A stretch of DNA of 64,000 nucleotides from Zootoca vivipara (Eukaryota). The stretch covers positions 9,982,001-10,046,000 of the forward strand of contig NC_083277.1 in assembly GCF_963506605.1 (NCBI RefSeq), in the 5' to 3' direction. The notes beneath the pieces were generated by a model, which saw nothing but the letters and a program-made list of their open reading frames with translations, was not told where the DNA came from and searched no databases. How positions within the stretch are numbered: the stretch's first letter is position 1; each line of letters begins with the position of its first letter. A program made the position numbers and the translations under genes. Positions 1 through 64,000 of this stretch are shown in pieces.

Positions 1-518
1 GGAAGCAGTTCAATTCAAATTCTGATTTACCATAAATATTACTAAAGAATTGTCTTTCTAAATGTGCACTCTTGTTCATCTTTAGGACACACAGACTATT
101 TTGACCCCTTAAAGTAATGGAGCTGTGGTGATGAACTCTGCACTTTGTCCTCCTACTCTGTTTCTGTTGTCTTCCTACACCTAAATGGCACCAGTCTAAA
201 CTGAGAGGTGTTTTATGTCCATGGATGTTCTCTGAACAACTTAGAACTCTGGTTATGCCATGTCCCAAAACATGCAGAGAACATCCATGGCTAGAAAAAA
301 TGCTCCTTGCTTTAGGGTGTAGCCCTCTGCAAAATAGAAGTCAAGAGAAATAGCAATGGAGAGGGCCTCCCCTCAAAATAAATGTTTACTTCTTTAGCCA
401 CTTCCAGTTTCATGTCTCTGAAAATCAGAAGTGTCCTCCCTGTGGAATTCTCATAATTTTCTTCCTGATGTTCTGAAAACTGACCATCTTCCACACTAAG
501 ACCTCCTCTTTTTTGCAG

Positions 519-3500
519 AAATTAACAGAAACGGAGAGGCTGAAGACTGTGGAGAAGTTCAGAGAACTGCGCCAGTTTCTGGAAGAACAAGAAAAACGTC
601 TGCTGAATCATGTGGAAGAGGTGGAGGAGGAGATTGCAGGGAGAAGGGATGAGCAGCTGGCTAGACTCTCCAGGAAACTCTCCTCTCTTGAGAAGATCAT
701 CCAGGAGATGGAGGAGAAGCGTCATCAGCCAGCAAGTGAACTCCCGCAGGTAAGACAGTGGCAGGAACAGTCCAAGGCTCTGCTCCAGGAAAAGGCTGCC
801 TCCCATCCTTTATGTGCCCCTTTCATGTATGCAAGGAGTGCAGGGGCTCAGATGATGGAGCCTCTAGTCAGGTTTGTAATGGACAGGAAGACCCAAGAGA
901 CCTAGGATGCTTAACTCACCTGAATGCAGACTAGAGATTCTTCTGTGTTCTTGATGGAACGGGAGGTGATTTTCTGCTCTTTGCTGATGATTTGTCTCCG
1001 AATGCCTTCCAGCTTGGCAATGCTGCCTTCATGCCCTGTGAGGGCTTCGCCAAGGATGCATTCTGGCCTCCTTCCGACATGAGCCAGTCTCTTGACCAAG
1101 CTTCTCTTCCCGTTCCCTCCACGACTTCTGGGTTGATCCCCTTCTCCATGGATACAGATTGGCCCAAAATGGTGCTCAGTCACAGTGACCAAAGAGCAAG
1201 ACAGAGGGACTCATCCAGACTGCTGCTTCTCCCACCCCTTTCCTCCAGGAAAACCCGCTGTTTACTGCTGAATGAGAGCAAACATCAGCCAGGTTTTCTC
1301 TGGGTTGACCTTTGCTTCGACGTTGCACTAAGGAGCAGGTTTTACCTGAGGGAAAGCAGCAGGGCAAAGGCAAAACCACTTGGAGCCATGTTTTCTGATC
1401 ACAGGAAAAGCAGAAATGTGGATGAGCCCAAAGAAACACTGAGCTGTTTTATTTACCCCTTTGGAGGCATTTTATGCTGCAGGTGCTTTTTTATTTCCAA
1501 ATGGAAAATGAAAATTGACATTTGGAGACTTCAATGAGAGACAAATTGGGACAGTGCCCTGGCAGGATTATCCCATAGGCTTACCTACGTCTGAATTGCA
1601 CAATGCAAACTGGATTAAAGTTAATAAATTATACTCTAAGACAAGAGATGGGCTGATTTTCAAAAGGATTTAAAAAAATAATACAAACTGATGTAGAAAT
1701 GTGAAGAACTTTATATTGGCAAAATTAATAATTTCAGATTGGAAAAATAAAAGCTTTGAGAAACCAAAACTGGCTGATTCCGCCATCCCTACCCAAAACC
1801 TTGGCATGTGCCAGGCAGACTGACATATGATGGCCAGGCTGTTCCTCCACTCTGAGGGGGTCTGAGGGGTCTTCCTAGTGTGGTCTGTGGTGTTCAGTGA
1901 ATTCCTTTTTCTTTCCCCCTCTAGGATATGAGAAGCATCTTGCAAAGGTAAGTGGATCTGGCTCATTTCCATTAGCATAACTCCATGAGGCTGGGATGCA
2001 AGAACCTCAGATATGGCCCTCCAGGGGCTGCATGGGGGAGATCGTAGGACTCACTCCCTACAGCATCTCACAGGTAAAAGCAGGGGCCCCTATTTTGGAC
2101 TTGTAACTCCCCAATTCTCCCTCCAGTGATCAAGGCCAGAGCTCTACCTCCTCCCTCCCTCCCCACATCACTTCACCCAGGGATGGGGGCTCTTTTCTTT
2201 CTCTTGCACTTTCTCTTCATGGACTTTGTAGTAATTTCTTTTCATTTTTTTACAGTTTAAAAAACAAGTTTATTGGTCAATTTAAAACTTTACATAAAAC
2301 AAAAGCACATAAGGTAACGGTACAACTCAAATACTTCGAATCTTACAAGTCATACCCATTTCCTATATCTATGTAAATAAAAAACCCCTTCCCCCCTCCC
2401 ACCCTCCCTGCTCCCACCCCTCTCCACCCTTTCTTTCCTACCTTTTTCCTTACCGTCTTCTCTCCCTCCCTCCTATGACCCTTATTCCTTTATTCATATT
2501 ATACATTATAAATGTCAACTCTAAAGCCTGGAGTAAGAATTCAATAAAAATCATTAACACTAAAAATGTTGGAAAAGAAGACAAAAACAAAGGGTTTGTG
2601 TGTGTTTTTTCCCTATTCCTTTCGCATTCACCTTCCTGCCAATCTCTGATGTATTTTTTAAACTTATGTGAACGTACTAAACCTACTATATTTCTCTATT
2701 ATACACATCTAATACGTCCATTTTTCTTCATGCATCAAAACCTTATGTATACAAGGACTTTGTAGTAATTTCAGTCATCTGAGGAGTCGTAGTGAGGAAG
2801 AATCTCCCCACTCAGTGCCCGCCTGTCCCTCTAGGCTTCCTCCAGCCGGCTTCCTCCTCTCAATTCCTTTCTTTTTCTTTACCAGATATTGTGGATTTGA
2901 ATGAGCTGATATTGTTTTTCTTTTCACCAGGTATGAGAAAAGAGAGAAAAGAGAAGGAGAGCCACTGGCTTTCCCTCCAGAACTGAGGAACAGGATCTTG
3001 GAATCCTGTGATGTAAATCACTTTGTGGAAGATGCAATGAAACAATGGAAAGGTAATGAAAAATGGCTGCCGGGATTTCACACTGGGAATTCTATCAATG
3101 TCCTGATTCATATGGAACCTCCCTTGCCTTTTGCTTTCTTTCCATACAATCTGGAGAGGTTATTTGGAGCTTCTCAAGATTTGCTTGGATTTCCCCCTCG
3201 TGAAGTGTGTTAAAAAGGGCACCCACAAGCACCCAGTCCCTCCTCCACCTCCTGCCAGGCTGGTCTCCCAGCAGCAAAGCCAAGGCCTGAGCTGCCTCTT
3301 CCTCAAAGTTTCCACCTCACCAGCCATTTCTCATGCTTCAGCCATCCCAATCTCCTCAGAGTTCCCACAGTTCTTTTGCGATCAGCCCCATTCCATGAGG
3401 GAGGACTTTCCATTGCACGAGACTCTTGGAATTACATGGTAAAGCTCTGCTGATTCTTCCTCTGCAATTTGGTTTGTCAGCATGCTTGGAAATTCCAGTT

Positions 3501-5384
3501 TCAACAGCTTTTTCCCACCAGTTTACTTGGGGCACCTGTTAACCTTCCTCCAGCCCTCCAGTACAGATCCCCAGTTTATTTGTAGATTTTGAATGATTGT
3601 ATTCTCCCATTTTCTAGTGTGGTTTACCATCTTTTCCCATGGAATAGCAGAGTTTGAAAGAATCCCAAGAATCATGTAGTCCAACCCCCTGCAATGCAGG
3701 AATCACAACTAAACATGCTAGTTGTTTTAATTCCTTAGGCCTACAGTTGTTGTCTTTGCAATTATTTGTTCTATGATTTAATATTTTGTTTGAAATAAGG
3801 AAACAACAGATGCTATGTTATGGTGAAGTTCTGTAAAAAGTTTTTTTTTAATAGCTATTGCAGTGTAGCCCATTAAGCCTGTCTTTTTGTTTCCTCAGAT
3901 GTCCAGTCATTCAGAAATCTTCAGAGAGGTAAATTTCACATGGAGACCCCAGTTCACAGGAGGGGGGGACTAGTGTTTCATGGGGGGTAACGAGTCTCTT
4001 CTGTACAGTTCAGAACCATCCACAGCTTGACTCTAGCCCTGCTGTTTGTACCACAATGGCAGAGAGGGTGGACTTGGAGGTGCAGAATGGGGGGGGGACT
4101 GCCCAGAAGGGTCAGACTGAGGAGGGAAGAGTGTTATTCCTGCCTAGGGAAAATTGGGTTGCTTTTCCATGTGACCTTTTTCAGGCCTGGTTGCCACATG
4201 TCCTCTTTTTCTCGGACAGGTCCTCCATTTTCATGATAAAAATTTCTCCCCTGGTGGATTTTTTAAATTTGGCAAAATGTCTCAAGTTTTTTTGTTTGGT
4301 TTTTTGGTTTACAGTAACCCATGAAAATTTTTCTCATGCATTAGACTCACATCTAAGGCACCAGGCTAACCTAGTCTGCAGCAGAGAATCACACCAGAGC
4401 TGTATCTTAAGCTAGTGACATACTGTGTAAATCCCTTCTCTTGTGGCTGAACTAAAAGGACACTGGCTCAGCTACAAGATCTTGAGGAAGGAGTCCGGGA
4501 GGGCAAGACTTAACATCCCCCTGCCCTTAAGGAGAGTCCATATATACATGTTTAACAGATTAATAAATTGTTCTGTGCACACTTGCGTTCACAAAGATGT
4601 GAACATGAGTCCAAATACTTTCATGTGGCAAGCGAGGGAGCAATATGTACTATTATTATTCTTTTTTTGTTGAAAGTTAAGAACATTGCTACTAGCAATA
4701 TGTCGCAGCTTCTATAGCCTACATAGAATAGGGGTATTTAAAATGAGTGTCGTCATAGCGATACACGGTTAAAAGTAGAAGTTGGCAAATGTGTCCTCTT
4801 TTTTGCTCTTCAAAATATGGCAACTCCACACTTGCCTATCATGACTGTCTCAGCCCCTAACTGGTAACCTTTTGATTCAGGTAGGTAGCCGTGTTGGGCT
4901 GACGCAGTCTAAATAAATAAATAAATAGTCCAGTAGCACCTTAGAGACCAACTAAGTTTGTTCTTGATATAAGCTTTCATGTGCATGCACACTTCTTCAG
5001 AAAGGTAACCTTCTTCAAAAGGTAACCTTTTGAGTTACCCCCCCCTTCCCCCAGGGAACTGGTCTTAAGGTATAAATTAAATCCAAAAGAGAAGCATTGA
5101 ATAAGCCGTGCTTTGTAAAACTGCCCTGCCACCTGCCTCCACTTCCCTGGCAGCAAGCCCTAAACTTCCAAGATGGTAGGGAGGAAGGCACAGGAAATAC
5201 CAAGGGGGTGAGAGAGATGGAGAGCAGGAATAAACAGGCTTCCCACAACACGATTTTCACTTGCGGGCACAAGGGCCCAGAACATAACCCCTGCAAAAGC
5301 AAGGGGACACCTATATGTGTTGTATTTTTATGATGTGAAGTACCCTAAGACCTATGGATGAAGGGCAGTAGGCAAGTGTGATGA

Positions 5385-5429
<45 letters not shown>

Positions 5430-6440
5430 AACAGGGGGTCCTCATCTCCCAGCCCAACCCAGCGGTCCCCAAAGGCCAATTCCCACAGAGATTGTCAGAG
5501 GGGGGCAGCTTCTCTCCTCTCCTGCCTCCTCCAGGTCTCCCCTCTTTCTCCTTCACTAACACAGAAGAGATGAGTAAAAGGTGTGCTGGTTGGTTTTCCC
5601 TCTTAGAAAATGCCTGGGTTGAGAGAAGGGCAGGCACAATACACATCAAATATAAGAAAGAGGAGAAAACTTTCCACTTGAGTTGAGAGGAGGGCAGGCA
5701 CAATACACATTGAATATAAGAAAGTGGAGAAAACTTAAAAACCAACAAGGAAGATATTTATTCTGATGAAAATCTGCAAGGAGGAGTCTCAGTCTTGCAT
5801 GTGATGGAAAGAAACCTGAAAGGGAATATGGTTTTTGGGTTTTGTTTTGTTTTCAGGATGTCCGTTTCTGTCTCTCAGCTGACTCTGCCTAATCATCTCT
5901 TTCCTTCATTTCTCCCCAACAGCAAATGTCACTCTGGATCCAGACACAGCCCATCCCAGCCTCATCCTGTCCGAGGATCGGAAAAGCGTAAGATGGGGAG
6001 ACAAAGAGCAAGACCTGCCCGACAATCCTGAGAGATTCAATAGCTGGTCTTGTGTGTTGGGACGTGAGGGATTCACAGCAGGCAGACATTTCTGGGAAGT
6101 CAATGTGGGAAGTGAGGAAGAGTGGGCTTTGGGGGTCACTAGAAAGTCTGTGAGGAGAAAAGGCCTATTCTCCTTCAGTCCTGGGGGAGGGATCTGGGCT
6201 TTGGAGAATTGGGAAAGCAAGTACTGGGCCTTCACCTCCCCTGATTACTCTCCCCTGTCCCTGAGGGAGAAGCCCAGGAGGATCCGAGTGACTCTGGACT
6301 ATGAAGGGGGACGTGTGTCTTTTTCTGAAGCTGACTCAGGAGCTGAACTCTACACGTTCTCAGGAGCCTCATTCTCTGGAGAGACCCTCCTCCCTATCTT
6401 TTTTCTGTGGGGCTACCAAACCTACTTCAGTATCTCCTGA
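519..6440 (+). CDS. TRIM (TRIM27/TRIM39/RFP-like) paralog A, 3' part: coiled-coil and PRY/SPRY (B30.2); RING/B-box exons lie upstream of the window
   Basis: GT-AG exons 519-749 (231 bp), 1925-1947 (23 bp), 2931-3052, 3899-3928 and 5923-6440 join in frame. The 231 and 23 bp exons are typical TRIM sizes. The last exon reads ANVTLDPDTAHPSLILSEDRKSV...GRHFWEV...LDYEGG, the PRY/SPRY signature. AATAAA at 6672-6677. Confidence 0.9.
2239..2754 (-). mobile_element. L1-type 3'-end insertion with 18-bp target-site duplication
   Basis: ggactttgtagtaatttc is repeated at 2221-2238 and 2755-2772. T-rich tail and TTTATT at the left end. Confidence 0.6.
4878..5000 (-). mobile_element. Penelope-like element fragment with truncated hammerhead motif
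   Basis: Shares caggtaggtagccgtgttgg...agtagcacctt.agaccaactaag...gtgcatgcacacttcttcag with 11496-11622. Confidence 0.65.
5385..5427. repeat. (ATT)n microsatellite
   Basis: Direct reading. Confidence 0.95.
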
Positions 6441-8086
6441 GGAGACTAAATCTGCCTCTCAGGACAAGCAGGAGTTTCTCTCCAGACCAAAATGACTGAT
6501 ATATAAAAAAACATTTACCTGCTAAGAACACTTTGGGCAGTTTTTTCCGGTCAAAATCAGCAGAAATAACAAAAGAAAAATGGGTGGTTGTTGTTGCTTT
6601 GCATTTTCCTTCCTTTTCCCAGAATTCCCTTTGCAGTTTCTTCAAGAGATAGTCACACTTTTTGCAGTCCCAATAAATAATCTTTTCCTCAAATGGGCTC
6701 CCTCACCTTCAATCTTGTTTTCATTTGGAGAGCTGAAGGAAGGTTAACATCTGCATCTAGTAAACTGGTGGGGGAAAGCTGTTGAAACTGGAACTGTCAT
6801 GTATACAAGGAGTGCAGGGGCTCAGATGATGGAGCCTCCAGTCAGATTTGTTATGGACAGGAACACCTAAGAGACAAGGGAGCAAGACAGAGGGACTCAT
6901 CCTGACTGTCCACCCCTTTCTTCCAGGAAGGGGCCCCATGGGCTATGCTGCCCTATACATTTTGCAGGGCACCTTCCCTGTCTTCCTCAGCCCCACCCCA
7001 AATACACAATGCTCCCCCAAGGAGCGTCTTTTCGGCACCAGCTGCATCTGATTTTTCTCCTGGGATACTAACTGCTAGAACAACAAATGCCTATGGAATT
7101 GACCCCTCTCAAAGATCTGGCAGGACTCTCTGTGGCGGCTCCACTAACAGGGCCGCTAACTACTGACTGGTGCAGCCTGCTCTCCTTTTCCTGAAAGACA
7201 CCTCCCCCCCCCACCTGCCTGAGGGCCACTTCTCCTGGCTTCATCCCCTATATGATGTTGGCTATGTTTGTGTGTCATCATAAGTTTCCCTGTGAGCCTC
7301 CACTCACCCTGTTGAAGGACACAATGGTGTCCCATTTGGTCCAGCACCCAAGAGGGGCCACCCAGACGCTTGTGGAAAATCTGCAAGTAGGAACAGAGAG
7401 CAAAATCAGCCCCCCCCCCCCGAACCTTCCAGCAACTGAGATTTAGAAGCCTGCTGCCTCTGGACTGTGGAGGCAGAGCATAGCCATTGTGCTTAAGAAC
7501 CATTCACAGTCTAGTGCTCCATGAACTTGTCCCCTTGTCTTGTCCCCAGCTTGGTGGGTGGAGCACGATAGCCTTAATCTAAGGGTCACCGGCTTGAGCA
7601 CCACATTGGGCAAAAGATTCCTGCACTGCAGAGATCTGGACTAGTTGACCCTTGTGGTTCATTCCAACTGCAATTCCATGATTTTAAGTTGGTTGCCATC
7701 TCTGCCTCCAATGACAGTGAGTTCCATAGCTCAGCTATGTGCTGCACAATGAAATGCTTTTATCTGTCCTGGATCTACTAACATTCAGCTTTGTTTGGGG
7801 GCTACGAGTTCTAGTGCTATGAGAATTATCTGTGGAGATAATGTGCCTCTTCCTGCTTGCCTCAATCGTGGGCACCAGAGCAGGGGGTGGACAGTTTGTC
7901 TCCTCTTGGGACAAGAAGCCTCAACAGAGAAGTTTCTTGAATTAACAACAGCAACTGGTTTCTTGAGGCAGCAGGAAAACAAATCAGGAAGGAGCAGGCC
8001 TCTCAAAGACAACACAACATCTCTCAGCTCCAGCCTCCCTGAACTGTGGAAACAGAAAGTCAATCTTGGAGATGCCATGCACTGGC

Positions 8087-8087
<1 letters not shown>

Positions 8088-8137
<50 letters not shown>
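8088..8137. repeat. (GT)n microsatellite
   Basis: Direct reading. Confidence 0.95.
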
Positions 8138-8138
<1 letters not shown>

Positions 8139-8675
8139 TCAAGCTGCATTGCTGCTTTGGATGCAGGGAAATCTTGCTCTGCAGTGTCTACACCAAGTGG
8201 CTGTGGCTCTCCTGGATTTCAGACTGACACCTTTCCGAGTCTGAAATGGAGATTGGGGGGGGGGGTTGGACCTGGAAGCTTTTCCATACCAAGCAGACAT
8301 TGTTCCCCTGAACCGCAGCTCTTCTCCATTTTTGAAGTAATGCTCATGACCTTCTTTATACTATTCGTTTAACTTTCTGGAATCCCAACTCAAAGACACA
8401 TGCTGCCTCCGACAGTGGAGGCCCTACGTAGCCATTCCTGAAGGTGTCTAGTCGTCTTCTAAAGCCAGCCAAGTTGGTGGCCATCCCTGCCTCTTATGTG
8501 AGGGAGTTCCATAGTTTTGCTTTCTTTTGTCAGTCTGGAATCTTCCACCATCTGGGACTAAATGGACCTTTGACCTGATCCAACAAGGATCTTCTTATTT
8601 TCTTTGCCAAGTATGCAAAAAGAGAGTAGTGTCCTATTCCTCCCATTTGTGGAGTTCACACTTCCACATCTGTTC

Positions 8676-8890
8676 ATAGAATCATAGAATCGTAGAGTTG
8701 GAAGAGACCACAAGGGCCATCAAGTCCAACCCCCTGCCGAGCAGGAAACACCATCAAAGCATTCTTGACATATGCCTGTCAAGCCTCTGCTTAAAGACCT
8801 CCAAAGAAGGAGGCTCCACCACACTCCTTGGTAGCAAATTCCACTGCCGAACAGCTCTTACTGTCAGGAAGTTCTTTCTAATGTTTAGAA
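8676..8890 (-). mobile_element. CR1 LINE 3' fragment
   Basis: CR1 3' tail (catagaatcatagaatc...agttggaagagaccacaagggccatc), nearly identical to other CR1 copies in the window. Confidence 0.85.
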
Positions 8891-9513
8891 ATACAGTGGG
8901 AGTCACTGTGGTAGTAAGTGTGGGTCTGTGGCTGCCCTTGTGATGCGTCCCTGGCCTTGATTTGGAACCATCAAGCCGAGATGTTTCATAATGGAGTCTA
9001 GAACATTTTGGGACTTAACTAATTAACTTGGGGTGGGGTTTTGCTTCTTTTTTTAAAAAAATAGCTATTCATCAACAAAACACAATCCATTTTGTTATCA
9101 ACTGCAACTGGTGCAACACAGAGATAGACTCTTCAAAATAAACTTTCCTCCCACTCCATCCTTCAACCTCCAGGGTGCACATTATTTTTCTAATCAGATC
9201 ATCTATATCTTCTAGATTAATACCTATGACATCAATTGTTTCTCCTTTATAAAAACCTTTTTGTGATAACAAACATTGGTCCAATTTCTATTCTTAATCA
9301 ATTATTACTTTAAACTTCCTGCTGAATCAATTTATTTATTTGAACCTATTTTTGCTAGGTTTCTCTGTTGTCATCCGCCTATGACTCATGACATAGAAAA
9401 GGTGTGGGTTCTCCATGCAAATCAGGATGTAACCAACATTCCCCCTCTCTTTTTTTCCTGTGGAATGTAGCACTTTTCAAGAATATTAGCTGGATGAATT
9501 ATCTGATTTCTGA

Positions 9514-10210
<697 letters not shown>

Positions 10211-10395
10211 CATCACTACCTGCCCACTTCTCAGAACATCAGCCTCAAAGTCTGAATGTCCTGAGTTTGAGCCTCAGGGAAGGCAACTTGCACTTCCCTC
10301 ATTTCCCCCAAGACTCTGGGTTTCAATCTATGGTGTAAGCACATTTGTAATACTGCATCCAGTTCTGGTCAAGTCACCTTAAAGAAAAACCCTCT

Positions 10396-10465
10396 GGCAG
10401 AGTGGCGCAGGAAGAGCATGCCGGGCCCATAACTCAGAGGTTGCTGTATTGAAACCTGCCAGCCT
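10396..10465 (+). pseudogene. tRNA-iMet pseudogene
   Basis: ggcagagtggcgcag...gggcccataactcagaggttg matches the vertebrate initiator tRNA. The T-arm and acceptor 3' strand are degenerate. Confidence 0.75.
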
Positions 10466-10643
10466 CCTTAGTGGAATCCAGCCCTTTAAAAATTTCAAAA
10501 ACAAAACAGATGCAGCAGAAAGAGACATCACTTTCTGTCTATTTAAAATTTTAAAAATATATTTAAAAACAAACAAACAGGTGCAGTGGAATATGACTTG
10601 TCTGTTTTGTAGAGTTGTAAGGGACCCTGAGGATCATCTAAGT

Positions 10644-10795
10644 CAGGCCTGTCCAAAGTCCGTTTCGGGGGCCCGCCGCTAGGTTTAATCTGGTTCCTGT
10701 GGTAAAATCCTAAAAAAAACCTCAGCAACTTCAATCCTAAAAAAAAAAAGTTAACAATTTTGGTTGGCACTTTGAAAAAAGTTTGGACACCACTG
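10644..10795. mobile_element. hAT-type MITE
   Basis: Imperfect TIRs (caggcctgtccaaa / tttggacaccactg) and an 8-bp TSD, atctaagt. Confidence 0.8.
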
Positions 10796-10854
10796 ATCTA
10801 AGTCCAACCACCTGCAATGCAGGAACACGCAGCTGTCCCACATAGGGGATTGAT

Positions 10855-11193
10855 AGGTAAAGGGACCCCTGACCAGTCGTGACCGACTCTGGGGTTGCGC
10901 GCTCCACTCGCATTATTGGCTGAGGGAGCCGGCGTATAGCTTCCAGGTCATGTGGCCAGCATGACAAAGCCACTTCTGGCAAACCAGAGCAGCACATGGA
11001 AACGCCGTTTACCTTCCCGCTGTAGCGGTTCCTATTTATCTACTTGCATTTTGACATGCTTTTGAACTGCTAGGTTGGCAGGAACTGGGACCAAGCAACG
11101 GGAGCTCACCCCGTCACAGGGATTTGAACCGCCAACCTTCTGATCAGCAAGCCCTAGGCTCAGTGGTTTAACCCACAGCACCACCTGGGTCCC
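10855..11193 (-). mobile_element. Sauria SINE
   Basis: Reverse complement of the full-length copy at 35352-35709. Confidence 0.85.
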
Positions 11194-11588
11194 CAAGCAA
11201 ACAATACAGGAAGACAGGCCTGAAAACCATTTTGACTCCCAAACTGACCAAATATTTCTCTGCGAGGAGGGAGGAAATGAAAAAACCTCCCCTTTGTCTC
11301 TCTGCTCACAGATCCTGCCTTAAGGGCACATTTAAGATATGAATAGGGTGTGAATCTGTGTCCTGGCTTAGGAATTAAGTATTTATCATTTCAAAGGACT
11401 GGCCCCTGGTAATCCAACATTAACAGGTAACTTCCCATACAGGAGATAAACAAGGTACTCAGATTTCTGCTGTAGACCGCCCCTTTCTATGATTACAGGT
11501 AGGTAGCCGTGTTGGTCTGGATCGAAGTAAAATAAAATAAAAAAATTCCTTCAGTAGCACCTTAAAGACCAACTAAGTTTTTATTTTG

Positions 11589-11626
11589 GTATGAGCTTTC
11601 GTGTGCATGCACACTTCTTCAGATAC
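11589..11626 (-). ncRNA. Minimal type I hammerhead ribozyme motif (Penelope-associated)
   Basis: Reverse complement of the 11866-11903 motif. Confidence 0.7.
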
Positions 11627-11865
11627 AGTGAAATGGAAGTTTCCAGGCACTTATGTAGAGAAGGGGTGGGGAGGGGTGGGGAGGGGGAGGGGGGATCACT
11701 CAGAAGGGTGGTGGAAATGGGTGATTGACTGACTGAGCGCGGTCATCAACAGCTATCAGTCAGTCAATCACCCATTTCCACCACCCTTCTGAGTGATCCC
11801 CCCTCCCCATCCCCACCCCTCCCCACCCCTTCTCTACATAAGTGCCTGGAAACTTCCATTTCACT

Positions 11866-11903
11866 GTATCTGAAGAAGTGTGCATGCACACGAAAGCTCA
11901 TAC
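11866..11903 (+). ncRNA. Minimal type I hammerhead ribozyme motif (Penelope-associated)
   Basis: gtat-CTGAAGA-a-gtgtg(catg)cacac-GAAA-gc-TC-atac: stem I gtat/atac, stem II gtgtg/cacac, palindromic AGCT in place of stem III. Confidence 0.75.
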
Positions 11904-12945
11904 CAAAATAAAAACTTAGTTGGTCTTTAAGGTGCTACTGAAGGAATTTTTTTTTTATTTTCCTTTCTATGATGTAAGTGACGTATCTGGGGTGGTGGTC
12001 TTGGGCTACACCCCTTCTGTGATGTATGCATGATGCTTCTGGGGCGGGTCTTGAGTTTGAGGGGGCAATTTCAAAAGGCTACATAGGGGCTGGCGCACGT
12101 TTGGGAGGGGGTTCTTTTCTTTCCTCCTGTGTGTGAGAGAAAACACCCTGTTGCAACAGTCAATAAAGATCAAGCTTACTAGCTGCTTTGCTTCTCAATA
12201 TTCTCTGGTTGGCTCTGTTATTTCCTCCTACCGATGGAGAACTCTGCAAGGCTCTTATGTACCCCATAAGGGAATAAGGCCAGATTTTATTTAAAACAAC
12301 CTGCAACCTTGGCGTAATCAGCACCACAGTCTAGCCGACAGATCTGTCGAGGCTGTCCTTGATTCACTTATTTTATCTAACATTTTTGTACTGCTTGACT
12401 GATGGTAATAAAATCTCTAAGCATTTTACCCAAAAGAAATATAATTCACCTCTAGTTCCACCAGCGTTTATGGGAGGTACTTTCTGGTGCAGTTCACAGA
12501 CACTATTGGAAATATTTCAATGAACTTTGTTCACCCAAACTAGTTGATTCGAAGCAGGGGAGAAAGGGCAGCTCCTCCCCTGAAAAATCTCTGCCCACCC
12601 CCACCAGATCCCAGAGCTGAGCAGGGGATCAAGATGTCCAATCCAGGAGGTGGGGGAGCAGGGAGGGATCTCGGGCTGCTACAAAGCTCTGCCCTCCGGG
12701 AGGAGGATTTTCTTAAAGCGGAAGATGCTGCTGCACGGTGCCAAGGATTTCCTTTATTTTATTTGTTTATAAAAGTACGTACACATTGCATTCTCATGAC
12801 AGTACTGTATAAGAAATGCAAAGCAGAGAGTAAACGAGCAAGACTAAATCACGTGGGCAATAAGCTCCGGAGTCATTTGCAGAAAAACCCAGGAAGTGAG
12901 ATGGGAGGAAATTACATTTAACTCTTACATTGGCGCGAGGGAGCC

Positions 12946-14615
12946 ATGGCTGCTGTTGCTGCTGGGGATCCCGTCCAGGATCTCCGTGATGAAGCCACTT
13001 GCTCCATCTGTGTGGATTACTTCAAGGATCCAGTGACCATCCCAGAGTGTGGGCACAACTTCTGCCGAGCCTGCCTGATCCGTTGCTGGGGGGAATCGGA
13101 GGCAGAGGCTTCCTGCCCTCAATGCAGAAAAACAGCCCAGCAAAATAATCTCATCCCCAACCGACAGCTGGCAAACTTTGTGGAATTAATCAAAAAGCTC
13201 AGCCTCCAAGAGGGAAAGGAGGAAGGAGGGAAAGTCTGCAAGGAGCACCGGAAGCCTCTGAAGCTCTTCTGCAAGGAGGATGAAGCCCCCATCTGTGTGG
13301 CGTGTGGCAAATCCAAGGAACATGAAAACCACAAGGTGATTCCTCTGGAGGAGGCTTACGAGGAGTACAAGGTAGGAAACCACTCGGGATCTTGAGCGGG
13401 GGAGGGAATAGCTGTGGATTCTTCTTGGGTGCTTTTCCCTGGCTCACAGGTCTGAACAAGGCATGCCATTCATTGTCTGGATGCCATTTGCATGCTGGTT
13501 GTTCAGTGGAGCTTGCTCCTGAGTAAGGATGGAATAGCACCCATAAACAGATAAATTGATCCCCTTCCTTTTAAGGATTTGAAATTTTATCAATACACAT
13601 TGCAGCACCTATAGTAAGCTTGTGAAGTCCTGGGACTTTCTCATTGTTGTTTTCTGCCCTAGTCCAACACTGCTACCCCTTTGGGGTAATAAAAAGATAG
13701 CAACGATGATGCTAATAAGACTTGTCTCCGAGGATGGGTGCATCGCATAGTAGCCATAAATTGCATGCTGCGGTAAATCTACAAATCTTACCTGTGCTTC
13801 TTGCATTGCAGGGGTTGGACTAGATGACCCTTGGCTCCTTTCCAACTCCCAGGGCTGCATCTCCACTAGGAGCCTGTGGGGTGGGGGGAGCTGGCAGAAG
13901 GTGATAGGTTTGCACTGAGGTGGAACACTTTTGATGTCCGGTCACCCACCCTCTCCCATTATTGTTTTTTTTAGAGGAGGGGGACAACGCAGTTCCCCTG
14001 GCTCAGACACCCTGGGAAGTTGGAGGGGAGCCATAAAGTAGCCACGTTTGTGGGTGGCACTCAACATCTCTGTCTGCCAAAACCTCCTAGGCTTCAAAGG
14101 GCTCAAAAAGGTCCTCTCTAGATCCCAGCTAGGCAAATACAGTACTTGCTTTTTGTATGAGTGAGACATGGTGAGGGGCACCCTATTTTTATGGTTACCC
14201 CCAGGCAATGAAATGTATTGAGCCAGTCCTGGCAGCTTCCATTTTTCTACATAGCCTATTGTTTATGTGGAAGATATAACCACTTATGTTTTGTGACTTT
14301 GAATATTTTTGTTCATTTGTATTTTTTACTTTACGCTAAAATGGATAACAATAATAATAATTTATTATTTATACCCCACCCATCTGGCTGGGTTTCCCCA
14401 GCCACTCTGCGTGACTCCCAACAGAATATTAAAATTACATTAAACATTAAAAAGTTCCCTAAACAAAACTTCTGCCAGGGTAGCAAGATTGGCAAAGCCT
14501 GCTAAAAATGCTCTCACCTCAATAAATCTTTTATGGTTTTTATCCAAACTTTTGCAGTTTATCTATAATCATTTATTAAAAACGTAAAAATACAAGCATT
14601 AGCTGTTGCATATTA

Positions 14616-14651
<36 letters not shown>

Positions 14652-17600
14652 TTATTATTTATACCCCGCCCATCTGGCCGGGTTCTGCTCAATTAAAAGT
14701 ATTAATGAATCGGAAGAGGGAGAGAAACCATTTAAGAGCAGGGCCACCGCATGTTAGAAGTCAGGGTGATAATCAATTTATCTCTCCATCTCTCTGTGTC
14801 TAGCCTGAGTTTTTTCTTTCCTCTTTAGGGACAGATCAGCATCCGCCTGCAGATCCTGATGAAAGAGAGAGAGAAAATTATAGCCTATCAAGTGGACCTG
14901 GAAAAGGAAAGCCAAACCCTCCTCGTAAGTATCACTATGATTATTAGGGAGGGAACAACCACCGGGTACTCGAAGAATCAAGTCAGGACTGAGGAGGGAT
15001 GGGAAATCTGCCCATTTCAGCCTCTCCCTGTTTCTCATTCTTCCACATGACAAGGCTCTTGCTTTATGCTGTGGTCATAAACAAAATGGAAGGCAATAGA
15101 AATGGCAGTGGAGAGGGTAGAGAGTGTGTTCATCCCTTCAACCTCCTGCCACCCTCCAATGTTTACTTTAATGTCTGAAGAAGAGGGCTTTTTTAGCTGC
15201 TAGGTGTTGGTTTTATGTCTACAGGTGAAACTTGGAAACTTAGAATATCGTCAAAAAGTGCATTTATTTCAGGCATGTCCAACAGGTAGATCGTGATCTA
15301 CCAGTAGATCCCTGGACGTCTGTGGTAGAACACTGGTAGATCACTTGCTCCCCCTAAAGAAGCTGAACAACTGTGGCTGCCCTAAAAAAGCTCAACATCT
15401 TTGCCCTGCACCCCTAAAATGACCTGAACCACAAAAAAACAGGGCTTTCCTTCCTAAAAAAAAAAAGCTCAACATTGCTTTCTTCCCTAAAGAAGCTCTT
15501 TTACAAATTTTATGTGAACCCCCCAAAACAGGGCTTTCCTTCTTAAAAAAAAGCTCCACAACTTTGACCTGAACCCCAAAAAGGGGGTAGATCACTGCCA
15601 CTTTTTAAACTCTGTGAGTAGATCGCAGTCTCTTGGAAGTTGGCCACCCCTGATTTATTTCAATAACACAACTTAAAAGGTGAAACCAATATATGAAATA
15701 GATGCATGACATGCAAAGCAAGATATGTCAAGCCTTTATTTGTTGTAATTGTACTTATTTGTCGTTAGGTGGGTCAATTATAAATGGAATGTAATTAATG
15801 ATATGTAATAGCAATTTTTTTGTATTATTGTAATCATTTGTTTTATCACTGTGGAATTTCCAAAAAAAAAAAAAAAGTTGCATTACTGAAATAAATGCAC
15901 TTTTCGACGATATTCTGATTTTCTGAGTTTCACCTGTATGAAAAATCAAACATGGCCTTCCTGTGGAATTCCTCTTGTGTCTCCTTCTGATGTTGTAAAT
16001 ACACATCCCAGACTCCGGCCGCCTCTTTTCCTATTTCTTCCTGCTTCTTGCAGAAATTGACAGAAACGGAGAGGCAGAAAACTGCAGAGAAGCTCAGGCA
16101 ACTGCGGCAGTTCCTGGAGGAACAAGAAAAACACCTGCTGAATCAGATAGAAGACGTAGAGGAGGAGATTGCAAGGGAAAGGGATGAGCAGCTGGCCAGA
16201 TTCTCCAGCGATCTCTCCTCTCTTGAAAGGAGCATGCAGGAGTTGGAGGAGAAGCGCCAGAAGCCAGCGAACGAACTCCTGCAGGTAAGATGGTAGCAGG
16301 AGCAGCACCAAGGCTTCACTCCTGGAAAAGGGTGCCGGCAAACTTTTAAGTGCCTCATTCATCTATGCAAGTAGTATGGGGTTCAGTATATGGAGGCTCT
16401 GGTCAGGAGAGCTGGGATGAATACAGACTAGAGATTCTTCTGTGGTGGATGGAACTGGATGTGGTTTTCTGCCCTTTGCAGAAAAGAATTGTCTCCTATT
16501 TGACACCCCAGGTTTTAGGCATTGAGATTGTCCTTCCCTCTTGCCCCATCCTCTCACCCAGAGGCAGACAAGGGACAACCGCCATTGTTTTAGGGACTCA
16601 TGTGAGATGCCTAGAGTACAGGGATGCTCACAAAGGTCACCCAGCGCTACTAGTCATATGAAGTAACAAATCTTGCAGCGCCTTCACGCTGGTATGTTGT
16701 CTTGACTCAACTAAGGCCTTGTCATCATGTCTATTTATCTCACCCCCGGGAGAAAAAAAACCGTTTCTGTCCTCAAGAACTTAGGACTGGGTAACTTAAG
16801 AACTTAACATTGGAAAAATGTAAACTGAGAGAAAGCAAAATTGGCTGATCCCTACCCCCCAAAAAATCATATGTCAGGCAGACTGACATCCGAGGGCCAG
16901 GCTGTTCCTCCATTCTGAGGGGGTCTTCCTAGTGTGGCCTGTGGTGTGCAGTGAATTCTCTTCTCTTTTTCCCTTTAGGATGTGAGAAGCACCTTGCAGA
17001 GGTACGTGGATCTGGCTCATTCCCATTAGCATCCCTCCAGGAGGTTGGGATGCAAGGACCTCAAACATGCCCCTCCAGGGGCTGCAGGGGAGAGACTGTA
17101 GGGCTCATTCCCTGCAGTATCTCACAAGTAAAAGTAGGGCCCCCTCTTTTGACCTTGTAGCACTCCAATTCTCGCTCCAAGGATCAAGATCAGAGTTCTG
17201 CCTTCTCCCCCCCCCCAATCACCTCATGCAGGACTGGAGCCAGTGTGGTGTAGTGGTTAAGAGCGGTAGACTTGTAATCTGGGGAACCGGGTTTGCGTCT
17301 CCACTCTTCCACATGCAGCTGATGGGTGACCTTGGGCTAGTCACACTTCTCTGAAGTCTCTCAGCCCCACTCACCTCACAGAGTGTTTGTTGTGGGGGAG
17401 GAAGGGAAAGGAGAATGTTAGCTGCTTTGAGACTCCTTAAGGGTAGTGATGCCAACCTAGCAGTTCGAAAGCACGTCAAAATGCAAGTAGATAAATAGGA
17501 ACCGCTACAGCGGGAAGGTAAACGGTAAACTGGTTCGCCAGAAGTGGCTTTGTCATGCTGGCCACATGACCTGGAAGCTATACGCCGGCTCCCTCGGCCA

Positions 17601-20600
17601 ATAATGCGAGATGAGCGCGCAACCCCAGAGTCGGTCACGACTGGACCTAATGGTCAGGGGTACCTTTACCTTTTTTTAAGGGTAGTGATAAAGCGTGATA
17701 TCAAATCCAAACCCCTCCTCCTCTTCTTCTCTGTCTCCTGCATGTTATATTCATTTATTGTTCTTTGAATAGACATCAGTGGGGAGACTCAGAGGCCTGG
17801 GGTTGCTGTTCTGGCCCTGTGATGTCTGGCTGTGGAGTTCATAGTGAGAAAGAATCTTTGCCCTTTGTGCCTGCCTGTCCCTCTAAACCAGGGGTCCCCA
17901 GACTTACCCGGCTTTGGGCCGGAGGGCAGGGGAGTGCGTGCGCAGCGGGCCGGAGGGCGGGGGAGTGTGCACCCGTGCGTATGCACACACACACTTACTG
18001 GCGCGGTGGCGCGCTTCCAAAAATCGCTGAAAATCGTTTGGGGGCATGCGTATGGGCCTCCCCCGACCCGGAAGTGCACCGGAAATGATCTCTTCTGGGT
18101 CGGGAGAGGCCCATATGCATGCGCACAAACGATTTTCGGCGCTTTTTTCCGATCTGGAAGTGCGCTGCCGCGCTGCGCGCCGTAAGAGCAGGCGGCGGGG
18201 GTCGTCGCAGGCCGGATTGGGAGGCCAATTGGGCCGCATCTGGCCCGCGGGCCATAGTCTGGGGGCCCCTGCTCTAAACTTTCTGCAATTCTCTTCCTCA
18301 ATTCCATTTTTTTCATGTACTAGGAATTGTGGATTTGTAGAGGCTAACAGTGTTTTTCTTTTCACCAGGTATGAGAAAAGGGAGAGTCAAGAGAATCCAA
18401 TGGCTTTATTTCCAGAGCTGAAGAAGAGGATCTCGGAATTTTGTGATATAAATATCCTTGTGGAGGATGTCATGGAACAATTTGAAGGTAATGAAAACTG
18501 CCTGCAAGGATTTTACACTAGGCTTTATATTAGTTCAGAACTGAACATGCCAGGCTCTTGTTGCGTTGAATTTCATTCCTGCTGCAGAGAGGGTAGTTTC
18601 CTTCTTGGTGTTCCAGCGATCATTTCCTTTCCCCCGTGTATATTGTCACTCTGGATCCTGTAAAGAAAGCCTTAAACATAGAGTAAAGTCAGGATTTTTT
18701 CCTCCAGTGTGCATCTGTTTTCAATTATACGGAACCTCCTTTTCCTTTTGGTTCCCCGTCTACACAATCTGGGGTTGTCCTTTTGGAGGTTCTCCTGCTC
18801 TGAACGGAGTCAATGGGCATTAAGAAGCCCCCAGTTCTACCTCTGCCGCCTGCTTAGGCTTGTTTCTCAGCAGTGGAGCCAAGGCCTGAGCCGTCTTCTT
18901 CTCAGACGTCCCTCTGCAGCTGCCATATCTAGTGCTTCAGCCTTCAAGATCTCCTGAGAGTTCCCCCATTGAGGATGGAAACAAGAGCTCATGAGCCCAA
19001 ATGGGCACAATTACGCTTGTTAACAATCTGAAAGATTTGTAGAAGGTTTGTGAAGAAGGGCTTCCTTTTGCATGAGAGAGATGCCAGTCCTTCCTCATCG
19101 ACCTTCGCTTCTCCTTGTGGTTCACAATTTTGCCTTTAATAATTTTCCCCACCACTTTACTTGGGGCAGATGTTAAGCCTGCCTCCATCTCCCCTCTTTA
19201 TCCTTTTACAGGATTCCTATTGTGCTGCCTCCTCTCCAGCCCTCCACCCTTGACACCAATTTTAGTGACAAAACTCAGAGAATATCAGGATTTATGCTGA
19301 ATATTTTTATTCTGATGTTTGTAAGCTTGCTTTACAATTTCGGAGTTTCAAAGCTTTTGTGGTTTTCATAGATTCTTCCTATGATTTATAAAAAAAATTA
19401 TACTTCTTAATCTTTTTTTAAAAAATTGAAGATGCTATGTTATGAAGTGTTACTTTTGTATGGAGATTTATTTCAGGTGGAAGAGTGTTGCCCTTACACT
19501 ATATCTTTTTGCTTCCTCAGATGCTCTGTTATTCAAAGAACAGCTTCAGGAAGGTAAATTTCATTGGGAAAACAATTTCACAGGTGGGATGGGGACTGAT
19601 ATTTCATTGGTGTTGAACCATCTGTGCTGCAGATTTTGGGACCCCCATCAATGGCGTAACTCTGGGTAACAGTCCTCTAGTGGTGTTTGGGTTCTTTGTA
19701 TGTCTCATGAATGAACTGGAAGAGGGTTTGAAGATATGTGTTGGGGGCATAGCTGTTCCCTGTGAAGAACCTGCACATCAGTCTGGGACTAATGGAAGAG
19801 TTCCATTCCTGCCTGGTTTTCTACTTGATTTTTTAGTTTTATTTTTATCTATTTCATAAAATTTTATATATCGCTTGATTGTGTGTGGGGGTGTGTGTGA
19901 CTTCAAAGACTTACAGTACCTTTCAAGAGTCTTAAAGGACTCACACTACTTATGAGATCAACCCCATTCTATGAAGGAGGACTTCATATTGCATGAGACC
20001 CTTGGAATTACTTTTTAAAGCTCTGCCAATTCTTCCTCTGGAATTTGGTTTGTAGTCATGCTTGAAAATTCCGGCTTCAGCACCTATTTCCCACCAGTTT
20101 ATACTTGGGGCAGATCTTAACCTTCCTTCAGCTCTCTTTTGGATCTTTTTAAAAGATTGAAATGGCACTTCCGGCCTTCCAGTCATCCAGTATAGATCTC
20201 TATTTCATTCGTGGATTCAAATTGATTTTATTTTGCGATTTTCTAGTATGGAGTACCGTTCCTGGTTTTCACATAGAAGCACAGAATAGTAGAGTTTTAA
20301 AGGTTTCCGAGGGCCATCTATGTTAGTGTCTTTAATTTCTTAGTCATACTGTTTCTTGTTTGCAGTTCTTTGTTCTCTGATTTAATCTTCTGCTTGAAAT
20401 AAGGAAACAACAGATGCTTGCTTATGATGTAATACTTTCGTAACAAGATTAAACATTATATCTTTTTGCTTCCTCAGATGACCCATTACTCAGAAATCTT
20501 CAGAGAGGTAAGTTTCACATGGAGGCCTAAATTCACAGAAGGGGTCGGGCCTAGTCTTTCATGGGGTCTGTGAAGAACCATCCATAGCTTGACTCTGGTC

Positions 20601-23443
20601 TTGCTGTTTGGGTTTTCCCTATGTACAACAAAGGCAGAGACGCTGGGATTGAAGGTGCAGACAGGGTAGGGAGAGGATGGGGAGAGGGCTTCCCCTCCAA
20701 AGAAACTGCCCAGATGTATAAGACTAAGTTCTCTGCCTGCCTAGAGATAGTTTGTTTGCTTTATGTGACCAAAGCACTTCGCAGCTATGTTAGACCAAGA
20801 GTCCATCTCATCCAAAATCCTCTTTCCAGCAGGAGCCAAACTGATGCCACCAGGAAGTTGCTTCCAGTTTCTGGCTTCAATCACCTGAGAATCAGAGGCA
20901 GCCTTGTCAGTAGCCCCCCCCCCCTTGAAAATTTAGCCCACAGGGAGATCTGTTTTGCTGGCCAGATCCAGCACTGTCTGCACCCCTGGTCTTATTAAGG
21001 GACCAAGGAAGGCTTCATCTTCTGGAAGTTTAAAAAGCAGTTCCAAGAAGACAGGTGCTAATGGCTGATTTGGTAGGGAGAAATCTGTAGTCTGAAATGG
21101 CTCAGCAAGCTCAGGTCAGGGAGGAGGAGTTGGTCTTAGTGGGAAGGGGCCAGAAAGAAACAGCCCACCCTAAACATCCTTCTGCTTCCAGAGGAATTTT
21201 GGGAAGAGGCGCTTCACTGTGGAGGCACAGTGCTCTCTTTCATTTTTTTGCCTAATATTTTTTTAAAGAAAAAAATCTTCCTGCCGTGGGGATTGTGAGT
21301 GGGAGCCATGCATGTGATGGTATTAACTCTAGTTCAATAGGTACTCCACCGTAGCCAACTTTTCCTCAAGCACAGCTTGTTTCAAGGTATTTAATAAGAA
21401 AGAATAAATAATTGTTATTTATACCCCACCCTTCCCGGTTCAAAAACTCGGGCTCAGGGCGGCTAACAACAAATTTAAAACACTTAATTGTAATACAACA
21501 TAAAAGCAGCTTAAAATACAGTATAGTAGCATGAATAACAATATAATTCAAGTTCAATAATCAATTTGGGGGGAATCCACCCAAATCACCAGGGCTAGCT
21601 GGCTAAATTAGACCTACTTGGGCCAGCGAGGAGGCCAGGGGAGAAATAGCTGTGGGGTCCCAGAGTGGGTAATCTTCATAAAACCGGGGGGGGGGGAGAG
21701 AAGGGAAATAAAAGATCAGGCTGAGTTCAAATTAAAGGCCAGGCGGAATAGCTCTGTCTTACAGGCCCGGCGGAAGGAGGTTAAATCCTGTAGGACGCTA
21801 GTCTCATAGGACAGAGCATTCCACCAGGTTGGAGCCATCACTGAAAAATTCAAATATACAAATGCAGGTGTGAGTTCAGGACAATGAATCAGCTTTACAG
21901 TGAAAACTGCAAAAGACGAAACATTATTTAAAGAGCTTTTAGCATGCACCAGGAAAGGAAATTTGCATGTTGGTGGTACAACGATTCTACGGAAAGTTTC
22001 ACAATGCAAGGGCATCTGCTAGGTTGCCCAACTTTGTTTTCCTCATTGAAACGTTAACCCTTGAAGCAGCATTAGTCCTACCTCCGGCTTAGCTAAAATG
22101 GGCTGATCAGTCTGCACTGACGCTCTTCCCAACTCTAACTATAAATGAGGTTATTAAGGGGTCGATAGCTGTTCTCTGCTGAACTGAACTGGGGTGTCGT
22201 CATTCAACACCCCATGGGAGCTCCAAAAGGCTAATTCACCCAGAAAGTGCCAAAGGAGGGCAGTTTCTGTCTACTGGCCACTATCCCCTTCACTAACATA
22301 GAAGAGCTGAATATTCTTATTCTTACTATTTATTGAATTTATATATTGCCCTACACCCAAGGGTCTCAAGGCGGTTCACAGAATAAAATAAAGATATAAA
22401 ACCACAAAATACATCATCATCATCATAATTAATAATAATCCAATAGCCCCCCCCCAAAAAAAACCACATTTTAAAAGGGCATAGGACAGGCTTCCTCAAC
22501 TTCGGCCCTCCAGATGTTTTGAGGCTACAATTCCCATCATCCACTGGTCCTGCTAGCTAGGGACTATGGGAGTTGTCGGCCAAAAACACATGGAGGGCTG
22601 AGGTTGAGGAACCCTGGCATAGGATAATGTTTCCTGGGTGATTTTGCTTCTTGGAAGATACCTAGATTGAAAGGAGGGAAACAATATAAATGCATTGTGT
22701 TATGTAAAAGAAGAACAAAACTGATTCAAAATCTAAAAGGAATGTATTTATTCTGACGAGACTCTGGAAGACTCCTAATTTTAGGTGTGAGGCAAAGAAC
22801 TCCCCTTTTTTAGAGGGAATCTGGTACCTGGGGTGTTTTTTGGTTCGGGATGTCTGCCTCTGACTCTCAGCTGATCCTGCCTCTCTTCTCTTTCCCTCAT
22901 CCTCCCCCTACAACAGCAAATGTCACTCTGGATCCAGACACAGCCCATCCCAGCCTCATCCTGTCTGAGGATCGGAAAAGCGTGAGATATGGAGACAAAG
23001 AGCAAGACCTGCCTGACAATCCTGAGAGATTCAACAACCGTACTTCTGTGTTGGGACGTGAGGGATTCACAGCAGGCTGCCATTTCTGGGAAGTCACTGT
23101 GGAAAGTGAGGGAAAGTGTGTCTACTGGACTGTGGGGGTCACTAGGAAGTCTGCAGAGAGGAAGGGTGACTTTGACTTAAGTTCTGAGGGAGGGATCTGG
23201 GCTGTGGGGAAGTCGGGAGATGAGTACATGGCGTTTGACCCCCCTGATTACCTCCCTCTGTCCCTGCTTTGGGAGCCCAAAAGGATCCGAGTGACTGTGG
23301 ACTATGAAGAGGAGGAGGTGTCTTTTTCTGATGCTGACTCAGGAACCGAACTCTACACTTTCTCAGGAGCCTCATTTTCTGGAGATACCATCCTCCCTTT
23401 CTTTCACCTGTCAGGAGATAAAACCCACTTCAGGATCTCCTGA
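12946..23443 (+). CDS. TRIM (TRIM27/TRIM39/RFP-like) paralog B, complete: RING, B-box2, coiled-coil, PRY/SPRY E3 ligase, about 494 aa
   Basis: Exons 12946-13371 (C3HC4 RING CSIC...CGHNFC...CPQC and B-box CKEH...FCKED...IC...H...H), 14829-14924 (96), 16054-16284 (231), 16979-17001 (23), 18369-18487, 19521-19553, 20478-20507 and 22917-23443. All are GT-AG; total 1485 nt in frame. Kozak gccATGg; AATAAA at 23674-23679. Confidence 0.92.
15222..15936. mobile_element. Tc1/mariner-type MITE with a nested hAT MITE (15270-15652)
   Basis: Long TIRs caggtgaaact...agtttcacctg flanked by TA. The nested element has the 8-bp TSD atttattt. An uninterrupted copy lies at 37703-38061. Confidence 0.85.
17236..17730 (+). 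mobile_element. tRNA-derived Squam3-like SINE interrupted by a 5'-truncated Sauria SINE (17451-17675)
   Basis: tRNA-like head with A/B boxes. 14-bp TSD ttaagggtagtgat at 17437-17450 and 17676-17689. Confidence 0.8.
17889..18271. mobile_element. CpG-rich hAT-type MITE, probably young
   Basis: TIRs caggggtccccagact / agtctgggggcccctg, 8-bp TSD ctctaaac, internal palindrome. Confidence 0.85.
21405..21845 (-). mobile_element. L2 LINE 3' fragment
   Basis: FSVMAPTWWNAL...SFRRACKTELFRLAF C-terminus and (AAT)-like tail. Confidence 0.75.
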
Positions 23444-24059
23444 GGAGATGGAATCCACCTCACAGGCAAGAGTTTCTCTCTGGACCAGAATGACTCAGAT
23501 TAAAACAACAGCAGCATTTGCCTCTCAAGGGCACTTTGAGGAGGATTCATTCCAGTCGAAATAAGCAGAAATAACAAAATAGTCAATCAATTGTTGTTGT
23601 GTTTTTCTTTTTCCTTTCCAGAATTTATTCTGCAGGTGAGATCTTAAGGAAACAGTAACACTTGACCAATCTGAATAAATAATCTTTTCCTCATAAAGGT
23701 TCAGCCTCCATCACCTTCAATCCTGGTTTCATTTCTACACCTTCCTCTGCTCACAAGACCTTCTGCAGCTATTCAAACTCACACTGAATTAATATATTTC
23801 TAGAAATTAACCCCTTCACCCACACCAGGCAGGAAGGCTCCTTGCTCTGGAGAACTCAGACAAGAAGAAAACACAAATAACTTGAATAGGGCACAAACTT
23901 CAAACCCCCCTATGCAAATACAGCTTTTCTGTCTCAACACTTAGGTACTTGTTGAATTCAGTGGGGCTTTTGCCCTGTTAAATGTGTTTACACATTTGCG
24001 GGGGGGGGGGGGAAGCAAGGGCTTCCTTAGCACCTCAGCCCTTGCTTCCCCCCCCCCTA

Positions 24060-24282
24060 AGACCAATTGCAGTCACTAACAGTCATTAACAGTCATCAAC
24101 AGGTTTACCACTCCTATCAGCCCATCACCCATTCCCATCACCCCACCCCCCACCCTCTGAATATACATAAGGGTCTGGTGACTTCTGTTTCAGTGTATCT
24201 GACGAAGTGTGCATGCACACGAAAGCTCATACCAAAATAAAAACTTAGTTGGTGTTTAAGGTGCTACTGAAGGAATTTTTTT
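24060..24282 (+). mobile_element. Penelope-like fragment carrying a hammerhead motif (24195-24232)
   Basis: gtat-CTGACGA-a-gtgtgcatgcacac-GAAA-gctc-atac. Same 3' flank as 11866-11950. A short hairpin at 24000-24058 is adjacent. Confidence 0.75.
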
Positions 24283-24922
24283 AATAATAATAATTTTTTA
24301 TTTGTACCCCGCCCATCTGGCTGAGTCTCCCCAGCCACTCTGGGCGGCTCCCAATCGAATATTAAAACAATACAGGATTAGCACAATTACAAAAGTCACA
24401 AACAATACATAAACCACATCAAAAAATACACAACCAAATGGAAAACAATTTCCACATAAATCAAAATCCAAAACTAAGAATACAGCATTGATACAGTTTA
24501 AAATGACATAGGTAAAAAATAACAGGAATTAAAACGAAACAAAACACAGCCCTCTCTGCCCAGCAGTGGCGGTGGCGGCAGTCCTCTATAGAGCCCACCA
24601 GGCCCCACCCTGGGCCAGGTGCTGAGTGGCAGGACTGGGGCACCGAGCAGGGAAGACTCTGGGTGACACGGGTGGTGAGTTGGGGATCTTGATTGTTGTA
24701 ACAGTGACTTGAGTGGGAAAGAGATCTTGGGGTCAAGACGAATAGCTCAGTGAAGAGACCGCAGCAGCTGTGAAAAGAGAATGCCATCTGAGGGATCATC
24801 AGGAAATGAAGTGAGCGTAAAAGTGCCAATAAATGCCACTTTTCATTTTATGGTGCAAACCACATTTGTAATAGTGCGTCCAGTTCTGGTCAATTTGGCT
24901 GAAAAGCCTCCCCCCCCCCCCC

Positions 24923-24995
24923 GGCAGAGTGGCACAGGGGGAGTACACTGGGCCCATAACTCAGAGGTTGCTGGGTCAATAACTTCCCTCTGCTA
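24923..24995 (+). pseudogene. tRNA-iMet pseudogene
   Basis: ggcagagtggcacag...ctgggcccataactcagaggttg...ctctgcta; B box degenerate. Confidence 0.75.
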
Positions 24996-25169
24996 GGCAG
25001 ATGCTGCCTTTGGCTTCTGCCTCAAATACCCAGAAAGAGAAAAGAGGTCCTTTTCCACTGGTGGCAAAGATGTGGTATTTTGCCAAACACTTCTAAAGGT
25101 CAGCAGGACTCTCACCCTCTAGTCATGTGGCAATCTCTCCAGCAGGGCTAATCCAACACATAAATACAT

Positions 25170-25611
25170 ATTTTAAAACCTCGGGACCGCCTCTCCTGGT
25201 ATGCCCCGCGGAGGACCTCAAGGTCCACAAACAACAATATTCTGGAGATCCCAAGCCATAAGGTGGCTAGATTGGCCTCTACTAGGGCCAGGGCCTTTTC
25301 AGTATTGGCCCCAACTTGGTGGAACGCTCTTTCATAGGAGACCAGGGCCCTGCGGGATTTGTCATCTTTCCGCAGGGCCTGCAAGACAGAGCTGTTCCGC
25401 CTGGCCTTTGGGTTGGACTTAGTCTGACCCCTGTGTTTTCCTCCCTCATGGCTTGGATTTATGAACTACTTAAAATGAGGCTGCATTTTAAATTTTAATA
25501 TTGTATTTTAATCTGTATTTTAATTAATTGCTTTTTATGTTTTATTGTAATTTTATTGGTGTTAGCCGCCCTGAGCCCGGTTTTGACTGGGGAGGGCGGG
25601 GTATAAATAAA

Positions 25612-25658
<47 letters not shown>
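25170..25658 (+). mobile_element. L2 LINE 3' fragment with (ATT)n tail
   Basis: RAFSVLAPTWWNAL...FRRACKTELFRLAFG followed by an (ATT)n tail. Confidence 0.8.
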
Positions 25659-26066
25659 GGGTGTAGGGGACCTTGCACATTCCTTGCCACTTTCTTAAAG
25701 CTTTCCACCTCTGGATGGCAATGGTCCTCATCAGCTGCACCAGGGGTGTAGAGACATTCAAGGTTCCCAACCTTGTGACCTGGGCTTGAGTCCCGGCTGG
25801 TGGTGAATTCCTTCCTCTGTGTTTTGCCTTTCTGAGAGGGAAGGATGGCACAGCCAGGCAGACATTTTATGCTGCAGAGTCCCCAGTCAGTGGGATTTTG
25901 GCCCATGTGAACAAAGCACCACAGATCAGCATCCCACCACCCCAGGCTCAAAGGAGAGCTCCCTTTCTTCCGAAGTTTTCCACATAGCAAGGGGAGCGTC
26001 CTTTGGGGTAATGCCCATGAAAGGGAGTGAATGGACTATGCAAAAGGAACACGACCTGTACAGCTT

Positions 26067-26139
26067 TGCCAAAGCCCGGGGTTGAACCAGGGACCTTTAG
26101 ATCTTCAGTCTAACGCTCTCCCAACTGAGCTACTTTGGC
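26067..26139 (-). tRNA. tRNA-Phe(GAA)
   Basis: 73 nt, full cloverleaf, acceptor GCCAAAG/CTTTGGC fully paired, TTTT downstream. Confidence 0.9.
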
Positions 26140-26436
26140 TGCCCAGGGCAAAAGCAAGCACCGTTCTAGTTTCTCCCAGAAACAAGACTCCCAAGTTGCA
26201 AGATAAGGTGGCTGGACCTTTTTCTCAGTGGCCAGGCGCCCTGGCATCGAAACCTTTGGATAGCTGTGCTGCCCCCACCTCTCCAAGGGGCGAAAAAGAG
26301 AGGAAGACATGCATGAACCCAGGTCACAGGACTGGCGACTTCATATGATACCCCATCACTACTCACACAGCTTGTGAGGAGGTAATTTTCTTTCCAAATA
26401 AGAAGTACTGTGTTGTTTGTTGGACACAGAACAGTT

Positions 26437-27018
26437 GTTGTTTAGTCGTTTAGTCGTGTCCGACTCTTCGTGACCCCATGGACCAGAGCACGCCAGGCAC
26501 TCCTGTCTTGCACTGCCTCCCGCAGTTTGGTCAAACTCATGTTCCTAGCTTCGAGAACACTGTCCAACCATCTCGTCCTCTGTCGTCCCCTTCTCCTTGT
26601 GCCCTCCATCTTTCCCAACATCAGGGTCTTTTCCAAGGATTCTCCTCTTCTCATGAGGTGGCCAAAGTATTGGAGCCTCAGCTTAATGATCTGTCCTTCC
26701 AGTGAGCACTCAGGGCTGATTTCCTTAAGAATGGATAGGTTTGATCTTCTTGCATTCCATGGGACTCTCAAGAGTCTCCTCCAGCACCATAATTCAAAAG
26801 CATCAATTCTTCGGCGATCAGCCTTCTTTATGGTCCAGCTTCATGGATCAATGCCTTGTCGTGGTGAAGGGGCTTGAATAACTCAGAGAAGCTATGAGCT
26901 ATGCCGTGCAGGGCCACCCAAGATGGACAGGTCATAGTGGAGTGTTTTGACTAAACGTGATCCACCTGGAGAAGGAATTGGCAAGCCACTCCAGTATCCC
27001 TGCCAAGAAAACTCCATG
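26437..27018 (-). mobile_element. RTE-BovB LINE 3' end with an inverted 5'-region segment
   Basis: ORF 26442-26771 is the BovB C-terminus (SLEKTLMLGKMEGTRRRGRQRTRW...VHGVTKSRTRLND). The 26841-27018 segment is in the opposite orientation. 11-bp TSD acagaacagtt. Confidence 0.85.
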
Positions 27019-27686
27019 ACAGAACAGTTAGTTGTCGTTAATGTGTGCTGCTATCTCGCAGGGTGCCAATGGAAGCCTAGATGAGCCCTTGAATTTAGAT
27101 AACAGGCCCATCAAGAAGTGGAACGGCAACACCCTGGTCCAGACCTGGCTGGTCGAGTGATTTGGTAAGTCTCACCACACTGGCCAGGGCTAGATTTCCA
27201 GACAGGGAGCATAAAAACATAAGGAGAACCCAATGACCTAGCATCCTCTTCTCACAATGGTCTACTAGCCTTTGATAGTCCACCCTGAATTTGTCTAATC
27301 CTTCTTTAAAGCTACCCAGTTCAGTGGCCATCACTGCTTCCTGTGGGAATGAGTTCCATTGTTTTAAATGTGGTGCATGAAGAAATGCTTTTCTAACTTG
27401 CCCTGAATCTTTCGAAATTCAGCTTCACTGCATGCTCACGAGTTCTAGGGTGATGAGAGAACTTTTCTCTCTCCACTTTCTCCATGACATGCATAATTTT
27501 ATAATCTAGCATGCCACCTCTCTGACTGGCCTCTTCTCTGCGGTGTCCCCAAATGCTGCAAGGGAAAGTGTTTCCTCCCCACCCCCACCTCCCCTCGTGG
27601 AGGGGATGCTCTTGCAGAGGTTTTTTCTTGTGGCCACACCTGACATGGGTTTCTGTTGAAAGTGTGCTCAGGCATATTTCTGTGCA

Positions 27687-27759
27687 GCCTTTTTAGCGCA
27701 GTAGGCAGCGCGTCAGTCTCATAATCTGAAGGTCCTGAGTTCGAGCCTCAGAGAAGGCA
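27687..27759 (+). tRNA. tRNA-Met(CAT), elongator
   Basis: 73 nt, tcagt-ctcataa-tctga anticodon arm, GTTCGAGCC B box, T-run downstream. Confidence 0.9.
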
Positions 27760-28002
27760 GCTTGCAGATCACTTTGTTTTTGCAAAGGGTGGGTGTGCCC
27801 CCTCTGTTTTCTGAGCGAGAGCTCCGAGTGTTTTGTCTTGTGAATTCAAGGACAGGAGTGATGCTTTGGGTGGGAGAGGATGTGTGTTGGTGTCTCAGAT
27901 AAGCCCATGTGCTTGGACAGAGCGAAACTGTCTTTAAAACAAACAAACGAAACCCATTGAGTGAAGGAATGAAAGTCAGGGAGGCGGTGCTAGTTTCATC
28001 TG

Positions 28003-28074
28003 TCCCTGATGGTCTAGTGGTCAGGATTTGGCGCTTTCACCGCCACGGCCCGGGTTCAATTCCCGGTCAGGGAA
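28003..28074 (+). tRNA. tRNA-Glu(TTC)
   Basis: 72 nt tccctga...tcagggaa, anticodon loop ctttcac, TTTT at 28078. Confidence 0.85.
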
Positions 28075-28257
28075 TCCTTTTGCCAGGAAGAAGGAGCACT
28101 AGCCTGACTCTGGCTCCTTTTCAAAGGGTCACAGAATTGTAGAGTTGGAAGGTACCCCAAGGGTCATCTAGTCCAACCCCCTGCAATGCACATTGGGTCA
28201 CATTGAGTGATGTGCTAAGGAAGAAACCTGTCTGCAGACACCTCCACCCTGTCGTAC

Positions 28258-28332
28258 TACCTGGTGGTTTAGTGGTTAGGATTTGGCACTCTCATCACCA
28301 ACACAAACTGGGTTTGATTCCCAGTTGGGGGG
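28258..28332 (+). pseudogene. tRNA-Glu(CTC)-like pseudogene
   Basis: ctggtggtttagtggttaggatttggcactctca...gggtttgattcccag; stems broken. Confidence 0.6.
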
Positions 28333-28527
28333 TCCTCTTTTGTTAGTTTAATTATTTTTTAACAGTTATTTAAAACAGATAAATAACACTAACTAAAATC
28401 CTCAACCCATGCTCACTTTCTGCAAATCACCTTACCTGTTTATCAGCATTCTGAATCATTTTTAAACCTTGTATCAGGGAATCCGAGTTTGGGTGCAGGC
28501 AAAGATGCTCAGCTTGGAAAGCAGAAC

Positions 28528-28608
28528 TCCTTCAAGCTGGATTTGATGCAAAGATGCCTTGACTTGTACACCTACAGTCCTCTGCTCTACCAGCCGAGCT
28601 ATCAAAGG
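28528..28608 (-). pseudogene. Intron-containing tRNA-Tyr(GTA) pseudogene
   Basis: cctttgatagctcggctggtagagcagaggactgtag, then an intron, then a deletion in the variable loop/T-arm. Confidence 0.7.
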
Positions 28609-28654
28609 GCACTGAGATATGGGCAAGCTGGCATGGGGGAGCCTTTGCCCTTGG

Positions 28655-28727
28655 GTTTCTGTAGTGTAGCGGCTATCACATTTGCCTAACACGCAAAAGG
28701 TCCCCGGATCAAAACCGGGCAGAAACA
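28655..28727 (+). tRNA. tRNA-Val(AAC), variant with altered T-loop (may be non-functional)
   Basis: 73 nt gtttctg...cagaaaca, loop ctaacac, T-loop ATCAAAA instead of TTCGAAA. Confidence 0.65.
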
Positions 28728-29050
28728 TGTCTTTTATTTTCCAGCAGCCACACTGAAAACAAAACCCCAGCCAATGAAATGAACAAGAAATCAGTTTTGT
28801 ATGAATCACTGTCTGTGATCGTTATGTACTACAGATGAAGAAAAATACATGCACAAAAGAGAAATGGAGAAGGAAAGCTTCTATACCAGGTAAAGTTAGA
28901 AAATGAAGAGAGGAAGAAAATACAATTCATAACAGTTTTTAACAAATTTCAATTGCCCTTCGAGTAATTGAGCAATTTGCACACCCATAACCCCCACCAT
29001 AGAGCTACAATTCTCAGAGTCCCCTGGGAAAAGGAATAAACTGTTAAACC

Positions 29051-29199
29051 CAGTGCTTTTTTTCTAAAAAAAATGTTTAGAGGTACTCTCATTTTTCCTA
29101 CTCATATTGAAATACTGCCACTCAATGAGGCCAAACTTAGATTCACAAAATGTTTAAGTGGTATGCGTACCCCTGCGTCACTCCCAGAAAAAAGCACTG
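29051..29199. mobile_element. hAT-type MITE nested in another short DNA element
   Basis: TIR cagtgcttttttt / aaaaaagcactg; TSD gttaaacc. Confidence 0.8.
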
Positions 29200-29323
29200 G
29201 TTAAACCACTCTGCAAATTGTCGCTCTGTGAGGAGGATAGGAGTCCCTGAAAAACTCTCTGCACCCTTAGCACAGGGGCAAAAGTAGGCTTTATTTCACC
29301 CAGGCCAAAGACCCAGTTTGGTA

Positions 29324-29934
29324 AATAATAATAATAATAATAATAATAATTATATATTATTTGTACCCCGCCCATCTGCCTGAGTCTCCCTCAGTCACTC
29401 TGGGTGGCTCCCAATCAAGTGTTAAAACAATACAGCATTCAATATTAAAAACTTCCCTAAACAGGGCTGCCTTCAGATGTCTTTTAAAAATAGGATAGCT
29501 GCTTATTTCCTTGACATCTGATGGAAGGAAGTGGCACACAGGGTGGGTGCCACTACCGAGAAGCCCTTCTTGTCTGGTTCCCTGTAACCTCACTTCTCAC
29601 AATGAGGGAACCGGCAGAAGGCCCTCGGCACTGGACCTCAGTGTCTGGGCTGAACAATATGGGTGGAGACGCTCCTTCAGGTATACTGGGTCGAGGCCGT
29701 TTAGGGCTTTAAAGGTCAGTACCAACACTTTGAATTGTGCTCAGAAATGTACTGGGAGCCTGTGTAGATATCTCAGGACCAGTGTTTTGTGGTCCCAGCG
29801 GCCACTCCCAGTCACCAGTCTAGCTGCTGCATTCTGGATTAATTGCAGTTCCTGGGTCACCTTCAATGGTAGCCCTACATAGAGCACATTGCAGTAGTCC
29901 AAGCGGGAGATAACCAGAGCATGCACCACTCTGG
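29324..29934 (-). mobile_element. L2 LINE 3' fragment
   Basis: [21 protein letters not shown]...QNAAARL; (AAT)n tail. Confidence 0.85.
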
Positions 29935-30814
29935 TATAAAAAAAATATCCATGTGCATTTGCACACACAGAGGATGGGAGCATCAATGGCATCCCTCTGG
30001 AGGATCCCTCTGGAGGAGGGGGCGGGGGACAAAAACAAAAGCCAACCTCCCCCTAGTTACAGCTCTGTTTAGCAAGCCAGTTTCCAGGGTTCTTTGCCAG
30101 AAGCCATGACTGTTTAAAATGGTATGTTACTGCTTTAAATGTATAGTGCAGATGGAGGCCCAGGTAATGAAGTTAGGAGCCTCCCATAATGCCTCTGCAC
30201 TTATACAGTCATTCACAAGGGCCTTTTTCTTCTGTGGAAGCAGCAGGCATAGGTCGCATTGACCTGACTGCTCACTGCTGACAAAGCAGAAGCAGAGTAC
30301 CCTCCAACATTTCTCTGATGGAAATAGGGACGTCCCATTCCATAATGATAATTTTACTATTTATACCTCACACATCTGTTTGGGTTGCCCCAGCCAGTCT
30401 GGCCAGCTTCCAACATAAATAAAAACATAATAAAACATAAAACTTTTTTTAAAATAAAAAAACTTCTTTATACAGGATTGCCTTCAGACGGCTCGGGGGT
30501 TGGATAACTCCATACCCTCCAACATTTCTCCATTGAAAATAGGAACATCCTAAGGAAAACCAGGACATTCTGGGATCAAATCAGAAACTGGGATGGCTTC
30601 TCTAAATCATGGATGTCCTTGGAAAATAGAGAAGAGTTGGAGGGTCTGGAGGAGTACTGGCTCATCATTTCTCACTGACAAGTTAAAAGCACCTGCTGGT
30701 GGTGAGAGGCTATTTCAGGCAGCTCAGTGTCATTTCCCAGCTCTGCTCGCCTGTCTTATGAACACCTCCATCCCCAAAACCTCAGACAAAAGGAGGCTGA
30801 GGAAAGCTGCCCAG

Positions 30815-30888
30815 GTCTCTGTGGCGCAATGGGTTAGCGCGTCTGGCTGTTAACCAGAAGGATGGTGGTTCGAGCCCACCCAGGGACG
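30815..30888 (+). tRNA. tRNA-Asn(GTT)
   Basis: 74 nt, anticodon arm tctgg-ctgttaa-ccaga fully paired, GGTTCGAGCC. Confidence 0.88.
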
Positions 30889-30907
30889 GCTGCGGCCAGG
30901 ATTCATG

Positions 30908-30982
30908 GACGAGGTGGCCGAGTGGTGAAGGCGATGGATCCATTGTGCTCTGCACGCGTGGGTTCGAATCCCACCCTCCTCG
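30908..30982 (+). pseudogene. tRNA-Ser(GCT)-type body with the 7-nt anticodon loop deleted
   Basis: gacgaggtggccgagtgg.gaaggcgatgga|tccattgtgctctgcacgcgtgggttcgaatcccaccctcctcg; 75 nt (82 minus 7); TTTT at 30987. Confidence 0.85.
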
Positions 30983-31132
30983 GCCCTTTTCCCCATGGGA
31001 TGCAGGATTTCAGGATGGAAACTTTTACTTAGCTCTGCTGTCTTGACCCCTGGAAAAGGTAAGAGTCAGAATAAAGTGTAGAACTGGAAGACAGGTTCTA
31101 CAAGATTGGCAACTCACAAAATGCCTCTATAC

Positions 31133-31394
31133 CAGGGGTGGCCAACTCCCAAGAGACTGCGATCTATTCACAGAGTTAAAAACTGGCAGTGATCTGCCCC
31201 CGTTTTTTAGGGGTTCAAGTCAAAGTTGTTGAGTTTTTTTTAAGGAAGGAAAGCCCTGTTTTGGGGTTTCGGGGGTCTAAGGTTTTTTTTAGAGGAGCCA
31301 AAGTTATTGAGCTTCTTTGGGGAGAGCCAGTGATCTGGCCACAGACATCCAGTGATGTACCAATAGATCATGATCTACCTGTTGGACATGCCTG
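31133..31394. mobile_element. hAT-type MITE, same family as 15270-15652
   Basis: TIRs caggggtggccaac / gttggacatgcctg; TSD ctctatac. Confidence 0.85.
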
Positions 31395-31654
31395 CTCTAT
31401 ACCATTCACACTTTCTGTTGCAAAGATGCTGCATGGAGTTGCTCTAATGAGGCACTGCAGAGACTGAGGACTTCCCCAGAACCATCACTGGAGAGAAGGC
31501 AGTTAGCTCTAAGTCTGTTGCTGGAAGAGAACACAGGACTGCGGAATCTGGAACTGTTTAACACAAAGCATTCCAGCCAGTAGCAGGAAGCAAATGCCTC
31601 TCACCGTTTTATTTTGAGTGATGTCTAACGGAAAAGCAAAATGCCATTGGCACC

Positions 31655-31726
31655 TAGGAGAGGATGGTTTTGATCCATCGACCTCTGGGTTAGGGGCCCA
31701 GCACGCTCCCGCTGTGCCACTCTGCT
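31655..31726 (-). tRNA. tRNA-iMet body with CCT anticodon (variant or pseudogene)
   Basis: agcagagtggcacagcgggagcgtgctggg-cccctaa-cccagaggtcgatggatcaaaaccatcctctccta; C3:C70 mismatch. Confidence 0.6.
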
Positions 31727-31824
31727 GGATGGCAGGAAAGTGGCCTGGTGATTTTCATCTATTCAGCTCCAGCAGATAAACTTCAGGTCAAGGGAGGCTG
31801 GTGGTGGTGGTGGGGAACCACTCA

Positions 31825-31900
31825 GCTCTCTGCGGCACAATCAGTGAGCATGTCTGGCTCCTAACCAGAAATAAAGTGGTCTGAGCCTACCTAAGGTCAG
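31825..31900 (+). pseudogene. Degenerate tRNA-Asn-like copy
   Basis: ctctgcggcacaatcagtgagcatgtctggctcctaaccagaa...gagcctacctaagg resembles 30815-30888. Confidence 0.5.
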
Positions 31901-31982
31901 GGGTTTGCATGGTGAAGGTGAAGAGCGGCTAATCCATTGTTCCTTGCACATCTGAATTTGAATCTCGCCATCATCAACATTT

Positions 31983-32592
31983 AGAATCATAGAGTTGGAA
32001 GAGACCACAAGGGCCATCCAGTCCAACCCCATGCCAAACACCATCAAAGCATTCCTGACAGATGGCTGTCAAGCCTCCGCTTAAAGACCTCCAAAGAAGG
32101 AGACTCCACCACACTCCTTGGCAGCAAGTTCCACTGCCGAACAGCTCTTACTGTCAGGAAGTTCTTCCTAATGTTTAGGTGGAATCTTCTTTCTTGTAGC
32201 TTGAATCCATTGCTCTGTGTCCGCTTCTCTGGAGCAGCAGAAAACAACTTTTCACCCTCTTCTATGTGACATCCTTTTATATATTTGAACATGGCTATCA
32301 TATCACCCCTTAACCTTCTCTTCTCCAGGCTAAACATACCCAGCTCCCTAAGCCGTTCCTCATAAGGCATCGTTTCCAGGCCTTTGACCATTTTGGTTGC
32401 CCTCCTCTGGACACGTTCCAGTTTATCAGTATCCTTCTTGAACTGTGGGGCCCAGAACTGGACACAGTACTCCAGGTGAGGTCTGACCAGAGCAGAATAC
32501 AGTGGTACTATTACTTCCCTTGATCTAGATGCTATACTCCTATTGATGCAGCTCAGAATTGCATTGGCTTTTTAAGCTGCTGCATCACACTG
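31983..32592 (-). mobile_element. CR1 LINE 3' fragment (ORF2 C-terminus)
   Basis: [30 protein letters not shown]...[10 protein letters not shown] and a CR1 tail. Confidence 0.92.
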
Positions 32593-33021
32593 TTGATCTG
32601 CAGCATTGACTTTTGGCTAGCTATGCTGTCTTTGCTACTTGGGAGGTAAAAGGCAGAGGAAGGCATCTGCCAGCCTGGACTCAAACCAAATCTATCCTCC
32701 AAGGAATGCATTGTCTGCTGCCAGAGGCGAAGCAACCTGCTCGTACCTGGAGCAGCGTCCCTGGCGTGCGTCCGAGGAAACCCTGTGTGGCTGCTCTGCA
32801 CTCTTTGTAGGAAGCACTGGAAATAAATAAACTGATCTAGCAAGACGATTCTTACATTCTTTTAGAAGACATCCCCCCCCCAAACAATAAAAACAACAAC
32901 CCTGCACAACCTACAGTTAATATTTATTCATCCAATTCTCCTGTGGCCATCCAGAACACTCAACAATATTATCTTTAATGCATAGTTAAAGGAAATGAAA
33001 GATTCTTATAAAGACATGGCT

Positions 33022-34986
33022 TCAGCTTGGCTTCCTTTCCACGTGCAGCTTCTGATGACGAAGAAGGCCGCTGCGCCGCGTGAAACATTTCTGGCACTCG
33101 GAGCATTCGTAGGGCTTCACCCCCGTATGGGTTCTCTCGTGCTGAATGAGGTATGACCTGCGACTGAAGGTCTGCCCACAGTCCGAGCACTCATAGGGCT
33201 TCTCCCCTGTGTGGATTCTCTCGTGTTCTGTAAGGACCGAGCTGTAGCTGAAGCTCTTCCCACACTCCGAGCACGTATATGGTTTCTCTCCTGTGTGCAT
33301 GCGCTGGTGTATGAGGAGGTGGGATTGCCTGCTGAAGGTCCTCCCACACTCCGAACATACGTGTTGGTTCGCCCTTGCCTGGATTTCCCGGGGCTGAGGA
33401 GCATCGTAAGGCTGAGGGAACCTTTTCCCAAAGTCCGACCAGATGGAGGGTTTCCCTCCCATGCATTTCCTCTCAGGCATATTGAGGTGCAGCCTCAACT
33501 TGAGGCTCTTGCCCCATTCCGAGGATTTATATGCCTTTTCTGTGGTCGGCAGTCTCTGCTTCTTGAGGACGTCAGAGCTCGGGAACAAGTTCTTCCCGCC
33601 ATCCACACCCGCCTTCTTTCTTTTACGCCGGAGCAGTCCGTCCTGGAAGGCCCTCTTGTGTGAGCCTGTGTGAGCACCCTCACAGAGAAAGGATAGTTCT
33701 GCTGTCTTCCATGGATGGTTTTCTATGTGATTTTCTTCAACCTGCAAACCTCTGGGCATCAGTTCCATTTCAGGATCCTGGGGACTTGGGGAAAGGGAAG
33801 TGTTTTCCCATGATGCAGTGGGGACATCTCCCTTCTTGGGTACTTCTGGCAGAAGAGTCTCTTCATCCTTGGGCTCCTCTTTCACCTTCACTTGCCAGTC
33901 GACAGCTGGAAGGAAACAAGACACCTGTTAAATCGGTCACACGAAGGACACAAAGTGGAGTAAGAACTGATCTATGCATCATAATGAACAGAACAAGTAG
34001 ACCACTCGTTTAAACAAGAACATAGATGTCAACAAAAATCACAAACAATCCTATACATTTCATCAGGGGTGTCAGATAATTCCATCTAAAATGGAAAAGG
34101 GAGTGGAAGTTTCTGTAATCTGGATATTCATCCGAGGCTAGGGACAAAAAATGTGCAGACAAATATGAGTGGTATTCACTATGATCAGTGCTGTTTGAGG
34201 TGCCAGAACTCACCATTAATGTCTCCTTGTTCTCTTATAATTGCAATGGCACCCAACTGAGGAGATGTCAGAACTGAGTTCCAACTGAAAAAAAGTCCTG
34301 ACTATAATACATACAGGGAGGTAAATATGGAAGAAAGCCTTCTTGCAAATATTTGGATCCCAAAACATTTAGGACAGGCTTCCTCAACCTCGGCCTTTCA
34401 GATGTTTTGAGACTACAATTCCCATCATCCCTGACCACTGGTCCTGCTAGCTAGGGATCACGGGAGTTGTAGGCCAAAAACATCTGGAGGGCCAAGGTTG
34501 AGGAAGCCTGATTTAGGGCTTTAAAAGTTGACACCTTGAAGTGGGCCTGGAAAATAACGGTCAACCAGTGTAGCTCTTTTAAGACTTTGTTAGGAAGAAA
34601 AGTGTTTAAAAACAGGATTCCACATCAACAACTCTGAAGTGGTATAGTCTTTCTACTGCCTCATTCAGATCCAACCGAGGAAAACATATTTTTTTAAGGG
34701 GGAGGCAGGAATCTTGACCTCATACCCTATGTCGGTTTCCAAATCGGGACTGTGGACTTTAGGTGCACTCAGAACTTCACACAGGAGGAATGTGCTACCA
34801 CAAGTACCTCGGATGCTCAGTAAATACTTGCCTGGGACAATGGTCTCTCCATCACCTTCTTCTACAGCCTCCATGGAAAGCTTCAACATGACAGTCTCTG
34901 ACAGATGCTGCCCACATGGTGTCTGAAATGAAGGACAGTGAATAATATATTTTCATTCTTTTTATTTACTTATTTCATATGTTCTT

Positions 34987-35037
<51 letters not shown>

Positions 35038-36475
35038 AAGCAAAAAAACCTCAAAGCAGTATAACAAAAACAAAAAAGAACAATAACATTATTAGTAAAA
35101 ACAAGTAAAATGTTCAAAAAATGAAAAACCAACAATAAACTCGAAACACATACGCTTTCCTAGATATCTGGGAAGGTCTGTCTAAACAAAAATGTTTCTA
35201 GCAGGTGCAGAAAATAATAGAACGAAGGTGTCTGCTGGATATCAATACTGCAGTTCCAATGTGTAGGTGCCACCACACTAAAAGACTGATACACACACAC
35301 ACACACAAATGCAGATTGTATTGCTTTTTTGTTAAGGGCTGATTTGTGAGAGGACGGGGGTGGCACTGTGGGTTAAACCACAGAGCCTAGGGCTTGCTGA
35401 TCAGAAGGTCGGCGATTCGAATCCCCGCGGCGGGGTGAGCTCCTGTTGCTCGGTCCCTGCTCCTGCCAACCTAGCAGTTTGAAAGCACGTCAAAGTGCAA
35501 GTAGATAAATAGCTACCACTCCAGCGGGAATGTAAACGGCGTTTCCGTGCGCTGCTCTGGTTCGCCAGAAGTGGCTTAGTCATGCTGGCCACATGACCCA
35601 GAAGCTGTCTCAGGACAAATGCCAGCTCCCTCGGCCTATAGAGCGAGATGAGCGCCGCAACCCCAGAGTCGTCCACGACAGGACCTTACGGTCAGGGGTG
35701 CCTTTACCATCACCTAATTTCTGAGAAAGTTGTGACCCTCAGGATGAAGCAGTTTGCTCACCTGCTCTTTGTGGTTCTCAGACCACTTCAACCTCAGGAG
35801 GAAATCCTCTGCCAGAGCTACCGCCTGCTTGCTGGTCTCTGGCCCGCGTTCCTTGACCCAGCTCTGCATTTCCTCCGGAAGGATCATCAGGAACTGCTCC
35901 AGGATCACCTTCTCCAGGATCTGCTCCTTGGTGTGTCTCTCCGGCTCCAGCCACTGACAGCAAAGTTCCTGGAGATGTCCAAGTGCCTCCTGGGGCCCCT
36001 CAGCCTCCCAATAGGAGAAGCGCCGGAAACGCAAGCGCTGGGCCTCCAAGCCAGTTGGAATGCCCCCCTCTGCTAGGTTCCCAGAAAGATCCTGGCTCCG
36101 GTCAACCTCATGGGATTCTCCATTAACACCCGGCAACGTTTGGACCCTCCACTCTTCACAAGTCCACCATTTGGCGTCTGCAAATCCCTTTATGGAATAT
36201 TTAAAATCCTTAGGGATCTTCCCCAAGTGAGGCCGTGGTGGCAGCGGATTGTCCCATCCTGGCCAAGCGGCGGCCACATCCTTTGGGAACTTACCCCGCA
36301 GAGCTTCCCAGCACTGTTGCAGCCCTCCATCTGGCTCCTGCTTAATTTTGTGTGTGGCTGCTTCCCCAGAAAGCTCTCCACTGGTCTCCACCTGGATGAT
36401 GTGAAGGTCCCTCTGCAGGGACTCCCCTGGTCTGAACTCTGCTGGGTCCACCTTTTCTGTTTTTACTCTAGGCAT
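33022..36475 (-). CDS. SCAN-domain C2H2 zinc-finger protein (ZSCAN-like), about 562 aa, 4 intact fingers
   Basis: Exons 36475-35762 (SCAN: [46 protein letters not shown]), 34922-34832 and 33905-33022 are phase-compatible. Upstream acceptor at 36498; AATAAA(-) at 32923-32928. Confidence 0.85.
34375..34510. mobile_element. Short hAT-type MITE; related copies at ~22487, 40266, 41419, 43268, 52260, 54442 and 57287
   Basis: TIR caggcttcctcaac / gttgaggaagcctg and a shared actacaactcccat core. Confidence 0.75.
34988..35034. repeat. (GT)n microsatellite
   Basis: Direct reading. Confidence 0.95.
35352..35709 (+). mobile_element. Full-length Sauria SINE
   Basis: tRNA-like head (gtggcactgtggg...gattcgaatcc), body, and ccttta(cc) tail. 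Confidence 0.88.
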
Positions 36476-37702
36476 GCTTCCTTGCTTTGCACACGAAACT
36501 GGAAAAACATCCAGCGCAATGTCAGTAGGTCTGCAATTTATTAAAAAAAACAAACGGAAACCAGGTCTAACCTGGTTTCTCGATTTTAGATTCTAATTTC
36601 CTCAATCTTAAATTCATTTCTCCACACAATTTGTTCTTTAATTTCTGCAAATTCCTCTTTATATGCACCACCATTTCCCCCCAACAATTTTGCAAAGCAA
36701 TCACAAAAATATGCATTACTTTGCACAGTTTACCCCAGTACATGCAATTTTATACACATTATCTGGCTGGAGAACAGCACTGAAAAGTGGTATTCAGAGG
36801 CCCCATTGCTGCAGACGCTGGACATAATTTTCAATGGAAGTTAGAACAGAATCCAAAAATGATAGGAAAACACAGAGTATGTGAGGCTGGCCAAGGGAAA
36901 AAGAAACCTACCCCACCCTTGTGCCATTAACAGCTGCATGAATCTGCAAAGGCGAGCAATAACAACAAGAACAACAACAACAACAAACAACAACAATATT
37001 AATAATAATAATATTTTTTTATTTATACCCCACCCATCTGGCTGGGTTTCCCCTGCTACTCTGGGCAGCTTGCAACAAAATATTAAAATACAATAATCTG
37101 TTAAACATTTTTTTTAAAATGGAATTTGCTGCCAAGGAGTGTGGTGGAGTCTCCTTCTTTGGAGGTCTTTAAGCAGAGGCTTGACAGCCATCTGTCAGGA
37201 ATGCTTTGATGAAAAGCTTCCCTAAAAAGGGATGCAAGGGATGCAAGCCATGGCACAGAGGTATCAACAGCTCAGGTCTACCAATCAAAGGCTGCGGTCA
37301 AAAAGGCACAGAAGAGAGGCTGTAAGTTGGCAACCCCAGCGCAGGCTCTCGGTTTCCCTGCTTGCAACATTGCTGCTTCTCTCTCTCCAGCTATTTCTGC
37401 TTCTCCTGCTCTTCCTCTGAAACTAGGGGCTTTGCCTGAAACTCACCCTCTCCTGGCCGTCTTTGCATCACAGCTGCTGGTGATGTCTTGGGGGCCTCCC
37501 ACATTTCAAAAGGCGTGTGCGTGCACCCCAAAAGCCAGTCTCCCAAGAAAGGAGGAGAAGGGAACACAAAGCGGCTGCCTTCTTCACATCTGCCCTTCTC
37601 AAATTCGTGTGCCTCTCTGCCAAGCAGAACTCGATTCATTTAACCCTTTCCTTGTATTTCATTTTGTTGTTGGTTTTTGGAAAAGGCAACTTGCGTGTTA
37701 TA

Positions 37703-38061
37703 CAGGTGAAACTCGGAAAATTTGAATATCGTCGAAAAGTGCATTTATCTCAGTAATGCAATTTATTATTTATTATTTTTCTTTTAATTTTTACAAATGC
37801 TTTCTTTTGGAAATTCCACAGTAATAAAACAAATAGTTACAATAATACAAAAATAAACATCGCTATTACATTTCATTAATTACATTCCATTTATAATTGA
37901 CCCGCCTAACGACAAATAATTACAATTACAACAAATAAAGGCTTGACATATCTTGCTTTGCATGTCATGCATCTATCTCATGTATTGGTTTCACCTTTTA
38001 AGTTGCATTACTGAAATAAATGCACTTTTCGACGATATTCAAATTTTCCGAGTTTCACCTG
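37703..38061. mobile_element. Tc1/mariner-type MITE
   Basis: ~55-bp TIRs, TA flanks. Confidence 0.88.
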
Positions 38062-38168
38062 TATATAAAAGTGGACAGATTAAAAGCAGAAGGACATCGG
38101 GGAGCCTGCTGGATCAGGCCAACGGCACATCTAGGCCAGTATCCTGTTCTCAGAAGGTCCGTCCAGAT

Positions 38169-38306
38169 CATGGGCGTAGCCAAGGGAGGGCAGGGAGGGG
38201 CAGCTTCCCCCGCCATCAATAAAAATGAATAAAAATACATAGCAAACTGAGGTTCTGCCCCCCCCACAAAGGCCTCCCCCCCAAAAAAATCCTAGCTACA
38301 CCCATG
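38169..38306. mobile_element. Short hAT-like MITE
   Basis: catgggcgtagc / gctacacccatg TIRs; imperfect TSD ..ccagat. Confidence 0.65.
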
Positions 38307-41050
38307 AGCCAGATCTCTGTGGAACCCCCCCCCCAAAAAAGCAGGATCCCAGCACAAGAGCCTTCTCCCCTCCTATGGTTCCTAGTACAATACTGTAACT
38401 GGTATTCAGAAACATTTACTGCGTCGGACTGTGCAGTGAATTTGTCTAATCCTCTTTTCAAGTCATCCCAATTGGCGGTTGTCGCGGCCTCCCGTGGCAG
38501 GGAGTTCCACAGTTTAACTAGGCACTGCTTGAAGTATTTTCTTCCCTGGATAACCTTCAAGTTCTAGTATTAGGAGAGAGGGAGGAAAACTTTTCTCTAT
38601 CTACTTTCTACTTGCCAGATTCATGCAGGCAGGTTTCTCACATACATAGGAAGCTGCAATATTATTCCAAGTCTTCCCATTGGTCCACCTAGCTCAGTAT
38701 TGTCTACACTGACTGGCAGCAGCTCCCCAAGTTTTGGGATCTCCCTCAGTCCTTGTTGGAGGTGTGGGGGATTGAACCTGGGACGTTCTGCATGCAAAGC
38801 CACATACTGTAACTTGGTCCCAAGTTGTTTAGGGCTCCATATACACAAATAACATAACCTTTAACCTGGCTTAGTCACAAGCTGGCACCCCTTGGAGTTA
38901 TTTCAGATCAGGCATTGTATGTGCCCGCCAGAACATCCCCCTTTGCTGCCTAACTGCCGCTTTTGAAGAAAGCTACTAAGGGGCAGCCCCACACAGAACT
39001 CATTAGTCAAGTAAGCTATTTGGAGGTCGCCCCGATAGATGTGCTACAACCTGCAGAATTCCATCTTGCGGCAACATGGAAACACGCCTTCTTCAAGATG
39101 GGCACCTGCTCTTTGCAATGATCTCCCCTCTGCAATGCAGGGTCAAAGGCAAGGCAATACAGCCAGACCCACTGCAGACTTGTCTTTGAGCTTGTTTCCT
39201 CCCTTCTCCCTCCCAGTTCTTCTTCCTCGTGTGCCGTGCCTTTTCAGATGGCAAGTACTGATTTTTGCAAGCTGCTCTCGAAGAGCCTTTGCGTTGCCGA
39301 AATAAATGCTGTAAACAAATAATGCAACAGGCAGAACACCTGCACACTTGACACAAATAAAACACATTAAAAAAAACAACAACAACAGGTACTACTCGCC
39401 CCCTGGACAAAACAGGCAACCCCCTCCCAAACCAAGCAACTCCCCCCCCCACCCTGTTTATTACTGATTATTTTTTAAAGCAAAATACAAAAGTGCAGAG
39501 GGGCACGAGGCTTTGGTAGGAACCAGGGGTGTGTGAGGACTCCATGTTAGGGCTCGAACTATTACAGCGCACTGGGTTCAAGTTGCGTCCACTGCAATGC
39601 AGTAAAGGCAAGCTGTTCTCTTGCTGAGACACAAACACCCTGACTTGAAGGCTGGGGACCTGGTACCCTCAAGGAGGACTTCACTTAGCAACATCCATGC
39701 CCATTGGGCTAGCTGAAACTAATGGGCAATGCAGACCAACCACAGCTAGAAAGCAACACAGCAGCTTCTCTGTTCCTCACATGGCAGGACCAGAGATGCC
39801 CCTGAGGTTTCAGTGCCCTGAAGAATCCTTGGGTCTGTAGTTTGTTAAGGGTGCTGGGAATTGTAGCTCTGTGATGGGTAATCTACAGCGCCTAGGATTT
39901 TTTGGGGGGAGAACCATGTGCGTAAAATGTGCTTTAAATATACGGTGTGGGTGCAATTTTCTACAGATTTTGCGTTTTCATGTAACCAGCTTACTATTAT
40001 TTCCACGAGTCTGTAGCCTGAGATATGGAAGTAAATAAAAGGAAATAAAAACCACAAACAATCATATGCTTTATAGGAGAGACAGCAAGAAAACGAAGGA
40101 GGGGGTAAAGTGTTTCTGTTGTTTTATTACAGGGGAGCCACGCCACCATCATGGCATGACACACCTCTTTGCCCAAAGCTTTGGTTGTGTGGAGCTCATT
40201 TCCTTCTGCACAGATGTCCTCTCCTGTTTTGCCCTCAGATAACCATCTATTCAAAGTGGTTAGCACAGGCATCTCTAAACTGCGGCCCTCCAGATGTTTT
40301 GGCCTACAACTCCCATGATCCCTAGCTAACAGGACCAGTGGTCAGGGAAGATGAATTGTAGTCCAAAACATCTGGAGGGCCGCAGTTTGGGGGTGCCTGG
40401 GTTAGCATTTCAGCACACTAATAAATTTCTATATTTGGGGATGCTGAGCCCCACCTTTTCTCTGGAGCAGACCAAGGAATCAGAGCTCTGGCTCCAGCTG
40501 GGAGGGCGAGAAATGAAAGTGAGCCGCTCCACATCTTGTATTCACTCCTGGGAAAAATCCAATGTATTGCGATCCAATGTATAATTACTTAGGGAACACT
40601 GGGACTTCTGAGTAAACCTACAGAGAATCATGCTGTTAATGTGAACAAAATAAATAAATAAATGTGGTTGCAATATATTTGTGTCTGTGTGTATTTTATG
40701 ATGGTAGAAAAATTATTTTGTAATGTTAAGATTGCTTCAGGCTTCTATGTATATTTTAAATACTATTCCTGCGTATAAGACTACTTTTTAACCCAGGAAA
40801 ATTGTCTCAAAAGTCAGGGGTCGTCTTATACGCCGGGTCGTATTTCTTATATTGCAAGTATATCCCAAACTCTATATTTTAACTCGAAAACTTGGGGGTC
40901 GTCTTATACGCCGGAATATACAGTATATACCTTTTTGTGGAGGAGTAGTATGTACACATTCTATTACCTCAGGGTGTGTTCTCCCTTGGTAACATTACCT
41001 AGATATGAGGAACACCTGAGCAAATCCAATTCTCAGATTTAGCAACCTCC

Positions 41051-41265
41051 TAGGGTTGCCAGACTCAATAGAGGACAGGACTTTTGTGCCTTTAATTGCC
41101 CTGCTCTCTTTTGAGTCTGGAAACCTTAAAGAGAAGCCAGCAGACCCTTTGTTTAATTTCCAAGCAAAGGGTCTGCTGGTTTCTCTTTAAGGTTTCCAGA
41201 CTCAAAAGAGAGCAGGGCAATTAAAGGCACAAAAGTCCTGTCCTCTATTGAGTCTGGCAACCCTA
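41051..41265. mobile_element. Fold-back (near-perfect palindromic) MITE
   Basis: ~100-bp arms starting tagggttgcca; flanks caacctcc / caacctca. Confidence 0.85.
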
Positions 41266-41694
41266 CAACCTCATTTGTGCCCCGTCTCCAAATTCAGGAA
41301 CTACATGTTCAGCAGCAAAAGCAGGGCTGCCAACCCCATGTCTAAGTCTTCCCAGGGAGGATTGGAGGCATACATAACACTTCCCACCTGCCTCTTTTTC
41401 TCCACAGCAGTGTTCAATCAGGTGTGGGAAACCTTTGCCTTCCAGGTGTTGCTGAACTACAACTCCCATCAGCCCCGGCAAGTGCGGCCAATGACAAGGG
41501 CAACTGTAGTTCAGCAACATCTGGAGGGTGAAAGGTTCCCCACACCTGCTCAAAACACCACCTCACCCAGGGTACTTTCCCCCAGGTAGGTGTTCCTAGG
41601 TGGGCTTGCTGGTAAAGTGGGGGGGAAACAAGAAATGGTCCCTTAGAAAAGTGGTGGTGGAGGAAGGGAAAGGGATTAAGCACTCCTGCTTACT

Positions 41695-42007
41695 TCAAAT
41701 ATGTAAAAGGATGTCATATAGAAGAGGGTGAAAGGTTGTTTTCTGCTGCTCCAGAGAAACGGACACGGAGCAATGGATTCAAGCTACAAGAAAGAAGATT
41801 CCACCTAAACATTAGGAAGAACTTCCTGACAGTAAGAGCTGTTCAACAGTGGAATTTGCTGCCAAGGAGTGTGGTGGAGTCTCCTTCTTTGAAGGTCTTT
41901 AAGCAGAGGCTTGACAGCCATCTGTCAGGAATGCTTTGATGGTGTTTCCTGCTTGGCAGGGGGTTGGACTGGATGGCCCTAGTGGTCTCTTCCAACTCGA
42001 TGATTCT
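41695..42007 (+). mobile_element. CR1 LINE 3' fragment
   Basis: [35 protein letters not shown]. Confidence 0.88.
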
Positions 42008-42507
42008 CCCATAAAATAGCCCTCTCCCCACTGCTTCATTACACATTGGCAAATAATGGAGCTAGGAATCCTTTAAAAATGTTCCTACTGTTTATTTTTA
42101 AAAATACTTATGAACTGCCATTCCCCAAAGTTTCACAGCAGGTTACGACCATAAAAATGACAGCAATAAAAACAAAAACAGGGCAAGAGTAGTGGCTTGC
42201 ATAAAAGTCATAGCTTTGCCAACAGAGACACAAAAAGTGGATTCGCAAAACTGTTTCTTGTGGTGACCACAGACATGGAGTGCCACTTCACCATATAGGC
42301 TGTGTTATGAGGTAATTTTACCTCAGGACCTGATCAGAAACATCACATGGCGTAGTGGCAAAAGTCATCTCACAACAGGGCTTCGGAAGACAGTTTACCA
42401 GAGCTTTCTGTGGTAGATCCCCAGCTTCAAAGAGTGCTTTGAATTGAACTGAAGTGTGCATTTTGAAACCTTGGTGTTTTTTTTTAATCCAAGGGCTCCA
42501 TGAGGAG

Positions 42508-44828
42508 TTAGGAATCGCTCATGAAGTAGCTTGCCAGAGCTTCCCTCACCAGGCTTCCATCCCGTGCATCCTCTGGGGACGTTGGGAGCCTCAAGTGTCC
42601 CTCAGGGGCCTGGTCCCACACGCCATCTTGGGCCCAAGGCCCATCCACCAAAGCATGCCCACGATTCTCGCAAATATTATGGAGCACGACGGACCCCACC
42701 ACCACGGGGATAATGTTCTCTTCGGCCACCTCCAAGCGGGTGGCCAGGCACCTCCACCGTCCCTTCAGCCGCCCAAAGGCCTCTTCGGCCACCTTCTTGC
42801 AGTCACTCAGGCGGGAGTTGAAATGTTCTTGGCGGGGGCTGAGGTTGCCAGTGAAGGGCTTCATAAGCCACTTCTTCAAGGGATAGGACGCGTCGCCCAA
42901 GATGAGCGGGGGGATCTCCACGTTGCCAATGGTCATGGAATGAGTCCCAGGTACGAACGACCCTTGGTCCATCGCCTCACACAGGGCTAGGTTTCGGAAG
43001 AAGGAGGCATCCTTATCTTTTCCGCACCAGCTGAGTTCGATGTCAATGAAACGGCCCTTGTGGTCCACCGTGCCTTGCATTGACATAGGGAAGAACCCCT
43101 TTTGGCTGATGTTGGTCCCCTTTCGGACAGTGCAGATGATGGGGATGTGGGTCCTGTCCATGACCCCCACACAGCTGGGAAACCCCATTTCCTCAAATCC
43201 TGCCATGACCTTTCAAAACAAAAAGATTGAAGAATTAGAAAGCCGATCGTCCCACCATCATCCAGGCCAGGCTTCCTTAAACAGGTGCTAGCCAGGTGTT
43301 TTGTACTACAGCTCCCATCAGCCCCAGTTGGAATGATGGGACTTGGAGTCTTAAACATCTAGTGGGCATCAGGTTGCTTTGGGAGTCATCTGTATGAAAA
43401 CTGGCATAGAAATATAATCAATCAATCAATCAGCCAGTCCCAAAAAAGGAATATTTAGTAGATACTCTCTTTCCGTTTACATTTTCAGTACAGATTTGAG
43501 CTGGTTCTATACAGCTCAGTGGTGGTCATGTGGGGTGGTAAAAGCTTCCTGGGAAATGATATATAATGAGTTAAAGAAAATGTTAAAGAAAACTTTTGTT
43601 AAAAAACCAGAGGCTTTTCTCTATAATAGGTGAGGAACTACCAAAATAAAATAAAAGACTATTTATGTATGCAACGACGGCAGCTTCTAGCCCAGAGATG
43701 GAAAGAAAGAGAAGTACAGACCAGAGAAGAGTGGCAGACCAAGCTGATGGAATATGCAGAAATGGCAAGACTGGCGGGAAAGATCAGAAACCAGGAAGAC
43801 CAAGTATTCTTAAAAGATTGGAATAACTTTTTAATATACTTGAAAGACAACTGTAGACAGTTGAAATCATTGGCAGGAATACAATGACACTTGTAAAGTG
43901 AAATGAACTTTGGTTACTGTGATTATGTAATAGAGGGATAACGGTGAAAGATGCAGGAAAAAATAAAAATAAAAAAATATTTAGAATGGTACCCATAGAG
44001 GGAGGGAAGGAGGTCTGAAGGTTCGAAAGAACCTTTTTTTTAATGGTTATACTGTAGTTACTGTTCTCTGGAGAATAGAAGGTTAAGGGGTGATATGATA
44101 GCCATGTTCAAATATATAAAAGGATGTCATATAGAGGAGGGTGAAAGGTTGTTTTCTGCTGCTCCAGAGAAGCGGACACGGAGCAATGGATTCAAACTAC
44201 AAGAAAGAAGATTCCACCTAAACATTAGGAAGAACTTCCTGACAGTAAGAGCTGTTCAGCAGTGGAATTTGCTACCAAGGAGTGTGGTGGAGTCTCCTTC
44301 TTTGGAGGTCTTTAAGCAGAGGCTTGACAGCCATCTGTCGGGAATGCTTTGATGGTGTTTCCTGCTTGGCAGGGGGTTGGACTGGATGGCCCTTCTGGTC
44401 TCTTCCAACTCTATGATTCTAACTTTATGTAAAACTAATAAAAAATTTCTAAAACAGAAAAGAAAAGGAATAGTATAAAGAACGAAAGAAAGGTCAACAC
44501 AACAATAAATAAATAAAGAGAACAAGAAGAACATACATTTAAAGAAGACTGGAAAGCGTTTATTGAATATATGGGAAATTATTGTGTATTGTGAATATAT
44601 GGGAAATTATTGTGTATGCTGGCAGCATTAAGATAAATTCAACAGTGTAAATTAAGTTTTGATAGGTGCAATAATGGAATACTGAATGGTATAGTTTTTG
44701 TAAAACATGCAGGGATTTATGATACTTAAAGTGAACCATGGAAAGAGAAGAAGGAAAGTCATTGATTATCTTAAGGGTGTAACATGAGTATTTTAAATTG
44801 TAAAACAGAAAATTTAATAAAATATTAT

Positions 44829-44862
<34 letters not shown>

Positions 44863-45528
44863 CCCAATAAATAAACAAACAGACAAAAGTAGCAATAGTA
44901 GTAGTACGGTAGTAACAAAGAAAAAATATGCAAGTACATAAAAATAATAAAATACCAGCACCTCTTTGGGGTCCTCGAGGGCCACCACCTTCCTGAAGAG
45001 CAGCTTCTCGATGGCCAGGCACACCTCGATGAAGACCTCCCCGACGGTGGAGCGCCCCACCCCGAAGTGCCCGGCCACGGAGCGGTAGCACTCGGTGGTG
45101 GCCAGCTTCCAGAGGGCGATGCCCACGCGCTTCTCCACGCTCAGCGGCGCGCGCATGGTGGTGGTCTGGCGCTGCAGCTCCGGCCGCAGCTCCTCACAAA
45201 GCGCCAGGAAGGTGTCCTTGGTCATGCGGAAGCCCTGCAGCCACTGGCTGGGCTGCCACGTCTCCAGCACCACGCGCTCCCACCAGTCCTGGCTGACCTG
45301 GCGCGACCAGAAGCGGTGCGGCCCGGCGTGGAGCTCCTCGGCCACCAAGCGCGCCTCGCTGTCCGGACACGCGTCGGGCAGCAGCTGGTGCAGGAGCGAG
45401 ACGTGGTTGGCCATCACGCGGCGCATCGTCCGCCGAGCGCGGGCAGCCACGCCGCCCCGGTGCAGGTGGAGGCGCACCAGGTTGTGCGTGGCGAGGATCA
45501 CCAGCACGATGGCCTCGAGGTTCTCCAT
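42508..45528 (-). CDS. PIF/Harbinger transposase-derived DDE nuclease (HARBI1/ALP1-like), two coding exons, about 422 aa
   Basis: Exon 1, 45528-44962, has FRMTKDTFLALCEEL and the HTH region LWKLATTECYRSVAGHFGVGRSTV. Exon 2, 43209-42508, has CVGVMDRTHIPI, LGDASYP, VAEEAFGRLKGRWRCL and LHNICE. The phase-0 GT-AG junction gives EDPKE|VMAGF. No stops; AATAAA(-) at 42091-42096. Confidence 0.88.
43540..43900 (+). mobile_element. L1-type LINE ORF2 C-terminal fragment; a second piece at ~44520-44820
   Basis: LLAQRWKEREVQTREEWQTKLMEYAEMARL...FLKDWNNFLIYL. Confidence 0.7.
44070..44420 (+). mobile_element. CR1 LINE 3' fragment
   Basis: [16 protein letters not shown]...LDSHLSGML and tail. Confidence 0.9.
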
Positions 45529-45600
45529 TCGCACGAGAATGAAGCGGCAACTACTACGCAATCGTTTGTTTGGATGGCGATGACTGAAGCAAGGGTAGCT

Positions 45601-45749
45601 GCGCTGGATAGCGCGGTCAGTAGAGCAGGGAGCTCTTGATCTCAGGGTTGTGGGTTCAAGCCCCACGGGGGGCAAAAGATGCCTGCATTGCCAGGGGTTG
45701 GACTAGATGACCCTAAGGGGACCCTTCCAAAATTACAATTCTATGATTC
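45601..45749 (+). mobile_element. tRNA-Lys-derived SINE with CR1-type 3' tail
   Basis: The Lys(CTT)-like head runs directly into cctgcattgccaggggttggactagatgaccc...ctatgattc. A decayed copy lies at ~7548-7685. Confidence 0.75.
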
Positions 45750-46471
45750 CCCTTCCAGACTTGCCCCAGCTTCTCCAAAACGGCTCAAAATGGCCCGAAG
45801 CGTTTCAAAGCAAGCATCGCGGGCAGAAAGCCTGCAGAAATGTTGATATAAGAAGAAGAAGAAGCGGGTTGTTTTGCACCCTTCTTTGACTGTCGGAATG
45901 GCTGAAAGCGGCCTACGAGTAGATTTAAAAACACGACTAAAAAAAGAGAGAGAACTCGAGGGAGGAGGAGGAGAAAAGGGTCGTAAAATGCCGCGGCGAA
46001 GTCAATCCATGCCGAATTCTGGAATTTTTAGAATTTTGCAATTCGCAAAGTCAAACTTCCAAGGCGGAAACGCAGCAATGGAAAGGCCGGATGTTTCGGC
46101 TGAAGCGTGATGTCAGCCCTCGCAGTAGATCGTGGAAACCAACGTTGCAAACTGATTTTTCATAAAATAAAATAAATAATAAAGCGGGGTGCAATCCAAG
46201 CATTTCTTTAAAATCAGAAGATCGAGGCGCTGCAACGAAGCTCGTCCTCTTTGCTCCCCCCTTCCCGCGAGCCTCCCTCCCGCTTCTCTCTCTGGGCGTG
46301 CTTCTTCCTTTTTCTCCCCCGGTTGCCAATGTCTAGCTGAAGGCTATCGAGAGCCTAAAGGGTTAAAGCGACAGAGCTCTCCCCTCCGACTAGATTCAAG
46401 GTGAAAGCGCGTCTCCACTGCAGGTGCCAGTGCGCGTGCGTGTGTGTATTGGGATGTCATTCGCCTAGGTT

Positions 46472-46485
46472 CCACTAGGGGGCGC
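46472..46485 (+). promoter_or_regulatory. CTCF core motif
   Basis: CCACTAGGGGGCGC matches the CCASYAGRKGGCRS consensus. Confidence 0.7.
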
Positions 46486-47687
46486 CTTCTGCAAAGAGTC
46501 CCTGTGGGCTGTGTGAAGGCGGATATCCCAGAAAGTGGGAGAGGAGTCACATCAACCCCAGAAGAGATTGAAGATGGTGGAAGAGCCCCCACCTCAAAGT
46601 ATTGGCTTATTTTATTCAGTTTAGATCCCACCACTCTTCCATTTTAGGGACACACGCGCGTACGTAAAGGTTAAAACCACCGAGTTCCTTTCCGATTCCT
46701 GGAGAGACCAGTGACGATACAAAGCCCCGGTAATGTAGTTTAAAACACCAAGGGCTACAGTTTTCATGTTTTCCAACTGGCAATTCCGATTGCATAGGAA
46801 GCCGTGCGAAGAACGTGCCGCTGCGGCGCTTTGGCTCTGCGATCATCTCGCTCTCTAAAAACACGCAAAATAAAATTAAGTTTCTAGCAATTGTAGAACC
46901 TGAGATACGAGGCAAAACAAACGTGCACTGTTCTCATTTTGTGGGTGAGAAATTGGCCGGCTTCCCCCTTTTAGCACTGCCTCCACCACCACCACCCCCA
47001 AATCACTGCAGATGCCCATTGAGCACTCATTGCTCTGGAAACCCGAAGCTGTTTCCAGACTGCGAATATTTTGCAGTGTGTGGAGGGAAAAATTCTATTA
47101 CACACTTGCAAATTCAGGGTGCACAATTAAAGTTGGATTTGGCGCTGTTCAGCAACAATCCCACTCACCACCACCCCCGGCAGATATTTTTACAATAAGG
47201 AAGTTGAGTGCAAAACATACTGGGGTGTGCGGAGATAACGCGTTGACGAATGACAGGCAGAAATCCAACCAGTGCCACTCCTTTTAGCCACCCTCAAATG
47301 GAGAGCTCTGCTTGGGAACCTGAAATGAAGGTTGGTGGAACTCTTGGGTCCCCCCCCCCAAGTGCAGTATCTGATAATTCACTTCCTTCCCCAACTACCC
47401 ACATCGCTCCCCCCCCACTTGACGCCCCCCCCCCCCTGCTTCACCTCTGGTGGCAAACTGCCTTTTGAATTACTTCTCTTTTTAAAGCTTGGAGGAAGAC
47501 ACAGAGGAGCTGCAAGGAGCAGATTTCTTCAGCCAGGAGGATAGTTGCAGCTGTCAAGCCTGCAGAGAAAGGTGAATTTAAAAGGGGACATTGTTGTTAA
47601 GAAGGAGCCAGCAAGATCAGGAGCCAGCAAGATCAGGGAGGAATAAAACTGCAAGAGGGGCAGGGTGGACTGAAGCAGGGCTTCAAT

Positions 47688-48120
47688 ATTGTCTACTCTT
47701 CAGTGGGTCTCCAGAGGTTCAGACAGCAACTTTCCCTGCCCTGCCCGGAGACTCCCGGGATTGAACCTGGGATTGCATGAAAAGCAGATGCTCTACCATT
47801 GAGCTACAGCCTGCTTCTTAGAAACGTTGGTCCATCTACCTTTGTGTTGTCCACACTGACTGGCAGCAGCTCTCCAGGCTCTCAGGCAGCCCTACCTGGG
47901 GATGTCAGAGGTAGTACTTGGGACCTTATGCATGTAAGCTGATCCTCACACCACTGAGCTGAAGAACACAGGGCTCTGCCTTTATAAAATTACCCTTTCT
48001 ATCTCAGTATTGTACACACTGACTGGCAGCAGCTCTCCAGGGTTTCAGACAAGAGACCTCTCCCAGCAGTACCTGGGGACGGAACCTGGGACCTTCTGTA
48101 TATACCACTGAGCTGCACTG
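47688..48120 (-). repeat. Three tandem degenerate tRNA-Ala-like SINE units
   Basis: Repeated actgactggcagcagctctccagg...gaacctgggac...ccactgagct units. Confidence 0.55.
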
Positions 48121-48866
48121 CACTTCCCAGTTTATCCTCTCTTCCAAATCTTATATCTGAAAGCAAACATGCCCAAAGGGGTGATTGCGGAAAAGTTAAG
48201 AGGTGACACAGTTATATATTTTGGGAGGTTTGCTATAGAGCAGAGGTGGATTAGCTTGAGGCTTATGAGACCTACTTTGTTTCCCCCCACTAGATTCCCC
48301 AAGACCCACTCACTGGAGCCAAATCAAATAATGCTTCAAATCAAAGAATTCTGAGCCTATCCATCACCGCACAAAAAGACTTGCTGCTGGCGATTCCCTG
48401 GAATTTGCAATTCTAGAAACCAGGAATGTCTGGACTGTGGCTGCATTAAAATTGATTGTTCTGAATGAGGTGGAAAGCTCATTTCTGAACATTATTATCA
48501 TTAATAGTTAGTTGCTGTTCTCAGAAAGGTGAATGCAAGGCAACTTGCAAAAAACGATAGTCCCTTGTGCAGAGGCTTGACAGCCATCTGTCAGGAATGC
48601 TTTGATGGTGTTTCCTGCTTGGCAGGGGGTTGGACTGGATGGCCCTTGTGGTCTCTTCCAACTCTATGATTCTATGATCTATTTCTCTCTTCCTCCCACC
48701 TCCCTCAAAACTCCTTTTAGCAGAAACACCTGTCTACAACACCTTCGGTCTTCTATGCTTTCCTGGAGGACTCATTTACAGAGAGATTCATGGTCCTTGA
48801 AAAGTGACTTTAGATGAAGAAAGCTCTTCAGAGGCTGGATGTTCTTTCTGACATTTGAACAGTTCA

Positions 48867-51800
48867 ATGGAGACTTTGAGAGTGCAAGTGAACATGTCTG
48901 TGGATGAAGGGGCAGCAAAGGCTCCAGGATTGCAGAAGGGAGAGCAAAACACCCCCACCATTAAATTGTGGACCGATCTGGGGGAAAGAAAAGCCCCACA
49001 GCTTGTATCCATCGAGGGGATTGGAGAATCACAAGCTACGGTCTATCCACGGCAGGTGAAACGTGAACCAGAAGAGGAGCTTCAGGAATGCTGGGAAGCC
49101 CAGTGGCAGGAGTTCCTCAAGACATTGCAGGCCCCTCACTCAGGATGGGGGAATCCGCAGGTATCAGAGGGGCCCTCACCATGGGAGGATGCTAAGGCCT
49201 TCCTGGCCTCCTTTGAGCAAGTAGCCTCAGCCTGCCGGTGGCCTCTGGACAAGTGGATGACCCTCCTCTTGCCAGCCCTCAGCATAGAGGCCCAGCAGGC
49301 TTTCAGCAGCCTCAGTGCCCAGGACAGGGGAGACTACGGGAAGGTAAAGGCGGCCATCTTGCAAGGAGAGTCCACTTTGAGGGAGAAGCAGCGCCAGCAC
49401 TTCAGGCAGCTCTGCTACCAGGAAGTGGAGGGGCCCAGAGGCGTTTACGGCCGGCTGAGGGAACTTTGCCGCCAGTGGCTGAGAGTGGAGAGACACACCA
49501 AGGAGGAGATCTTGGAGCTGCTGATCCTGGAGCAGTTCCTGACCGTCCTGCCCCAGGAAATGGAGAGCTGGGTGAGGGAACAGGGCCCAGAGACTTGTGC
49601 CCAGGCAGTGGTCCTGGCAGAGAATTTCCTGCTACAGCAGCAGAACACGGTGAAACAGGAAGGAGAGGTGAGGGGAGTTAGATGCTGGTCATTCTGGTGG
49701 TCCTGGAATGTGGATTCAGGAGAGAGCTGATGCTTTAACATTTGTATTTTTTGACGGACAACAATTCTGGGGTCCCCTGTTGTCTGAAGTGTGTCACTTT
49801 CCCAGAAAAGACACCCACCATCTCTGATTTTTATGGCTTAGCAAGAGAGGGCAGGAGAGGGATTATTGTGACAAGAGGCAAGAGCAGCAGCAGCTTGCTC
49901 TGCTTTGTGCCACAGTGTCCCACCTAGGAGATGAATGAATCCCAGGCCAGCCCACCTGGCCGTGCCCCTGCAAGGTGTCTCCATGTCTCCTGCCTGGGGT
50001 CCAGAAATCTAGAGCTGAGGAGGAGATGGGAAGTTCTAGCATGTCTGGGAGCACCTTCCCCTGTCCTGAATGGTTTTTCTCACTGATGTTTCAGGGGCTG
50101 TGGCCCTTGGGTGTGGGACTGGCTGTGAATCTCTCCGAGGCAGGCGTGGTCCCACCACCAGAGGCGTGGGAAAGGCAGCCTTTCAAGGAGTTCAAGCAGG
50201 AGCAAGATGAAGAGGCAAGCTTGTTTGGTAAGGATTCATTGTAATCTAATTGCTGAAATGTTAACACGCTGGGGGTGAAGACTCATTCCTGTTTCTGCAG
50301 CAGAGTCCCGGTCTCCAGCACCCTAGAGCTACCTGATGAGCATAAAAAGGGAGCTTTTTAACAACTGACCAGAATTTGGTGGCTTTGTTAATCTGGGCCA
50401 TGACTCAGTGGCAGAACTTCTGCTTTGCATGCAGAATTTCCCAGGTTCAGTTCCCAGCATCGCTACGTACCACAAGCTAGCTGTGCAAGTGTTTGGATTT
50501 AGTTCAGATTAAGGTCACTTCTTGTCTTCTTTTCTGAAATATAAATTGCTTCAATTTAGACTACAGAACCCTTTGTAATAATAGTCCATACATCATTCCC
50601 TTCTTAGTATGCTTTGTTATTGACTCAGTAAATCACATACTTCTTTACTGGCAATTGTGACAATTTACAATTCTTAAATCAATTTTTATTCCATTTATTC
50701 CCCTGTAACCTGTTGTTGTGATTTATATACTTCAATTTATATACAGTACTCCCCTTTATCAAATACCCTAGGGCAGTGTACAACATTAAGAACACATTTT
50801 ACAGAGCATCAGTAATAAAAGCATTATAAAAATGCAATAAAAAGCATAACAACAGACAGCATAATACTAGAATAAACATAATAGCAGTTTCCCCCCACCT
50901 CCTCCTGGTTTAACAGGCCACAGATTATTTAAAGGCCAGATGCTTGGTAAATATGAATAGTTTTTCCTAGTGCCTAAAGACAAATAATGATGTTGCCAGG
51001 TGAGCCTCTCTGGAGAGAGCATTCCACAGTCAGGGAGTCATTATTAAAATGCAATAAACTTATACAAGACGTGTGACTCTGTTTATTCCTGCAGGTGACG
51101 GGCAGGTACATGAGAGCCAACTTGATAATCTTCAGCAGGGTGATTCTGAGGTACCAGCAGACACATCACTGCAAGGAGACGACATCTTCCATTACTGCAA
51201 AGAGAGAAGAAGCCTTGGGAGTCAGGAGGGACTGGAGAGCGAGTGGAGAACCAAACCTGAGAAGTGCTCAGATGAAGCCGTTCCTGTCCATAAAGGTAAC
51301 TTAAATCAGGAGGAAACCGGGGCCCACCCCAAAATCCACCGCTGTCACTGTGGAAAAAGTTTCCGTTGGAGCTCGAATTTCAGGGTCCACGAGAGAATCC
51401 ACACCGGAGAGAAGCCATATAAGTGTGCCGAATGTGGGATGAGTTTCCGTAAATCTGCACAGCTGAAGGCCCACGAGGGAATCCACACTGGGGAGGTGCC
51501 CTTCCGGTGTTCCATGTGCCAGAAGAGTTTTACAAGTGGCTCAAACCTCGTTGCCCACGAGAGGATTCACACGGGAGAGAAACCATACAGGTGTACGCAC
51601 TGCGGGAAAAGTTTCCGCCAGAAAGGCACCCTCACGACACACGAGAAAATCCACATTGGAGAGAAACCTTTCAAATGCTCAATCTGCGGGAAGAATTTCC
51701 GTCAGAAGGGCACGTTGACGACGCACGAAAAGATCCACCTGGGACAGAAGCCATATAAGTGCTCCGAGTGTGGGAAGAACTTCCGGACCTCTGCGGACCT

Positions 51801-52215
51801 GAGGGTCCATGAAAGGATTCACACTGGAGTGAAACCATATCAGTGTGCTGTGTGCCAGAAGAGTTTCACTGACGGCTCAAACCTCATTACCCACGAGCGA
51901 ATCCACACGGGAGTGAAACCATATCGGTGTGGGCGCTGTGGGAAGAGCTTCTGTCAGAAGTCAGGCCTTATGACACACGAACGAGTTCACGCCGGGGTCC
52001 AGCTTTACAAGCGCCCGGCTTGTCGGAAGGGTTTGGCCGGTGGCGCAAGTGGAAGTTTGTGCCAGGAATCGAATCCCGGAGACAAATTGCGTATGAGTGC
52101 TGATTGTGGGGAGGGCTTCAGTGACATAGGGCATGTGAGAAGAGAAGAGCCAAATATCAGAGAACAGCCATATGGGCTATTGGAAAAGAGTTCGGATGGA
52201 GCATCGTCCTTCTGA
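48867..52215 (+). CDS. Extended-SCAN (Gypsy capsid-like) C2H2 zinc-finger protein, about 684 aa, 8 intact fingers
   Basis: Exons 48867-49667, 50095-50227 and 51095-52215 are phase-compatible GT-AG. SCAN: [47 protein letters not shown]. Confidence 0.88.
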
Positions 52216-53475
52216 CACTAGAGAGAATCCACAACGCAGGGAAGCCATTTGTGTCGAGACAGGGGTGGGGAACCTGTGGCCCTGCAGATACTGCTGAACT
52301 ACAAATCCCATCATCCATGCCAACTGGTTGTGATGGGAATTGGAGTCCTGCAACATCCAAAGGACCACAGGTTCCTCACTACTATGTTAAGGCTTTGTTA
52401 AAGGGTTAAGTCAGCCTTCCTAACCCAGCACCCTATAGATTAAACTCCATTCAGCCCCAGCAGCCATGGGCAAGAGTTGGGGATGATGGGAGTTGTTATT
52501 CAAGAACTTCTAGAGGGCACCAGGCTGTGGAAGCCTGGCCAGTAAGGCAGGATGTGGCCATTTAGATGGTGCTAGGCTACAGACTTCCCTCTGCCCCAGC
52601 CAATAGTCAGAGGTGGCCTGGAGAGCCCCCAGGTTAACACGTTCCTGCCACAAGTATTTGGAGCTTGGCTATGAGATAAGTTGCATCAGTGCTCTGACTT
52701 TGGAAGAAGCTCCCAATGGACAGCTGATGCTGAGGAAGCCTGAAGATGAGTACCTGATCTTCATAAAACTCACATTGAATCCCCAAAGATTTGGAGCCCT
52801 TAAACCCACACGGAGTGGGCCTGCTTTAGTCAGACTACAGAATTTGCTGAATGTTTACACAAGAGAGGAACTTTTCTATTGAAGAAAGTGACTAAAGTTC
52901 ACTAAAGTGAGAGGCTTGCATGCTACCGGTAGTGATAGGACAATGTACTTTTGGTAGGACTGGGAAGAAGTGTTGACTGTATGTAACTAACATTTTCAAG
53001 TTTCCAGTTCATGTGTCTTAATAGGGAATTGTGTGCAATGAACTTCCTTCTGCCTGTCTTGGCTTGTGGGGTGGGGGGTGGGGAGGATCCCTTCCACCAG
53101 GAGCCCATGCAGGTGGTAGGAGCCGGAGACTGGACCTGAATTGGGAACATTACCCATGGATGCTGGCCAGTTAAGGCAAATGGGGCCCACCAGCCTCAGT
53201 TTGCCCTCAACCAGCCGTCACCAACCCACCTTCCTTATTACAGCCAGTCCAGTGGATAGGCCTGGCTGTCAGCTCCCTCCTCCTTAGTTTCAGTGTTGTG
53301 AATATGGAACTCAGCAAGGAGGACAAAGCAAAGCTTGAATTAATTGGCTGGTCCAGATATTGGCTCTGGTGCCACCTAGTGTTGGGCTCGCTGCTTCCTG
53401 CCCCACCAGTCCCAATGAATGTGACCCACTACCAACCAATATTTAAAAACTTTTTTCCATAACCTGTTTGGATTT

Positions 53476-54310
53476 AGGGGTGAGAGCTCCTGTTGTTTGG
53501 TCCTTGCTCCTGCCAACCTAGCAGTTCGAAAGCACGTCAAAGTGCAAGTAGATAAACAGCGGGAAGGTAAACGGTGTTTCCGTGCGCTGCTCTGGTTTGC
53601 CAGAAGCGGCTTAGTCATGCTGGCCACATGACCCGGAAGCCAGTAAAGCGAGATGAGCGCTGCAACCCCAGAGTTGTCCGCGACTGGACCTAATGGTCAG
53701 GGGTCCCTTTACCTTTACCTTTACTGAGGTGGCAAATTTCGCTGATGGCACCAAATTGTTTAGGGTGATTAAAAACAGAAAAGGACTGTGAAGAGCTTGA
53801 AAATTATTGATCCAAATTGGTATCAGTTTACACTGATGGGATCTGAGCTGTCAATGACTGGCAAGGAATGGGACCTTGGGGTCGTGGTGGAAAGTGCAAC
53901 GGAAATGCCAAAAGAGAGTGGGGGAAAAAAAGCAAATTCTATGCTAGGATTCATTAGGAAAGGAACTGAAAATAAAATTGCCAATGTTGTTATACAAATC
54001 TATGATGGAAACGGTTCAGAAAAGCGAAACCAAAGTGATCAAGGGGGTGGAGCAAGTCCCTTATGAGGATAGGTTATGATGTTTGGGTCTTTTTAGTTTA
54101 GAAAAAAGGCCCTGGGGGAGCGCAATAGAGGTATATAAAATTATGCACATAGTGAATAGAGAGAAGTTATCTCCCTCTCTCGTAATATGAGAACACGTAG
54201 CCATCCAAAGAAGCTGAATGTTGGAAGATTCAGGAGTGGCAAATGGGTTAAGTTCTTCACCAACTTGGACTGCTTTAAAAGGTGGGTTGAATTCATGGAG
54301 GATAAGCCTG
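53476..54310 (+). mobile_element. 5'-truncated Sauria SINE (53476-53724) abutting an older decayed CR1 fragment
   Basis: Sauria body and tail, then CR1 RT-like (K)FADGTKL...DLGVVV...KKANSMLGFIRKG. Confidence 0.7.
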
Positions 54311-56109
54311 TAAACAGTGATGATGGCTGTTTGGTACCTCTAAAATCTGAGACAGTATATGTCAGTGAGTACCTGTTGCCAAGGGAACAAGAGTGAGAGG
54401 TGCCTGATTGGCCACTGTGGGAAATAGAATGTTGGGCTATACCAGGCACCCCCAAACTTCGGCCCTCCAGATGTTTTGGACTAGAAAATTTACTGAAGCA
54501 CTCTTGTTGCCTCTGATTTTTAAGGACAACCTGACAGAGGCAAACAAAGTGTCCCTCAGGGCTATTTCTTATGGGGCAAACCTGTGTCAGTTTGTTTATT
54601 TTTGAAATTTCTATACTACCCTTCATCAAAAGCCCATTGGATAGTGTTTTGGGTTTACACCCACACCTACACCCACACACCACACATTCCTAAAATGATT
54701 TATAAGTCATATGAAATTACAATAAGAGCTGTAAAAACATCAATAAATACTGGTTGGTGAAAATTGCAATGCTTTGTCTGAATAACACTGCTTTTAGGCA
54801 ATGTCTCAGAGAAGACAAAATGATTCCTGCCTTTTTCTTAATGATGACACGGACCATTCATAACATGAGAATATTCTTCACAACTGTGGGCAGGGCAGCG
54901 GGGTGGAGTAAATGAAGACAAACTACAACAACTAACTATAATATTGTTTACTGCTCCTGTGCAGGTTGCACAGATAAAAAATAATGAAAATCATTCTGAT
55001 TGTTCAGATAGACTATATCTGATAGAATTCTACAGGATGTGGCATTAGTGTGTGAAAACTGAAGATCCAAAGGAAATGAAATACAGAAAAGTGCACAGAT
55101 TGTTAGGCCATTCACAGCAGCAATCCAAAAACAAAACTTGTTCCAAGTTCACATAGCTAAGATGCAGCAGCAATGTGCTTTTTGAAACAACCAATAGAAA
55201 AGGGTTCAGCCCAACGCCTCCACCCAGAAAGCAGTTGAAGAGTTAAAGCCATAGAATTCCACTTGGATTCCTAGCAAGGCCTGGGAAACTGAGAAATCTG
55301 ACACCACTGCAAACCCCAAAGGGCTACAGTTTTTATGGTTCTCCAGCAACATTTCTGACTCACAGTTGCAGTTGGTAGAAGAGCAGGACGAAATTACCTA
55401 GGAATTAAGGTGTTCTTTTCTATAAAGGTCCAATAGAGCAGGCAGTTTGAAATGAGCACGCCATCTGCAGGGGGGGGGAGTACAACACAAACTTGGCAAG
55501 GCTGATTCTACCCTCCAAACCCCTCTTATTTCTGGCATATTATTTGGAGTGAAGAGTTACACAAGAAACTCTTGTAGGGAAAAGCTCTGTCGGATTTGAC
55601 CTTTTCTGCTTGTTCTTCCCACGCCCAACAGGAATTGGGGGTAAAAATAATTTGGTGTATGCCTAAGAAAAATCCTGGTTGGATCAGCAGGACATAAGCC
55701 ACCCTAGTCCAGCACCCTGTTCTCACGGTGGCCAGCCAGATATTGCACTGGGAAGCCTGGACGTGAGCCCAACAACCAAACTCTCCCTCCCTGTGATTTC
55801 CAGCAACTGATATTCAGAGGCAGAACAGAGCCCTCCCAAGCTAGTAGCCATGGCAATAGTGGATGGTGCTCCCTGGGGAAGAAGGCAGGGGGCCAAAACA
55901 GCAGCCAAAGCCGCTGACAGGCAGAGGCAACTAATTCTAGTTTTGTCCCTGGTCCTCTTCTCTGGTGAGCTGCACAAGTGCAATACTGACACTGAGACTG
56001 AACGGCAGGACCAACCCCTGGACCAGTTATGAATTAAGAAGGCAGGCAGGTAAGGACTGGCAGACCAAGACCATTCTCCCCAGTGGATTTTATTTTTATA
56101 TATTTTTTA

Positions 56110-56338
56110 TATTTACTGCATTGATATCCCACCTTTTTCTCCAAGGAGCTCAAGGAGGGGGGCACCCCATGGTTCTCCCCCTCCTCATTTGATCCCCACA
56201 ACGACCCTGTGAGGTAGGTTCAGCTGAGAGAAGGCAGTGGCTGGCCTAAGGTCTCTCAGTCAGCTTCAGTGGGGATTTGAACCCTGGTCTCCGAAGGTCC
56301 TAGTCTGACACTCTAACCACTGCGCAACACTTGGCTCT
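56110..56338 (-). mobile_element. Squam3-like tRNA-derived SINE
   Basis: Reverse-strand tRNA head and similarity to 17236-17450. Confidence 0.65.
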
Positions 56339-58987
56339 CTGATATCGCTATTTCTTTTTTTCTTTTTTTTAAGATAATGAGGTGGTTTGCAACAAAGACT
56401 CACAAAACCATACAGTGAAAACCATGGGGATAAAATGAAAGCAGAAATCAATTAATCATTGTGGAAAAATGCATTCTTATCTGCCTGCACAGCAGGCCTG
56501 GCGGAGTAGAAAAATTTTCAGCAACGCATTTACAAGCTGAAACTTTCAAAGTTGTCTCAGCACTATGTGATTCTATATGCTTTAGTGGAGACCCTTGCAT
56601 TGTGTGGGGGGGTTGGACTAGATGACCCTTAGGGAGCCCCTTCCAACTCCATGTTTCTATCATCCCTTTTGGAGCTGTCCAAGTTGGTGACCACATGGCG
56701 TGGGTGTGAATGCCACTGTGCTGTTTCTTTAGCCTGTCCCGAAAGACTTTTTCACCCTTCCTGCCTGATTTATTTTGAAAAACAAAAACAAAAACTGCAG
56801 CCAAGGATGCCCTGCACTTTTCCTCAGATGAAGAAGTCCAAGGAGAACCGGAAATGAAGGCTCTTGCTTTGGGGCTTTTTTTTTTAAAAAAAAGGCTTGT
56901 TTCCTTTCAAGCACCTATCTCTTTGTGGTAAACAAAGGGCATCCACTTCCTGCCCCCTCCCCTCTTGCTCCCCTCTGGAGGGAAACTGGCTTTTGAATAT
57001 CTTCTTGCTGCAGAGAACAGGCTGCCAAGCCAGGAGAGAAGTGCCAAGGCTGCAAGGGAGAGGTGAGTGAAAATGGCCGGGGTGGGGTTGGGGACGGGAC
57101 CTTAAAAGAAGGGAAGGGGGCAGGAAGAAGCTGCAGTTGGATAGAAAATGCAGAATTGCAGGAAGAGCAATGAAACTACATACTGCTGCAATCCCAGATC
57201 CTGGGAGAAAAAACAGGGCAGCAGCAACAAGATTCAACCTCTCTCCCAAATCAAACCAGTTCCAAACAGCCTGCTAAAGAGCGATGCAGGGAAGCTGTGG
57301 TCCTCCGGATGTTGTTGGACTACAACTCCCATCATTCCTCACTACAGTATTAGTTGTGCTGGCTGGGGCTGATGGGAGTTGGAGTCCTAATAGCCTTTGG
57401 AGGGATCCAGAGGTTCCGCGCCACCAAATCCCTGCTGCAAAGTGCATGCTAGTGCAGAAGTGGAAAGATGTCACAAAGGTACACACTAAATCATAGAATC
57501 ACAGAATTCTTGAGATGGAAGGGATCCCGAGGGTCATCTAGTCCAACCCCCTGCAAAGCAATAATTCTGTGCTCAGTTGTTCCCTGGGTGGGCTCAAACC
57601 AGCATCTTTCTGGAAGCTAGCATAAGGTTGCCAGGCGTTGCACAGATTCTGTCGCTGTGCCTGTGAACAGCAGCTTCAGCCTCAAATATTAGCGCACGGT
57701 GGTACCACACCACTTGCAACGTTTAACTACACAGGAGCAGGTAGTTGTTTTTTCTCCCACTGGTCAGTTGGCAAGCCTGAGTTGCCACCTTTTCTTCAGC
57801 TTTCCTGACTGGGCTCCTCTGCTTGCCACCAACCTTAGACATTAGAGTGAAGTTTTGCACTGAAAGAGAAATCTATTATTTGAGGGAATGCCTGTTTCTT
57901 CCTTGAGAGGTGATGTGGTCCCCTTAACGGGAGGTATTTAATAGCAACTGCCTGTTGGGGAGAGACTGTGCTGAGGTTGCATTTTATGTCTTTTACTAAT
58001 CAGGGAGGTTAGACTAGATGAGAGGAAGATCTTTTCCGTCTCTGTGGCTCCATTCACATCATACATTTTAAAATAGGATTATACCACTTTAAACTATCAT
58101 TTTTTTCTGCCAAAGAATCCTGGGAACTGTAGTTTCTAAAGGGTGCTGAGAGTTGCCCCCTATTCCTCTCACAGGGCTACAGTTCCATATTAGTATAAAC
58201 AGGCCCTCTTCTCGGAAAAATCTGGGAATTGTAGCTCTGTCAGGGAAATGAATTGTGTTATCTGCAGTTCATATCGTTACCAGTGATGAGTAAATTTTGC
58301 ATTGTTTAAGAATAAATAATAATCCATGTTAGAGTTTATTTCCTCTGAAACACAGTCGTACCTCAAATTTATATTTAACCTCTGCAAGTTGCTCATACCA
58401 TAACATACAATGGAAAGTGTGTCACAGTTCCATTGATTTATTTGCCCATCCTTCATCCTCCTCGATCAGTTCTGGGGCTACTTATATTAACCTGTCTTTG
58501 CAGACAGTTGTAGGGATTCCTGAAATAATGGATAAGAATCATTTTGAAATTCTGTCAATCTTGATTTGACTTCAAATGTGTGGAACACACTTTTCCAACA
58601 ACAGTGTTGAGCTCGACGCACCTTGCAACAGTAATAAAGCATTTGAAAATGATGGGTAAATAACATTATAAGAAAGGAGCTGTCTCTTAGGACAGTAGTG
58701 TTTAGTGGGTCTTGCCTGTTCTGTTCATAGCTCATTCTAAGCTTATCAGGAAGGTCCAGACACTTTGTGAGGGCAGGTTCCCAACTAAATATTCACATAA
58801 ATCTTGTTCCCTTTCAGGAGAAGCCTGCAGCACTTCATCGGAGAGACCACAACACCCTGCAACTTATAGTTTCCTAGAAGACTGTAATATAGCAAGAGAT
58901 TCATGGACTGACTGTGAGGAGTGATTTAAAGAAAGCCCAGCAGAGGCTGGATGTTCTTCCTGACAGTTCCTGACATTGAACAGTTCA

Positions 58988-61900
58988 ATGGAGACCTTGA
59001 GAGTGGAGGTGAACATGTCTGTGGATGAAGGGGCAGCAAAGACCCCAGGATTGCAGAAGGGAGAGCAAAACACCCCCAACGTCAAATTGTGGACAGATCT
59101 GGGAGGAAGGAAAGCCCCACAGCTTGTGTGCATCAAGGGGATTGGAGAATCACAAGCTACGGTCTATCCACGGCAGGTGAAACGTGAACCAGAAGAGGAG
59201 CTTCAGGAATGCTGGGAAGCCCAGTGGCAGGAGTTCCTCAAGACATTGCAGGCCCCTCACTCAGGATGGGGGAATCCTCAGGTATCAGAGGGGCCCTCAG
59301 CATGGGAGGATCCTAAGGCCTTCCTGGCCTCCTTTGAGCAAGTAGCCTCAGCCTGCCGGTGGCCTCTGGACAAGTGGGTGACCCTCCTCTTGCCAGCCCT
59401 CAGCATAGAGGCTCAGCAGGCTTTCTACAGCCTCAGTGCCCAGGACAGGGGAGACTACGGGAAGGTGAAGGCGGCCATCTTGCAAGGGGACTCCACTTTG
59501 AGGGAGAAGCAGCGCCAGCACTTCAGGCAGTTCTGCTACCAGGAAGTGGAGGGGCCCAGAGGCGTTTACGGCCGGCTGAGGGAACTTTGCCGCCAGTGGC
59601 TGAGAGTGGAGAGACACACCAAGGAGGAGATCTTGGAGCTGCTGATCCTGGAGCAGTTCCTGACCGTCCTGCCCCAGGAAATGGAGAGCTGGGTGAGGGA
59701 ACAGGGCCCAGAGACTTGTGCCCAGGCAGTGGTCCTGGCAGAGAATTTCCTGCTACAGCAGCAGAACACGGTGAAACAGGAAGGAGAGGTGAGGGGTGTT
59801 CAATGCTGGTCGTTCTGGTGGTCCTGGAAGGTGGATTCAGGAGAGAGTGACCGCCCCGATTTTGCATTACTTGATTGGTGCCAATCCAGTTACTACAATT
59901 AGATAAATGGCATTGGAGTTGAAGAGACGCTGTTGCCACAAGCATTTTAGATCAGATTTTTGCATCTAGCTTTCTGGGGTTATGGTGGTCAGCTGAGATA
60001 AAGCTCCTCTATGGAAACAGGAATACAGGAATATACCAAGTCAGGCTCAGTACTGCTGACAAGTGACTGGCAGCAGCTGTAGAGAGGACCCTCCTGCATG
60101 TTATATACCACTTTAAACAGCCATGGCTTCCCCCCAAGAATAGTGTAGTTTGTTAAGGATGCTGAGAGTTGTTAGGAGACTCCCTATTCCCCTCACAGAG
60201 CTACAATTCCCAGAGTTCCCTGGGAAGGGGGACTGGTAGTTAAACCACTCTGGGAATGGTTTAATTTTGTGGGGAATAGGGGGTCTCCTAACAACATTCT
60301 CTATTACCTGTAGTTTCTCGACCAAGTGCAAGGGAACCCTGTACTGAGTGGATTTTTTGAGGAGAAACCAAATATCTGCCTCTATTGGAGCACTAATGCC
60401 TTGATTTTTCTTTAATTGCAGCTTCAGATGTCTCGGCCTCAGGGGACCATAACGGCTGTGGATTCCTCTGAGGCCAGCCAGGTCTTGCCCTTGGACAAGG
60501 CCACTGAACAGGCAAGAAAAGGAGGTAAGGACACAAGGGATAGGACTCAGGCTGCATCAGAATGATGGAAAATTGATTGGGTTGTTGTATCTAAGGAAGT
60601 CATCCTGTTAGCGCAAGGACTTTGACCTGTGCCACGGAACTTCATCTCAACTCGCTTGAGTTGAGAAGGCCTGGGGGAGGGATAGAAAAATGGGGGGGGC
60701 GGCGGTTTTGCTTTAATTTTAAATGTGAAGGGCACCACATTCTGCTTATTCTTGCAGTTGATGGGCAAATGCGCGAGAACAAGATGAAGGAGCCTCATCA
60801 CGGATGTTCTGTGCAGGCGGCACCAGAAAAGCGCTCCTTGGAAAGAGGCGGTATATTCCAGTATCACAACGAGGCCGCAAGTCTCCAGGTTCTGCAAGAG
60901 TCGGAAAAGGAGCAGGGAAAGGATGCGACAAAGAGTTTTGCCGAAACCCTTTCATGTTGGGAAGGGGGCTCTCGGAAGCAAGTGGCCATAACCCAGAATA
61001 ACACCCTGCATGGCAAGGGAGAAAAGGCCCAGAGTGACCTCAGAGGAGACTCCAGGTGGGGCTCAGACATTCGGATAATCCATCTGGTTGAGAAACCACG
61101 GCAATTGCAGTACCAAGTGGAAACCTTTGGTGAAAGCTCAACCCTTGTGGCCAACGAGAGGAGCCCCCAGGGAGAGAAGCCGCATAAGTGTACCAACTGT
61201 GGGAGGAGCTTCTGTCAGAGTGCAAGCCTTGCGGCACACGAGAGAATCCACACAGGTGAGAAAATGGGTCAGTGACAGGCTGTAAGCTGCATTCGCTGGG
61301 CAGGAGAACTCCATGGGTGCTTGAGCACATGGGGGGCTGAATTGAAGGAAGTCCCCATTGCCACCCCCCTGGCAGATCCAGTTAAAAGGATCTGGTTTTT
61401 TTCCCCTGTCCCTGAAACCCATCCTTAACTGCACGGCCACAGGAATAGTTAATATAGGGCTAAGGTAAACGAGTAAAAAGTGGCTTAGCAGATGTAAATC
61501 AATGGCTGGGTACAGACTGACCCATTTGCAAGGCTAAAATGTAGTTTTTCTCATTCCAGAGTCATTCATGCTCGTCCTCAGCATGCAGATGGAACAGGTG
61601 ATTGCAATCTTGGTATACAGTACATCCATGGCTGCTATTTTTTAATTATTTTTTAAAATTTATTGGTTGGTTTGTTAACCTAGGTAACTCAAAGTGAATT
61701 ACAATATATAAGAAGGCAAACACGTACATTGAAATGAGCATAAAAGAAAAAACAAAACAAAAGACAATCTAAAAGACAACCCTGTTCCTGGTGCCTAAAG
61801 CTATGTAATGATGGCGCCAGACAAGCCTCCCTGGGGAGAGCATTCCACAAGTGGGGAGCCACCACCGAGAAGGCCCATTCTCATGTTGCCACCCTCCAGA

Positions 61901-62930
61901 CCTCCTGAGGAGGGGGCACACAAAGGTCACGGTGATTCTTTCTCTTGCTCTGTTGTTGCTTTTCTTGTCTTGTAAGATCCCTTTGGGCACACTTCTGTGG
62001 AAAAGCAGCATGCAAATTTAGTGGGTCTCCTCTAGGTACGACTAGTATTTGATGCAACACGATGTCTTCTTGTCTTGGTAGCTGCCTCCGGATAGGACTA
62101 GAATTAGATACAAACAAATAATTAAAATAATGTGGGGAACCAGTGAAGATACAGATTTTTCCTTCTTTGGGGCAGATAACCTATTTGCTTTAGCTGAGAT
62201 TCCTGCATTGCAGGGGGTTGGACTAGATGACCCATGGGGTTCCTTCCAATTCCACCATTCTGTGATTCCATGTTTAAATTCGAGGAAAAGGACAGAGATT
62301 TCCAGCTGTTGGGAACTCTTAGCCAAAGCAAGGACAGCCCGCGGACTGTCTCGCCAGAGTGGTGCATGCTCTAGTTATCTCTCGCTTGGACTACTGCAAT
62401 GCGCTCTACGTGGGGCTACCTTTGAAGGTGACCCGGAAACTACAACTAACCCAGAATGCGGCAGCTAGACTGGTGACTGGGAGCGGCCGCCGAGACTACA
62501 TAACACCGGTCCTGAAAGACCTACATTGGCTCCCAGTACGTTTCCGAGCACAGTTCAAAGTGTTGGTGTTGACCTTTAAAGCCCTAAACGGCCTCGGTCC
62601 AGTATACCTGAAGGAGCGTCTCCACCCCCATCGTTCTGCCAGGACACTGAGGTCCAGCGCCGAGGGTCTTCTGGCGGTTCCCTCGCTACGAGAAGCCAAG
62701 TTACAGGGAACCAGGCAGAGGGCCTTCTCAGTAGTGGCACCCACCCTGTGGAATGCCCTCCCACCAGAAGTCAAAGAGAACAACAATTACCAGACCTTTA
62801 GAAGGCATCTCAAGGCAGCCCTGTTTAGGGGAAGCTTTTGATGTTTGATGGATTTCTGTATTTTAATGTTTTGTTGGAAGCCGCCCAGAGTGGCTGGGGG
62901 AACCCGGCCAGATGGGCGGGGTATAAATAA

Positions 62931-62977
<47 letters not shown>

Positions 62978-63657
62978 GGTTCTTTTTTATATATACACAT
63001 CCAGGAGCACTTGAAACTGAGGGACATCGCCTTCAGCAGGAAAGCCCAGAACAACTGGAGCTAAGGGAGGCACTGTTGAGAAGAGGCAAGGTTTTGCATC
63101 ATGGCAAAGAGGGAGTGAGGCCTGCGGGTCAGCAGGGGATCAGGCCAGAGAGGAACGTGGATGGAGATCCTACCAGTAAAGGAGGCGACTTGGGGTGGGA
63201 AGAGGGCAACGGTCACCAGAGGCTCCACCACTGCCATTGTGGAAGGAGCTTCAAGCACCGCTGCAACCTGAAAGCCCACGAGCGGACCCACACCGGAGAA
63301 AGGCCCCACAAGTGTTTGGACTGTGGGAGGAGCTTCGGCAAGGGTTCCACGCTCCGGGCTCACGTGAGGACTCACACCGGGGAGAAGCCGTACATGTGCT
63401 CCACCTGCGGGAAAAGGTTCACGACCAGGTCGGGCCTCCTGACCCACGAGAGAATCCACACGGGGGAGAGGCCCTATAAGTGTTCGGACTGCGGGAGGAG
63501 CTTCATCCAGAAGTCCTGCCTCCTGGCCCACGAGATAAGCCACAAAGGAGAGAAGTCGTACAGCTGCTCTGATTGCGGGAAGAACTTCGGGCACAGCTCA
63601 GGCCTTCGCGTGCATCGGAGAATCCACTTGGGAGGGAGAACCACGGAGAAACTCTGA
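58988..63657 (+). CDS. Second extended-SCAN C2H2 zinc-finger protein, with two ZNF-type 3' exons
   Basis: Exons 58988-59788, 60422-60524, 60758-61255 (or read-through to the stop at 61275) and 63005-63657 (5 fingers), all phase-compatible. AATAAA at 63856-63861. Confidence 0.8.
62330..62976 (+). mobile_element. L2 LINE 3' fragment with (ATT)n tail
   Basis: [21 protein letters not shown]...[22 protein letters not shown]. Confidence 0.9.
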
Positions 63658-64000
63658 CTGCGGTTGAACAAATGGCCAGACAAACCATGGGTAAAGCAAA
63701 CAACGGCTGAGTGGTAAATGTGCTAATGTGGTGTCTCTTCGGAGCTACACATTTGTGTTGTTAAGGCAAAGGAGTCTTTCAGATATCAATATGTGATGGG
63801 TGGGGACTGAGATCTGTTGAACCCGATTTTACACCCCCCCCCCCGGTTTCTCCCAAATAAAACCTTGTAGTTCTTATTTCAGCAGTAAACTGGTGTCTTC
63901 AGCTGTGCCATTTCTGACGGTAGTTGGGAGCTCAATATGTTCAAATACTTCACTATTAAAAAGAAGCAAACCCTGCCTCTAGAAAGCTAGTGTGCCAATG

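Follow-up and report, generated by a model that had tools for sequence, protein, structure and literature searches.

Several host genes descend from PIF/Harbinger transposases. Among vertebrates, all jawed lineages possess HARBI1, which dates to their base, and a 2022 survey of vertebrate Harbinger-derived genes gives it as the sole transposase-derived one (PMC9392472). The plant chromatin cofactors ALP1/ALP2 and HDP1 and the insect DPLG genes are independent domestications of PIF/Harbinger into nuclear host proteins (PMC4671723, PMC7282668, PMC5339849, PMC9710019). In squamates, the accessible text of a preprint by Boys, Quinlan and Elde describes an antiviral locus named harbiTRIM, present in the common lizard, leopard gecko and iguana and anchored in 13 squamates by a Harbinger of about 200 Myr, which is qualified as "apparently domesticated" and as "endogenized and transcriptionally active" (bioRxiv 10.1101/2025.06.23.661133). 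The same text reports heavy recombination of the PRY-SPRY domains at this Harbinger-anchored locus, both being of similar age; the idea that Harbinger drove this recombination stood in the first version of the preprint and was dropped in a later one (bioRxiv 10.1101/2025.06.23.661133).

We analyzed a 64-kb stretch of DNA from Zootoca vivipara, hereafter the window, in which a sequence-only reading had proposed a PIF/Harbinger transposase of ~422 aa, split by a 1.75 kb GT-AG intron and placed within a SCAN-ZNF cluster. Exon-by-exon comparison indicated that both window exons match the RefSeq protein XP_034963670.1, the product of Z. vivipara LOC118081312 (189/189 and 233/233 residues), which corresponds to 422 aa encoded in open frame by two exons of the minus strand. 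SCAN and C2H2 ORFs were found on either side of the gene, in agreement with the proposed setting. This confirms that the locus is a genuine host gene, intact, made of two exons and descended from a Harbinger transposase. It is not a discovery, being already annotated in RefSeq and mentioned in passing in one preprint. Literature searches using the LOC and XP identifiers of the gene, or looking for ALP1-like lizard genes, returned no paper, and neither PIF nor Harbinger appears in the text of the 2020 paper by Cosby et al. The window exons were searched one at a time and full-length comparisons rest on database proteins; the ORF reading through the intron (44563-45675) was used only as a length carrier for the region-limited protein search. 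The splice junction PKE/VM is common to all annotated orthologues, and two Logan ORFs of a different lineage, P0122 and P0126, leave exon 1 at the same point as the Zootoca donor. An alternative in-phase donor at 44955/54, 6 nt downstream, was ruled out, PKE/VM being found in every orthologue.

Table 1. Features of LOC118081312 and of the neighboring TRIM gene, in window positions.
Feature	Position	Strand	Description
CpG island, presumed promoter	44962-46500		exon 1 and upstream; GC 0.63-0.70, CpG o/e 0.83-0.88
Coding exon 1	45528-44962	-	189 codons, MENLEAIV...DPKE; ATG at 45528; N-terminal helical half of protein
Intron	44961-43210	-	1,752 nt, GT...AG, phase 0; GT donor 44961/60, AG acceptor 43211/10
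High-copy interspersed repeat in intron	44068-44421		direct repeat and read depth
Coding exon 2	43209-42508	-	233 codons (43209-42511), TAA stop 42510-08; DDE_Tnp_4 catalytic domain
Catalytic triad codons	D 43158-43156, D 42894-42892, E 42786-42784	-	aligned to canonical motifs
Polyadenylation signal ATTAAA	42488-42483	-	20 nt past stop codon, then A-run
Class-IV TRIM gene, neighbor (not part of transposase gene)	12946-23443	+	Pfam and motifs
TRIM RING and B-box exon	12946-13392	+	RING/B-box motifs; Pfam zf-B_box, zf-C3HC4
TRIM PRY-SPRY exon	22850-23440	+	Pfam PRY, SPRY

The CpG island and the polyadenylation signal that had been noticed from the letters were both recovered. Exon 1 by itself shows a GC content of 0.70 and a CpG o/e of 0.85, versus 0.36 and 0.25, respectively, in the AT-rich intron, and an ATTAAA motif follows the stop codon. 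Raw RNA-read coverage begins in the bin 42421-42541 and is ~0 below 42420. The X1 and X2 run contigs extend further, which could correspond to a longer 3' UTR form or to DNA in those runs. Stranded RNA reads over exon 2 lie on the strand of the gene, with a depth of 3-23 over 42421-43025; those over exon 1 are of the opposite strand. No reads were seen across the 44962/43209 splice junction in the raw RNA runs of the same species, depth being 0 on either side, and the X1 and X2 contigs stop exactly at the exon 2 acceptor. In another lineage, full-length ORFs were recovered on Logan contigs only 1.4-2.1 kb long, indicating that the mRNA is spliced there.

Alignment of 18 orthologues revealed a mean column identity of 90% with almost no indels. 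All are 422-423 aa long except the one of Hemicordylus, which reaches 427 aa via 5 extra N-terminal residues. They are distributed over Gekkota, Scincoidea (a cordylid), Lacertoidea (lacertids and an amphisbaenian), Anguimorpha and Iguania, with 78-100% identity, and a clean gap separates them from paralogues (~50%) in the database protein search. Among them are LOC129329411 of Eublepharis, LOC103278110 of Anolis and orthologues in Varanus and Elgaria. Lacertid orthologues show 0-5 residue differences. Exon 1 is 85-100% identical in 17 orthologues; relative to the non-lacertid ones, identity is 85-91% in exon 1 and 73-86% in exon 2. Low RNA depth and a splice that went unseen in two raw-read runs are what would be expected of a neutral relic, that is an immobilized transposon copy whose frame is open by chance and which has no host function, and one Podarcis muralis model (XP_028576340.1) is indeed frameshifted. 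However, an intact 422-aa model is also present in P. muralis, frames of 422-427 aa have remained open in 18 species over ~200 Myr, and wherever RNA reads of the same species differ from the window in coding sequence, the change is synonymous (6/6). A relic is contradicted by this conservation and we regard it as extremely improbable.

A tree was built with the orthologues and the paralogues of the sauropsid Harbinger radiation, with no authentic HARBI1 sequence in it. The orthologues form a clade with 100/100 support, carried by a long stem and nested within this radiation; its tips measure 0-0.10, versus 0.13-0.8 in the paralogues, and its resolved groupings match taxonomy, as expected under vertical inheritance. 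Its sister group is a radiation confined to squamates, comprising multi-copy paralogues as well as KRAB or SCAN-KRAB fusions, of which there are at least eight. Among the best 120 protein matches, the nearest relatives outside the orthogroup are reptile paralogues of ~50% identity, and the best non-squamate ones are crocodilian and turtle proteins; these 120 include one sponge protein but none from a bird or a mammal. Some orthologues were automatically named "putative nuclease HARBI1" by NCBI, as would be expected if the gene were the squamate orthologue of HARBI1, but others are "uncharacterized" or "ALP1-like", the latter being an automatic similarity name only. HARBI1 occurs in all jawed vertebrates, and yet the best 120 matches contain sponge, turtle and crocodilian proteins and none from birds or mammals. 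Given also the nesting of the clade in the sauropsid radiation, orthology with HARBI1 is hardly credible. These data support, at the level of sequence comparison, an independent domestication whose orthogroup is restricted to squamates as seen in the database, as the sequence-only reading had anticipated.

LOC118081312 nevertheless resembles HARBI1 in being a conserved, transposase-derived host gene at an apparently fixed locus, with a DDE_Tnp_4 domain and devoid of TIRs. It differs by a longer and distinct N-terminal half and by DRTH and KD in place of DGTH and HD; moreover, HARBI1 already existed when jawed vertebrates arose (PMC9392472), whereas the LOC118081312 orthogroup was found only in squamates. 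It would represent a second vertebrate transposase domestication, independent of HARBI1 and much younger. ALP1/ALP2, HDP1 and DPLG arose in other kingdoms or phyla, through unrelated events. The catalytic residues of ALP1 are gone; in the LOC118081312 orthogroup, by contrast, both aspartates are kept in all lineages and the glutamate in most. Closer at hand, two other sets of squamate genes, the fusions of KRAB with a transposase and a catalytically dead clade that evolves slowly, share with it the sauropsid Harbinger radiation and conservation across squamates. LOC118081312 belongs to a separate clade (~40-50% identity), lacks any KRAB or SCAN exon, and keeps its catalytic aspartates. Counting these fusions and the catalytically dead clade, this suggests that squamates recruited Harbinger transposases repeatedly.

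Exon 2 encodes a DDE_Tnp_4 domain (Pfam PF13359, E 1.4e-21, 77 bits for a cut-off of 24.8), and the orthologue P0004 matches the same family with E 4e-23. In the half encoded by exon 1, the orthologues bear PF26138 according to the precomputed Pfam column; a local Pfam search with exon 1 gave only a weak SpoIIID-like HTH match (E 0.033). The motifs MDRTH, LGDASYP and AEEAFG align with the canonical DGTH, GDPAYP and VVExAFG. This motif alignment bears out the triad that had been proposed from the letters, together with the changes of DGTH to DRTH and HD to KD, and the replacement of the DGTH glycine and of the HD histidine extends throughout the orthologue clade. Both aspartates, D207 and D295, are invariant in 18/18 aligned orthologues. 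At the position of the catalytic glutamate, which stands in an R/K-x3-E-x6-K context, Gekko and Sphaerodactylus have G and Rhineura has K, and no other decay is associated with these changes; the full D-D-E triad is thus present in 15 of the 18 orthologues, Zootoca included. In the AF2 model of the Euleptes orthologue (pLDDT 81.6), D207 lies on beta-1, D295 after beta-4 and E331 on a long helix, as expected. Structural comparison matched this model to Tn5 (Z 10.0 over 249 residues), piggyBac (Z 9.5) and integrase cores (Z ~7). A Foldseek search of the PDB with the same model returned nothing at E <= 0.001, sequence searches of the PDB, whether queried by exon 2 or by a 60-sequence profile, returned no match, and the ESM Atlas yielded generic DDE_Tnp_4 clusters only. 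As judged from the predicted model, the protein is shown to retain an RNase H-like DDE fold. Given the triad intact in 15/18 orthologues, it may also have a catalytic function.

The gene was shown to be devoid of the parts needed for transposon mobility, lacking both TIRs and a nearby Myb-like second ORF, which agrees with what the sequence-only reading had reported. The interval 42.5-45.6 kb is not bracketed by inverted repeats, the pairs that span it being just 14-17 nt long and at chance level. Ten flanking ORFs of at least 85 aa (36.6-42.5 and 45.9-48.85 kb) had no Pfam match, in a search that a multi-exon gene would escape, and none of the ORFs listed in 42-46 kb appeared Myb-like on inspection by eye. 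No second copy of the gene was found in the 64-kb window, and the 90% protein clusters contain one protein per species, bar the second, frameshifted model of P. muralis.

Taken together, these results lead us to favor, with moderate confidence, a domesticated PIF/Harbinger gene that has been selected since early squamates for nuclear binding rather than for transposition. One Harbinger copy would have been immobilized in an early squamate, ~200 Myr ago. The long stem branch suggests that it then changed rapidly, and the sequences are consistent with strong purifying selection since. The selected function is most likely the binding of DNA and/or of a nuclear partner protein, and not cut-and-paste transposition, because conservation is highest in the N-terminal, non-catalytic half and because the glutamate was replaced in three lineages without decay; HARBI1 with NAIF1, as well as ALP1/HDP1, offer analogies. 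By likeness with HARBI1 and its partner NAIF1, the LOC118081312 product probably has a Myb-like partner. The loss of the glutamate in three lineages implies that full catalysis is probably dispensable for the conserved role, and residual nuclease activity may persist where the D-D-E triad is complete, as in Zootoca. The record is an unusually clean one, with a length nearly constant across lizards, invariant aspartates and a glutamate lost three times, and this pattern among orthologues constitutes a natural experiment on the continued need for catalysis in a tamed transposase.

The strong conservation of the N-terminal half, which is presumably DNA-binding, would also fit a transposon-control factor, a role that the sequence-only reading had put forward next to that of chromatin factor; such a protein would bind the ends of related Harbinger elements and block or silence them in the way of the KRAB fusions, without a repressor domain of its own. 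The squamate-only sister clade, with its multiple paralogues and its KRAB or SCAN-KRAB fusions, points in the same direction. The protein, however, has no repressor domain, a near-stasis of 200 Myr is ill-suited to an arms race with changing elements, and no active element cognate to it was found. We consider such a control function unlikely and retain nuclear binding as the preferred role.

A class-IV TRIM gene, which had escaped the sequence-only reading, lies ~19-30 kb from LOC118081312 and is a more telling neighbor than the SCAN-ZNF genes. The Harbinger of the preprint (bioRxiv 10.1101/2025.06.23.661133) and LOC118081312 are alike, as far as its accessible text goes, in their occurrence in common lizard, leopard gecko and iguanians, in their stated age of ~200 Myr, in being intact and, for LOC118081312 over exon 2, transcribed, and in adjoining TRIM/PRY-SPRY sequences. 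LOC118081312 is very probably the "endogenized Harbinger" of the harbiTRIM locus, an identity drawn from context and not from sequence. In this text, the Harbinger serves as a landmark, and neither a gene model nor a phylogeny, a catalytic-site analysis or a function is given for it.

The position of the gene beside an experimentally validated antiviral TRIM cluster leads to a concrete and testable hypothesis. In one alternative reading, a still-active nuclease or recombinase would be used by the host in cis, where it would promote recombination, gene conversion or breaks in the neighboring TRIM/PRY-SPRY immune cluster, which evolves rapidly. The complete triad of most orthologues, Zootoca among them, the invariant aspartates and the predicted intact fold are compatible with such an activity, as are the adjoining TRIM gene and the heavy PRY-SPRY recombination, of similar age, described in the accessible text of the preprint (bioRxiv 10.1101/2025.06.23.661133). 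The glutamate is nevertheless gone in Gekko, Sphaerodactylus and Rhineura, the whole clade has lost the DGTH glycine and the HD histidine, no TIR-like target sequences were found nearby, and the suggestion is absent from the later version of the preprint, as far as its accessible text goes. Mere linkage, besides, is not evidence of action. This activity in cis appears quite improbable, and its strongest form, in which a D-D-E nuclease kept for ~200 Myr beside a recombining antiviral TRIM/PRY-SPRY cluster would act as a host recombination driver, in parallel to RAG in V(D)J, is a highly speculative analogy to which we give very little credence.

Within the intron, two ORFs had no Pfam match, and an Rfam search over 40-48 kb gave no match. 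The intron also contains an interspersed repeat, a second copy of which is found downstream of the gene at 41694-41993, the two forming a 300-nt direct repeat of 97% identity. Read and contig depth over this repeat ranges from 10^2 to 10^5, in the thousands for reads, with many variant letters.

LOC118081312 originated as a PIF/Harbinger transposase and is now a host gene that is fixed, intact, conserved and transcribed. Its two exons, compared singly and unjoined with XP_034963670.1 ('uncharacterized protein LOC118081312', Zootoca vivipara, RefSeq), were identical to it at 189/189 and 233/233 residues, a coding total of 422 codons; the gene model of the sequence-only reading is thus the annotated RefSeq one. 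An alternative in-phase donor 6 nt further on was ruled out because all orthologous proteins share the junction ...DPKE/VM.... Exon 2 encodes a DDE_Tnp_4 domain (PF13359, E 1.4e-21), and the sole match of exon 1 in a local Pfam copy was a weak SpoIIID-type helix-turn-helix (E 0.033), PF26138 being given by the database for the exon-1 part of the orthologues. The G+C content of exon 1 is 70% and its CpG o/e 0.85, versus a CpG o/e of 0.25 for the intron; an ATTAAA lies 20 nt downstream of the stop codon.

Features of LOC118081312 and its neighbours (window positions; a slash marks the splice point)
Feature	Position	Strand	Details
Exon 1	45528-44962	minus	ATG at 45528, open frame, 189 codons
Intron		minus	1,752 nt, phase 0; donor GAG/GTGCTG (GT), acceptor TTGAAAG/GTC (AG)
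Exon 2	43209-42508	minus	233 codons, then TAA at 42510-42508
SCAN-ZNF neighbours	33.0-36.6 kb	minus	
SCAN-ZNF neighbours	48.9-52.2 kb and 59.0-63.7 kb	plus	
Class-IV TRIM gene	12946-13392	plus	RING + B-box exon
Class-IV TRIM gene	22850-23440	plus	PRY-SPRY exon

When the full protein was used in tblastn against the 64 kb, only the two exons were matched. No inverted repeat bracketing the gene was found in the window, and no Myb/SANT partner is evident between 36.6 and 48.85 kb, since Pfam gave no domain for any of the ten ORFs of at least 85 aa tested on the flanks. The lack of TIRs and of a Myb/SANT partner ORF, both read earlier from the sequence, was therefore borne out, and the observation as a whole is confirmed. 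Read depth reaches the thousands over a high-copy repeat in the intron (44068-44421), which has a 97% copy at 41694-41993. About 1.2 kb downstream of the gene, a 104-nt inverted repeat (41051-41265; 98% complementary, 7-nt loop, built of 29-nt sub-repeats) forms a hairpin or MITE-like element.

Relatives were recovered by a word search with exon 1, followed by a profile built from the first matches. The result was sharply two-tiered, with a first tier of 422-423 aa at 78-100% identity, then a gap, then paralogues at about 50% or less. The species of the first tier, obtained by unpacking 90% clusters, belong to Lacertidae (Zootoca, Lacerta, three Podarcis species), Amphisbaenia (Rhineura), Anguimorpha (Elgaria, Varanus), Scincoidea (Hemicordylus, 427 aa, with five extra residues at the N-terminus), Gekkota (Gekko, Eublepharis, Heteronotia, Paroedura, Euleptes, Sphaerodactylus) and Iguania (two Anolis species, Sceloporus), and this tier held no snake, agamid, teiid, tuatara, turtle, crocodilian, bird or mammal protein. 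Within the database, the gene is confined to squamates. Mean column identity across the 18 aligned orthologues was 90%, with a single one-residue indel, and lacertid sequences differed at 0-5 positions. In a 94-row tree the orthologues formed a clade with 100% support, a long stem (0.51) and tips of 0.03-0.12; its sister (99%) was a squamate-only clade of long-branched paralogues, outside which fell crocodilian, then turtle proteins. A 23-row tree (100/100 for the orthologues) recovered, where resolved, Lacertidae, Lacertidae with Rhineura, Iguania and most geckos, a pattern consistent with a single old gene inherited vertically. Both trees were built without authentic HARBI1 sequence. Although HARBI1 is present in all jawed vertebrates (PMC9392472), the best 120 matches included no bird or mammal protein and one sponge protein. 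Identity with HARBI1 was rejected on this ground, and the gene appears to be independent of it; names such as 'putative nuclease HARBI1' or 'ALP1-like' on some orthologues are automatic similarity labels that vary by species. The proposal of an independent, possibly squamate-specific domestication distinct from HARBI1 itself is thus supported in its evolutionary part.

Two Podarcis muralis models were noted, one intact (P0138, XP_028576233.1, 422 aa) and one of 244 aa (P0001, XP_028576340.1) with a frame shift after ...IPIICTV and an early stop. The pair may reflect a local duplication in which one copy is broken, a haplotig or a fault of the assembly.

Raw reads were mapped to the window from two RNA-seq runs whose label gives the same species. 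Reads covered 42421-43025 at a depth of 3-23, with first mates nearly all on the plus strand, which corresponds to RNA from the minus strand in the usual dUTP scheme. This coverage was 3'-biased and fell to zero before the acceptor, so that no exon 1/exon 2 junction read was seen in these two runs. Reads at 45204-45808 (exon 1 and upstream) lay on the opposite strand, suggesting that the CpG island gives rise to a separate RNA, antisense or divergent. In three reads a tRNA-like, SINE-like piece (45616-45757) was exchanged for 11 other letters and may be an insertion polymorphism. Two further runs, probably RNA, gave contigs that stop exactly at 43211, where an assembly graph would branch between spliced and unspliced forms. 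In another lineage, full-length ORFs of 422-430 aa were found on contigs of just 1.4-2.1 kb, too short to hold a Zootoca-sized intron as well, and in a third the ORFs leave exon 1 at the same PKE/V point. All six coding differences between same-species reads and the window were synonymous.

The canonical family motifs GAIDGTHIP, ILGDPAYPL and VVExAFGRLKGRW read GVMDRTHIP, ILGDASYPL and VAEEAFGRLKGRW in the orthologues. The alignment upheld both the retention of the acidic triad (D, D, E) in Zootoca and the altered flanking residues (DGTH to DRTH, HD to KD) described from the sequence; across the orthologues, the DGTH glycine is replaced by R, K or T and HD by KD. Both catalytic aspartates are invariant (18/18), and the glutamate (E331, in an R/K-x3-E-x6-K context) is kept in 15/18, being G in Gekko japonicus (P0002) and Sphaerodactylus (P0003) and K in Rhineura (P0134). 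These amount to two or more independent losses, probably three, and outside this residue the proteins concerned are as conserved as the other orthologues. Compared with non-lacertid orthologues, exon 1 was more conserved (85-91% identity) than exon 2 (73-86%). The Euleptes orthologue, which shares 88% identity with that of Zootoca, was modelled with AlphaFold2 (pLDDT 81.6); in the model D207 falls on the first strand, D295 immediately past the fourth and E331 on the long helix. Structural search with it matched Tn5 transposase (Z 10.0 over 249 residues), piggyBac (Z 9.5) and retroviral integrase cores (Z about 7); Foldseek alone gave no significant match to this model. Because the glutamate was lost without decay in three species, motif residues are altered across the whole clade and the non-catalytic half is the better conserved, we infer that the selected function would be DNA or partner binding, not transposition. 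In lineages keeping the triad a nuclease role is possible, including one at the neighbouring TRIM cluster.

The SCAN-ZNF cluster reported earlier is real, with such genes on both flanks, and the distance from the Harbinger gene to a class-IV TRIM gene is about 19-30 kb. Antiviral 'harbingerTRIM' genes are described in a preprint by Boys, Quinlan & Elde (bioRxiv 10.1101/2025.06.23.661133), and the TRIM gene of the window is a candidate for the common-lizard 'harbiTRIM'. LOC118081312 is very likely the Harbinger element of that locus, whose description fits it; the preprint text consulted contains no analysis of the transposase itself. No mention of the LOC or XP identifiers was found in the papers searched. 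The gene had already been annotated and noticed in passing.

Other Harbinger-derived proteins were observed in squamates. A second, very slow-evolving clade in the tree (P0012-P0016, P0055, P0073, P0075; Salvator, Rhineura, Podarcis raffonei, snakes) carries glycine at the two catalytic aspartate positions (VVGTSHMP, ILGGPAYPL) and represents a domestication of its own, catalytically dead. KRAB-transposase fusions of the same Harbinger radiation (P0019, P0026, P0029, P0032, P0035, P0037, P0047, P0087, P0088, P0100) occur in many squamates and one turtle (Emydura), several with degraded catalytic residues; the KRAB domain of P0019 was confirmed by Pfam, and Sceloporus has a SCAN-KRAB-transposase fusion.
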